Below the pieces are notes generated by a model that saw nothing but the letters and a program-made list of their open reading frames with translations, did not search any database and was not told the origin of the DNA. Made by a program: the position numbers and the translations under genes. Positions 1 through 64,000 of a DNA stretch of 64,000 nucleotides are shown in pieces. Source of the DNA: Podarcis melisellensis (lineage: Eukaryota). How positions within the stretch are numbered: position 1 is the first letter of the stretch; every line of letters begins with the position of its first letter. Location: assembly GCA_964234715.1 (NCBI GenBank), contig OZ174277.1; one strand, written 5' to 3'.

Positions 1-107
1 TATGGAGGGGACCCCTTTCTTCTTACACACCTTGTTCCAGATTCTGTTTAGAATTTAATGGCATGTTGTTTTTCTCCTTGAACTACAGTGGTACTTTGGT
101 TACATAC

Positions 108-874
108 TGTCACGGCCACCCAGGTCTGGTCCCAGCTCACAAGAGACCTCACTCCGTTGCAGCTTATTTACAGGAAAAGTTTATTGAAGATTTCTGCTTC
201 TCATACAGTTCAGCATTGTGGCCGTACGTCTGCCACGTTAGACCGCTGAAGTCCCCTCTGACTCCTCCCCTCTTCCGCACCAACTTAATAGCCTGGCTCT
301 AGACCACCTCTTCCTCTCCTTTCTTTTCCGCAGGGTCTTCCTGCCCCCCTGGGTTCCCTCTCTCCGTGACTCGCCTGAGGCTGAATCCTCTGCCGCCTCT
401 TCCCCCCTCTTTCTGGCTTTAGGGCCGGGCTCCTCCCCTGAGCTCTCTCCACTTCCGCGCGCCTCTACGTTTGAACTTGGCGCGCGTACGTTGCTGCTGA
501 CCTTTTTTTCGACCGCTACACCACCCCCTGCTCTGCTCTCCACCCTTTCCGGCTGAACACCCTGCTCCAACCCCCTCTCTCTGTTCTCTCCTAATCCTGC
601 TCCCTCCGAGAGGCTGACGACTCCACCCCCTTTACTCCGTTCCGGCTGAGACGTCTCTTGCTTCCTCTGTCTTCCACTGGGCTCCTCTCCGCTTCTCCCT
701 TCTCCTCCCCTTTGCTTGATTAAGGTAACCCCCTTTTGAGAATCCTCTGACTCGCTGCTCAGACTCGTGGATTCCCTCAGAATTCCGTCATCTTCTTCCT
801 CATCCTTCTGCCCCTCCTCCCACTCGCTCTCCGTCTCCTCTGTCATCTCCTCCTCTCTCCCAGAAACCCTGACA
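108..874 (-). repeat. 3' LTR
   Basis: Direct repeat of 5835-6601, preceded on the minus strand by a polypurine tract. Confidence 0.97.
180..185 (-). terminator. LTR polyadenylation signal AATAAA
   Basis: tttatt on the plus strand, in the 3' LTR downstream of the predicted R start (259) and the pol stop (238). Confidence 0.75.
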
Positions 875-3800
875 TCCATCCCCCCCTCGAAGCCCCCCCT
901 TCCCCCCTCCCGCTCGCCGGGGACCGGTTGTGGAAACTGCGGCTCTTCGGGGGTAGGCTCAGGATACAGGTCGTCTACGTCAATGTTCTCTGCTGGCAGT
1001 TCTGTGTAAGTGTATTCGAAGTCGGGTTCTTCCCCCAAATGCTTCTCAGTCTCTGCTTCCATCGCTACTTCCTCCGGTGCTGCCCGCCAAGGACCTATCA
1101 GCCACCTCTTACGCCATTCCTCCTCTGGCTGCTCCTCCCACCAATAAGGGGTTTCCGTGTCCACCCCCGAGCACGATCCCCTGGGCGGGCTTGATTCTGG
1201 TGTTCTTTCCTCGGGGGAAGAGAAACCCCTGAACGTGCTATCTGACAATGTGGGTGTGAAAAGCCAGTCATCAAAGTACTCAGCTGGCATGGGTCTATGT
1301 GGGAAAAGTGCATGGAACTCTTCTTTCAAAAGGGGTTCGTCTAAGTCGTAGCCTGGCACCCAACTATTAGCAGCGGCTGGTGTGCCCTCCCTGGCGAGAA
1401 AATATTCAACTCCCTCCTCCCCCCATCTCGAGTCCAGTATCTCTGTGACCTCGTTAAGAGGTTCTGGTCTTGGCGATTCCCCCCTCTCAGGCGCCCTCCT
1501 ACGTGGCTCTGGGGGTGCTCCTGACTCTTGAAACCTGTGTGGGGTTTTGTAGGGAGTGAGCACCGACCTATGAAAGACCGGGTGCACCCTGGAACCTTCC
1601 GGAAGGGCTATACGAAAAGCCACCGGATTGATCTTAGCCTCAACTTGATATGGCCCTAGCTGCCTGTGTCCTAACTTCTTCTTGGCCAATGACCTGGCCG
1701 GCATCGCGTGGGCTGCTAACCACACCCAGTCCCCAACCTGGATGTCCTCTCCCGCCCTCCTGTGCTTATCGGCCTGCACCTTATACGCCTGTTTTGCCAG
1801 CTCCAAATGTCTCCGCAGCTCCTCGTGCACCTCTTGCAACTCCGCTGCAAACTGGTCGGCATCTTGAGGCCCCCCCCCTCCTGGTGCCGCAAATCTCGGG
1901 AAGGTTCTGGGATGACGGCCATTGTTCGCGAAGAAAGGCGTCACCCCGGTGGAAGCGTGTTTCGTGTTGTTGTAGGCGAATTCAGCCATCGGCAGATAGT
2001 CCACCCACGCCGCAGGTCGCTGGTTGGCGTAGCACCGCAGGTACTGCTGCATGATCGCGTTGACCCTCTCCGCTTGACCGTTGGTTTGTGGATGCCTCGC
2101 CGATGTCAGGTTGATTTTGACGTGCAAGATGCCCAGAAGCTTTCGCCAGAAAGTGGAAACAAACTGGCGCCCCCTGTCGGACAAGACGGACTGCGGAAGT
2201 CCATGCACTCTGAAGACGTGATCGATGAAGAGCTTTGCGGTCTGTTCTGCCGTCGCCACCTTGGCACAAGGGATGAAGTGCGCCATCTTGGTGAACAAGT
2301 CCACCACCACTAACACCGCCGTCTTACCTCTGGAGCTGGGCAGGTCTGTAACAAAGTCCAACGCTACCCTCTCCCATGGTTGCTGCGGTGTCTCCAGCGG
2401 TTCTAGCAATCCCGCCTGCTTCTGGTGCACTGGTTTGGACCTCTGGCAGATATCACACCTGGCGACGTAGTCCGCCACCTCTCCTCTCATCTGGGGCCAC
2501 CAAAAGTCTCTAGCCACCAACTCCATCGTCTTTTCTTTGCCGAAATGGCCTGCACTAGGGGCGTCATGCAACTGTTGCAGAACCTTGGCTCGAAGATCGT
2601 CGGTGGGCACGTAAAGGGCACCCTTACGAGTCAAAAGTCCATCTTGTAATTGAAACTCATCGTTGTGTCGCGACCCTCCGCGTAGCTCCTCCATCTTAGA
2701 CTGTGCAAACTGATCCCTTTGCAACGCGCGTCGCACCGCGTCCAGGTCGACTGCGATGGTAGCGCACGTCCACGCCTGCGGTGCGAAAATGTGCTTTGCT
2801 GCGATTGGAGCTGCTTCCTCCAAGTATTGCGGCTTTCGGGACAGCGCGTCTGCAATAACATTGGAGTCTCCTGGGATGTATTCTATTTTGAAGTCGAAGT
2901 CCGCAAAGAACTCCGCCCAGCGCATGTGTCGCTGGGTCTGCAACTTAGCCGTCCGCCAATACTCTAAGTTCTTGTGATCCGTGCGGACCTGCACCGTGTG
3001 CTTGGCTCCTATTAAGAAGTGTCGCCACGCTTTGAAAGCTGCATGAATGGCCAACAACTCCCTGTCCCATATGGTATAATTGCGCTCCGTCTTGCTGAGC
3101 TTCCGGGAGTAGAACGCACCCGGTCGCCAGTTGCCTTGTGAATCCTCTTGCAAAAGAACGGCCCCAACCGCTCTATCCGACGCATCGGTCTCTACCCGCA
3201 TGGGTCTGCCGGGATTCACGTGGAGCAGCTGCTCTTCGGAGGCGAAAAGACCCTTAAGCGTCCGGAAGGACCGCTCCGCTTGTTCGGTCCAGACGAACTT
3301 CTTCTTCTTGGAACTGAGGGTGTCAGTGATCGCCGCCGTCGCGTTCGCAAAACCTTTAATAAACTTGCGGTAAAAATTGGCAAAGCCGATGAACCTCTGG
3401 ACCTCTTTCCGATTTCGAGGGCTTTTCCAGTCCAACAGCGCTTGAACCTTAGCCCTGTCCATGGCCAGTCCCTCGTCGGACAACTTGTAGCCAAGGAAAT
3501 CAACCTCTCTGACATCAAACTGGCACTTTTCCAACTTGGCGTACAGCCTGTGGTCCTTCAGCCTCTGCAGGACCTCCCTCACGTCCTTATCGTGATCCTC
3601 CGGCGATTCCGAGAAAATCAGGATATCGTCGAGAAAGCAGACACACTTTTTGTAGAGGAGACCTGCTAGCACGTGGTGCATAAATGCTTGAAAAACGTGG
3701 CTGCCATTTTGGAGGCCGAAAGGCATGACTCTGTATTCGTATGTGCCCAGAGGGGTGAACATGGCGGTCTTCCACTCATCTCCTTTCCGGATGCGGATGA

Positions 3801-4758
3801 GATTGTAAGCTCCACGTAGGTCCAGCTTGGTGAAAATCTTGCCCCTCCTGACGGTCGCTAAAAGGTCGTCAATCTTGGGCATGGGGAAAGCTTTGGGCTT
3901 AGTCAAGCTGTTGATGAACCTGTAATCCACTATAAGCCTTTTTTGGGGCGTGTCCTTCTTCTTCACAAAGAAAACAGGGCTGCCTCCCGCTGCTTTAGAT
4001 TCCTGGATGAAACCGCGCTTGAGGTTATGGTCTATGAACTCCCGAAGCTCTTGCATTTCGTCCTCCGACATGGAGTACAGCTTGGCAGCAGGCAATTGCG
4101 CCCCTGGCACTAAATCAATCGCGCAGTCGTAAGGTCTATGAGGCGGCAACTTGTCAGCTTCCTTCTCACAGAAAACCTCCAAGAAGTCCTGGTACTTGTG
4201 AGGCACTGTTTGCACCATACCCAGATGCAATGGCTGCTCAGCTTCTCCTCCCTGATCGGTCTGAAAGCAATGCTGAGCACAATACGATGAACAAAAGTTG
4301 ATCTGCCTCTGGTACCACGCAACCGCGGGACTGTGCCTCTCCAGCCAACTCATGCCTAACACGATGGGTGTGTCCGATAAGTGGGTGACATTGAAACTAA
4401 TAAGCTCTCGATGGTTGCCAATCTGCATCATCATGGGAGGGGTTTGCTGCACCACTTGCCCCCCCAGCAACTTCCTGCCGTCCACCGTGACCACGTTCAG
4501 AGGCGTCGTTGCAGGCAGGAGCGCCATGTTGTGCTGCTTAACGAACTGCAGTCCCATGAAGTCGGCGTTGCTTCCCGAATCGATCGTTATTGGAACCTCG
4601 AGGAGTCTCCCATCAGGCAACTGGAGTGTTGCTGTGAGCAGAACTGCCGGTTTGGGAGGCAAAGGGTCCACGCTCTGCAGTGATGCTGGGGGCTTGTCTA
4701 CAGATCCGCCTGGCTGAGCCCCAGTAGCTCTGCTTCCAGCCAGGCACTGTCGTTTCCC
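238..4758 (-). CDS. pol: Pol polyprotein (protease, RT, RNase H, integrase, degenerate chromodomain, ~350-aa acidic/basic tail), expressed as Gag-Pol by -1 frameshift
   Basis: Open frame 238..4836, in the -1 frame relative to gag. Motifs: IDSGS (protease); LDLRGAYNLIRI, MPFGLQN and FLDD (RT); TDASD, RELLAI and TDHKNL (RNase H); HHCC, LDFVTD, SDRG and NGQAER (integrase); GPY/F and HPVFH; EVTEILDSR (chromodomain). Confidence 0.96.
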   Translation of the reverse strand, partial: GKRQCLAGSRATGAQPGGSVDKPPASLQSVDPLPPKPAVLLTATLQLPDGRLLEVPITIDSGSNADFMGLQFVKQHNMALLPATTPLNVVTVDGRKLLGGQVVQQTPPMMMQIGNHRELISFNVTHLSDTPIVLGMSWLERHSPAVAWYQRQINFCSSYCAQHCFQTDQGGEAEQPLHLGMVQTVPHKYQDFLEVFCEKEADKLPPHRPYDCAIDLVPGAQLPAAKLYSMSEDEMQELREFIDHNLKRGFIQESKAAGGSPVFFVKKKDTPQKRLIVDYRFINSLTKPKAFPMPKIDDLLATVRRGKIFTKLDLRGAYNLIRIRKGDEWKTAMFTPLGTYEYRVMPFGLQNGSHVFQAFMHHVLAGLLYKKCVCFLDDILIFSESPEDHDKDVREVLQRLKDHRLYAKLEKCQFDVREVDFLGYKLSDEGLAMDRAKVQALLDWKSPRNRKEVQRFIGFANFYRKFIKGFANATAAITDTLSSKKKKFVWTEQAERSFRTLKGLFASEEQLLHVNPGRPMRVETDASDRAVGAVLLQEDSQGNWRPGAFYSRKLSKTERNYTIWDRELLAIHAAFKAWRHFLIGAKHTVQVRTDHKNLEYWRTAKLQTQRHMRWAEFFADFDFKIEYIPGDSNVIADALSRKPQYLEEAAPIAAKHIFAPQAWTCATIAVDLDAVRRALQRDQFAQSKMEELRGGSRHNDEFQLQDGLLTRKGALYVPTDDLRAKVLQQLHDAPSAGHFGKEKTMELVARDFWWPQMRGEVADYVARCDICQRSKPVHQKQAGLLEPLETPQQPWERVALDFVTDLPSSRGKTAVLVVVDLFTKMAHFIPCAKVATAEQTAKLFIDHVFRVHGLPQSVLSDRGRQFVSTFWRKLLGILHVKINLTSARHPQTNGQAERVNAIMQQYLRCYANQRPAAWVDYLPMAEFAYNNTKHASTGVTPFFANNGRHPRTFPRFAAPGGGGPQDADQFAAELQEVHEELRRHLELAKQAYKVQADKHRRAGEDIQVGDWVWLAAHAMPARSLAKKKLGHRQLGPYQVEAKINPVAFRIALPEGSRVHPVFHRSVLTPYKTPHRFQESGAPPEPRRRAPERGESPRPEPLNEVTEILDSRWGEEGVEYFLAREGTPAAANSWVPGYDLDEPLLKEEFHALFPHRPMPAEYFDDWLFTPTLSDSTFRGFSSPEERTPESSPPRGSCSGVDTETPYWWEEQPEEEWRKRWLIGPWRAAPEEVAMEAETEKHLGEEPDFEYTYTELPAENIDVDDLYPEPTPEEPQFPQPVPGEREGGRGGFEGGMDVRVSGREEEMTEETESEWEEGQKDEEEDDGILRESTSLSSESEDSQKGVTLIKQRGGEGRSGEEPSGRQRKQETSQPERSKGGGVVSLSEGAGLGENRERGLEQGVQPERVESRAGGGVAVEKKVSSNVRAPSSNVEARGSGESSGEEPGPKARKRGEEAAEDSASGESRREGTQGGRKTLRKRKERKRWSRARLLSWCGRGEESEGTSAV
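875..911 (-). other. Polypurine tract
   Basis: GGGAGGGGGAAGGGGGGG..GAGGGGGGGATGGA immediately upstream of the 3' LTR on the minus strand. Confidence 0.9.
4686..4758 (-). other. -1 programmed ribosomal frameshift signal: G GGA AAC slippery site plus H-type pseudoknot
   Basis: GGGAAAC at 4758-4752 in the gag frame, then a 6-nt spacer. Stem 1 is GCCTGGCTG/CAGCCAGGC (4745-4737 with 4716-4708). Stem 2 is CTGGGGCT/AGCCCCCAG (4724-4717 with 4694-4686). Confidence 0.88.
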
Positions 4759-5774
4759 TGAAGCTGCTCCCCTGGTTGCACCTCTGCTGTTACAGTTGCC
4801 AGCGCTGCAGTGTGCTTCTGGAGCCTCTGGGGGCACTCTTTCGCCATATGGTGCGCACTGTCACAGATGTAACACTTCCTGGTTCCTCTAGGAGGCTTCG
4901 CTTTGGCTGCACCAGGGACAGGGCTCTGGGATGGCTTCTGAGCCCTAGCACCACCAATCTCCATTGGCTCCTCTCTGTCCTTCCCCATTGGCGAGGGGTG
5001 CGCACGGCTGAAGTCCCTGTGCCCAAAAGGGAGAGTCCTTGCTTGCGCACGCGCTTGGGGCCCGTCCTCCTCATGCCACGGACGCCCCTCATGTCGAATT
5101 CCAAGAGCTAAAGCCCGTTGCACCACGTCTTCTAGGGTCTGGGGTCTGTCCCCCCTAGCGATCTCATCCTTGATGGGGGGGCTCAATCCCTCCCAAAAAA
5201 GATCTCTGACCGGTTTACTGTCCTTTGGCCAATCTAAGGCGGTGAGCAATGCAAAAAATTTAGAGTGGTATTGGCGCACAGTCGCTTTCCCCTGCCTCAG
5301 CCCGTGCATTTGACGGCGCGCAATGTCCACATCCACAGAGGATTGAAAACAAGAATCCATCGCTTTGATGAACGCAGTTGAATCGCGACGGGCCGGTCCA
5401 TCTTCGCGCCACAAATTGCGTAGCCAAGCCCTGGCCTCCCCATGCAGGTGCGAAACAATGAACCCCACTCTCTCCTCCTCATCTTTAAAATCGTGACGGA
5501 GTAAGTGCAGTGCATATACAACGTCCGCTCTGAAATTGGGATAGTCTTGCAAGTTGCCATTAAAATGCGGAACTAGGGCACCCCCCCTCCGTCCAAGCGC
5601 AATGCCCTCCGCTCTGGATCCTGGGGCCCCCGCCTTGTCCGCGCGCTCCCACCTTGCCTGCAAATCCTGGCACGTCTTCTCCAAGTCGTCATTCTTCTTC
5701 TGCGAAGCAATGACTGCCGATGTGAGAGCGGTAACCTGATTCCGCAATGCAACCAGCTGCTCCTCAGCGCTCAT
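4698..5774 (-). CDS. gag: Gag (358 aa): N-terminal coiled coil, retrotransposon capsid, EEPMEIG motif, CCHC zinc knuckle
   Basis: The ORF track gives 4698..5879, but the first in-frame ATG is at 5774 in a good Kozak context (gcagccATGa, MSAEEQLV). Contains CYICDSAHHMAKEC (CX2CX4HX4C), LRQGKATVRQY and EEPMEIG, as in sushi/PEG10-type Gag. Confidence 0.95.
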   Translation of the reverse strand: MSAEEQLVALRNQVTALTSAVIASQKKNDDLEKTCQDLQARWERADKAGAPGSRAEGIALGRRGGALVPHFNGNLQDYPNFRADVVYALHLLRHDFKDEEERVGFIVSHLHGEARAWLRNLWREDGPARRDSTAFIKAMDSCFQSSVDVDIARRQMHGLRQGKATVRQYHSKFFALLTALDWPKDSKPVRDLFWEGLSPPIKDEIARGDRPQTLEDVVQRALALGIRHEGRPWHEEDGPQARAQARTLPFGHRDFSRAHPSPMGKDREEPMEIGGARAQKPSQSPVPGAAKAKPPRGTRKCYICDSAHHMAKECPQRLQKHTAALATVTAEVQPGEQLQGNDSAWLEAELLGLSQADL

Positions 5775-5821
5775 GGCTGCTCCCGTTCGTGAGCTTCGCA
5801 AAAAAAAATTTTTGCTTTGGG

Positions 5822-5832
5822 AGAGGGGACTT
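5822..5832 (-). other. Primer-binding site, self-priming type (AAGTCCCCTCT)
   Basis: Starts 2 nt from the 5' LTR and lacks the TGG start of a tRNA PBS. It is perfectly complementary to AGAGGGGACTT at 5986-5976 in the LTR. Confidence 0.88.
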
Positions 5833-5834
5833 AC

Positions 5835-6601
5835 TGTCACGGCCACCCAGGTCTGGTCCCAGCTCACAAGAGACCTCACTCCGTTGCAGCTTATTTACAG
5901 GAAAAGTTTATTGAAGATTTCTGCTTCTCATACAGTTCAGCATTGTGGCCGTACGTCTGCCACGTTAGACCGCTGAAGTCCCCTCTGACTCCTCCCCTCT
6001 TCCGCACCAACTTAATAGCCTGGCTCTAGACCACCTCTTCCTCTCCTTTCTTTTCCGCAGGGTCTTCCTGCCCCCCTGGGTTCCCTCTCTCCGTGACTCG
6101 CCTGAGGCTGAATCCTCTGCCGCCTCTTCCCCCCTCTTTCTGGCTTTAGGGCCGGGCTCCTCCCCTGAGCTCTCTCCACTTCCGCGCGCCTCTACGTTTG
6201 AACTTGGCGCGCGTACGTTGCTGCTGACCTTTTTTTCGACCGCTACACCACCCCCTGCTCTGCTCTCCACCCTTTCCGGCTGAACACCCTGCTCCAACCC
6301 CCTCTCTCTGTTCTCTCCTAATCCTGCTCCCTCCGAGAGGCTGACGACTCCACCCCCTTTACTCCGTTCCGGCTGAGACGTCTCTTGCTTCCTCTGTCTT
6401 CCACTGGGCTCCTCTCCGCTTCTCCCTTCTCCTCCCCTTTGCTTGATTAAGGTAACCCCCTTTTGAGAATCCTCTGACTCGCTGCTCAGACTCGTGGATT
6501 CCCTCAGAATTCCGTCATCTTCTTCCTCATCCTTCTGCCCCTCCTCCCACTCGCTCTCCGTCTCCTCTGTCATCTCCTCCTCTCTCCCAGAAACCCTGAC
6601 A
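5835..6601 (-). repeat. 5' LTR (U3 ~6601-5987, R/U5 ~5986-5835)
   Basis: Direct repeat of 108-874 at offset 5727 with no differences seen by eye; upstream of gag on the minus strand. Confidence 0.97.
6012..6017 (-). promoter_or_regulatory. LTR TATA-like box (TATTAA); predicted TSS ~5986
   Basis: TATTAA lies 26 nt upstream of the 11-mer that pairs with the PBS; the same motif is at 285-290 in the 3' LTR. Confidence 0.7.
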
Positions 6602-6825
6602 CATACGCTTCAGGTTACACACTCCACTAAGCCAGAAATAGTGCTTCAGGTTAAGAACTTTGCTTCAGGATAAGAACAAAAATCGGGCTCCTGCGGCGCG
6701 GCAACCGCAGGAGGCCCCATTAGCTAAAGTGGTGCTTCAGGTTAAGAACAGTTTCAGATTAATAATGGACCTCCGGAACGAATTAAGTACTTAACCCGAG
6801 GTACCACTGTACCTACATTTAGAGA

Positions 6826-6955
6826 NNNNNNNNNNNNNNNNNNNNNNNNNNNNNNNNNNNNNNNNNNNNNNNNNNNNNNNNNNNNNNNNNNNNNNNNNNN
6901 NNNNNNNNNNNNNNNNNNNNNNNNNNNNNNNNNNNNNNNNNNNNNNNNNNNNNNN
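6826..6955. other. Assembly gap (N run)
   Basis: 130 N. Confidence 1.
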
Positions 6956-7049
6956 ATACCCAGAGGTCTCAGGGCAGTTCAAAGAATTTATGGTGCTCCC
7001 CCTTGACATATGGAAGTCAGATGAGGATAAATTAATATATTGAAGCAGT

Positions 7050-7605
7050 ATTCTTTAGAATAATATTCTAAACTATAGCAAACAGATAATTCAGAGAAAA
7101 TCAATACATTTTTAAAGGGAATCTTACAATGCCATGTGATCAGGAAAATTTAGACAAACGAGTAGCATGGATAGAAAATAAGGCATCAGGACCGCATGAA
7201 TTTATGGCTTTATATTATAAAACATTTGCATCACAACTAGTTAAAATGTTAAGGAAAACCATCAGTGAAATATGGGAAAAGAAAAAAACATTGGACTCCT
7301 GTGAAGAGGCAAATATTGTGGTAATTCCAAAAGAGAGGAAATATATGTCTAATGTATCTTCTTATTGATCTACCTATCTCTTAAATATAGATCATAGGAT
7401 TTTCACAGGGATATTGGCAAAAAGATTATATTCTACAATGAATCAATACATAAACATAGACCAAACTGGCTTTATCTGGCAGTAGAAAATGAAGGATAAT
7501 ATATAGATGAGAATACATATAATCAATTGTGTCTCATTGAACAAAAAGGAGACAGCACTGCTATTTCTCAGTGCTGAAAAGGCCTTCAACAATATAAAAT
7601 GGAGC
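7050..7605 (+). pseudogene. Decayed L1-clade LINE ORF2 (RT N-terminal region) fragment
   Basis: Translates to KASGPHEF..YYKTF..EANIVVIPK..; further on, LLN-D--IF-GILAKRL, DQTGF and AEKAF-like motifs appear, with stops and frameshifts. Boundaries approximate. Confidence 0.75.
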
Positions 7606-9899
7606 CTGAGTTACAGCTGCTAACAGAGATAGATTGGGGGAGCACGACTGGTTTGGCCACACTGGGCCTTGAGCCAAGAGTGCCGCAGGGGGTGCTGCAA
7701 CAATGACAAAGAACAGAAGGCTAGAGGTGGGGGGAGGCACTGAATTTTGCGTTGCACAGGATGCTGCTGAAATTTTAAGACCCAAAGTCTGCCGCTGTTG
7801 CTATGATCCCAGGTGCCACACCATGTAAGCATGGGAGCAGCATTATGGTTTGTGCCAGGGTTGCATCATGTAAGATGCGTAATGATAACAAACAAAAATG
7901 GTGCTTGGATCCTTGCAACATAGCAAGTGCAGCAGATATTTCATATGATGTGAAAACTGAAAGGTTGAATTGTGCTAGAAACATGTTCCTAGGTCAAGCG
8001 TTTTCAGGTTTGAATACATGCTGGCATCACGTCTTCCAAGGGGGAAATGGCCAATGCTTCTTTGACACAGCATGCCTTTCTGTGGGGGCAAAAGGAGGCT
8101 TTATTTCACCCAGGTCAAAGATCCAGTTTGGCACCCCCCCAAGTACTTTTGTGTACACACACACATAGGCTGGGAGCCTCAATGGTGCCCCTCTGGAGGC
8201 TTCACCCAGGGCAAAAAACCCGACTAGTCCCCTATGGCTCTGCTTTCTGCATTCTTCATTTCTTCTTAAGAGTATTGCAAATGGTGGACTGGGGCTTCCT
8301 TTATGACAGGCAGCCTCTTCTTTCCTCTCTGTCTCCTTTTCTGTTTTATTTTCTCTTTGGCTAAATGCGCTGCTTGTCATTTGGGTCGGCTTTCGGGTAT
8401 CGTTTTATAAACCGTATACGGCGTCTTCATAAAACGTGTTTACTTTTGGTGTACAATGCATGCATTACAAGTAGGGCATTGTAATTTACAAGGGGGGCAG
8501 TTTGCCTTCCAAGTCTCTACGTGGGGGCATGTGCCAAGTACAGCTGGTTGAAGCATAATTGGCAATCCAAGCTGTACTGCTTCGTTGTTAATACAGTGAT
8601 TGCAGCTTGCTTAAAAGGTAACCAAGCTTGGGCATGAAAATACTTCTGGCTGAAACAGTATGAGACAAAACAGAGAATCAGGACTTCCTTATGACTTAGC
8701 AATTGCCAGGTTGTGCCATCACAACTGCTGGTGTAGGGGACTGAATGCCGGATTGCTTCCTTATATTATATACTTCCTTCACAAACAAAACTAGTATGCC
8801 AGGGAGATGTCTCTCAGCAAGCCTTTTGATTGATAAGCTAGTTTCTTATGCGGAAGTGTTTTGTATAGGGGAATAGTTAACATGTTGATTCTTCCCTTCC
8901 CTGCTTAAGTCTGAAAACAGCACAGCCCTGCAACAGATCCATCACATCAAATGTTTCTTTTGCTGCTCTGTTCATCAGATTTCGTAAGCATCACAGATGG
9001 ACGTTAATTCTACGGTAGGATGCCACCCTTCCTTTCATATTCTGCAGAACTGTAAGATCTCATCCCATTAATCAGTCTAAGAGCTCACTTTCACTCTTGC
9101 ATAAAACAGTAGGCAAAGAGCAATTTCATGTCAAAACAAGGCATGACTCTGTTCTTGTTTAATAGATTTGCCTAATATGGTCCCCTTGACGAATGTCTGC
9201 TTCTGCACGTATATCACTTCTTGACTGCACTTGACTGCAAGAAACATTGTTTGCAAAGAGATATTATTTGGGTCTACACTGTAATGTTCTTCAATTGTTT
9301 CCCCTCCTTCATGGAATAAATCCACCATAGGCTAGGTTTGGTCTGTACATTTCTTCTAGCACTTTATAGAAAACAAACTTCACCAAGTTAAAACTCTCAG
9401 CAAGGGCAACTTCTAGTGCTACTTGTTGAGACATAGATTTTGACTCTCCTGCCTTTTAAGATTCTTAGCAAAAGGTTAAAGGTGTAATAAGGTGAGTGAA
9501 AATGATGTAGAAAAATACATTGTATTAGGCAAAATTCATTTGCCGAAAATTGTATATTTAATGCCAAAATAGCATTAAAATGTGTATATTGTGAGGAATT
9601 CACACTAAAATGCAGATAAGGACTTTTTGAAATTGCAAACTAATGTGGAGAACTGAACTTAAAATGGGGAAAAATAAGAAACTGAAAGAAAGCATAATTG
9701 ACAGATCTGCCCATTCCTAAATATGTGCCAGTTGACAGATATCTATCAGGCCCATCTGTATGTAAAATTGACAGAAAACTGACTATTCCCCAAGGCATGG
9801 ATTTTAAATATCATGGGGGAAAACATCTAAGAATGTTCTAATCACACAGACTGAAAATTAAAATAGAAAAGGAATTAAAGTTTTGCTATGTTCCCCCAG

Positions 9900-10353
9900 T
9901 TAAAGCTATGGTTTTCCCAGTAGTGATGTATGGAAGTGAGAGCTGGACCATAAAGAAGGCTGATCGCCGAAGAATTGATGCTTTTGAATTATGGTGCTGG
10001 AGGAGACTCTTGAGAGTCCCATGGACTGCAAGAAGATCAAACCTCTCCATACTGAAGGAAATCAACCCTGAGTGCTCACTGGAAGGACAGATTGTGAAGC
10101 TGAGGCTCCAGTACTTTGGCCACCTCATGAGAAGAGAAGACTCCCTGGAGAAGACCCTGATGTTGGGAAAGATGGAGGGCACAAGGAGAAGGGGACGGCA
10201 GAGGACGAGATGGTTGGATAGTGTTTTCGAGGTTACCAGCATGAGTTTGACCAAACTGCGGGAGGCAGTGGAGGACAGAGGTGCCTGGCGTTCTCTGGTC
10301 CATGGGGTCACGAAGAGTCGGACACGACTAAACGACTAAACAACAACAACAAC
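9900..10353 (+). mobile_element. BovB (RTE-clade LINE), 5'-truncated
   Basis: ORF MVFPVVMYGSESWTIKKADRRRIDAFELWCWRRLL...KSRTRLND, a (CAA)n tail, and TSD ATGTTCCCCCAG at 9888-9899 and 10354-10365. Confidence 0.93.
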
Positions 10354-10371
10354 ATGTTCCCCCAGAGGGGG

Positions 10372-10480
10372 ATATGTAGCTGTGCTGGTCCCTTGCAACC
10401 AAAGGAGTCTTGTAGCACCTTTAAGGTTAGCAAATATTATGGTATAAGCTTTCACAGACTATAGTCCACTTCATCAGATG
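10372..10480 (-). mobile_element. Penelope-like element terminal fragment with decayed minimal hammerhead ribozyme
   Basis: Shares gtagcyg.. and gtagcacctt.. blocks with 57990-58205. The minus strand reads CTGATGA-A-GTGGAC-TATA-GTCTGT-GAAA-GC-TTA at 10477-10445. Confidence 0.65.
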
Positions 10481-13400
10481 GGTAAGTCTTGGTTACAGGT
10501 ATATAGATACGTGATGAGGAAATTTTAAATGGTGAAGTCAGAAGGAAATGGAATGCAGTAAAGTACAGAGAGTGATCATCACATTACTAATAGCGGCTAC
10601 ACACACACACAAAGTTATTGATACAACACATAAACCTGACATTGGCAAGCCAATTAACAGATGTAGTGCCTGTTCCAATGCAGTCCACAAGTGAAAGCAC
10701 TGAATATCTTGAAGAAGTGTAATTCAAGTGGATTCACATTGCCATCTCCCTTTGTTCTAGTTTGGCCACACATACACTGCCCCCATCTTTAACAGCAGCT
10801 TGATTTTCTGAAATCACAGTGTGGGAATAAACAACGCCATTTGCTCCTTTCTGTGCACCAAGCTGCTGTTAAAGGCATGGCAAAAGTTCAGTCCTCACAG
10901 CAGCTTGAAATCCAACATGCTGTCTTCTTTTAGAAGAAGCTGCCTCTGCTCAGTTCTGAATCTTCTGCACAGAAGGGCTGCCAACAGAAAAAGATGAGGC
11001 TGGCTGCATGTTGTCTAACTGGGGCCACTGATAAGGCAAGTGCATATGTTTGGAAAGTAGTTTCACAACCACACGGTTTCTTGAAGCTATGCTGCTCAAG
11101 GATGTTAATTGACCTTCTGTCGATATTGTTCACTCCTTTTTGGCATGATAAGGGCAACTGCAGCTGTAGAATAATCACTTGTCCTCCCTTCTCAGGGGAG
11201 CCATTCGATGACATCACCCTGTACAATTTGTTCTGCTGCCTCCCTTGCTTCTGGCCTCATTAATCAGGAGCTCAAGATATCATTGGGGCAGATCTGAGAA
11301 GAGCTACTTCAGGTAGCCTAAATAATTTGGCAAAAAGTTTGACTCTAATTGAGATACTTTGCCAGTGGATTTGCACTGACCTCCAGCTCAGTCATCAACT
11401 GTCTCAGAGCATTAATTTGCAGATTTAGCAGCAGATGACCTCTGGGGCCCACGGCTTTCCTTAGGTGCAGAAATGTCTCCGCAGCATGGGAATATGACAC
11501 TTTAATCCTTCTGCTTTCATTCCCATAACTTGTATGTGAACTGTGAACTGGACATGACTTACCTTTAGAGATGGAGGATTAAATAATTCTTTTAACAATG
11601 GCATCAGATGGCTGGCTGGGATTAGGGTAAGACACTTTGAAAATACATGTGTTGCCAAATATCAAAGGTACCAAACTTAATTCAGACATTGAAAACAAAA
11701 CAGAATTTCTTGTTTATTTGTATCACGTTCCATCTGTGCACAGGCACGTGGATGCCTGCTCTTCCTGCACCAATTTGCCAATCTGATGACTACAAAGACA
11801 TGGTAATAGCCTGTGCTTGGAAAACTTGTCATATATCACTTGAGAGAAACCTTGTCCAAACACTCATTTCTCTAGAAACAACACTTGGGGAAAGGGACAT
11901 GAAGTAGGACACTAAGCAGGCTTGAATGTCTTTGTGTCTTTATTTCTTTCAGGGTTTCTCAAACTTGGGTCTCCAGTTGTTTTTGGACCATAGCTCCTAT
12001 CATCCCTAGCTAGCATTCATGGTGGAGGATGAACTGGATCAGGGCCACAGCATTGTCCTAACTGAAATCACTCCCATCACATACACACATGGCTTCCATT
12101 TCTCCCCAGGAGTGAAGTTTCCAGTGGCTGCAAATATAGCACAAATATTAATGATATGATTGACATTAAGTCTAGTTTGGCCCTTAGAGGCAAGCTCATT
12201 TATTGTGGCATGAGTTTTCACCAGCAAGGAACATGCCTACAAGAAGGAGGCTACAATAAATGTGATACACACCCTTCCAATGTTACAAGACTCTTACATC
12301 ATTTCAAATGGGTGAGGCAAGCCCTCTTGTTGCTAAGCATAGTGCAAGCATCTATTTGATGCCTTTCTCTACCATTTTTCTGCATGCTTAAGCATGCTTA
12401 AGAATCATGATACCATCTTTGAATGAATAGGTTTCTCACATCCAAAAGCCAGCATGAAATATAATCAACCCGTAGCAGCACAGAGCAGAACAATGTAAAC
12501 AACAGATTCAAAATAAAGTATATAATGCATGCACAATCTCCATACAGTCAACACTACATTAGCAGCCTGTTAAATTCCTTCCTTTAACAGACATACCCTT
12601 ATTTTGGCAAATGCCAGGGCAAATATTGCCCATAGTGCCCAAAGAAGTGAGTATTATACAAATAAGTCATAGCCAAAGTCAATCCAGTAAAATCACATCC
12701 ATTTATTCCAGTGGGTCTACTCTAAGTATGACTTCAACCCCACATGTCTTGTCATCCAATAAAAAAATACTAGTTCTAGCATCCACATTTGAAACTTCAG
12801 GATTTATTGATCCAGAATTTGTTATTGGAGACATGGCCAACCAAAACCGTCAGCCTTTCTTTAAGGAACAGGGAATAACACTCATTGAACTTAGTAGAAC
12901 TTACTTCTGAGTAGAAACGCATAGGATTGCACTGTAAATAATAGCTGCCATACGTCAAGTGTTAAGTGAGACATATGCATGTGAGCCCAGCTTAGGTGGG
13001 TGCTTCTCTTGTGTAGGAACAACTGTCATACACACACCCTACAGCAACTTGCATATGCAAGCTTTTCATGTGCCAAAGACTTGCACAGCCCCGCTAGCTC
13101 CCCTAGCCAAGTTGACAGGCCTTTGCTGCATTTGGAGAGGGAATAAAGGAAAATAAAATTAAAAACCCTCCCCCTCTTAACCTTAGGAGCTTGGGATGCG
13201 ATAGCTCAAGAACAGCTGCTTTAGAAGAAGTGATCGGAGTTGGCTGAGTTTCTGCATTGCAATAAAAGGTATGACTGTAATAATAATATTCAGCCATAAG
13301 CCTACATTTGGCGCCAAATCAAAGAAAAGTCATAAACAGCACCTACTGCGTCATGTCATCCCAAGAACCACTTTCATCATTTCTTGAAACAGTGGCTTGT

Positions 13401-15472
13401 GTACAGCTCTCTGCTTCTTAAGCCTCTCCTGCATAACTTACCTGTAAATGGTTTTGTCCTGTGGGAGGAAAGGCTTTTGCATCGTCTGGTCGTCATGGTG
13501 AATGAAAGGATGGAATTCTACCCTGCAGTGAGGAAGCATGATCTCTGTGGCTGAAGACAGATAAACATTAACATGATTTTTTTTTAAAGGGGAATGTCTT
13601 TCCCTTATGATATTTCATATTTTTATGACTGAGTCATTTCTGGGAGATGGATTTGAGAGGTATTGACTTTAAAGTAACAATTATGTGTTCTTTCCATTGA
13701 GGAGTCCAAAGGGTGGTTTAACCAGTCCACTTTTCAAAAATGTATTTGATTTGCACCTTTATCCCTATTAAGCCTGGTACTTCTGATGGCTGATGAAATC
13801 TTTGTGCTGGCTACACTGTTTGGTCTGCCTCTCATAAAGCTGCCTGGAGGAAATGCTCTTTGTTCAACAATAGGCTTGCTGTGCTTGAATAACTGAAGAA
13901 CAATGGCAGAAGTGTGGGAACTATTGGGAACTGTTCAGTCATGGAAGTGAAAAAAGTTACTGATGAATTTCAGGAAGAGAAATAATTGGCTATCACATCC
14001 CTCGCCATAGTTCCATGCAACTGGAAGACACTCCCAAGTCATTAGTGATCTGTGGGTTTGAAGGACATGCTAGAAAGCACGTGGATCAGCTTGTTTGTTG
14101 AAGATATTTCCCCTCTGCCATTGGCAGCAAGTTTAGGTGTTACACGTGCCCAGTAATGTCAGAGTCAATGACAGGTCAATTGTCCTGACTCTAATGGTAG
14201 AAGGATCTTTCTGACGTTCAGAGCACATTCATTAGGAACCCCATATATCTCTGGTTATTATTAAATATAAAAAGTACTGTAACTGCAATTTTTTTCTTAT
14301 ATGCCATTTCCCTTATCCACCCCCTTTTGTTGCAGTTTAGTCTCTTGTATATTAAGTAACATCCCTTTGAATATTGCTGTGAATCTTAGAGCACAGGAAG
14401 TGCCATTTAGCTCAGTATTACTGGCTGCAGCTCCCAGACAGCCCTTCCTGGAGAGGCCAGGGATTGGGCCTGCCACTCTCTACATGTGCTCCAGTCCTGA
14501 GCTATGGCGATTCCTCAGATCTTGTCTCCAGTTGCTGAAATCTCTTCATCAGCTTAGGCCCTGCCTCCACTGGAACTCTTGACATGGCACCCTGATCCAA
14601 TGTAGGATTTTGGATGTGCTTCCAGAGGGATCTCTGGTAACTTGAGGTTGACTCAGAAAATCCAGGCTCACTGTGACAGAGCCCCTATGGATTGCTCACA
14701 TTGTACCTATTTTATTGGTCACACAGAATAAGAATAACATCCTGATAGAACAGATCTGTATCTCTGCCAGGTTCTGTCATCCTTCAAAAGGAGTCACGTA
14801 AGGTAAGGGTTCACTTTTTGATTCCCTTCCCACCCTCTGCCTTTTTAAATGGAGGAAAACAGGAAGGTGAAGAGAAGAGTGCTGAGCTGGAGACCCAGCA
14901 GGTTCCAGAATTTCTTCTTCAGCTCTTGTCGCCTCCCATTGGAGAGGGAACAGAGGATGACTGAGCAGCTTCATATTATTCTTATTCTTATTACTATATA
15001 CTATATATTTAAACCCTGCCTTTTCCTGACAAGGACACAAGACGGCTCCAGTTTACTGCATTCAATTTGGCATTTGAAGCCACCATTTTCCATCAGATTA
15101 AATGATTTGTAGGACCGCAACATCTGATAAACTAATCCGTTAGATTACACGATGGAAGAAACCTCTTGTTTGACTAAAATGTCACCTTCTAGGTGAATCA
15201 GAGAGCAATTTGAAAACAACTGATCATTTTCAATTACAAGCAGTTACAAATACTATTGACAAGCACCACCTTATAACAGCTCTTTCCCTTTCTTACACAG
15301 AAGTGGACAACGTTTCTAAAATGGTTCCTGCTGTCACAAATATGTCCGTCGTCTAAACCAAAACAAGATGTTCTTTTCCTTTCAGAACCACTGGGCTCTA
15401 TCCAATGTTATGTGAGCAGACCTTGAAACTTCCCCTTCCCCTCCCCTGCACCCCCAAATGTAGTCTTCAGAG

Positions 15473-16077
15473 GCCTTCTGGGAAATGATATATAATGAGT
15501 TAAAAAAGGTGTTTAAGTATACTTTTACTAAGAAACCAGAGGCCTTCCTTCTGGGCATTGTCGGCCAGAATGTGTTAAAGAAGGACAGAACATTTTTTAT
15601 GTATGCTACAACGGCGGCAAGGATACTCATTGCTAAGAACTGGAAAACTCAAGATCTACCCACACTGGAAGAATGGCAGATGCAGCTGATGGACTATATG
15701 CAACTAGCCGAGATGACTGGCAGAATCCGTGACCTGGGAGAGGAAAGGGTTGAAGAAGACTGGAAGAAATTCAAGATTTATTTACAAAAGTACTGTAATT
15801 TGGCTGAATGCTAACAAGGATGTCAGAGTAGAAACAACTGTCTACCATCAAATTATATTTTATATTTGAGTTTAACTTAAATTATTGGATTTAAGATTAT
15901 AAACAAAATGATAATTTGCTTGGAAAAATTTTCTTCTTAATGATGCAAGTGGAAGCAGGAGACGTGAGGGAGTCCATAGTAGAATGAAAAGATGTTATAA
16001 AGTTTATTTTGTTTGTTAAATATGTATTTGTATGAAAAAACCTTAATAAAAAATTATATATATATATATATAAAAAA
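15473..16077 (+). mobile_element. L1-clade LINE 3' end (ORF2 C-terminus plus 3' UTR)
   Basis: ORF ..AARILIAKNWK..EEW..LAEMT..DWKKF, an AATAAA and A-rich tail, and an 18-bp TSD CAAATGTAGTCTTCAGAG at 15455-15472 and 16078-16095. Confidence 0.9.
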
Positions 16078-16612
16078 CAAATGTAGTCTTCAGAGTCCCC
16101 TAACCCTCAAGATCAGGATGTCCAAGGGCACACAAGGGGAAGAGAAGAAGAGGGAGGTTTCATTACACTAGTGGACATGTCTTCCACTTGCAGAAGGATG
16201 CTGTTAGATCCAGCCTGATGTTTTCTTCGTGGATTCAGATGAAACAGATTAATGGATTATTTTACTGAAATATAAATGATTAAGGCACATTTAAGGCATT
16301 CACAAGGGAGCAATGAATGTACAAGGGGCAGCATTACAGAGGCGGTCTCTTTCCCCAACCTTCAACCTCTCTTCTGTGGAGGCTCTGGGTGTATATAAAT
16401 GCTGCTCTCAGGAATACTAATGAAGGTTCATAAATTGAGGTGAAGCCTGCAACGGAAATGCCTCTCCAGCATGGACATGCATTGTTTGCTAATTTATTTA
16501 ATTAGGTGAAAAATGCAATTAATTTGAGAATTGCAGCCACTGGTGCATAAGCACGCCTCCAGCCTATTTACTGCAGCATAGTCCCGCTGAAAACTTTAAG
16601 GTTACTGTTGCG

Positions 16613-16664
16613 TTAGATTTATGAAGCAATCAAAACTACTGTTTTGATTGCTTCATAAATCTAA
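16613..16664. repeat. Perfect inverted repeat (24-bp arms, 4-nt loop)
   Basis: ttagatttatgaagcaatcaaaac-tact-gttttgattgcttcataaatctaa. Confidence 0.95.
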
Positions 16665-19600
16665 GCCTTAATAATGAAAAAAAAATCATATGCCTTTCTT
16701 CATTTTTTGTCATTTGCCATCTGTGTTTCCTTATTTATGCTTTTGGGTAGGATACTAAAAAGTAGCATGTACAGAAGTGGTTTTGTAAAAGTTGCTTGTG
16801 CAATTAGAAGAATGTAATTTGCCATTTGTTGTGTCTGTGGTGCATAGCGAATCTTAAACGAGAACATTTCTAGAATCAACTGATAGCAGGGAACCAACAG
16901 AATCATGTGGCAAGTTAAAGACACAATTTCTAAAGGCATCAGCTTTTGTTGGATTAGATTATGAAGTGCCATATTATTAGAAGCATTTTCTCCTAAGCAG
17001 CACCAGGGGTGGGGAAAAAAACCACCACCCCTCAAGACAACAAACTGCCTTCCACATCTTTTTCCTTTGTGGGATCCCTGTGTTTACCTGAGGGAACTTT
17101 CACATGCAAATCATAACAAAGTCATAAAGGGGAAATTAAAATAATGCAGCAATCCTAAACTTCCTTACTTGAAAGTTAACTTCAGAAGGTACAACCTAAA
17201 TCTGCTTCCACCACAGAACAGAGGAGCTACCACCATCTCTGCAGCCGAGCTACTCATGGTACCAGAAGATGGGAGCAAGACAGAGAGATCCTTGTGCCAG
17301 GTTCAGGCTAATGCAGCAACAGGCCCCAGATCAGACCCAATGCTGGTCACCAGCAGCTGTGAGAGCAGCTCAGGAACCAGTGGATTCCAGGGCAGCTCAG
17401 CCCCACCTGCACCCCTGTAACCCCCCATTTTGGGGCTATTTCTTGGACAGATGGGCCTTCTGCCTGCCCACACATTTGATAGGTGGGAAATGGATGTCTG
17501 TGCTGGCCGGTGGCAAGTTGAGTCAGCAGAAGCAGGTGGAGGGTTGCCTTCAATCAGTCAAGCTAACCCAAACCAGCCTGGCATAAAGGGGATTTGGCTT
17601 GCCTCCTTACTTCCACATTTAAGGAAGACCCAATTTTACAATTAAAAGGGGATTCATGGCAGAAACTGGATACTGTCCTATTGTGCTGGTCCTGGGCTCC
17701 CTGTGACTCATCCAGAGTTGGTTGTGCTCCTTACTATGGCTGAAATCCTGGAAGCACTGCTAGTGCATATGTCCTACTGGGCAAGGTGTGATTTGCTTCC
17801 AGGTAGCTATGAGTCTTCTTGAAGCTATAGAACAGGCTAGTCATGATGACTAACTTAGGTTCTGTTGTTTTTGGTGGGATTTGCAAAGTAGTCCTGATAG
17901 CTTGGAAGTTCTTGCGTTTCGTGAGACATGATCCCAGTAGGATGTGGACTTAAAAGTGGGATGGAGAATCATTGAGTTACATGTTTAGGATGGTAGCATT
18001 AATATGAAATATACTACTATTTCTCTTTCAGAAATCTAATACGTGGGACAAAGCTTCTGCCTTGGGAATTCATTTTGCCCCTCCTATGTTTTTCCCCCTG
18101 TGTGTTGCCTTTTCCCCTTAACAGGAAGGCAGGCATGGGCCACTTCCAGATGGCCTCTTCACTGAGTATTCAATCCTGACCTTGTTGCAGGGAGGTGAGA
18201 CAACAGGGCCACTGAATGATGACTCCCTCTGATTTGTTTGCAGGGAGGTTAGGTGATGTTGTGAAAAAACAATGGTCATCCTACACATTCCAGTTCATTT
18301 CCTGGCCACTTTCCTTAATGTGAAAAGTCTGAACTTTGGGGGAAAGTGATTTGTTGCACAGCAGCTTCCTGTCAGCTATAATTGTGCAACTTGAATGTGC
18401 AGGTATGTGCCTGAACCCCACACGAAAGCCACAGCAGTCTAGAGGTACTTATGGTGGTTGCCCAACTGAAGAGAGAAATGAGTTAACTTTTTATTATTAT
18501 TTGCCCTGCTTGAATTTTTGCCACCGTTACACAAGTCCATTTGTGCCTTAACTCTGGCCTTTTCTCTTTTTGTGTCAAACTGAGCAGAATAAAAACCCTC
18601 AGAAAGTTGGCAGGAAGAAAAAAGCTTCTAAAAGAGAACACTTTCCCCCTATTCTTCTTCACATGGCTCCTGGGCCCCCCTCTTCCCCCGTTTCCCCAAG
18701 CTAGTTCAGAGTGTTCTTGTCCAAGGCACACTTCTAAAGCCAGCGCAGGCAGCCATCCTTCTGAGCTTTCCTGAAGAAAGGGAACATTAGCTCAGCTAGG
18801 TGACTTTGCTCAAACCCATATTCTGCCATTATTATTGCTATCAGCCCCTAACCTTCTATCATACGACAGCTTTCTGTGCTGATATCCTGCATCAGAACAC
18901 AGGCAGTGAAAAGCGCTTCTCTCTCGGTTTCCCACGCTCTGCCCCAGCTATTGTTATAAACACAATTAGTTGGCAAAAATTAATCTCTGGGATAAAGCCG
19001 GCTGGGCTCTTGGGACACCTGGGGAGATGTGATGTTTGCAAGAGAGGCTTGAAGACTCACCCAAGCACTCATCCAAATCCTAATAACTTGAAGGGCTGGG
19101 AATAAACAGGAGTAGGGGAGGAAATAATTATATTTCAGTAGACAAAATGTGGGGAGCCATACTGATTTATTTGGTGGTGGTGGGCTGGCATGAGAGCCCT
19201 GATACGCAAACTGAAACAGTATCTTTATTTGTATTAAAACACATAAATAATCACAGAAAAGTGAGAGATTTCACAGTTTCCTTACTCAGGCTTAATGTTT
19301 AACTGAGAGATACATGTGAGTATAGAGATAATCTGTCTGTAGTCCATTCAAACCATGAGATGGCTCACATTCATATCTTTTGATGTGTCTTCTTTTGGGG
19401 CACAAAGCTAAACTGTTTCCATTTATATAGATGAATCAGCATTAATCTGTGATTTTTTTATTAAAACAATTCTATATGAGAATTTGTATTTAAATTTGTC
19501 TTTTGTCAGACAATACATGTTTAAGCATTATTTTATCTGAGTGAGACACTGTGAACCAAAATAAAGTTTGCCAGGCTGTCGAAAGATCAATTGGAAGAAT

Positions 19601-21714
19601 GTAGACTTCTTGTCACTTGCTTTTCTTCTGCTCTTTCCAGCATAGCCCATGCTTTAGAGCTCTGTGTCTGAGTGCCCTTTGTTTTGCTCTCAAACTTCCC
19701 CCTTGAAAACCCATTCTTAACCCTGAGTTGGAGCAAATGGCTCCTATTGACATTTGCTCCAATTGAGTGCTAAAGAGTGGGTTTTCGTGGGGAAAGCTCC
19801 GGGGGGTGGGGACCATGCTTGGCCACAGAGCTTTTAATTGAGGACCTGTGCCTGGAAAGGGAAGAGCATGAGGTAAGTGTGGAGAAGCCCCCCAAACAGC
19901 ACTTTTGATTACGTTAAACTCAGTATCATATTGCAAACTTTTGCCCATGCGATGCAGTGAAAGAAACTGAGCATGTGGCCAAACCCCACACCATTTGAGT
20001 TACCATTACCCCAAAAGAGGCCTTTGTTGTACTCTGCTATCATCTTCAGTGGTCCATCTGCCCTGGCTTCTCTTCAAAGCTATGCCAAAGTTGCATCTGG
20101 AAAAGGAAGAAGCATCTGTTCTCTTTCCCCTATTGGGAAATTGTGTCTGGTCAGCTCTCTGCGTAAAATATTGATTTCACATATTAACTGTGATTTTCAA
20201 AAGCAACTTCACTTGCATCATTTTTTCTTTTCATGTCATAAAGAACAAAGTGGAGAAGCTCTCATGTGTTCTTCATCATGTGTGCAAGTCAAAAAGGGGA
20301 CTCCTTTAGGGAAAACACTAATTGCAGGACTTTTTTCTGGGAAAAATCATTTCCCAGCACTTATGATTTTCCATTATGAAACAAAAACTTAAGCTGGAAA
20401 TGTGGTCTTGCCTCATCTAGCTGAAAATATCTTTTTCACAATTCAGTATGACTTATTTCAAATGAATGCCATTCTGAAATATGACATACCCATGAAGTAT
20501 TGTCAAGAGCTGAATTGACAAAGGACTTTCCAGATTCTAAGCTGGTCTAGCCACTGGCAAATTGTGGCAAGAGACCTGATCTGTGCCTATTTACTGCACT
20601 GGACTAGAGATGGATAAATGCACATACTTCCTCTTTGTCAATGGTAGCATGAAAAGCTCACTTCTTCACATTCAAAGTCAGCAGTGGCGCAAAGGTCTAC
20701 GCTTCATGAAGCAGGAGTGAGGAGAAACACTCCCTCCTTATTGTCTCTCTCACTGTCCCTGCTTTCTTCTCCTCCACTCTGCCCAGCAGCTGCTTCTGTT
20801 GTCATTGCTGCCCTTCCTGCCCTGTTCCCGCTGCTGCCCATTTACTTTGAAATAACTTTGTTGTTGTTTTTTACCTGACAAGCAAATCTTCTGGGTGCCA
20901 CTGCAGGATGCCTCCAAGCCACTTCACCCAAAGTGCCTCATTCTGAAGAAGGTTCCTCTTGATCCTTTCTCAGAGTGAGGCAGCCACCCATATGAGGCTT
21001 CTGTGAGCCTGCCTGGGCCTTCAGCAGTGCAAAGCAAGTGAGGGCCTGGGGGTAGCAATCTGCCAACACCCCAAAGCCCACTGCCTAATACAACTTTATC
21101 AAATTGCCTCATGGTGTGGATTGGCCATGTCCAAAGTTCACTTGTCAGTATGGAATCATTTGTTTGAAGGCAACCTAATATGAAATGTGGCCCCATCCAG
21201 ACTTCCCTCAGGATGTGGTGCCATACCTGAGTCAGCAGGAAACCCAAGAGCAAACACACAGGGAACAGGCACACAGGCCAGCCAGGATTAAGAGCAAGAC
21301 AGAACAGAGCAAGGCAAAGGAACCAGAAGGCGTAGCAAGCGGCTCTAAGCAGGAACTGTTGACCTGCCTGCTTGCAGCCTCTTTCAGCTTCCTTTTATAG
21401 GGAAGACTGGGAAATGTCCTTGGGTAAACTTGCATTCCACGCAAAGCAGAACCAAGAAGCTGTTCTTGACACAACCTTTGCAACATGCAAAGCTTTGCAC
21501 ATTGCGGGAGAGGGGCACTCAAGCAATTTTCCACGTGCAAAGCCAGATTGTACAGTTGTGCCACTTTGGCAACTGAAAACCTGCAACCTGATTGGGAACT
21601 GGTAATACTTAAGTTGACTCTTCTCCTTAGTTTGCTCTTCTGGAAGGAAATAGTTGGCTTCATATCAGGCGTATGGAAAGCTTTTTCAGCCAGAGGACCA
21701 CATTCCATTCTGGG

Positions 21715-21810
21715 TAGGTAAAAGGTAAGGTAAGGTAAAGGACCCCTGGACGATTAAGTCCTGTCAAAGGCAACTAGGGGGTTGTGGTGCTCATCTTGCT
21801 TTCTGGGCTA
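21715..21810 (-). mobile_element. Sauria-SINE-type 3' fragment
   Basis: aaggtaaggtaaggtaaagggacccctg...gtcc..gtc..ggc.act.gggg reads as an (ACCTT)n-type tail plus 3' stem on the minus strand. Family assigned from recalled squamate SINE ends. Confidence 0.65.
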
Positions 21811-23074
21811 CATGCCAGTGGTGGAGGAGCTAGAGGCAAAAGTGGATAGAGCAATGGATGCAAATTTTACCTTTGTACAGTCGGCTAGTTTCTGCATGCA
21901 CACAGAGATATTATATCCTCCAGCTAAGCAAACAAGAAGCACTATCAGAGTTCAAGGACACATTCCAACAAAGCCAAAACACTCCAGATGGCAGGGCAGG
22001 AAAAAGATATAGCCTGAGGAGAGGAGTGGTGGAGGTCTAGGGTGAGTTCTGAAGTTGAGATAAGAGAGTTTGGGTCCCACATTCTTCCACTGGGCCTGAA
22101 GTTCCCCACACTACTTTATACAAAAGGGAAATGTCTGTCAGATCAAATATAATGTATTAATGTATGTAATAGTAATTTTAAAAGAATTACAAAAGGGAAA
22201 TGTCTAACAATTCATGTCTTAACTTATACTGCATTAGAATTACCAGAACATTAAAATAAAAAAAAATGAAATACACCTCATACTGTTTTACTGTAGAAGA
22301 TAGAACCACTGATTGGTGTTCCCCCCACTTCAAATAATGTTATGCATTTTTCTGCTACAAAGAATCCTCTTTTTGAGGGCCTCCTTCTCCATGATAATAA
22401 GCCAGGCAAGCCAGAAGTACTCTTAAACAGGGCTGAGAAAGAGAACATCATACCTGTCTAGTAAATAAGTAGCTGTGCTTAATTCATGGGACTGAATGGA
22501 TGGAGTTCCCTCTTTCAAATATGGCTGGTGCTGACCATTACAAGCTTTTTGTGCCTAGTCATATCCATTACTGGTCCTGCTCCACCTGCTCCTTGAGTCC
22601 TTAACTGTGACAATTGCCTCTTGCATGCTTGGATGGAGGATGGTGAGGTGAGTGTATGTGAAGAATTCTCCAGCCTTTGTATGGCTGGAATGTTCCCTTC
22701 TGGACCAAAGTAAGAGACAGACCCTAGTCTGCCCGCTTTTGCCCCTGGTGCTGGCCAGCTTAGCATGGGGCCCCCAGAATATTGCTCACAAAGGAATGTG
22801 GCCTGAAAAAGGTTCTCTACCCCTATTTAGAGTTGGCAGAAGTGAAATACTTCCCTATGCTTCTCTGTGACACAAACAAAAATTGCCTTTCAATTCAACC
22901 TTCACCTTTAGTCTCAGTTTGTTGCATACAATGAGTAAGAAAATCAGATCAAGCCTAGACCAGCATTCTATTCTCAGAGCAGCCAACAAGATGCCTCATG
23001 GGAAGCCAACAACTGGAGTGAATGCAGAGAAGCAGGCACTAAATGGTAATTTGCCACAGGGCCTGCAAAACAGA

Positions 23075-23306
23075 GCTGTTCCATCAGGCCTTTGGCCAGG
23101 GCACAGCCTGACTCCCTCCCTCGGCAATCTTCGCGGAGCTCTGGCCTAATGGTGGCCAGTGGCTTGAATTTAATTAATTTTATAATGAATGATTTTAGAG
23201 TGTTGTTTGTGCTGTACTTTTGTACTGTTTTATTGTTGTTAGCCGCCCTGAGCCCGGCTTCGGCTGGGGAGGGTGGGATATAAATAAAATTTATTATTTA
23301 TTATTA
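23075..23306 (+). mobile_element. L2-clade LINE 3' end
   Basis: caggcctttgg..., gttagccgccctgagcc, then gggatataaataaa and a (TTA)n-like tail. Confidence 0.65.
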
Positions 23307-23353
23307 GTGTGAGACTTCACATCCAGTTGACTGTATTCATCCACTGCCTAAAG

Positions 23354-23480
23354 CAGGGATGGGGAACCCGTGTCTCTCCAGACTACATCTCCCATCATCC
23401 CTGTCCATTGGCCATGCTGGCTGGGGCTGATGGGAGCTGAAGTCCCACAACATCTGGAGGACCACAGGTCGCCTGGCCTA
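23354..23480. mobile_element. Short non-autonomous DNA transposon (hAT-like MITE); related copies at ~24267-24370, 26270-26385, 43509-44048 and 50070-50160
   Basis: Ends cagggatggggaacc...caacatctggaggaccacagg, with an internal palindromic ctcccatc/gatgggag pair; recurs across the window. Confidence 0.55.
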
Positions 23481-24549
23481 CAGCATTCATACCAGAGCTA
23501 AAAAGCAAGACACCATCACTGAAAGAAACAGTAACATATAAGTCTTAGAGAAACCATCAGATCAACTTTATACTTGGCACACAAACTTCTGTATGTAATT
23601 TTTCAGCAAATGCTGTTATAGCTTGATGAAGACCTCACTGCTCCACTTTCCTGAGGACCATAAGGCAAGGCCACTGGCACAGTATTTGTTTACAGAACAA
23701 ATATATACAATGACATACCATAGTTTTCGCCCCTGTATTATTGTTAAGTAGCACAAGTTTCTTCAGCAGCTTCTGTTGCTGTGATTTGGACTAATGTGCA
23801 AATAAAAGTGCATAGCTTCCTGAGGAATGCTAACAACCATCTCCATTTCCCTTTCCCAGAACTTCATTATTCGGGGGAGGATTAATGAATTTAACACATG
23901 CAACCACAAACACACTAAGCATTCACTGAAAGCTGCAGAAAGAAGAAGTTTTAAAATATCAAGATTCCTTAAGGATTTTTTTAAAAAAGGAGAAGCTGGA
24001 TGAAGAAGCGTCCATTGAACTTCAGCTGGATATATCTCTAGGGAACTGCCACCTATACACAGTCTCATCTGTTCTTCTTCTCAGCTCGAATGGATTTTTG
24101 GTTTGTGTGTGTGTGTGTGCAGGAGGCATGCAGGGAAAGAAGAGGGAGACAAATTCTCATTGTACAAGTGGACATCCTTGTGCTCTCAGGATAATTTCTT
24201 GGATACAGCCCAAGTAGATTGCCATCTAACAACCCAGAGATCATATATTTGCTTCTCTAAGTAGCCAGTGTGATGCCCTTCAGATGTTGTTCACTCAAGC
24301 TAGCATGGCGAATGAGTGGGGATGATGGGAATTGTAGTCCAACAACATCTGGAAGGCACCACATTGACTACACTGGCTCTAGGTGCGGAAGCTTCTTTGC
24401 CCACCTTCCTCCAGCACCACCTACAAAGCAAGTAGGACTTTGGCTCTGCACCAAGCAGTGGTAGGTGAAGGAGGAACAGGGTGGGAGGTGGAGTATTTCT
24501 ATCTTCCTCTCTCGTTGCTTCAGACCTTTTAACTTACCTTTTTGGCCTG

Positions 24550-24825
24550 AGGAACATAGGAATAGAAGAGGAGCCCTACTGAATCAGGCCAAAGGCTAAG
24601 CTAGTCCAACATCCTGTTCTCACTGTGGCCAACCAGGACTGAGAGCAACATTCCCCACTTGTGAACTGGCATTCGGAGGCATACTGCTTCCACCAGTGGA
24701 GTTAGAAACTAGCTATGGCGGCCTTATCCTCCCTCAACTTATCTAATCCTCTTTTAAAGCTACCTAAGTTGGCAGCCATCACCTCACCTTGTGGTGGTTA
24801 GTTCCGTGGTTTGACCATGCGCAGT
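24550..24825 (-). mobile_element. CR1 LINE 3' fragment
   Basis: aacataggaatagaagaggagccct...ctagtccaacatcctgttctcac...ctaatcctcttttaaagc; homologous to the split copy at 31240-32410. Confidence 0.7.
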
Positions 24826-27800
24826 GCAGATAAATACTGAAAGCCACTTTCAGGGTTTGGAACTGGAGGCGGGCAGTCCTTCTGCCTGTTGCTGGGGTTG
24901 CCTAAAAGGGAAGCCTTTCATAAGTGTGCGCTTCATTCCTTTGAGCTCCAAACATCTGCCTCTAGCATCTGCTTTTCATCAAAACAAAGCCAAGGTTCCC
25001 ATCAGTGGGCAATATGGAATAGATAAAAAGGAAGCCTGCAAGTGCTGTGTTGACTGCAGAGCCCTCAGCTGTCTTCCTACTTAGATCCTTTGCCAAAGAA
25101 CCCGGCTTGTCATTTCAGTTTTCCAAGAATTACCAACATTTATGCCCAGACTTTCAGTTCTTATGGGATTGGAATCCTTGCAGAAGTTTCAGCACGGAAG
25201 GAGAACTCAGAATCTTACAACGCACTCCTGTAGGTCTGTTGGTTTATGCAGTGATAGCATTCCAGCAATGATTCCCCGTTTCTCCACAATCTTTCTGACT
25301 TTCTCTTTCCTGCATGGACTACCTGTTTTACAGACTTCCTATTCCCCCAACTTGCAAAATATTAGTTTAATTTTTGCTAAATTTAATAAAGTATAATTCA
25401 TCCCCCACCCATCAAATGTCACAACCTCCTTTTCTAGCCACACTGAGCTTCACTTCTCCCTTTTATTTCCTTCCTAAACTGGTGATGTGCACATTTGTTT
25501 ATTTGAAATGTGACATTGCTTAAAGTGTTTAATCCAAGCTCGGACCACAATTGGTGTGTAAAAAAACTGATTACATCTGAGTGAAGTAACCTATATGCAT
25601 GCTGGGTAGCATTCATTTGACCCATTCTAGCAAGGAGCTGTGTACCTTTCTACATTCATAGCTAGACACTACATTGCATGTATAAAATGGGTGCTGTCCG
25701 CACAGAATTTCTTCTCAAGAGCTGCAAACAGGATTTCAGCTTTGTTTAAAGGGATATCAGTCAGCCCTCCGGGAGTGGTAGAATGACTTGAATTAGTTCA
25801 CCACCCTTTCCCACACCATAAAGAGCTAATTTGTGAGGTTTTGGCTTTTCTTAAAGGAAGATCTGCATGCAGTCCTGGCTGCAGTATGTGTGTTCTCTTT
25901 GATTGGATCCTTTCAGATTTGTTTTTTTAAATCACGGAACTGCTATCAATTTTTACAAAATTACAAGAACCAATAATAAACCATATACAAAGTACCAATA
26001 TGGGTATATTAAGAGGGAAGTGTAGTTAAGACTACTGATGCATGGCTGCAGCAACAGAGGACGGGCAAATCTACATATAAATCAGACCTGCACATTTTAT
26101 GCAAATCAATGTCTTCTCCTCACTTTTTTGTGATGCATTTTCGCTTTTAGCCAGAAGCAATCTATTTCTCTTTAACAGTAGGGCTGGACACAGAAGCTCA
26201 GGCCCCATTAGAGCTGGTCTCCTTTGAGAAGCAGCAGACGTCTAGCAAACAACTAATGCAGGAGTAGCCACAGTGATGCCCTCTAGATATGCTGGATTAC
26301 AGCTCCCATCATCCTTGGCTATTACCTATGCTGGCTGGGAATTGTAGTCCATCAACATCTGGAGGTCACCCCATTGGTTATCCCTGACCCACAGGGGAGA
26401 GAAAGAGACTAGGATTAAGCAAATACCAGGGTTGTGCTTTGGGGCTTAATTAGCTTGACAATGCAAATGAAAACATCATTCAATGAGGGGAAAAAACATC
26501 CTTCCATTGAGAATATGTTGACATTTGCCAGCCAGCTGGGTCTCAGTGTAGGAATTCTTCCCTACAAGTGTGAACCGAAGCCTGTTTTATTTTCTGCCCC
26601 AGCATGGTCAAGAAGAGGCCAGATGGGTTCAGAAGTTAATTGGAGATCACGTAGCATAGCTCAAACGGAGGTGTCTGAACCCTGCAGCATATGGATTTGG
26701 TGAAACACTCTTAGATCAACAATGGTTGTCACCTTTATAGACATCTGTTTCTCTCAAGCCTTTAAAGAGCAATAAAAAGAAGAGGAAAGAGAGAGAGAAA
26801 GAAAGAATGCACATTTGGGATCCTGTGTGGTTTTAAAAGCACATGGCAATTGCATGCCTGGATAGACTCCCTGCAGCACATGTTCCATGTTTATTGTGAT
26901 AAACATCAACATTTGAAATGCTCCTAAGCAAACTTGTCTGGCAGCGCAGCCTTCAGAGCCCTGCATGTTTTCCATTCGAAAAGCAAATCGAGGAGAGCTT
27001 CCTTTGGGGTTAGAAAGGATTTGGGAGATCAAAAAACTTCTGTTCTTAACAAAACCCAGCCTCCTTTTTTTAGGACCAAATGCTGCACACTGTTTGTGCA
27101 TTTTGTTGTTTCTATAAATATAATTACACCGTCTGTTATAAACCCTTTATCATTTTCAGGAACAGTTTAATCTCTTGCACGTTTTATCAAAACCATCTGA
27201 TGTACCCTGATGCGGGTGAGCAGGAATCAAAAGCATTTCTCATATAAGGGATCCGGTGCTTATGAAAAGCCATGCCCTTCAGTTTTCCTCCAGTTCCAGA
27301 AGTGGAGACTGAGGATGTCCCTCAAGAAGGCAGGCTCTTCCTTCCAATGGGATGTAAAAGGTTAGCGGCTGCTTAACCCCGTGATCCCAGCAAGCAAGTT
27401 TATACCCTGAGTATAGTGATACCTTACTTTGTGTAAGGTATCACATGTTTCAGACACAGAAAAGGCACTGAGAGATGAGGAAGACATGTAAAGAGTGTCG
27501 TGTGTGATAGTCACACATAGCAATTCTGTTGCAGGTACATGAAATACCAATGTGTTGGAAACAGCTTTGTAGCTGATAATGCACACAAAGGGGTGGACAC
27601 TGTTTGTTGTTGTTGTTGCCACAAACCAGTGGTGGGTGGAGCCAGAGCTGATGCTAAAACTCCTTGAGTGTTTGGGAGGTGACATATACATGTAGTAAAT
27701 AACGAATGCTATAGGTGGCAATCTTGCCCCCTTACTCATTGAATGAGTAATGGGGCTTGCTTCTGAGTAGGCATATATTGGATTACTGTGCTAAACACCC

Positions 27801-28215
27801 AGTTTGGCTACTTTCCTTTGACTCACATCGCCTCCAGATAACCTGAACGTTCAGCAATCATCCTGAATTGTTTGCACAAAGTTTGTGGGGAGGGTAGATG
27901 ATGTTGGTTATTCATTGAACATTCTGATTGCTTGCAAGGTGGTTGGATGATATGGCATCAAGTAATGTTATCGTAAACTTTCCAGTGAATTCTCCTTATC
28001 ACACAAAGTCCATTTTTTTGTGGGGAGCGCGGGACAGATTTGTAGCGCAAGAACGCTAAAGGAATTTGAATGGTGCAACCTGAATTTGCCCATATGTGGT
28101 TGAATCAATTGTGAGAGTCTGGAAGCTTCTTCAGTTCCAAAACAATATATTCTGAATGGCCTGGAACAAAAGAAAGCAAATCTAGCACTGAGTGATTGTT
28201 TCCTTCACAACATCC

Positions 28216-28241
28216 TTCTCTCTCTCTCTCTCTCTCCCTCC

Positions 28242-28280
<39 letters not shown>

Positions 28281-28284
28281 TGTG
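28216..28284. repeat. (CT)n(GT)n compound microsatellite
   Basis: Seen directly in the sequence. Confidence 0.95.
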
Positions 28285-29359
28285 TATTTCACTGTCATTC
28301 TTATGCACACCCCTGCAAATTTTGGTGCTTTCAGATTGGCAGCCCTATCGAATATTGCCACAGCTTTGTACACTGGAAAACCCATTCAGCTCCCTCCCCG
28401 TCATACTAAGGCCAGGATTGCAGTGCAATTTGTTCTCAAGAAGTGGTTGTTTAAAAAAGCAACCCTAGATCAGCATAAACATGTGTTCAAGGTAGTAATA
28501 ATAGCAACTTCCCAAGTGGAAACAGATGAATAAACATCTTAAGATAATTTTGGATTTTATTATTCACATACACACACACAAATACTTATTCAGTAGCTTT
28601 ATTGAAAAGGGAAGAGGTGCTTTAAAGAAGAAGGTAGACTAGTGTCTAAGAGCCCATGCATCAAGTACTGTATGTTTAGTCAGTCCAGGACCGGCAGTGA
28701 TGTGGTTTCCTACTGGGTTTCTAATGAACTGTGCAAGTGCTTAAACGCGTAATCAGATTATGTGCCTAGAAAGTCACATGGGCTTTATCAGATCTTGTTG
28801 AGTCTCATGTGCTTTTGTGCTAATTCATTTCACAAAAGTTTAACTCCAGGAAATATTTAGACAACCTACATCTCCATATCTCACCATAATGGACAATACC
28901 GTGCTATAGCGTGGGACCTTCCTGTGGTACGCTTTCATTCATTCATTCATTCATTCAGATTTTGATCCCAACATATCCCAAGGGGTGGGTTACAAAGAAA
29001 TGCTCTTTCCAAAACAGTCTGCATCGCAACATTTATAGGTGGGTCAAAGGCTTCAAGAACACAGCAGATTAAACAAGCTAGGCACTTAAATGTGCAACTA
29101 AACAGACTCAAACTTCTAAGCTGAAACACTCTCCACTCCACTCCCCATCTCTGTGCCTCACCCGAGCCAGGAACATACCACCCAGCCCAGGAACCAAAAC
29201 AACCTTTGCACATATTTCACCCTCTTGTCTCAAGATCAACAAAGCTCAGCTCACCAACTGGAACAGAAATTGGAACAACTTTTCTAGGTGAGAGAGCACA
29301 CAACCATTTTAGGGACACAGAAATGTCTTCATTCTATGCCCCCCCGCCCCCCCATGTTA

Positions 29360-29790
29360 TTCCACTCATGAAACCACCGAGGAGAATCACCATCTGGAGA
29401 TTGGGGCTGAAGTGTTTCCACTATGTGGACAACACACAGCTTTACCTCTTGTTTGTATGTGCTTATTCTAGGAAGGCCATGGAATTCTTGAACTGATGTC
29501 TGGGGGTGGTTTTGATGTGAATGAGGGTGAACGAGTTGAAACATTATCTAGACAAACATGGAGGTGCTGTGTGTGGAGAAAGTGTCTGGCCCAGATGGAG
29601 ATTTGCAACAAGTCCTAGAAAGAGTTGCACTCCCTGTGAAAAACAAAGTATGGAGATTGGGGTTCTATTGGACTCAGAACTGTTGGAGGAAACCACTGGT
29701 GGCAGTGACTAGGAGGGACCTATAACATCTTAGATTGGTATGCCAATTGTGACCCTGTTTGGAGAAGATTAAAGTGACCAGTATGGTCCT
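29360..29790 (+). pseudogene. Old L2-clade RT relic
   Basis: RLGLKCFHYVDNTQLYL resembles the L2 YADDTQLY motif; heavily decayed. Confidence 0.55.
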
Positions 29791-31239
29791 GTGAACCCTC
29801 CGTGTGCCATGCCCACCTAGTGGCACCAGTGGTGAGGGCTGGGCTGGCACAGCGGGCTTTGTTCAACCTCCATGCCCTACCCCCCGGTGCTGCCCGGCAT
29901 GTGCGCCCCAGGCACCGGCAAAGAACAAACGTGATTCTCTGCATACTTTTCTTTCTCTCACATCATCTCTGTGTAAGTGTTCTTGGCCAGCCTTTAACAA
30001 AAGACAAAAGTAGAGGATTCCAGCAAGTGAACTGCATTGCAAAATATTCCCTTTTTCAACTGTTAGTTTGCTTGAAATCTTCCCCAAAGATAGTAACAGA
30101 ATTGCAAAGGGGCCATAAAATGGATGGTAGCGATCCAAGGAGTAAGTAAAGAAGGCTGAACAAACTATTGGAAGTGTAATCAATAAAGCATTCTGCACGC
30201 TGTCACATTTTATGGCCTGGCTTTTTAGTTGTGGCAGTAAAATGTACACAATGGACTGAATGTTTATTGCAGACCTTAATAACGTTCCTGGCAAAAAGAA
30301 TTGTTTGAAAATGCTTGCTTGATTTTTGTGTGTATGTACCTGTAGCAGGTGAAAAACAGGATACAATTGAGTGTGGCAGAAGTGGGGGAGTCTTTTGTTA
30401 CTTGACTAAGATTCAGATGATGTCAGTATATGTAACCAGAGTTCTCACAGAAGAGGACTGCCATAGTCATGTTGATTTGAATTCCGGAGCCATATAATTT
30501 TAATGACGGCTTTGGAAACATCAGATCATGAGCCCTTGATTCCTGACTTCATTTCAGAGTTTCCTGGAGAAGTATGGTTTTATGAAAATTAAGCAGAGCT
30601 GGAGGATTTTGTAGTCTTAGCACTGATTCACATTTGTCGAATCATTTGGCTGGCATGCTCTTATGTTAAGCACAGAGACAAATCTTCCCTATTGGTATTG
30701 TTTATTCTCTGGCTTGCGATTAAAGAAGTTCTCGGGAAAGTGATTTTGAAATGTAGTCCTGGTGACTTAGTAAGCAAATTTGTATTTCAGAATAAAGGCC
30801 AGTTTGTCTTTGTCCACGTCTGAATTTACAGTAATTATGGTGGCCTAACATTGACATCTGAAAAGATGCTTAGATCAGCAGGTAAGGCTGCGGGAGGAGA
30901 GAGATCAAAATAAAAACAAACAAGACTGCAGACATCTCTCTAATGCAAGAGTCTGACAAACAATGCTTTCATTTTGGTGGGCAATCAAAACAACAGCAAG
31001 AAAAATATCTTTCTTTTTCTGATGATGAAGCTGAAGTTTTTTGTTTTTAAAAAGAGCATTCTACAAACTCTGACACTATTAGAATTTAGGCTGCACAGAT
31101 GCTTTAAACCTGCTGAATACTGATCTGGAATGGCGTGGCATGGTTGGTTTGTGTGCTACGTTGCAATCAACCATCTTCACCAGATGCGCTTCTGCAACAT
31201 TGCTCAACATAATGCAAAGAGTGTCAGAAGAGCCTTTAA

Positions 31240-32410
31240 GAGTGTCAGAAGAGCCTTGTTGACTCAGACCAAAGGCCCATCTAGCCCAGCATCCTGTTTT
31301 CAGAGTGAACAACCAAATGCCTGTGGCAATCCTGCAAGCGAGACCTGAGTACAACAATGCTCTCTCTTCCTGTGACTTCCAGCATCTGGTATTCAGAAGC
31401 ATACTGGCTTTGACAATGGAAGTAGAGCGTAACCAACATGGCTAGTAGACACTGATTGCCTTACTTTCCATGAATTTGTATCATCATCATCATCATCATC
31501 ATATTTTATTTTTTAATATAAATATAATTTTAATTAAATTTTCTGTTTTACCATTTAAAATACTCATTTAAATATCCTTAAAATATCATCGACTTCCCTT
31601 CTCTTTCCATGGTTCATTTTGCATATCATAAATCCCTGCATATTTTACAAAAACTAAACCATTCAATCTAATAATAATAATATAATTTATTATTTGTACC
31701 CCACCCATCTGGCTGAGTTTCCTCAGCACTTTGGGTATCTCCCAGTCGAATATTAAAAACAATATAACATTAAATATTAAAAACTTCCCTAAGCAGGGTG
31801 GCCTTCAGATGTCTTTTAAAAGTAGGATAGTTACTTATTTCTTTGACATCTGATGGGAGGGCATTCCACAGGGCAGGTGCCACTACCGAGAAGGCCCTCT
31901 GCCTGGTTCCCTATAACTTCGCTTCTCACAGTGAGGCAACCGCCAGAAGGCCCTCAGCACTGGATTTCAGTGTCTGGGCTGAACGATGGGGGTGGAGACT
32001 CTCCTTTAGATATACAGGCCCGATAATGGAACAGAATTCCATTATTACATCCATCAAAACTTCTTTACACTGTTGAATTTATCTTAATGCTGCCAACGTT
32101 TCATCATCATCTTCTTTTAAACCCATCCAGGTTGATGGGCATCGCAGCCTCCTGTGGGAGTGAGTTGCATAGTTTAACTATCTGCTGTGTGAAGAAGTGC
32201 CTTCTTTTATCTGTCCTGAATCTTCCAACATTCAGCTTCATGCGGTGTCCATAAGTTCCAGGGTTAGAAGAGAGGGAGATAATCCTTTCTCCACCCACTT
32301 TCTCCATGCCATGTATACACTTCTATCATATCACCTTTTGCTTGCCCTTTCTGTAGCCTTAAAAAACCCAAACGCTGCAACCTTCATTCATAGGATGTTT
32401 GCTCCACCCC
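31240..32410 (-). mobile_element. CR1 3' fragment interrupted by an L1-type 3' UTR (~31500-32100), itself interrupted by an L2 (~31666-32022)
   Basis: CR1 ORF2 end RFRTDKRRHFFTQQIVKLCNSLPQE at 32107-32307. The CR1 UTR resumes across a tcatcatcatc duplication. The inner L2 matches 62662-63110. Confidence 0.72.
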
Positions 32411-35400
32411 CTTGAAGGGGGCCAAAGGTATGGCCCCTCCCAGAAGGAGACAGTGGGCACAGTACAACCAGGGACCTGCAGAGCACCAACAAGGAGCCAG
32501 TGCAAGTACGTAGAAGAAAGGCGTGTTTAACTTTTCAGTTCGCAGAAAGTGTGCATAGATGTAGGCCTTGAAGTATACATTTCCAAAGCTAAGATTTTAC
32601 AGGGCAGCCTTATCCATGCTTACCTTTAAATAAGTCCCATGAATGTCAAAGCAGCTTCCTTGCAATTATGGTTAGTACTGCACATTACAGTAAGCAACCC
32701 ACTGCCAGCGAATGAAACCTCGGTCCCATTTTCTTCAATGGTTCCAGCTTCTCAATCAGCATTTCTTTTTCCATTTGTTAATCAAAAACAACACAAGCAA
32801 GAAAAGAAAAAGAAAAGGGAAGCTGTGCAGACTGGAAGCTGATGAAACTATAAGCTATCGCCCGCCAATAAAACATGCTATATACAGCTGAATGTTTAAA
32901 TACATCCTTAATCTGTAACTAAATATCTAGGCTGGTTTTAACAGGCACCCATTGTCACTTAGAAGCAAGCCCCTAAAATTTTTAAACAAACCACTTCTCA
33001 GAAACTTGAGTGCAAAGAAAAGCATTTGGGGGCGGCTAAAACTTAACACCATCTGTTCATACTCCAGTGATGAAAAACAGTCCAGCAGAATTAAACATTT
33101 TTTTCTACATATAAAGATGTACTGGTTTTTTCCTGTTGCCAGAAAGAATGAGTGAAAAATCATTTTGAGGGCAGAATTCTATCAAAGATGAGACCAAACT
33201 GAACCTTGGTTTCCCAGACCTGGGAACCATCTACTGATGGTGCCTCTGTATTAATCTTCATTTTATTGGTGCTCATCCACTGAAACTAGACAGCTATTCA
33301 TCTTTTCTACCACCTCACCTGATGTCGCTATGAAGACACAAAGCTGAGTATTTGAAACTACATAATGTCTCAGATCTAGTACAGAGGCCACATCCCACAC
33401 ATGGAATAATTCCTTGACCCATCATCCCTGGTTTCACATGTGATAGAGGTCCTTATTTAGAGATCCACAAACTCGCTTGCAGGCCAAGCACTTCTGAACT
33501 TCCTATCCCTCCTTTCCTACTCATCTTATGTTTGGGGCTGCTTTGCAAGGACTTCTGTATAGATGCCAATGTGATCTATGCAAAACTTTGGCTTATTGAA
33601 AAGTATACCTGACTCCTTCCCTGTATGGCCAAAATCCTGAAGTCTAAAGCCAATGGTGTAATATATACAGGAGATGGTGTGATAAGAATGATCAATGGAA
33701 AATAAAGAAAACCAAGGGATTTAATTTTCCTTCAAAATATGATAGCATATTAACACTCACTTGTTCACCTAACAGAGGGTTCATGGAGTACCCATTGCAT
33801 AAAACAGGTAGCAGAACACTATGTCTTTGTTCCAACAACCAATATTTTGCCATCTTAAATGTGAGACAAATATCAGGGAGTTGGATGAATGAAGAAGAAG
33901 GAGGAGCGTGTAATATTCAAAATCTTAAAAGCAGTGAAAGGGAAGAATGAGGTCTAGTTTAATATGCACAAATGGGGGGAATATATTTATTCCCACGCTT
34001 GATGTTTGGAGTTTTATGGATAAAGGAATCCTTCAGATTAAAAGAAAATAAATGTAGCAGGGAATGACTACAATATAGTGCACTTTAAGGAGATGCTTAA
34101 GGACAGCAAATCTGCAATGGTAGCAACTGTAAACACATCCCATGTGTTTTCCTTCGAAGACATAGTCCATTCTTGAATGAAAGACCAAGAATATCTGATC
34201 CATTTATTCAACATCGTAACACTGGTGGAAGGAAATCCTAAGGCCATGATGTGTCAGGGTCGAGAATGGAAAGAATGTCAAGCGCAGTAGAAACTGCTAT
34301 GGAAAGAATGTTTAAAACCATCAAAGAGATTTTTGATTCTAAAAATATGCAATTGCAATAGACTAAGTCAGGGCTGCTTTCACAATCACCACCTAAAAGT
34401 CACTAATATCAGAACTGCTGCCTTTTGCCGACTGTCTTGGGCCAGCTTCAGATTAGGTATATCACTGTGGAACTGTGAACTCTCCACCCATTAGTGAGAT
34501 AGCATTCTTTATATGGCCCCTTCTTGGCTTTTGCCAGAGGTCCTAGACAACAGCCTGTGTTTCATCTGCATATTAAGTAATGTTCATCTCAGTTTTCTGG
34601 TCTTTCTCTCAGAGAGAACATTATGCTCGTTAACATCACAATCCTATAACTATCTCCCCAGAAGCAAACACAATTGAGCTCAATGGGACTCTCTTCTAGG
34701 TGAGGGATATAGAGTAGCAGTCTAATGTTTACTTAGGGAAGACTATGCTCTTTTCCTATCATAGTTTAGTTTTAGGCCCCACTTGCTACAACAATTAACT
34801 CCCAAGCTTGAGGAGTGCACTAGTTAGAAAACTACTATTGGATTATTTTATTCTTTACATGCATTCTTTTATTTCTTAAGCATATCTCACTTTTTGTTTC
34901 ACAGTTTCATTGCTTTGCCCTGAGTTATTCAGAAATACTTGCAGCACCACTGACAAAAAGCCTCAAGCTACTTGAAAACATTTCACTGCTGATTTAATTT
35001 ACGTGACATGGTTGGAAAGCCACCTGAGTTCATTAAGAGAGGTATGCATATATCTACATCAGTTTTATTGCAGATTGTGTTTCACTAGGAACTCTTGCTG
35101 CCAGGATTTCAAGAAAGGTGTCAGCTGGTAGCAGCTTTCCTGAGTTTGAGGCTGGCTATGATTCATGGCTACTTGGTTGTGAAAAAATATCATTTCAGAG
35201 TAATATATATATATATGAATTGTCCAGGCTCCTAACTGGTCACACTGTGTCCAAAATCACTAGATACCTAAATTCAACTTGTGGCACTATGTTTTTCTTT
35301 CTAGTAAACATTTCTCCAGTACTCTGTAGCTTCCCTGACTGCCTGCACTTCCTTAACTGAAAAAAGCTTCATGGGGTGAGTTCCGTCATGGACTTTCTTT

Positions 35401-35809
35401 GGGCACCTGGAAAGGCTACAGAGTGCAGTTCACTGATGAGATGATTCACAGAAAGAAAGAAAGAAAGAAAGAAAGAAAGGGCACTCACAAACACCCCTGA
35501 CTGCTTTGGAAATACTCCTTAGTACTTCAGATGACGGATTATGCATACTATCAACTTGTGAACATGAGCCACAGCAATAACTCCTCAGCAGGGGCGTCAC
35601 TGCCATGCACCAAAAGGGTGAGGTGATGGCAAGGTCATGCTTGCATGGGTGCAGTTGGCTGTAAGGGCTGGGTGAAAGCAACCAAAAGCATTCTATGCAG
35701 ACATGACCATGTGGTCAAGATTGCTGCTGCTGTTATTGTTGTTGTTGTTGTTGTTTGTGTTACTTCTGTGGGTTCATAGCTTATCATTAAGTCAACCCAA
35801 ACTGCAATA

Positions 35810-36057
35810 CAGTCATACTTGGTTTTTGAACAGCTTAGTTCTCAAACGTTTTGGCTCCCGAACGCTGCAAACTCAGAAGTGAGTGTTCCGGTTTGTGAAC
35901 TATTTTTGGATGTCAAACATCCGATGGGGCTTCCACGACTTCCAATTGGCTGCAGGAGCTTCCTGCAGCCAATCAAAGCCACGCTTTGGTTACCGAACGT
36001 TTGGGAAGTTGAACAGACCTCCGGAACAGATTCTGTTCAACTTCCGAGGTACGACTG
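35810..36057. mobile_element. Tigger/pogo-like MITE (related subfamily)
   Basis: TA-cagtcatact...aggtacgactg-TA termini; shares gacctccggaac with the other copies. Confidence 0.8.
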
Positions 36058-36479
36058 TAATGTGTATTCACTGAAGTGTTGTTTGCTTTCTTTTTAATCT
36101 TCATCATTTACACAGTTGTTAACCTAGATAACCCTTGGCTGACATTTATTCCAAAAAATGGCCCCCAGTGATGCTTCAAGTTCTTGGGAGTTCACTAAGC
36201 TATTCCTTGAAAGAAGCATTTGCAATTGTCAAAATATTATCTAAAAAGCCAACCCTAAGATCTTCGAGATTCCTATCCTTCTCTCACAACTTGTCAAAGT
36301 AAACATGACTCATTCCATCTCTGCTGTTCCCAGTAGGAATGTAGAAATGCTGCCTTAATGTATCAGCGAATAAACCTTAAATCAGCATTCAAATTGATTG
36401 CAGATAAGAACAGGTTGTGTAATCCAGGGGAGAAAGAACTTCTGGGATAACTGTAGTCCTTTAAATAGAAATTTATCAT

Positions 36480-37100
36480 CAACAAAGCATAAACAAAAAC
36501 AATACAACAAAGAAAAATGTTTCCTTTCAAAGATTTAAAAGAATCAACAAAAAAACTGAAAACATTCCTTGACTTCCTATCCTCTCTTTCCATGGTTCCT
36601 TTCAACCCCTCTCTTCCTTGTGTCTTTTTAGTTCACCCCATCTATTGCAACCACTTTTATATACTTTATTTATTTCTTACTCTGCTGAAAATGTTACTAT
36701 CCTGCTAGGTAAATTGTTTGCTTATACAGTGGTACCTCGGGTTACATACGCTTCAGGTTACATACGCTTCAGGTTACAAACTCCGCTAACCCAGAAATAG
36801 TACCTCGGGTTAAGAACTTAGCTTCAGGGTGATAACAGAAATCCTGCGGTGGCGGCATGGCGGCAGCAGTGGGAGGCCCCATTAGCTAAAGTGGTACCTC
36901 AGGTTAAGATCAGTTTCAGGTTAAGAATGGACCTCCAGAACGAAGTAAGTTCTTAACCCGAGGTACCACTGTAATAATTTTCTATATATTCTATAAATAG
37001 TATCTAGTCCTCGTTACATCTTTCATCATTTTGGTTTCTTATTCTAGCGGTCATTTCTGCTAACTCTGCATATTCTAACAGTTTAATATGCCAGTTGTTT
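36480..37100 (-). mobile_element. L1-clade 3' end (interrupted by the MITE at 36727-36971)
   Basis: The minus strand at 36975-37095 translates WHIKLLEYAELAEMTARIRN.., homologous to the 15473-16077 copy. Confidence 0.7.
36727..36971 (+). mobile_element. Tigger/pogo-like MITE
   Basis: TIR cagtggtacctcgggtta / taacccgaggtaccactg with TA TSD. Confidence 0.92.
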
Positions 37101-37469
37101 TTCGTTGGCTGTTTTTTTAAAAAAATATTTATTTGTTTTTCTTTGTTTCTTTGTTTATGCTTTGTTGATGGGGAATGTTATCAGAAAAGTAAATTTATTT
37201 ATTTTTATTAAATAAATAAATAAATAAATATGTTTGGCTTTGTAAACAAACTTATACTGACAAGGAGCTGAATTTGTGAATAGAGGAAGAGGACTAGGGA
37301 AGTAATAACTCTATTGGAGGCTTGTATATCTCCGCTTGGTAGAGCCCGGATTCTAATCTCTCATTCCAAAGGATTTTAAGTGCTCACAGACCCAGAGGAA
37401 CGTGACAGTCATCTGAGTCCAAAGATGCAGAGACCAAAGAAAGGCTAGACTGTGCTTCCAGTGGATGAC

Positions 37470-37980
37470 CACTGAAATACAGGCTGCATTTTCTACCATC
37501 TAAAGTTTCCAGACACTTTCCAAGGATAATGCAATGTAGAATGTGTTACTGAAGTCTAACCTGGAAGTTACCCATGCATGCATAACTGTGGTAAGATCTA
37601 CCTTCACCAAGAATGGTAGCCAGTGGCACACAAACCACAGGTATTCAAAAGAGCTTCTTTTCACAGCCAACAACACATGTTGACTCAGGCAAAAAGCCAG
37701 ATTCAAGAGTGTGCTGAAGCTAGGAACCTATTCCTGAAGGGATAGCATATGTAAGTTCCCACCCTGTTGACTTGTCAGTGTGTACATTTCAACCTTGTAT
37801 GGAATAGATGTTTAGAAGGCAGGAGCAGGACCATCCATGAAGAAGCTCCAGAAGAATACTATGGAAATGCTATCAAAAGCCATCAAGAGATCAAGGAGGA
37901 TCACACCTCCCGCATCTCTCATTTTAGGGCTGTCAGTTCAGCACTGACTATCTGGGACCAAATCTAGCTGCTGTTCACTG
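37470..37980 (-). pseudogene. Old L2-clade ORF2 relic
   Basis: VMHAWVTSRLDFSNTFYIALSLESVWKL resembles the L2 HALVTSRLDYCN motif. Confidence 0.6.
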
Positions 37981-40900
37981 ATACACTTTCTTTTCCATCA
38001 CCCACAACCTTAGCCCCCCATGCTACTGTGTTTTTAGAATTTAAGAACTCTTTAGACACTTACAGTTTGTTTCTGTGTAACTGCTTAGAAACAAATCTTA
38101 CTGGGTTCAGTGGGGATTACTCCCAGGTAAGCGTGTTTAGGGTTGCAGCTTGAGTCATGCATTTCTGATTCCCAAATGTCACGTTACAACTAATGGTAAA
38201 GGACCCAGGTGTTTTAGGTACAGGCCAGGTGCATGGCTGCCAGACACGAATGTTAGAAGAGAAAAGCAAATGCAAAAAGCCAACAAATCATTCTTGTAGA
38301 AAGCAACATTAATGGTTCCTACTCTTTCTTCAAAATATGGAAGCATTGTTTTTCATGCCAGACATGCTTTGTTTTTTTCTGTTGTGGTAAACCAGGAACA
38401 AACCCTTTAACCAAACATATTTTTTTCTAGCTTTATAACCAGAAGCCAGGAACAAAGGCATAAGGCATGATTCCAGAAGTGCATTGGAGTGATCATTCTG
38501 TGGTATTATGGCAGTGGACCAAATTGTATTGTGACTTTTGAATACATGTTTGGGTTTTTTTGTTTGTTTTTTTAAGAATTTAATCCAGAACAGATTTTGA
38601 GGGACAGTTGTAAATTATTCAGTTTTACCTTGAATCTAACATGGAATGAATTCAGGTGATTACATGTTACTTCAAATCCTTTGCACTTTGCAAAAATCTT
38701 TCATTGAACTTCTGTAGACTGATCATGTTAGTGTGCTTGTTTTGTTAAGGTATTAATGGGGAGACTGTGAGACCTTATTTTAATATAGTGAACTGTTATT
38801 GACAGGAATGAATATTTTAATGCTTCACACAGATTCCATGACAGTGATCTGCTAAATGAGTAAGGCCCCATGGGAAATGCAGAAACCCAATGCAAATTTT
38901 AAGTCTGATATGTAGTATGGCAGTGACAGTGATTTCTGGAGTCTGTCTCTGCAGGCTTCATTGCTTCATGTTTAACAACTTTTCAGAAGAGATTTATCTG
39001 CCAGATTCCTAGAGGTTCCTCACTGAACAGTTTCCTTTTTATCATTGACATGGCTATTTAAAACAAATGGCGAATATCAGTTCCTCCAAACAAATTGTCT
39101 TCTTTCGAGTTCCATAGGTATATCTCAAGTAGAAGCCAGTTTCAGGAACTTCACAATGTCCCATCTTTGAACTTCAAATTAAAAGACAAGCATTTCCCTC
39201 TCTGCATGCTAAAGAGGACACGCTTTAGAACAGCTTCCCATAATTGTTCTGGAACTGCATTTCCAGGCTGTATTTTTCAGAGAAGTCAACAATATTTCCT
39301 TTGTTGATGCAATTCCCACCAGGAACAAAACAGAAAGATCCTGTTTGCTCTTGTAGAGGTCACTGCTCTACATAAGAAAACAGACCCTCCGTAAAATAAT
39401 GTAACCTCATATTGTTTTCACACTTAAGTTATGGAATAGATCGTCAAAAAGCTAGCTAGACAGTTCCTGGATTCTAGGCTGCGTTTGCCTCTGTGGGTCG
39501 TCCACCACATCCCAAAGACCTTGCTTTGCTTTGTGTATAGTCTAAAACAGGCAGTCCCTTCAGAGAGTGTGGGAAGCTGACCACTTCCTCCTTCATGTGT
39601 TTTTGTAACTCAAGGGAGGTCACACTCCCAGGATCATTCAAATCCTTTGGAGAGCATGGAACCTGTGTGCCACCTGCATCATTTAATATGAGTGGTTCTC
39701 AATGTGGAGATGATACTTCTTCCATGCTTAGCTGAACTCCATGACTCTGTTGGGGCTACCTGCCCTTTCTGATCTAATGTAGGAAGTCCCTCTTGCCACC
39801 TGTGCAAGCTTTGTGGTTGTAACCCAGTCAAGAGCTTGTCTTGAATAGGAAAAGAGCCATTCCCTCATTCCCAGCTTAACCCACAGAGCTGCCACCATCA
39901 CATTATGTTTCTCCTTTCTCTTTCCACACTGTACAAAGGAAGGAGACTGATGGAAAGAGCATCTGTCTATTTGATGGCAGAGGGACCAGTTCTGCTCAGC
40001 AGGTTATGTATGAATCCTTTTCCTCCTTTGCTCTATTCAAAGTGGAGGTGAACTGGCATTCCTACCAGCTGAACCCACCCCTGTGTCATTCAGGATGCCC
40101 TGCGAGTTTGGGGCAAGGGACATTGCCTCATCTTTCTCCCATTTGGCTGGAAAGACAGTTAGGATGTGGAGATTAAATGGCTTTCTACTTTTTGAGTGGA
40201 GCGAGGAGGGGAGCAAGGAAATACACTCAAATTAATTTTGAAAGACTGTATGCCAGTTCTCTCCTACTATATTGAGATGTTGCTATAAGGATTACTGAGA
40301 TAATGAATGTCAAGTGCTTTGAAAACTAAGGGAAATGCTACATAAACTTTTAGAATGTTGTAAACATTCAGTAAGCTTTCAAAGTAGGAATAAACACTAG
40401 CTCTCAGAGTCCCCACGCCTTGCACTCTGAGGCCTGCAGAGATTTAGAGTTATACAACCCATAGCATAGACCCAAACAACCCTGAATTTAAACTTAAGGT
40501 TTCGGAGTTGCTCTGACTAAGCAGGATAGCAAAAGAGTATGTTGATTATTCATTCAAAGAGTCCAATGTCTTTGGGAATTTGTTGATAGATTCTGTCTGG
40601 ATTTTCCCTTAGGTGCTTTGAATAGGAATTCTTCTGACAGTTCTCAGCTGCTGGAAGATTATAAATCTGCACATTGCTTTCTCTGCTGCAAAATGAATAA
40701 AGAACCCTTATAAACACACTGGTGATGTAAGAATTGGCTCTGTCCTACTTTAAAAGAAATGCCAACCCTTCCCTAACCATAACTAGTAGAGACTGAAAAG
40801 ACCAATAGGAGAGACCGCATAAGGGTGTGCTCCCCTCTTTCTGATTGCACAGCATTGTTCTCCCATAGAAATGGCCAAGGGGAGCCACTACTAATGCAGG

Positions 40901-42329
40901 AGCACCAATGACTATTTCCGCATCAATGGCAGTGCAGGTCAGGTTCTAGCAGCAGAACAAGGGTACCGGTGATGATGTACTCATGCTAAGACTTCACAAT
41001 TCCATTCATTCCTTCTATTTACATATGGCATGCTTCAGCAAAGAGCAGTGGCTGGGTTCCACATCATTATTTCAGTTGTGACCAAAGTAGTTGCCTGGTG
41101 TCAAACAGGCAGACGTCAAGTTTCAAGACACCAAATGACAACCAAGAGGACCAAAAGCAGGTGCCTCATCAAAGCCAGATACAAGTCAAGTTCCAGAGGA
41201 GCAACCAAGGAATGGACACAGATGCTTAGTCAGGCAGTATGCTCATCCATGAGACAAGTTGCTCAGCTTCACAGTGCCCAGTATACAAAGAGTGCTCAGG
41301 CAGGCAAGTCCTGCAGCCTAGGTGGCACCCTCAAAGTTAATTGTGTTGCTAGGCTCATATATTAGGCACTTGGGCCATGGAAGGTAAGGTGCTAGAGAAG
41401 GGTGGAGAAGCTTTTTGGCTCCATGGACCAGAGCTTTTTCAGATCCTAGCCTTGCAGGACAAATTTGATAGGTGGGAATGTGCTTTTAAGTCCTGAAGTT
41501 GGGAGTTCAAAGCAGCACATAGTACTTGCAAAGAGTGAGCCTTGTGTCATGCTTTAAAGTACCTGAGACATCAACCATACCACTCATCAGGTGATGGGCG
41601 ATAGAGCTAAATGTTGCTTTCTGCAGGCATCAATATCACAATATTCTACTCTTCATTTAGACAGATCAGGTTTGCATTCAAAAAACACTAAGTGGAATAT
41701 TTCTTCAGCACAAGGTTTTCTCCATGCACAATGGAATGTTCTCCCCCTCTCCTTCTACCTCCTCCAATCTGTTCTGGGCTTTTCCTTAGCCATCCAGAGC
41801 AAATTTGGGGCATGAACAGGGGTGGGGGGGGAGAAGGAAAGTCCCCTTGTACTAGTGGACCTCATTCTACCTGCACAATTATTTACTTGAATCCAATACA
41901 ATGAACTACTGACTGAACAATATTTATTTGTTTGTTGAATTTATATTCCATCCTTCATCACACGGTGATCTCAGGGTGGGTTTCAATAAAACCAGAACAT
42001 ACAGTAACAACCATTAAATAACAGCAACAACAAAAATTAAGTTCACAGCATATAATAATGAATTTCTTCGTCAATACACCTCCACCTAGTACACCTTCTT
42101 ATGACCCCTTCCTACCAAAGACCTGGATTAAAATTATTATTATTTATTAAATTTGTTACTCAAAGCAACCCAAAGCAATAAATAGATATGCTTTTCACTG
42201 GCACCTAAAAAATGTAATCACCAAGAGTTCAAGGAGACTGAATGCGGTGGCACTTCCTCTGTCCCTCTCCAACTAAAGGTGATCAACCAGGGTGACCAAA
42301 CTCATTTTGGTGTCAAACTCCAAATGGAA

Positions 42330-42500
42330 GAGGAATATCTCAGTCATAGAACATCTGCTTTGCTTGCATATTCCCAGTCTAAAACCTAGAGATTTTCCAG
42401 ACATGTCAGAAATCTGTTGCCAGGCAACTTAGTCAGGGCTAAAATACTGAGCTGGATGGGCCAACAGTTGGACTCGGTATAAGGTAGCTTCCTATGTTTC
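42330..42500 (+). mobile_element. Decayed tRNA-derived squamate SINE (another copy at ~14395-14515, minus)
   Basis: ctcagt..tagaacatctgctttgc head and atactgagct.gatggg.caa...ataagg.agcttcctatgtt tail. Confidence 0.5.
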
Positions 42501-43585
42501 TGAAGCTAGATAGAAATGGGACCAGATAATCATAAAATCAGACTTCAGGTACTCTGAATTCATGCAAGTGGCTGATATATTGGAATTCATCATTTAGCAT
42601 ATATTTTTATTTGCTTTATGGATTGCTCCTGCAAAACAACACTTAAGTTATTCATATTCTTATTATTTTCTCCTGCCCTTTAATGATATAGGGCATACCT
42701 GATGTGCCCTAAATAAGACTCAATTAAAAGCACTCATTCTTTTCATGTAATGTCCCCAGTCGATTGTGCCCACTTTATTAGCAGGCTTTCATAGATATAT
42801 TTTGATTGTTCCAGGGCAATAAGCAAAGGGTTGCCTAAATAAAAGAACATGTCTGGTTTGACTTTAAAGAATACACATGCAGTCTTAAACTTGTGGTGGA
42901 TCTGGGATTCATTAATAACTTCACAAATTCCCAGCGGTAGTCCAAATGTTAATGAGTAACAGATAATATGACCACACAAATCACAGCAAGCCAAAAGCAA
43001 GCACTTTATTTGCAAAAATACTTGTGTATTTATTGATTATATTATCTGAGCAACTCTACCGCAAGGAGACACTTCAGTTCCCATAACTAAACCCATGCCA
43101 ATTTGTGGCTATTGAACATTAAAAGAATATAAATATGCAATGGCTGTCTGGGACTAGTGCTTTTTTTAGAAAACAATTCTTCTCTGAGTATTAGGACTGA
43201 AGGATGGCTCCATGTTGCCCATGGATCTCTCACTACTTGAGAGACCTGTGAATTCCCACATAACACTTAGAATGAAGAAAGTGGGTGATTGTGCTACTAA
43301 ATTTTCACAGCCCTGTAACTTTAACAATAGGCTAGTATCATGGGAGTTAAGCCCAAAAAGGTGGGGGAAACAATTTCAATTGTTTATTATTAATGTTATT
43401 AAAATGTTACATTTGTGGATCTTTACAGCTTCTCCCTTAGAAATGTGACTTTTTGTATCTCTCATTCACTCATTCAGATACTCACACACTCCATGCCTGT
43501 GCGTACGACAGGGATGAGGAACCTGTCGCCCTCCAGATGTTGTAAGACTAATGGCCAATAATCATGGATGGTGGAAGTTGCAGTC

Positions 43586-44019
43586 TGATGTATAGACGTG
43601 AGAGCAGGATCATAAAGAAGGCTGATCGCTGAAGAATTGATGCTTTTGAATTATGGTGCTGGAGGAGGCTCCTGAGAGTCCCATGGACTGCAAGAAGATC
43701 AAACCTATCTATTCCTAAGGAAATCAGCCCTGAGTGCTCACTGGAAGGACAAATTCTGAAGCTGAGGCTCCAATACTTTGGCCACCTCATGAGAAAAGAA
43801 GACTCCCTGGAAAAGACCCTGCTGCTGGGAAAGATTGAGGGCACAAGGAGAAGGGGACGACAGAGGAGGAGACGGTTGGACAGTGTTCTCGAAGCTACCA
43901 GCATGAGTTTGACCAAACTGCGGGAGGCAGTGGAAGACAGGAGTGCCTGGTGCGCTCTGGTCCATGGGGTCATGAAGAGTCGGACACGACTAAACGACTA
44001 AACAACAACAACAACAACA
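43586..44019 (+). mobile_element. BovB 3' fragment nested in a hAT-like MITE (43509-44048)
   Basis: Highly similar to 9900-10353; (CAA)n tail; MITE halves on both sides. Confidence 0.9.
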
Positions 44020-44271
44020 TCTGGAGGGCCACAGATTTCCTGGCCCTGCTCTAAGGTGAAAGATTTAGAGGTGGCAGAGTGAAGCTATCATACCCTCTCA
44101 TGGACCATGTGTGATTATTCCCCAGAAACATCAGTATTTTTGGACCACTCATTGGGTCTAAATACTAAATGACTATTGTTGTGGAAGACACCCTTTGTCA
44201 AAGGTACAATGCCTTTGCTTTAAAAAAAAAGAATGTTTGTTGACCTGACTTAATAACATTCCTGCAGTTAT

Positions 44272-44308
44272 TCTGGGAAACCCAGCCAGATTGGTGGGGT
44301 ATAAATAA

Positions 44309-44365
<57 letters not shown>
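44272..44365 (+). repeat. L2 tail with (ATT)n microsatellite
   Basis: gggaaacccagccagattggtggggtataaataaa followed by (TTA)n. Confidence 0.8.
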
Positions 44366-44452
44366 TAAGAGTAACTACAGCACATCTCTTTAACTTCAAA
44401 GCAATGTATTATTGAATATATTTCTTAAACCAAGTTTGGAATTTTGTCCCCT

Positions 44453-44617
44453 NNNNNNNNNNNNNNNNNNNNNNNNNNNNNNNNNNNNNNNNNNNNNNNN
44501 NNNNNNNNNNNNNNNNNNNNNNNNNNNNNNNNNNNNNNNNNNNNNNNNNNNNNNNNNNNNNNNNNNNNNNNNNNNNNNNNNNNNNNNNNNNNNNNNNNNN
44601 NNNNNNNNNNNNNNNNN
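44453..44617. other. Assembly gap
   Basis: 165 N. Confidence 1.
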
Positions 44618-46790
44618 AGCCACCATTCTACCATCAGCCACCTAGAAAACACTGCAATGCATTGTGCAGATGTTTGAGTCCGAACATCTTTTGTTGCCAG
44701 TAACTTTTAACATTTAGCCTCATTTCACACATGATTGGCTTTAGACAAATGGCCAGAGAATGTTGTTATTTACTAGCATAAAGAGAGGTTTCGTTCTTGC
44801 TGTGGAGTCACAGGAAAGAATGCCACAATTTCTCTCAGCAGGACATCTGCTACATCTGCAGCCTAACGGATGCAATTTGAAGCATTTTCAAGTGGTTGCT
44901 TCACAGCCTCTTCCAAGGATATGATTATCTGACTCACTTTATAAAAACATGAGCAGGTAATGGAAAAAATAAGCTCCCCCCAGAATCTTCACAAATTTAG
45001 CTTTGACTTGCCAGATAAGTCAGACGAGGGTAGCCGATGGTTCTCAAATGCTCAGTGAGTTAGGGACTTCCCCTGCATGCAAATACAGGCTCTGGCAGAT
45101 TGAGTGAACGATATCAATAGTGGGTCCAATGGAGCAAATGGGGCTTGTCAGCCTGGGAAAGTAGCCCATCTAGGAGAAGGAAAACTCTGCAGGGCAGGTG
45201 TGCAAACTTGAATAAAATATTGTGGGTGCCCAGGTAAGGCCTGCCTCACATAACTGATCACATGATACAGTGCACACACAACATTGAATGGGAATGCCCA
45301 TAAACTCTGTAGGGGCCCGGCCCCCTCAAATATTTTTTTGAGAGAGCTGAAGTCCCTACGGTCCCCAGGAATTGGCTCCTGTGCTGCAGAATATCTCTGG
45401 GGGAAGAAAAGGCTAAGGAGCAAACCCTACACAAATCCAGAGTGGAGTCCCTAAGACATTTGGATGGCACCTTGCATACCTCCTTCCAGCAACTCCTGTA
45501 GTCAAGTTGGTGCCAGATGTCTTCCTCTGCTTTTCTTTGGACCACATCAGTGATGCCAAGAGGGGGGTCGTTATCTGGGCAGCCCAAGGCCTCCGTATAC
45601 ACTGCCCTGGCTTGCACCACAGAGAGGTCACTTGGGTGCTGCTAACACAGCGGTTTGACTTCACCCCTGGAGGTGCACTCCATTGTCTCTCAGGACAGAA
45701 GAACTAGATTACAGTCTCAGTGAGCTCACCGGGGAGGAGGGGAGATTTCAAGCAGGTGCCTGGCTCTAATTTACAAGCACTGTTCTGCACCATCTGGTTA
45801 GTGGATCTTAAGTGCATCTTGCCATCCATACATCTCTTGATTCATGCTAAATATTACTGCGGTTTTGAGAACTGTAGCCATAGATGTTTTAAAAAATCAT
45901 ACTCAATCTTCTCCCTTGCCTTCTTTCTTTTCCTGCAGTAAATATCCCTATCATTTCAAAGCCAAAATAACATAGTAAAAGAAGATAGGAAATGACAAGT
46001 GAATGTTAATCTCTCCAGCAGTAATGAGCCTATGCCTGTATTTCTCTACAGACAGCTAGTTTATCAGGGGGGAAATGTTTTATGGCCTTAGGCAAACTGT
46101 ATGCAATAAATCAACTTGAGGCACAAATTCAGACTGAAGATTTGTGCAAACAACTCCTATTTAAGTCAACAGACCCATACCCTTTGGCCACACTGAAACC
46201 CTTTAAAATATTTAACACAGAAACAAAGCAGCAGGAGTCCAAGAATATATTAAGAGATTTCTCTGAAAGTAAATTACAGCAGAGGAATGTGCTGGACTTT
46301 AGGTTTGCAACCTAACTTAGCCTTAAGGTTAACAATGATTTCACTGAGATGTTGGTTCCTTGTTACTCCCATTTGTCAGACTGGGAAAGCTGAGGCTGAG
46401 ACAACGAATTACCAAAAGCTACTCAGAGAGTCCTTGTATGAATAATGCAGAAGAACACTTCAGTCCTGGACTCCTAGCTGCTATTTCTCACTCTGAAGCC
46501 CAGATATTCTCTCTTTGTGTTTTGTGGGTGATATGAAGACAGGCAGATATAGTCCCAAATCTACTTTAGAAAAAGACCCCCAGCATTAGTCTTTCAAAAA
46601 TTTTAAACCCACGAACATTTCCTGCTTTTTCTGTTCTTGTTGTTGCTTTTCTGCATGAAAAACAAGAGAGGCATCCAGTTGGCTCATTTTCCATCAGCAC
46701 TGTGGCACTGCAGAGGGCTCTCCCACCTGCCTTTGCTGTGGGATCTCTGGTATGGAGGCATGGCAACCACTATTTTGGCACCCCCATAAG

Positions 46791-46920
46791 CAGTGCTATT
46801 TTTCTAGAGGTGCTGGAACTCACCACAAGCACCTCCCTCATTCTCTTGTAAGGGCAATGGTGCCCACCTGAGATGTGCCGGAACTGAGTTCCTGTGAGTT
46901 CCCCCTGAAGAAAAGCCCTG
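46791..46920. mobile_element. hAT-like MITE
   Basis: Imperfect TIR cagtgctatttt / aaaagccctg; 8-bp TSD cccataag / cccataat. Confidence 0.65.
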
Positions 46921-49900
46921 CCCATAATGCCCTGTAGTGAGGCTGCATCAGGGCATTGTGGGAATTTCAAAATGGCAAGTGGCTCGCAGGTGCTTGCTGC
47001 AGATTGTAGTGCAGCTGCCACCACCAGTGGAGTGGGGGCGACACTGGGTAGGTCCACTGGATGCCTGTTGCCAGGGTCCCCCTCACACCTGGTACCCGCC
47101 TTGGTACCTATGCACACCAGGACACAACCGTATACATTCAAGCAGAAGAAACTCACAAGACAGCTGTTGGCATCCACCTAATTCTTGCACAGTATGGGAT
47201 GAAATACCTCCTTAGGAAATCCAGATTCTGAGCAGGTCTTTGTTAAGTATTAAAATTCTTGCCTTAGGTAACCATTCAAAGACTCTGAATGGGTTCTTGC
47301 CAGCCCTGCTTTCCTCCTGGCATGGAAGGGTCTGACTCTGTATAGTGAGCAACAGGTGGCCAAGAGGGATCCATCCTCAGGGCTGGAAGTGACATGCCAA
47401 AGTAAGCATCATTTAAACATAACCAATGACAACTGTGAAGCCCCCTCCCTACCCCCCACCCCAATTCTCAGCACTTTCAGATTGTTCCTCTAGCTTTCCA
47501 ATAAAGGTCATAGCCTCTCTGAAATTCTTTTTTGCTACTCTTGCTTTTTAAGGTGTGTGGGAAAAGCCCCTGCCCTCCCGCATGGGAAAGGGTAACTAAA
47601 TTAAGTCTGAGACATGCCAGGTTTTGTTGGATATCACTTGAATGGCATCTCTGCATATTGCAAAGCTGTGCATCTGCAGCCATTTCCCTAATTTGTGTCT
47701 TGTGAACACAGGAAGAAAGAAAAATAACAGAGATAAGAAGCAGAAGGCAGGCAAGGCTTCAAGCTTTGCAAGCTAGATAGATAGAACAGGTGGCACCAGC
47801 TTAGAAGAAAACAAGATCTGAGTGAGGTTAAAAGCCTGAATCCAGTTAATGAGAGAGCATTGACCCAGACATATTATTTGTCTTGGATGCTCAACCAAGG
47901 ATTTATGAGGTTTGGTCAGGAGAGAGCCAATGTAACAAACACAACTGCTAAAGGTTACCTTGATGCCCTTGGCACAATTTCAGGGACCTTCCTTTGTGAA
48001 GGAGATATATCTCAATGAACAGGCAATTCTTGAAGGAGAGCCATTGAGAAATCAGGGCTCAAGCCCCCCTTCCTCTCCCCTGGCTATGGATGAGTGTGAA
48101 AGAAGAAAAGCCAGGCTTACCCTGCACAGAGCCCTGATTTTGTTCTCTCAGAGAACCCACCCCAAAACCTAATGGAGGAGCAAGATCTGTTGGAGTGTTA
48201 GTGCTGTGAGCCCTTCTCATGTTATGCTTATCCTGCATATAAAATCATATATCACAAAGACACCACAGAGACCTTCATTCAGAGGAAACTGCACTCGAGG
48301 GGTGCACTGGCACCCCTGAAATTTCCCGCCGCTTGTGGGTTTGGTGTGGTCATAACTCACTATTACTTTCATTCCCTGACATAGGGTTCCCTCCGGGGAG
48401 AGAGAGAAATGCCTAATCTGTTGCTAGTTATACAGTACATGTTTGTGTTACTTGTAGGAACTGAACCGAACTGTTTGTAATTTTGTGGCACTGCTGCTCT
48501 GCGCGCATACCCTTGGGGAAAGGACAGTAGCTTCAAGGTGTTATCGCTGCGCTTGCCAGTTCAAACAATACAATGCTGAAAGGTTTCAAGGTCCTTGGTA
48601 TACAGATAAGGCCAGACCAATTTGTTTCCTTTTTGGCAGTTTTGCAGCAACGGATGATAGGGAGCGCAAGGTCGTCCATGCTAAGCGTGGCCATCCGCAG
48701 AGAAGCTCTGAGAGGCAGGGTTTTCTCCTCTCTTTCCCCAGCATTTTGTTGGTTCAGATAAGCTACACAGGACACTCAGAGACTATACTTTGTCCTACTA
48801 GAATTAAAAGTCTGCTGCTCTCTCTCTGTTGCAGTTAACGTAGAACATCACTTCCATCGATTTACACAAATAATGTTTAGGTATGATGGCTAACTCCTGG
48901 AATCCTTGGTTATTCTGGCAGATTCTGGCAGTCGGCTAATTAATAATGTCTACAGGAAAAGCTATGAAACCTTTACAGCTTCTAAATTATTGGAAATGTG
49001 TAGTCATCACATATATGACCAAAAGCCCTTTGCTGAAAAGGTTCCCTTCCCCAAAAATGCATCCATCACACAGTTATAAATGTTACACAGTGAACATTCA
49101 TCCTGATTTGCTTACAGGGGATTTATATAACCATTCACCCATTTCACACTTTTCTGTCCATTTCCCTGTCACTTTCCTAACCAAACAAAGTCCATTCCTT
49201 TTCAAAGTGGGAATTATTATTTTTTGTGCACCTGTCTCTTCTTGCCACACACCTCACCTCAGATGGCTAGGAAGAAGGGCCTCCAAAGAAGATCTTCATG
49301 CAGGCAGGAGAACCAAATTGGCATTTTTACACAATCAGGAACCAAAGTCATCAAATAATAAGCTCAACACTGGGCTACTGAGGAGCCAATCTGGATGGTG
49401 TTTATAAGGGACCAAAAGCTGTTCCTAGTGATGATGTCCCCACTTGCTACTCAAAGTAGCACCACCCACATCTGGCTATTTGTGCAAGTTTCTAATTCCT
49501 TTCCTCATGTTGTCCAGATGATCCAGGATTGGGAAGTATTTGGCTTTCAACCCAGGTTGCCTCAGCTGAACTGCTTTTTTCAAAAAAAGGGCAGATGATT
49601 ATGATTATTTTAAGTGAGTAAATACTACGGTTTCTTATTGAGTTCACCTGAGTCATTTAACTTTGGCTCTGTTGTTTACAGAGTATGGAGATTTGGTAGA
49701 ATTGACTGAAGAAGAAAATTGCATCAAGGACCACATACTGTCAAGAACTGCCCACCAAAAGATTTCATTTCAACTCATTAGCCCCCAGGCCTCCTTCTCT
49801 GGCTTTCAGGATACTGTTGGTTGAATATTAAATGTACCTGCCATGGGTAAATTTTATGCCAGGGGAGATGATGTCTAAGAAGCCCCAAATCTTTCTTGGT

Positions 49901-50405
49901 GGGAGAGAGAAGTGTGACTTTATGGTGTTTAGGAATGTGGGTCCCCCCCTTAAGAATGTGTGCTAATGGATAACAGGATAGAAGCATACAGTGCTTCTGG
50001 AAACAATTATTAGAAGAATTCTGAAAAAGGCTTGGAAGCAAGGGCATTCTTCATCGCTGATATCTCTAAAGCAGAGGAAATTGTGGCCCTTCAGATGTTA
50101 TGGGACTCCCATCATCCCTGACCTTTCGCTATGCTGGTTGGGAATGATGGGACTAGAAAATAGAGTCATAGAATTATAGAGATGGAATATAACAGGATTT
50201 ATTTCTGAGTAAACATGCACAGGTTTGCACTGCACGCACCTTGCTACTAATGACCAGACAATCAAAGATTAAGGTGTACCGGCATTTCGCCACACATGTC
50301 TAGCATAACTTTAGTCACTTGCCCATCAGTCAATTCAAATAACAAGATTCCAAAGGATCATTTGGGGGTATGTGTGTGGAACTGAGTTCTGATGCTTTTG
50401 CAGTA

Positions 50406-50619
50406 CAGTGGTACCTCGGCTTAAGTACTTAATTCATTCCAGAGGTCCGTTCTTAACCTGAAGTACCACTTTAGCTACTGGGGTTTCCTGCTGCCGCCGC
50501 GCGATTTCTGTTCTCATCCTGAAGTAAAGTCCTTAACCTAAGGTACTATTTCTGGGTTAGCGGAGTCTGTAACCTGAAGCATATGTAACCTGAAGCGTAT
50601 GTAACCCGAGGTACCACTG
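50406..50619 (-). mobile_element. Tigger/pogo-like MITE (opposite orientation)
   Basis: Same TIRs and TA TSD as 36727-36971. Confidence 0.92.
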
Positions 50620-50985
50620 TACTTATTCTGTGAATACTGTTCCCAAAGAGTATCATGGCCTAATGATCAGTGAACTGAACGTGATGCTGAAAGATCCAAT
50701 AGGATCGAGTAAGGTATAATGGTTATCTATAAGTGGAGGTGGTTGAAACCACAAATAGAGTTTAAAAATCACATGGCAAGTTGCAGAAAGTGATGCAATC
50801 AAAGCTGCATAGTAACACCTTAAATGCAGTGCTACATATTGTATTTGAAGCAGTTACATTGTGTAATGCACACTCATGGTTTAAAAGCAACAACAACAAG
50901 CTGAACCAAACTTTAAAACACAATTCTGAAAATACTGGGAAAGTCCAGGCAGAAAAAAACTCATGTCAACTGCCTTTTACTAGTA

Positions 50986-51228
50986 CAGTGGTACCTCTGG
51001 TTACGAACGATTCTGGTTACGAACGCTTCAGGTTACGAGCTCCACTAACCTGGAAGTAGATGCTCCTGGCTGCGAACTTTGCTCCCGGTTGTGAACTTTG
51101 CCCTAGCATGCAAACGGAAATCATGCGCTGAAGGCCCCATTAGCAAAAGCGCACCTCAGGATAAGAATGGTTTCAGCTTAAGAAAGGACCTCTGGAATGA
51201 ATGAAGTTCGTAACCAGAGGTACCACTG
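50986..51228 (+). mobile_element. Tigger/pogo-like MITE
   Basis: cagtggtacctctggttacgaac / gttcgtaaccagaggtaccactg with TA TSD. Confidence 0.9.
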
Positions 51229-51284
51229 TAACACGAAGAGGACAGATATGACTTCTCAGTTATGTAATAAAAGAGCAAGGTATG

Positions 51285-51435
51285 GACTTCCTTTGGAAGG
51301 TCTCTCCTTCATTGGAGGTTTCAAAGCAGAGGTGTAATGGGCATCTGTCAGAGATGCTTTAGCTGTGATTCCTGGATTGCAGGGGGTGGGACGAGGTAAC
51401 CCTTGGGATCCCTTCCAATTCTCTAATTCTGTGAT
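51285..51435 (+). mobile_element. CR1 3' terminus
   Basis: tctccttcattggaggttt...cccttccaattctctaattctgtga, the CR1 octamer-type tail. Confidence 0.75.
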
Positions 51436-52117
51436 AACAAATGGCTGATATTATTCCTATATTATATATGTGTTCATTTTCGAAAATTCTCCTCCTGTCT
51501 GACTAAAGATCCACTGGTATAAAGTGCTCAGATCTTCACTCTGCAGCCTAGATATCTCAAAATGCTGGCTGTGTGTTTAGGTTGCCCTGCTCTCTCTGTT
51601 TCTCTGTTGGAGAATCTCTGAGCTGAGATTCTGAGGATTCTAAAGAGAGTAATGGCTGGATAGTACATGCAAATCAAAACTCTCCCTTGGGTCTCTTACA
51701 ATATGGAAAAAAGCACAATATATCTACTACTCACAAAACTACGCTTTCAAAATTTCCAGTTATTGACAGCTGAAAGATATGTTTGAACATGCTAATCCAT
51801 GGGTTTTTAAGACTTTAATCCTCCAAAGTCACTCCAGTGACTACTTACGCATAGCTGAGCATGAAAGCTGCACAAAATAAATGCCGCATAAAGTCTGCCT
51901 GCCAAGAGATTTCATTTTAGACAGTTAGTTTTTTAGCCCCCCTCAGGCGCTGTGAATAAAAGGAATACAAATTGGTTCTATTAAGACATCTGGGCCTGTT
52001 CTTTGGTTCTCTGGGCATGAAACAATTACTATAAACAGGGCTGTAGATGCCGTGAGTTCTCACAAGTAATGATAAAGCGCCACCTGTTTTAAGCTCCCTG
52101 AGAATTTCAGTTTTGAA

Positions 52118-52196
52118 CTGTAATCCTATGCATGCCTGCTCAGAGATAAGTCTAACTAGGTTTACTGCCACATAAGTGTGTACAGGATTGCAGCCT
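52118..52196. repeat. Short palindromic interspersed repeat (MITE-like); similar copies at ~32603-32690, 34638-34722 and 38075-38150
   Basis: ctgtaatcctatgcat...gtacaggattgcag inverted ends, recurring in the window. Confidence 0.55.
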
Positions 52197-52467
52197 TCAT
52201 TTATTTTTTGCACGAAATGCAAGTTCCTAGTCCTTAGGAGTGTGGTGTTGTTATGCTCACAATTGTGTGAGCAAAGCCTGGCAAAATTTCAGCAGCCAGA
52301 AAGACTGCTGAGAAAGATTTTAAGCGGCAGTAATGAGTGGCAGTAATAAAGTGAACTAATCAAAATTAAGGGAATTGTGCTACTGTTGCATGCTGGTCTC
52401 CATTTTGTCTCCCATACTTCCATGTTGTCTTTTTGTCTCCATTGTGTTGCCTAGCTGGGAAAGGTTG

Positions 52468-52958
52468 NNNNNNNNNNNNNNNNNNNNNNNNNNNNNNNNN
52501 NNNNNNNNNNNNNNNNNNNNNNNNNNNNNNNNNNNNNNNNNNNNNNNNNNNNNNNNNNNNNNNNNNNNNNNNNNNNNNNNNNNNNNNNNNNNNNNNNNNN
52601 NNNNNNNNNNNNNNNNNNNNNNNNNNNNNNNNNNNNNNNNNNNNNNNNNNNNNNNNNNNNNNNNNNNNNNNNNNNNNNNNNNNNNNNNNNNNNNNNNNNN
52701 NNNNNNNNNNNNNNNNNNNNNNNNNNNNNNNNNNNNNNNNNNNNNNNNNNNNNNNNNNNNNNNNNNNNNNNNNNNNNNNNNNNNNNNNNNNNNNNNNNNN
52801 NNNNNNNNNNNNNNNNNNNNNNNNNNNNNNNNNNNNNNNNNNNNNNNNNNNNNNNNNNNNNNNNNNNNNNNNNNNNNNNNNNNNNNNNNNNNNNNNNNNN
52901 NNNNNNNNNNNNNNNNNNNNNNNNNNNNNNNNNNNNNNNNNNNNNNNNNNNNNNNNNN
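52468..52958. other. Assembly gap
   Basis: 491 N. Confidence 1.
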
Positions 52959-53839
52959 CTGTGTGCACGAAGAAAATAAGTAAGCCTGAGAGAAGGCTAG
53001 GCTGAATTCTTCTTGACATGCTAGATTTCTACATGCAAAGGATCTTTTGCAGGGGGGGAGATGCATCCATATATTCCAGCCCTTATCTGCAGTCTGAACT
53101 GGTGTAGTTCAGGAAAGGCTTTATCACCGATTTCTACTTTACGAAAAAACTGGGACACAAAAGCCATAATGGATATCCCTTTTATATTAGAAGCCACCTT
53201 TCTACGTTCATATGTTTAAAACTGTGTCCTGAAGCAATAACTGAAATATGAAGCCACTCGATCTGTTTCATCTGCACAGATGTGAAGCATTAACCACAAG
53301 AATGTGTCTTCACAGGAGCTTCACCATTTTGGGGCAGAATGCTGAAGTGTGAGAACTTGTGATTCAGCACATTATAGGCCAGGTGTGCTGTAATGAAGGA
53401 TACAGCCAGTTCTTTGGGTGGCTTTTAAAATGTTGTATTATTTCCCTTGCCAAAATTTAGTGCACCATTATTTGGAATCATGCTTTAAGCTGCTGTAGTA
53501 GTCCCTTGAGCAAAATGTTAAATGTTCCTTGAGCAAAATATTACATGTACAGAATGAGCAAAACTTAGTACCACTTACTATTTATCCAACACATTTGAGA
53601 TGTTCAAAATAAATACGACAAAGGATAATTAGGGCTGTAACAGATGAGGGAGATACCCTCACTTAAATTTAAAGCAGCTTTGACTAGAGCTTGAGTATTG
53701 AACATGTCAGCGATGTTTATGAGGGCTGAATACCAGCTATGTCTGGAAAATTCCGGATGTATGGGAACCCCACTGAAGTGCCACTACTCTCATCAAAACC
53801 AAAGCTCCTTATGGCTGTTTAAAATGCCACTACCGATCC

Positions 53840-54662
53840 TCAGGAGGGGGTGGAGTTGCGGGTTCACGACCCCTCCCACACTCCCGCGGGGCTGAGGTCA
53901 GCCTCGCGGGATTACAGGGTTTCCCCAGTCACCCCCCACGTTCCGGCGAGGCTGAGGTCAGCCTCGCGGGATTCAGGGATTCCCCAGTCACACCCCCGCG
54001 CGCCAGCCAATCGGCTGGCGGCAGGGGCGGGCCTCCTAGAGGCCTCATAAGGTCAGGGGCAGCCACCGGCTCGCCCCTTTTCTCCCTGGCAGCGAGCGCG
54101 ATTTCCCACCCACCCACCCTTTAGGTTCTGCCATCGACCTTGCTATGGGCTTCGGCCGGTTGCCGTTTGGGGCCAGGTAGGAATTTTTCCCATTTGGCTA
54201 ATTGGCTGGTTCGTGAGCCACTTGGTTTTTCGCCTACCTCGTAGCAAATTCGTCACAACTTGCCCGGTTTTAGCGGTAGGCATTGGCCGGGGTATTGTCA
54301 TGCAAATGAGGTCGGGGGGGAGGAGCGCCATCACCTCCCCCAATGATTGAAGGGTAGTTCGTTAAAGGACTCCGAGGGGCGACGCCTCGTCCGAAACCTA
54401 CGGAGGCTAGGGCCTAAAGCGCGCCCCCGAGCGGTAACCCCTCGGGGAGCGCCTAGGGATACGCATCTCAGGTAGCTCCCCCTGTTGGTGTTTAACCCTT
54501 CCCGGTTAGACCGGATAGTCGGTTAGGGGCCAATGCCTAAAGCCAATACCTCTCTTACCTGTAATCAATAAAGTTGTGGCCATTTTCGCCCATTAACTTA
54601 AATTCTTGTGTCCTGTGTCTTTATTCTTTACACCTGTGGGGGGGAGGGAATAGCCACGCAAC
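53840..54662 (+). mobile_element. GC/CpG-rich LTR-like solo repeat, possibly a DIRS/Ngaro terminal-repeat unit
   Basis: 60-bp tandem repeat, CCAAT at 54007, GC box at 54024, AATAAA at 54567. No TG..CA ends or TSD found. A diverged relative lies at ~60490-61165. Family assignment is tentative. Confidence 0.5.
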
Positions 54663-57600
54663 ATACTCAAACCTCAAGAAATCCAGTCTTGTTTTTCTGC
54701 CCCATTAGGCATGAAAATAGGCTGAGGTGAAATTTGAGCTCAGCCTCTTATGCACTGCTGTATCTTTCACCTCACAGCCCCAAGTTTCACGCGGTGGCAA
54801 CTTCAGCCACCCATGTTTGGTTATCCTGTCTCTAGACATAGGCAATTATGCGATGGTAGTGCAAAATGTAAGCATCACTTCCAGTTAGCTTCATTTACTG
54901 TTCCTACTTTCTGGCAGAGAAACTGAGGAGGAAGTAATGAGAAAGCAGGCTGAGGCATACTCAACATAGCTCAAGAAGGTCTATTTTTATAGTGACATTC
55001 CCGCTTCCTGTCTTAAGTGAGAAGCAGACAGAAGCATAACAATAGTTGTGCACATTTCCGATGTTTTTTTTTAAAAAAAAATCTCACAAGACAGTCGATA
55101 TAAAATTTGATCTTGTCAGATCAGTTTTTGCTGCTCTGCTTGGTACAGCTCTATGACAATTCAGTGGACACTTACATTTTCAACACAAGGTTTTTTTTTT
55201 GCTTTTTGTTTTAATCTTTTCTCTGTTCCCCCTTCTGCATACAGAAAAAGCCAGGACTCAAGGTGACGGTATGCTTGTAGGTGAAGGCAAAGGCTGATAA
55301 CGTGGATGAGATGTAAAGTCTACATTGCAGAGCACAGAAGACAATTGTGAGAGTCATATTGTGAGCTCATATGCAGGAACATCTGCATTTAAGCAATGGG
55401 TGTGCATGTATGAGCCTACCTGAGGCGATTCGGCTTGAGAAGGAACTTAGTCCTCTCTTTTTCCATTGCTCTTGGAAGGTCATAAGATCATCGGGTGATA
55501 TCCAATGCTGGTACGATATTTGAAACCAATGTATTTACCTAACTCAGATAGATTTAATGGGTCTACCCTGGGTTTGGCCTAGTTGGATATTACCCATAGA
55601 GCTAAGAAGGGATGTCAAAGGTTATGCAGTCCAAATCCTTGCCAACACAGGGAAATCATTCTTATGGCATCCCTGTTAAGTGGCCACCTGGTTTCTGCTT
55701 AAAATACCTCAAAGGTAGTCTAGCACCTTTTAGGCAAGCCTTTTCCATACTTGGACATTTCGTAAGGTGGTATTCAATGCTAGTCCTTCTCAGAGTAGAC
55801 CTATTGAATTTAATATATATGACTAATGTTATTAATTTAAGTGGGTCAACACTGAAAAGGCTTTAGTTGAATACAGCCCATTGTTTCTTAAGACATTCTT
55901 CCTAAAGTTTGACCTAAATCTGGTTTCATATACATTCCATTAAAATGTATATTAAATGGATGGTTTACCTGCTTTTAATGAACTGCACAGTTCAAAAGAA
56001 GAGCAGCTGAAATCTTCAGTGTTTTTTTCTGAGTATGGAATACTTGTGAATCGCAGATGGCATTTGTGTGTCAATGTCTTTCCTGTTTAATGGCTTTCCT
56101 TTTCTTGCTAAAATTAAGACCATCCTATGTCGCACCTGAAAGTATTTATAAACTTTAGGAAGTAAAGTTCCCACAGGAAGGAGCAAGATGTGACAGGTTT
56201 TCCCTGCAGCAAACGTCACAGCTGCCATATCTACAATTGCTCACCAAATACAGTTCACATGATTCTCATGGGCTCATTGTGTTCATAACAATAGATGCTG
56301 CCACTTATGGGAAACAGATCTGCAGGGGATTCTCAGCCTGTGGCCCAAACCAGGATATCCACTACATGCATCCTATGTGTATGCATTTGTGTGGGGGAGG
56401 GGAATGGTACCCACGCTACACAAAACAACAACAAAAAAAACCAACCCAACCCCAAGGAATAGATCATTTTTTGTCAGTGGCCATAACAGTCATGTGCCAA
56501 GTTATTATGATTAGAAGGACATACACACACTCAGGAAGTTGGTGTTACAATGGGAGGAAACTGAAGTGTTGTTCATAGCAATTGTTATAATTTTGAATGA
56601 GCTGCTATTTTATGTAGTTACAATGTTCTTTTATTTTCTGAGAAAATTACATACATAAAAGCACAGGTTCCTTCCTTTTTATCCCCATCCTTGTAAATCA
56701 TTTCCGAATTTCAGGAAAAGCTGTGCACACAGTACAGTTCGTGGGCAAGATTCCAAACACAAGAAATCCACATGCAGAGGTCTTGCATGTGCATGGTTAG
56801 GAAATGGAATATTCTAAGTGTGAAGCAGGGCATGGGATTCCATAAAGAGATGCATCTGGTTTCAAAAGCTGGAGCAGTAATAACATCAATGCATTTAAAT
56901 TTTGATTACTGATATATGTTGCATAATAAAATGAAATATTTTAAGGTGTCCAGCATTACCTGAAGATAGTATTAATTGACACAAGCTACAAATGCCTAGC
57001 TTTGGCTTGACTGTGACCATCTTTTAAAATATATATCCATGATTTTGCTTGATTGCTTTGGAGCCAAGGGAAGAAATATGAAAACTGTGTGGGGAAAACA
57101 CACACACAACTATCCCGTTAAATAGTTGTACGAAGTGTAAGTGAAAGTCCTATAAAAAGAATTTTAGTGAAGGAAAACACAGCTCTCCCTGTCTGGATGA
57201 ACTAATGAGGTGTGTCTGTTCTTCAAGTTCTCCATTCTCCATTGTCACTGAAACTGAAAGGTTGCTGGTGTGAAATCCAGTGGGAATGGTTTAAATCCAT
57301 TTGTGGAGGATAAGCCCCCAATTGTTCTGAGGAATCCAAGCTTTTCTTCAAAAACATACACACTCAAATTCTGGGCACAGACTCATGCTGTACAAAAAGT
57401 GCTTTAAGACTGGAGAGGAAAGACAAATGGGACACAAAACAATAATTTTAAAAATTCTGAAGATTTTGATTTTCTTTTCCTTGCAGATGAATTAGGTCAC
57501 TGTTTTCACTTCTTAACATATCAGGGTAGAAGTCCATACAGGTGAAATCATATTTTCACTAAAAAGACACACATCCCTGCTGCAAAGCAACACAAGTTTT

Positions 57601-57989
57601 AAGTGTCAGCATGCCTTTTACAATCTAGATATCAGTTCGACAAAGAAACCTGTGGATATTTGAGTGGTAGAGATGCCACAGTAGAAAAGTGGAAGAACCA
57701 TGTTAAAAAAAAGAAAAGGACCTGGTTATTTGATAATCTCCCCTTAGAATCAGTATTTCAAAGTTGTCATCCCCTCCCTAATGTCAGTTTTTTAAAAATG
57801 GGAATAGCTTAAACTGACTTGAAGGTACAAGAAAGTGCATTAGGCAGCATATCTTAATGGTAAATAAATAGCTACTCATTAGTCAACTGAAGCTGATTAC
57901 TGTTATTTATAAAAATTAGTAAAGATTGTTTTAATGGGCAGCCAGGAATGAAATAAGCTGTCATTATTTATTACAGCCTAGATTCTTCG

Positions 57990-58205
57990 GTTACAGATAG
58001 GTAGCCGTGTTGGTCTGCCATAGTCAAAACAAAAAAAATTCCTTCCAGTAGCACCTTAAAGACCAACTAAGTTAGTTCTTGGTATGAGCTTTCGTGTGCA
58101 TAGTTAGTTCTTGGTATGAGCTTTCGTGTGCATGCACACGAAAGCTCATACCAAGAACTAACTTAGTTGGTCTTTAAGGTGCTACTGGAAGGAATTTTTT
58201 TTGTT
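57990..58205. mobile_element. Penelope-like element: fold-back terminal-repeat fragment
   Basis: gttacagataggtagccgtgttggtc start, ~75-bp inverted arms, and a 12-bp TSD TAGATTCTTCGG at 57979-57990 and 58206-58217. Confidence 0.8.
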
Positions 58206-58329
58206 TAGATTCTTCGGGTTTGGGATAGCTGTTACTTCTAAGAACTAAACACTATGTCCGATTTTAATTTTGTTCTAATAAAAATGCACAGTTCTTTTCC
58301 TGTAAGGTAATTGCATGAAATTCACTTCA

Positions 58330-58331
<2 letters not shown>

Positions 58332-58424
<93 letters not shown>
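58332..58424. repeat. (TC)n(AC)n microsatellite
   Basis: Seen directly in the sequence. Confidence 0.95.
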
Positions 58425-59826
58425 GTCCAACATCAATAGCAGAGGACAAAGCAACCCAGGATCACATTAAGAGGACTATAGAGTGTTTTATGAGCACTTT
58501 ATTTAGAGTAGTAAAGAAAACGGTTGGATTTCTATAAAACACAAGCAGGGCGGAAGTGTTTGAGACATGTTATAGAGTAGACAATGTGGTAAATTTTATT
58601 GTCACAGATGTTCCAGGATGAGCATGAAATGTTTCAGTGATGCTTTGAGGGGGTAACCATGAAACCATACTACATTTAAGGCAGTGCAGGAGTTTGAAGC
58701 TCTCTTATTAAATGACAAGTGTAAAACCAGACAGCACTAAGATATCTCTGTCTCTTTATCTTAGAAATACTAATATGAACCAGGATCTAGTCTGGCCAGA
58801 TCCACACCACTTTATCCTAGACAGCAGAGGCTCTTGACCAGGACTTAGCAAGGACTCACCTAGAACAACAGTGAACGGTATCAATGATGCCTGTGACAAA
58901 AGAGAGACAATAGTCTATCTATCTATTACTTCACGAGATTCTGGATGCTTTCTTAATTTGGAATACTTCTCATTTCAAACAAACAAACAAAGCTAGCAAG
59001 CTATTTTATATAAAAAGAAAAAGGCAACTTCGAAGTCCCTATGCTTTTTGACTGAATATGCATAATAGGATTGTGCTGTTCAAGTCTAAATGATAATTAG
59101 TTCCAACTGAAATCAGGGAACTATTATGGGTACAAGTGTTTTTAGTGAAGCCCCCTTCCTTTCCCATTTTTGCTTTGTATTATTTAATTCTTCTTGCCCT
59201 TCTCTTGTGTCTGTCTGGCAGGCATCCTCAAAAATAAACCTTGTCGAGTCCGCCTCCCAAGAAAATGTGGGTAGGGTTGAATCCTTTGAATGACGCTTGT
59301 GCATCATCAGCCATCAGAAAGAAATTAGGCTTCATTAAATTCAAGCATTTAAGCGCTCTCTGGCTGTTACAGCAAAATGTCAGTAAAATGAATGCCAGCT
59401 AATAAATCAGTGCAGATGTCTGGAATGAGATGTCCTGTGCCACATCACACAATTTTAAAAAACAGATTCCCCCCCCCCCAACATGCTGAGCAACAGCACT
59501 TAAAAAGATGCTTCGGCTTGAAAGTGTCCGGCAAGTTACAGCTCCCTTTCCCCTTGAAATACTTTCCCTTTAATACTGTTGTAAGAAGGGTGAGCTGACC
59601 TCTAGCTGCCCTGCACAGATTAAAAGGTTGCCTGATTAGAACTTACCAACAGGTTGAAAACAACTCAGTGTGGCATGAACTTTCATAACATCCAATTAAA
59701 AACCTACAATTTCACAGGCATGGCTTTTTCCGGCAAACATCAAACCTAGGAATTTCATGTCCAATTCACTAAATTTTGGCTGCCAGCATCACTGAAAAAC
59801 CTGAAGTCCTGCTGCTATTATATGAG

Positions 59827-60228
59827 CTTATTACGGCTCCATCACTTCCATTTATCTGATATTGCTCAACAAATTACCACTTTTTACTGATCTTGTGACC
59901 AGGGGTAGAGAAGGCTGCATTAAAAAGTTCTGTGAAAGCTGCTGAGCTTCCCTGTTCTCTGTATCCAGCAACCAGTAATAGTGTCCATGCTAAAGATTGC
60001 TGTGATGTGCTCCTTACCAGAGCTATGACGAGCGCGATGACTGCTGGACAGTCCACCAACTAATACGCTCCATGATAAACGCCATATACAAGGGTTGGTT
60101 TTACTCTCTGCATTTTTCCTGAAACTGTTGAGCAGTGAAAATCGTGTCCACTGTCCCCCTAGAAGGCCGAAGAAGTGGTAATTTGTTGAGCAATATCAGA
60201 TAAATGGAAGTGATGGAGCTGTAATAAG
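59827..60228. repeat. 56-bp inverted repeat pair (59827-59882 and 60173-60228, one mismatch)
   Basis: Direct reverse-complement comparison of the two arms. Confidence 0.93.
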
Positions 60229-60418
60229 GAGAAACGTGCTAAGAGGAAGGCACGCTTGGCAAATCCACACCGTGATCAACTCCCACCCGGGAACCAATGT
60301 CCCCACTGTGGAAGGACATGTGGGTCCAGAATTGGCCTCCACAGTCACTTATAGACTCATGGTTAAAACCGTGTTGATGGAAGACAATCTTACTCGGCTA
60401 TGAGTGGTCGCCAAAGAA
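60229..60418 (+). mobile_element. RTE-clade LINE 3' end
   Basis: Translates EKRAKRKARLANPHRDQLPPGNQCPHCGRTCGSRIGLHSHL*TH, the C2H2-like RTE C-terminus, followed by a short UTR. Confidence 0.8.
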
Positions 60419-60489
60419 TGACCGCTCCCCACATCAAATGGGGGGCGTACTTTGCGCAGATGCGCACAGCACTCCTGATCCTACACTGC

Positions 60490-61165
60490 TCCTAACAGTA
60501 TTGCCTGGTATTGTTCCCCCTCCCCCGGCTAGATACCTGGAGGTTCCTGCCCAACCTCAGACAGTCAACCAATCCGGGTGGGGGAGGTGTGGCCAGGGGA
60601 GTTGGCCAGGTAGGGGGTGGGACTTACCTGGGGGATCACAGTCAGCTCCAGAGCTTCTCCCATCCCACCCTCCCTCAGTTAAGCTTTCTTTTGCAGGTTA
60701 ACTTCTTATTCGCAGGTATACTGGCGCTGCTACGTATTGGTTGCTGTTAAAGGGCCAGAAAGGAATTTTCCTGAATTGGCAGGTTTTGCCTTCCCTGTAG
60801 CAAAATGTCACAACTTTGGTGGTTTCAGGCCTTCGGTGGAATTCTTTAGTCTTTCTTCCCTAAAATGGGGGGGGGCATGAAGCGGTGACCCATGTCACCC
60901 CTGTGGCGGCAATCCCAGGGTTCCCCGTTAAAGGGGTTGTTCTGAGGGGAGTCATTGGCCATACGCTGAGAGGCTGTCATTGGTCTCCAATCCCCGCTCG
61001 ATCTGGATAACCCTGATGTTCCCCAGATCCCCGGCTGGGGACTGGGAGGGATGTGGCCAATTTTAAGTTGTGGCCAATTTTAATCCCATAGCACAGTATT
61101 GTGTGTCTTTATTCCACACGGGAGCCAGCCTTAGGTTGGGGTGGGGGGTCTCTGCCTGCCTGCGC
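60490..61165 (+). mobile_element. Older copy of the LTR-like (DIRS/Ngaro?) repeat
   Basis: Shares the ordered blocks ccaat, ggaatttt, gtagcaaa..gtcacaact, cgttaaagg, aagttgtggcca, tgtgtctttatt and cgcaa with 53840-54662. Confidence 0.5.
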
Positions 61166-62080
61166 AATAGTGAGCACACTTCAAGTGTTCAGAAATGTTT
61201 CACATAATTTTCTTGGTGATGGTTACATCAGGCAAGCTAGTATTACTATGGGATCACCCATCAGTCCATTTCTGGTCCATTTCTATTAAAGTCAGCCCAG
61301 TAAAAGCCCAGCTGCACTTGACCCACGAGAATTTTACCGCCCTCCCCTTGATAATGCATCTCCTTTTCTTATTAATTTATGGCGAATGGTTGAGAGAAGA
61401 TGTGGCGTACATTTTGGCCAGAAACTAGTTTCAGCTTTCCCTCCACACTGCTTGAATTGCTGCAGAAACAAAACAAGACAAACAAAACAAACAAAAAACC
61501 CAGTTTGACAAGAAACCAAGTCAGAAAAAACCCCCATGTAGTCTTGAGGACTGCGTTACCACTTCCACATCTGCGCCCGTATACTGCTGGGCCATGTTGG
61601 TCTCCAAAATTAAGCTCTAGTTATATCACCTGTACCAAAAAAGGTCAAAACAATATCCCATTAGTGTGTTTGTGCAAATTATCATCACCACCAGCAGCCC
61701 ATTACTTGTTTCAGTGCATCGTAGAGCACATTGAAAGGCTTAGCCGTGCCTGCAAAAACTTCCTGTTTACACGCGGGCATCCTCTTGACCAGAGCACGCT
61801 GTGCTTCTTACATCCCCAAGGCCATACATAGATCCATTGACTTCCTGTGTGGGATTCTGTTTTGCTTTCCTGTCACTACAGCGCGTTTGTCCTGTGAACT
61901 GCTGGGAGAATTTTCTCACAGGATTGTTAACAATTTGCCATCCCTCCCCCTTTTTTTGTAATGTATCTTGGACATGAAAGTATCCCAAGCATTAAACCTT
62001 GTTACTTTGCAAGCAAACACTATAGACAATAACCTCTTCCCTTTGAATGCCTCTGTTCTGTCAACTATGTGTTAGTACTT

Positions 62081-62373
62081 GTTGTTGTTTAGTCGTTTAG
62101 TCGTGTCCGACTCTTTGTGACCCCCATGGACCAGAGCACGCCAGGCACTCCTGTCTTCCACTGCCTTCCACAGTTTGGTCAGACTCATGCTGTAGCTTCG
62201 AGAACACTGTCTAACCATCTCATCCTCTGTCGTCCCCTTCTTCTTGTGCCCTCCATCTTTCCCAACATCAGGGTCTTTTCCAGGGAGTCTTCTCTTCTCA
62301 TGAGGTAGCCAAAGTATTGGAGCCTCAGCTTCAGGATCCGTCCTTCCAGTGAGCACTCAGGGTTTGTTCTTCA
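62081..62373 (-). mobile_element. BovB 3' fragment
   Basis: Reverse complement of the other BovB copies; TSD TGTTAGTACTT at 62070-62080 and 62374-62384. Confidence 0.9.
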
Positions 62374-62661
62374 TGTTAGTACTTAAGCACAAACAATTCT
62401 CACTACGCATCATGACTCCATCGCCCAAACCTCCCCCTAGCATTCTTAAGGCTGATTTTGGAACAGGACATACAGGTTCATTGGCCTTTTACCTATTCAG
62501 CAAATCTTTGAAGAAAACCTGGTTTCTGTCCACCCCTACCATCAATTAGCAGCAACAGTGGCTGACTTGCTGGTATGGAGCCAGGAGAAATGGTTACTCC
62601 TGTTCCACACTCTTTTCCAGCTGACACCAAGGAAAAGTGGAAGTTTTCCACAATGGAAAAG

Positions 62662-63110
62662 ATAACAATAACAATAATAAATTATTTATGCACCGCTCAT
62701 CTGGCTGGGTTTCCCCAGCCACTCTGGGCGGCTTTCAACAAAGCATTAAAAACAGAATAAAACTTTAAACATTAAAATCTCCTCTAAACAGGGCTGCCTT
62801 CAGATGTCTTCTAAAATTCAGATAGTTGTTTATCTCTTTGATGGGAGAGCATTCCACAGAGCAGACGCCACTACCAAGAAGACCCTCTGCATGCTTCTCT
62901 GTAACTTCACTTCTTGCAGTGAGGAAACCACCAGAAGGCCCTCAGCACTGGTCCTCAGTGTCTGGACTGAACAATAGGGGTGGAGACGCTCCTTCAGGTA
63001 TACTGGGCCAAGGCCATTTAGGGCTTTAAAGGTCAGCACCAACACTTTGAATTGTGCTCAGCAATGTACTGGGAGCCAATGTAGGTCTTTCAGGACTGGT
63101 GTTATGTGGT
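62662..63110 (-). mobile_element. L2-clade LINE 3' fragment
   Basis: LVLTFKALNGLGPVYLKERL...LWNALP (L2 ORF2 C-terminus) plus UTR and tail. Confidence 0.85.
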
Positions 63111-64000
63111 CTGCAGCTCTTAACTCTGCAGCTCTAAACTGTGGGGAAAGTGCAGCATTGTGGGAAGGGCTAGTTCTTTAGTTCCTCCCTCAAACCATAA
63201 TTAATTTTTAACACCAATGGCAAATAGTCCTAGTAGATCTTGTTTACTTCCCAGAATAAACAACAACAGCAGCTAACACTCAATCCTACCTAACCCTAAC
63301 CTATGATCAGATATCCCAGTTTGCTAATCTTCACCCAACAAGAGCTGTGAGGGACCCAGGTCAGATTCTGGCCATAGTGGTAAGAAGAATTAATTTTTCA
63401 ATTGAATGGATTAAAGATAGGCACTAAGGCTGTGTATTTCCCCCTTCTACTTCATGATTAATAGTAGCTTGGAAGAGGGGTCATGAGGAAAGGGATACCT
63501 GAGGACTCTTCTGTGGCCCCGAGCGCTGCTTCTAAGGAAAGAAAAATATACTGGGGGATCCAACCACAGATTTTCCACTTCATGTACTAGGTCACCCTTT
63601 CCCAGCTTAACATGCCATGCAGCTCAGAATAAAGCCACATATGTCTTCCTGGATGTTTTACAAATCCAAAAGTGACAAACAAATACACACTGAGGTTCTA
63701 GTTGTTTGCAATGTTAGGCAGCTATTTATATTTCAGGGGAAGCAAGGTGAAATAGTTTTGCTGGAGATAGACAATAGATTTTAAGAGAGCAGAAAGTATA
63801 CGGTTGTGCATTCAGTTCAAATGAAGCACAAACCAAACTGAAATGGCCTGATCTGAAGTAACTTAGGTCACTCTGAAGCAGTTCAAACCAAGGAAGGAAA
63901 AATCTTATTGCTTCAGAACCACCCCAGAAGGGTGTTTTTACTTTTTTTCTGGCCACTTTGATACATATTTTGAAACCACTCACAAATATAAAGCACCAGG

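Follow-up and report, generated by a model that had tools for sequence, protein, structure and literature searches.

Does the U3 region of a vertebrate LTR retrotransposon encode protein, and what would such a protein do? The question is raised by a Ty3/gypsy element in a 64,000-nucleotide stretch of the Podarcis melisellensis genome (GCA_964234715.1, contig OZ174277.1), the whole of which we call the window. The pol frame of this element runs on past the chromodomain, through the polypurine tract (PPT) and into the 3′ LTR. The LTRs of vertebrate Ty3/gypsy elements are treated as non-coding. In named members of the Tf1/Sushi group pol normally ends before the PPT. Retroviral nef and MMTV sag do use U3 as both promoter and code, as separate genes on spliced RNAs, whereas the coding U3 of the lizard element is the uninterrupted end of pol.

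The first 6.6 kb of the window are occupied by an intact, self-priming Ty3/gypsy chromovirus on the minus strand, to which all coordinates below refer. Its 3′ LTR (108..874) and 5′ LTR (5835..6601) are each 767 bp long, have TG...CA ends and match with 0 mismatches (874-108 against 6601-5835). A GTATG target-site duplication flanks the element (103..107, with the second copy at 6602-6606). These features, together with the PPT (875..888) and the order gag, then protease, reverse transcriptase (RT), RNase H and integrase, are those of Ty3/gypsy elements. Directly after the 5′ LTR, an 11-base stretch (5822..5832) is the complement of LTR bases 259-249, which is how members of the Tf1/Sushi group are described as priming themselves (PMC6317226). 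Gag (Ty3 capsid and zinc knuckle by Pfam, 358 amino acids, 4698..5774) overlaps pol (238..4860), and the overlap holds a candidate -1 frameshift heptamer, G GGA AAC (4752..4758). Pfam gives the domain order as gag, protease, RT, RNase H, integrase, SH3_Tf2-1 and a weak chromodomain, beyond which pol continues as a tail. The chromodomain (1312..1452) scores E 0.031 against Pfam Chromo in full pol, under the cut-off; its predicted fold is confident (pLDDT about 90) and it aligns at 35% to a canonical sister chromodomain. On the match and the predicted fold, the integrase carries a C-terminal chromodomain, as expected of a chromovirus.

The pol frame is free of stops over 1540 codons, stop to stop (4860-238). 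Past the chromodomain it stays open for 353 codons, from 1299 to the TAA at 240-238, of which 142 are internal and 211 (241..873) lie in the 3′ LTR. The frame crosses the PPT, the TG end of the LTR (874), a TATA-like TATTAAG (290-284) and the 11-base self-primer sequence (249..259), and stops 9 bases beyond the last of these; an AATAAA poly(A) signal (180..185) follows downstream. Recomputation thus reproduced both the length and the course of the extension put forward in the original prediction, which had also placed the stop in R. That placement would hold if the self-primer, as in Tf1, is taken as the start of the transcript. Shuffling that preserved dinucleotides, repeated 20,000 times, left the 633-base LTR part open in frame in 0.2% of cases and the tail as a whole in 0.005% (0.6% and 0.01% when any of the three frames was allowed), and the other two frames of the LTR part contain 8 and 5 stops. 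Open frames of 211 codons, which if common in shuffled LTRs would have undermined the prediction, are therefore rare. A Pfam search of the tail gave no domain match.

Exact copies of the PPT/LTR junction number 932 in the genome (1575 Mb). The 150 best-scored among 2084 candidates do not differ across 140 tail residues, and about 127 of those 150 (counted by eye) retain the 1540-codon frame. The window's family is very young. Since near-clonal copies are uninformative on selection, sister families were examined. Protein searches found Podarcis relatives with a like read-through at about 50% identity and, by chromodomain match alone, a distant short-LTR clade. Tail relatives were placed in Podarcis muralis and P. 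lilfordi; few squamate transposons are annotated as proteins, which makes this weak evidence on range. An Atlas search returned chromodomain clusters alone, all below 0.9. In four contig sets presumed to be RNA, from another organism, relatives appeared only as fragments, mostly less than 95% alike, and these sets were given no weight.

In the element's own genome 40 regions were fetched, mostly chosen for long open frames. A chromodomain hit was present in 39 and, of these, 30 read through to the conserved end. LTR length among the fetched elements varies from 365 to 784 bp, and the LTR is entered in one common phase. Five families have 615, 636, 609, 306 and 279 bases between LTR start and self-primer, in every case a multiple of three; the self-primer is not clear in the oldest copy (L160). 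A further sample was blind to the tail, its eight young copies having been ranked on nothing but their Pfam SH3 or Chromo score. All eight read past the PPT and TG; five belong to the short-LTR clade and three to a third, distant clade. In this third clade the last codons of the frame recur as same-strand pairs about 5 kb apart, which places the end of its frame inside the LTR. Early stops in relatives had been named as grounds for abandoning the coding reading, and nine of the 39 elements do stop early; several Podarcis proteins also shift frame in the G runs of the PPT, at differing places. Both look like the product of decay, or of slips in assembly, in individual copies. For two early-stopping old copies (L158 and L159) the decay reading is not demonstrable.

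Codon models return an omega of 0.37 for the LTR part in 11 long-LTR copies and 0.40 in 17 short-LTR copies, most of them chosen for long open frames; the integrase end, for comparison, gives 0.12-0.14. An omega of 1 is rejected for the LTR part in both sets (twice the log-likelihood gain is 82 and 66, respectively). With the first 10 and last 35 codons removed, the LTR part still gives 0.41 (long-LTR) and 0.45 (short-LTR). The last 35 codons give 0.25, and 26 codons of the internal tail that bear an FxGF motif give 0.13-0.14, as low as the integrase end. Alternative frames yield 0.75-2.0 in 12 of 13 pairs.

Because the alignments behind the codon models were protein-guided, alignments were also made from DNA only, and nine of ten planned pairs gave results. 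Across these nine, substitutions at codon positions 1/2/3 number 150/153/281 in the LTR part against 62/68/78 after the stop; the pairs share sequences, so that a pooled p is overstated. Gaps in multiples of three make up 7 of 7 in the internal tail, 7 of 15 in U3 and 0 of 17 after the stop, and the non-triplet U3 gaps fall in divergent pairs. When the window is compared with four relatives, the third-position excess is found in three (p 0.0006-0.005) and is weak in the most distant (p 0.08), and 5 of 14 after-stop gaps are multiples of three. The frame conservation across U3 that the original prediction had called for is thus borne out, with omega at 0.37-0.40 and third-position excess before the stop only. 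U3 is kept as protein by purifying selection. Selection tests on the sister families, together with recurrence in three clades, support the original inference of a U3 that serves twice, as putative promoter and as protein code, and we are confident that the tail is a real, selected protein.

The tail had been described as acidic and Trp-containing at first and basic at its end, and so it is. That account missed two features, the loss of the chromodomain's aromatic cage and an FxGF motif, the tail's most conserved segment. The cage of a classical (Group I) chromodomain consists of Y24, W45 and Y48 (PMC3350952). Aligned to the canonical sister and HP1, the window's chromodomain has N, R and T at these three positions and lacks the cage that defines Group I. 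The short-LTR clade retains W only, and the third clade has all three aromatics.

The FxGF motif lies directly behind the chromodomain (1222..1284; omega 0.13) and consists of a short predicted helix, which in the window ends in F, a linker, there S/T-rich and 8 residues long, and FxGF itself. Alignment A3 has eight rows, two of them retrieved through the chromodomain alone, and every row shows a helix with a hydrophobic end, an acidic or S/T linker of 8-9 residues and FxGF. (A separate set of 27 motif rows was selected by the FxGF pattern, and its invariance is no test.) In the short-LTR clade the motif is doubled, the second copy lying 40-50 residues further out; in three of three Podarcis muralis short-LTR proteins and in a further copy (L305) the first motif is degraded to LxGF or MxGF, leaving the second as the sole intact one. 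The rest of the internal tail (875..1221) is acidic, dotted with aromatics and mostly predicted to be disordered, and its end crosses the PPT. The LTR-encoded codons are likewise predicted disordered. Tail pLDDT is mostly below 50; short helices are predicted after the chromodomain, around a Trp-rich patch and at the basic end, and apart from these the tail is predicted to be disordered.

This arrangement resembles the TND-interacting motif (TIM), described as a short helix with F/V/L/I, an acidic or S/T linker of 8-16 residues and FxGF within a disordered region, the FxGF being specific for the H3K36me readers LEDGF and HRP2 (PMC9987994). The window's motif fits that description, with helix and disorder as predictions. 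The TIMs or IBD-binding motifs of JPO2, PogZ, MLL1, IWS1 and JIL-1 are alike in their hydrophobic-ending helix, 8-9-residue acidic or S/T linker, FxGF and disorder, and sometimes occur in two copies (PMC9987994, PMC8022399, bioRxiv 10.1101/624023). The lizard motif differs in sitting on a retrotransposon integrase, and the likeness is one of sequence. Several short-LTR motifs conform to the strict LEDGF consensus D/ExExFxGF as given in PMC8022399; the window's copy, with S-D-S-T before FxGF, has Ser in place of the acidic residues and would depart from that consensus unless phosphorylated. A profile of the 27 motifs run against the PDB did not retrieve the known TIM chains present there, and PDB searches with the motif segment and the motif profile gave weak chance matches only (Artemis, E 5.6; Numb peptide, E 0.37). 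Complex prediction for a 34-residue motif with the lizard LEDGF domain scored 0.00 in two runs, in which alignments were unused and the tool was one unproven on peptides, and the score counts neither for nor against binding. The host genome does encode LEDGF, one exon being identical to the Podarcis muralis protein. By analogy with the host motifs, the FxGF motif may bind LEDGF/HRP2, which we regard as quite possible though on balance doubtful.

At its other end, the tail of each clade closes in a basic block near the TATA region. In the window this block (277..339) contains an invariant W, overlaps the TATA-like box and is a candidate NLS or nucleosome anchor. HMGN proteins hold on to the acidic patch of the nucleosome through the core RRSARL (PMC12487698). 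The third clade ends its LTR-encoded tail in RRSARL in all three copies read, much as in the RRSARLSA of HMGN and Dsup (PMC12487698). The basic block of the window's family is only loosely similar: its RWSRARL is altered in close relatives, and the window's tail does not contain the HMGN-type RRSAR(L) core.

We propose that the tail is a chromatin-tethering arm. On what is known of LTR elements, the genomic RNA would begin at R in the 5′ LTR, end at the poly(A) site in the 3′ LTR and hence include the 3′ U3. Ribosomes that shift from gag to pol would translate this U3, and the product would be an integrase with a 353-residue arm. Reverse transcription would then copy the translated U3 into both LTRs, so that one sequence would serve as promoter and as code. 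The arm itself would be a string of short motifs that deliver the integration complex to the nucleus and to chromatin, standing in for the lost methyl-lysine cage of the chromodomain. Judged by likeness, the helix-linker-FxGF would bind a domain of the TFIIS-N-terminal type, most likely that of LEDGF/HRP2, and the basic end encoded in the LTR would serve nuclear import or hold on to the acidic patch of the nucleosome. Consistent with replacement of the cage, the two FxGF clades have lost two or three cage residues and the clade with an intact cage is without FxGF, a pattern that spans three clades only. An arm that replaces the cage through short motifs is the best explanation overall, and we lean towards it. 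That chromatin or nuclear targeting is the tail's main job we likewise consider somewhat probable. A broader scenario, in which lizard chromoviruses swapped direct reading of histone marks for mimicry of host motifs on a disordered arm encoded partly in the promoter, would have two clades lose the cage and gain, as the first retroelement integrases to do so, a TIM that binds LEDGF/HRP2 (HIV reaches this tether by a different interface), with a third clade carrying an HMGN-type anchor in U3; taken as a whole, this scenario is speculative and rather unlikely.

The tail could instead be translated and selected for nuclear import, solubility, particle assembly or anti-restriction, with the FxGF segment an extension of the chromodomain or a ligand of some other partner. 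The presence of a basic end in every clade fits this view, as does the position of the FxGF motif, which adjoins the chromodomain and has a first half predicted to be helical. The insertion sites point the same way. In GC, CpG, repeat share and strand skew, the flanks of 75 insertions on contig C1 are no different from those of 60 random sites, and absolute strand skew is 0.051 at insertions against 0.059 at random sites (one-sided p 0.83). The sample came from 80 fetched of 85 copies, three being dropped without an LTR end and two as too repetitive. Copies are about as dense on C1 (85 in 137 Mb) as in the genome overall (932 in 1575 Mb). In this flank proxy, which is indirect and draws on insertions already filtered by selection, there is no sign of a preference for gene bodies or transcribed DNA. 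Against a job other than targeting, the second motif of the short-LTR clade lies too far out (40-50 residues) to pack on the chromodomain in the same way, and the spacing and residues of the motif match a defined host motif. We consider this alternative possible but rather doubtful, and continue to prefer the tethering arm.

Alternatively the tail could be mostly filler, tolerated on a T-poor, purine-rich strand and kept free of stops to avoid the RNA decay that a long 3′ UTR attracts. T makes up 11% of U3 on the coding strand, the LTR-encoded length ranges from about 70 to 220 codons across families, and the middle 60 codons (the middle third) of the long U3 have an omega of 0.70, which is not different from 1. 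However, amino-acid changes are depleted 2.5- to 7-fold relative to silent ones in most windows, beyond what stop-avoidance alone gives, and specific aromatic residues are invariant among clades that are 30% identical. As an account of the tail filler is improbable, and where the FxGF segment and the two ends of U3 are concerned it is largely refuted. Composition as the sole cause, the caveat attached to the original prediction, is rejected by the shuffles, by the DNA-only contrast in codon positions and by omega. Least probable of all is one founder's accident spread by a recent burst, with promoter DNA and not protein conserved: the 150 best-scored of the 2084 matches are indeed identical in 140 tail residues and constraint at the DNA level does act on the PPT, LTR end, TATA and self-primer, but three clades share the layout, five U3 lengths are all in frame, third-position excess is confined to the region before the stop and selection remains after the cis elements are cut away, so that the selection tests reject it unless alignment bias far exceeds what the DNA-only control indicates.

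With a selected, tether-like tail as the preferred reading, the element can be placed among known systems. Comparison with nef and sag, which the original prediction had drawn, is incomplete, as the closest precedent is in plant chromoviruses. In all members of CRM group A the polyprotein frame reaches into the 3′ LTR, where a putative centromere-targeting CR motif is encoded, and in the beet elements Beetle7 and Bingo1-4/7 the frame likewise extends into the 3′ LTR (PMC3059260, PMC3605345). The frame thus crosses the PPT into the 3′ LTR there as it does here, and the layout of the lizard element is a variant of that of the plant CRM chromoviruses. CRM elements, as those sources describe them, are primed by tRNA-Met, have the CR motif instead of a chromodomain and gather at centromeres. 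The lizard element, in contrast, is vertebrate and dispersed, keeps a cage-less chromodomain and has a long, predicted disordered tail that reaches to the self-primer. Being self-primed, and having a chromodomain, it is not a CRM member. With the Tf1/Sushi group of fungi and vertebrates it shares domain order, SH3_Tf2-1 plus chromodomain, self-priming PBS, TGT...ACA ends and a 5-bp duplication (PMC3601003, PMC6317226). Searches of the openly accessible literature (including PMC3601003, PMC7264820, PMC10854676 and bioRxiv 10.1101/624023) turned up neither a coding U3 in sushi-type elements of vertebrates nor a retrotransposon that bears a TIM; subscription papers, Repbase entries and supplements may describe the long frame. 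What appears to be new is the predicted disordered tail, the loss of the cage in the window and the conserved, putative helix-linker-FxGF behind the chromodomain.

Lentiviral integrase uses LEDGF/HRP2, which would be the identical host tether at the identical step (PMC9987994). HIV integrase does so through a structurally prearranged site and not, as proposed here, an unstructured motif (PMC10854676). If the FxGF motif binds LEDGF, a retrotransposon would have reached the lentiviral tether by copying a short motif of the cell, and about a thousand young insertions in one genome would show the outcome. In several recently amplified families nearly the whole of U3 is under selection as protein, so that the reading frame constrains how their LTRs evolve. 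Each of the numerous solo LTRs carries a ready-made coding module, which host genes could acquire by splicing. The 5′ LTR of the window's element also contains the 211-codon frame, there upstream of the inferred transcript start.

The LTR part of L096, a copy from the same genome, is near-identical to that of the window element (dS 0.02), whereas the internal parts of the two tails, between chromodomain and LTR, are far apart (dS 0.55). This contrast suggests that subfamilies have recombined at the PPT/LTR border.

In the third chromovirus clade (L309:1-546, L310 and L311) the aromatic cage of the chromodomain is intact, and a single long frame of 1575-1625 codons continues for about 112-118 codons beyond the PPT. 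This frame ends in the HMGN-like RRSARL, with a TATA-like box directly downstream, and the frame-end stretch occurs in 210 exact copies, most of them as LTR pairs.

One LTR of the short-LTR clade, its frame open, lies within an intron (L161:2541-2915, minus strand); the adjoining exon matches the LEDGF family, and the host gene is likely that of HRP2. In P0153, a Podarcis muralis model of a phospholipid-transporting ATPase, the C-terminal ~45 residues are the last part of the short-LTR tail, an LTR frame being fused to a host gene model. This fusion could reflect either genuine exonisation or a slip in annotation.

Window-family insertions on contig C1 (L164-L243) show a target-site pattern just outside the 3' LTR: of 75 insertions, 74 have A or T eight bases past the LTR end, and 62 have one of these two bases at position seven. 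The window element itself is nested in a short interspersed repeat, which flanks it at 6602-6811 and 60-107; the same repeat recurs in the window at 36717-36973 and 50403-51230. Repeated-element fragments with an RT-like end lie at 9842-10339, 43586-43969 and 62122-62364, and these we take to be BovB-type LINE. Older copies from several families accumulate on a single contig, C19 (38.8 Mb), a build-up that would fit the expectation for a non-recombining sex chromosome.
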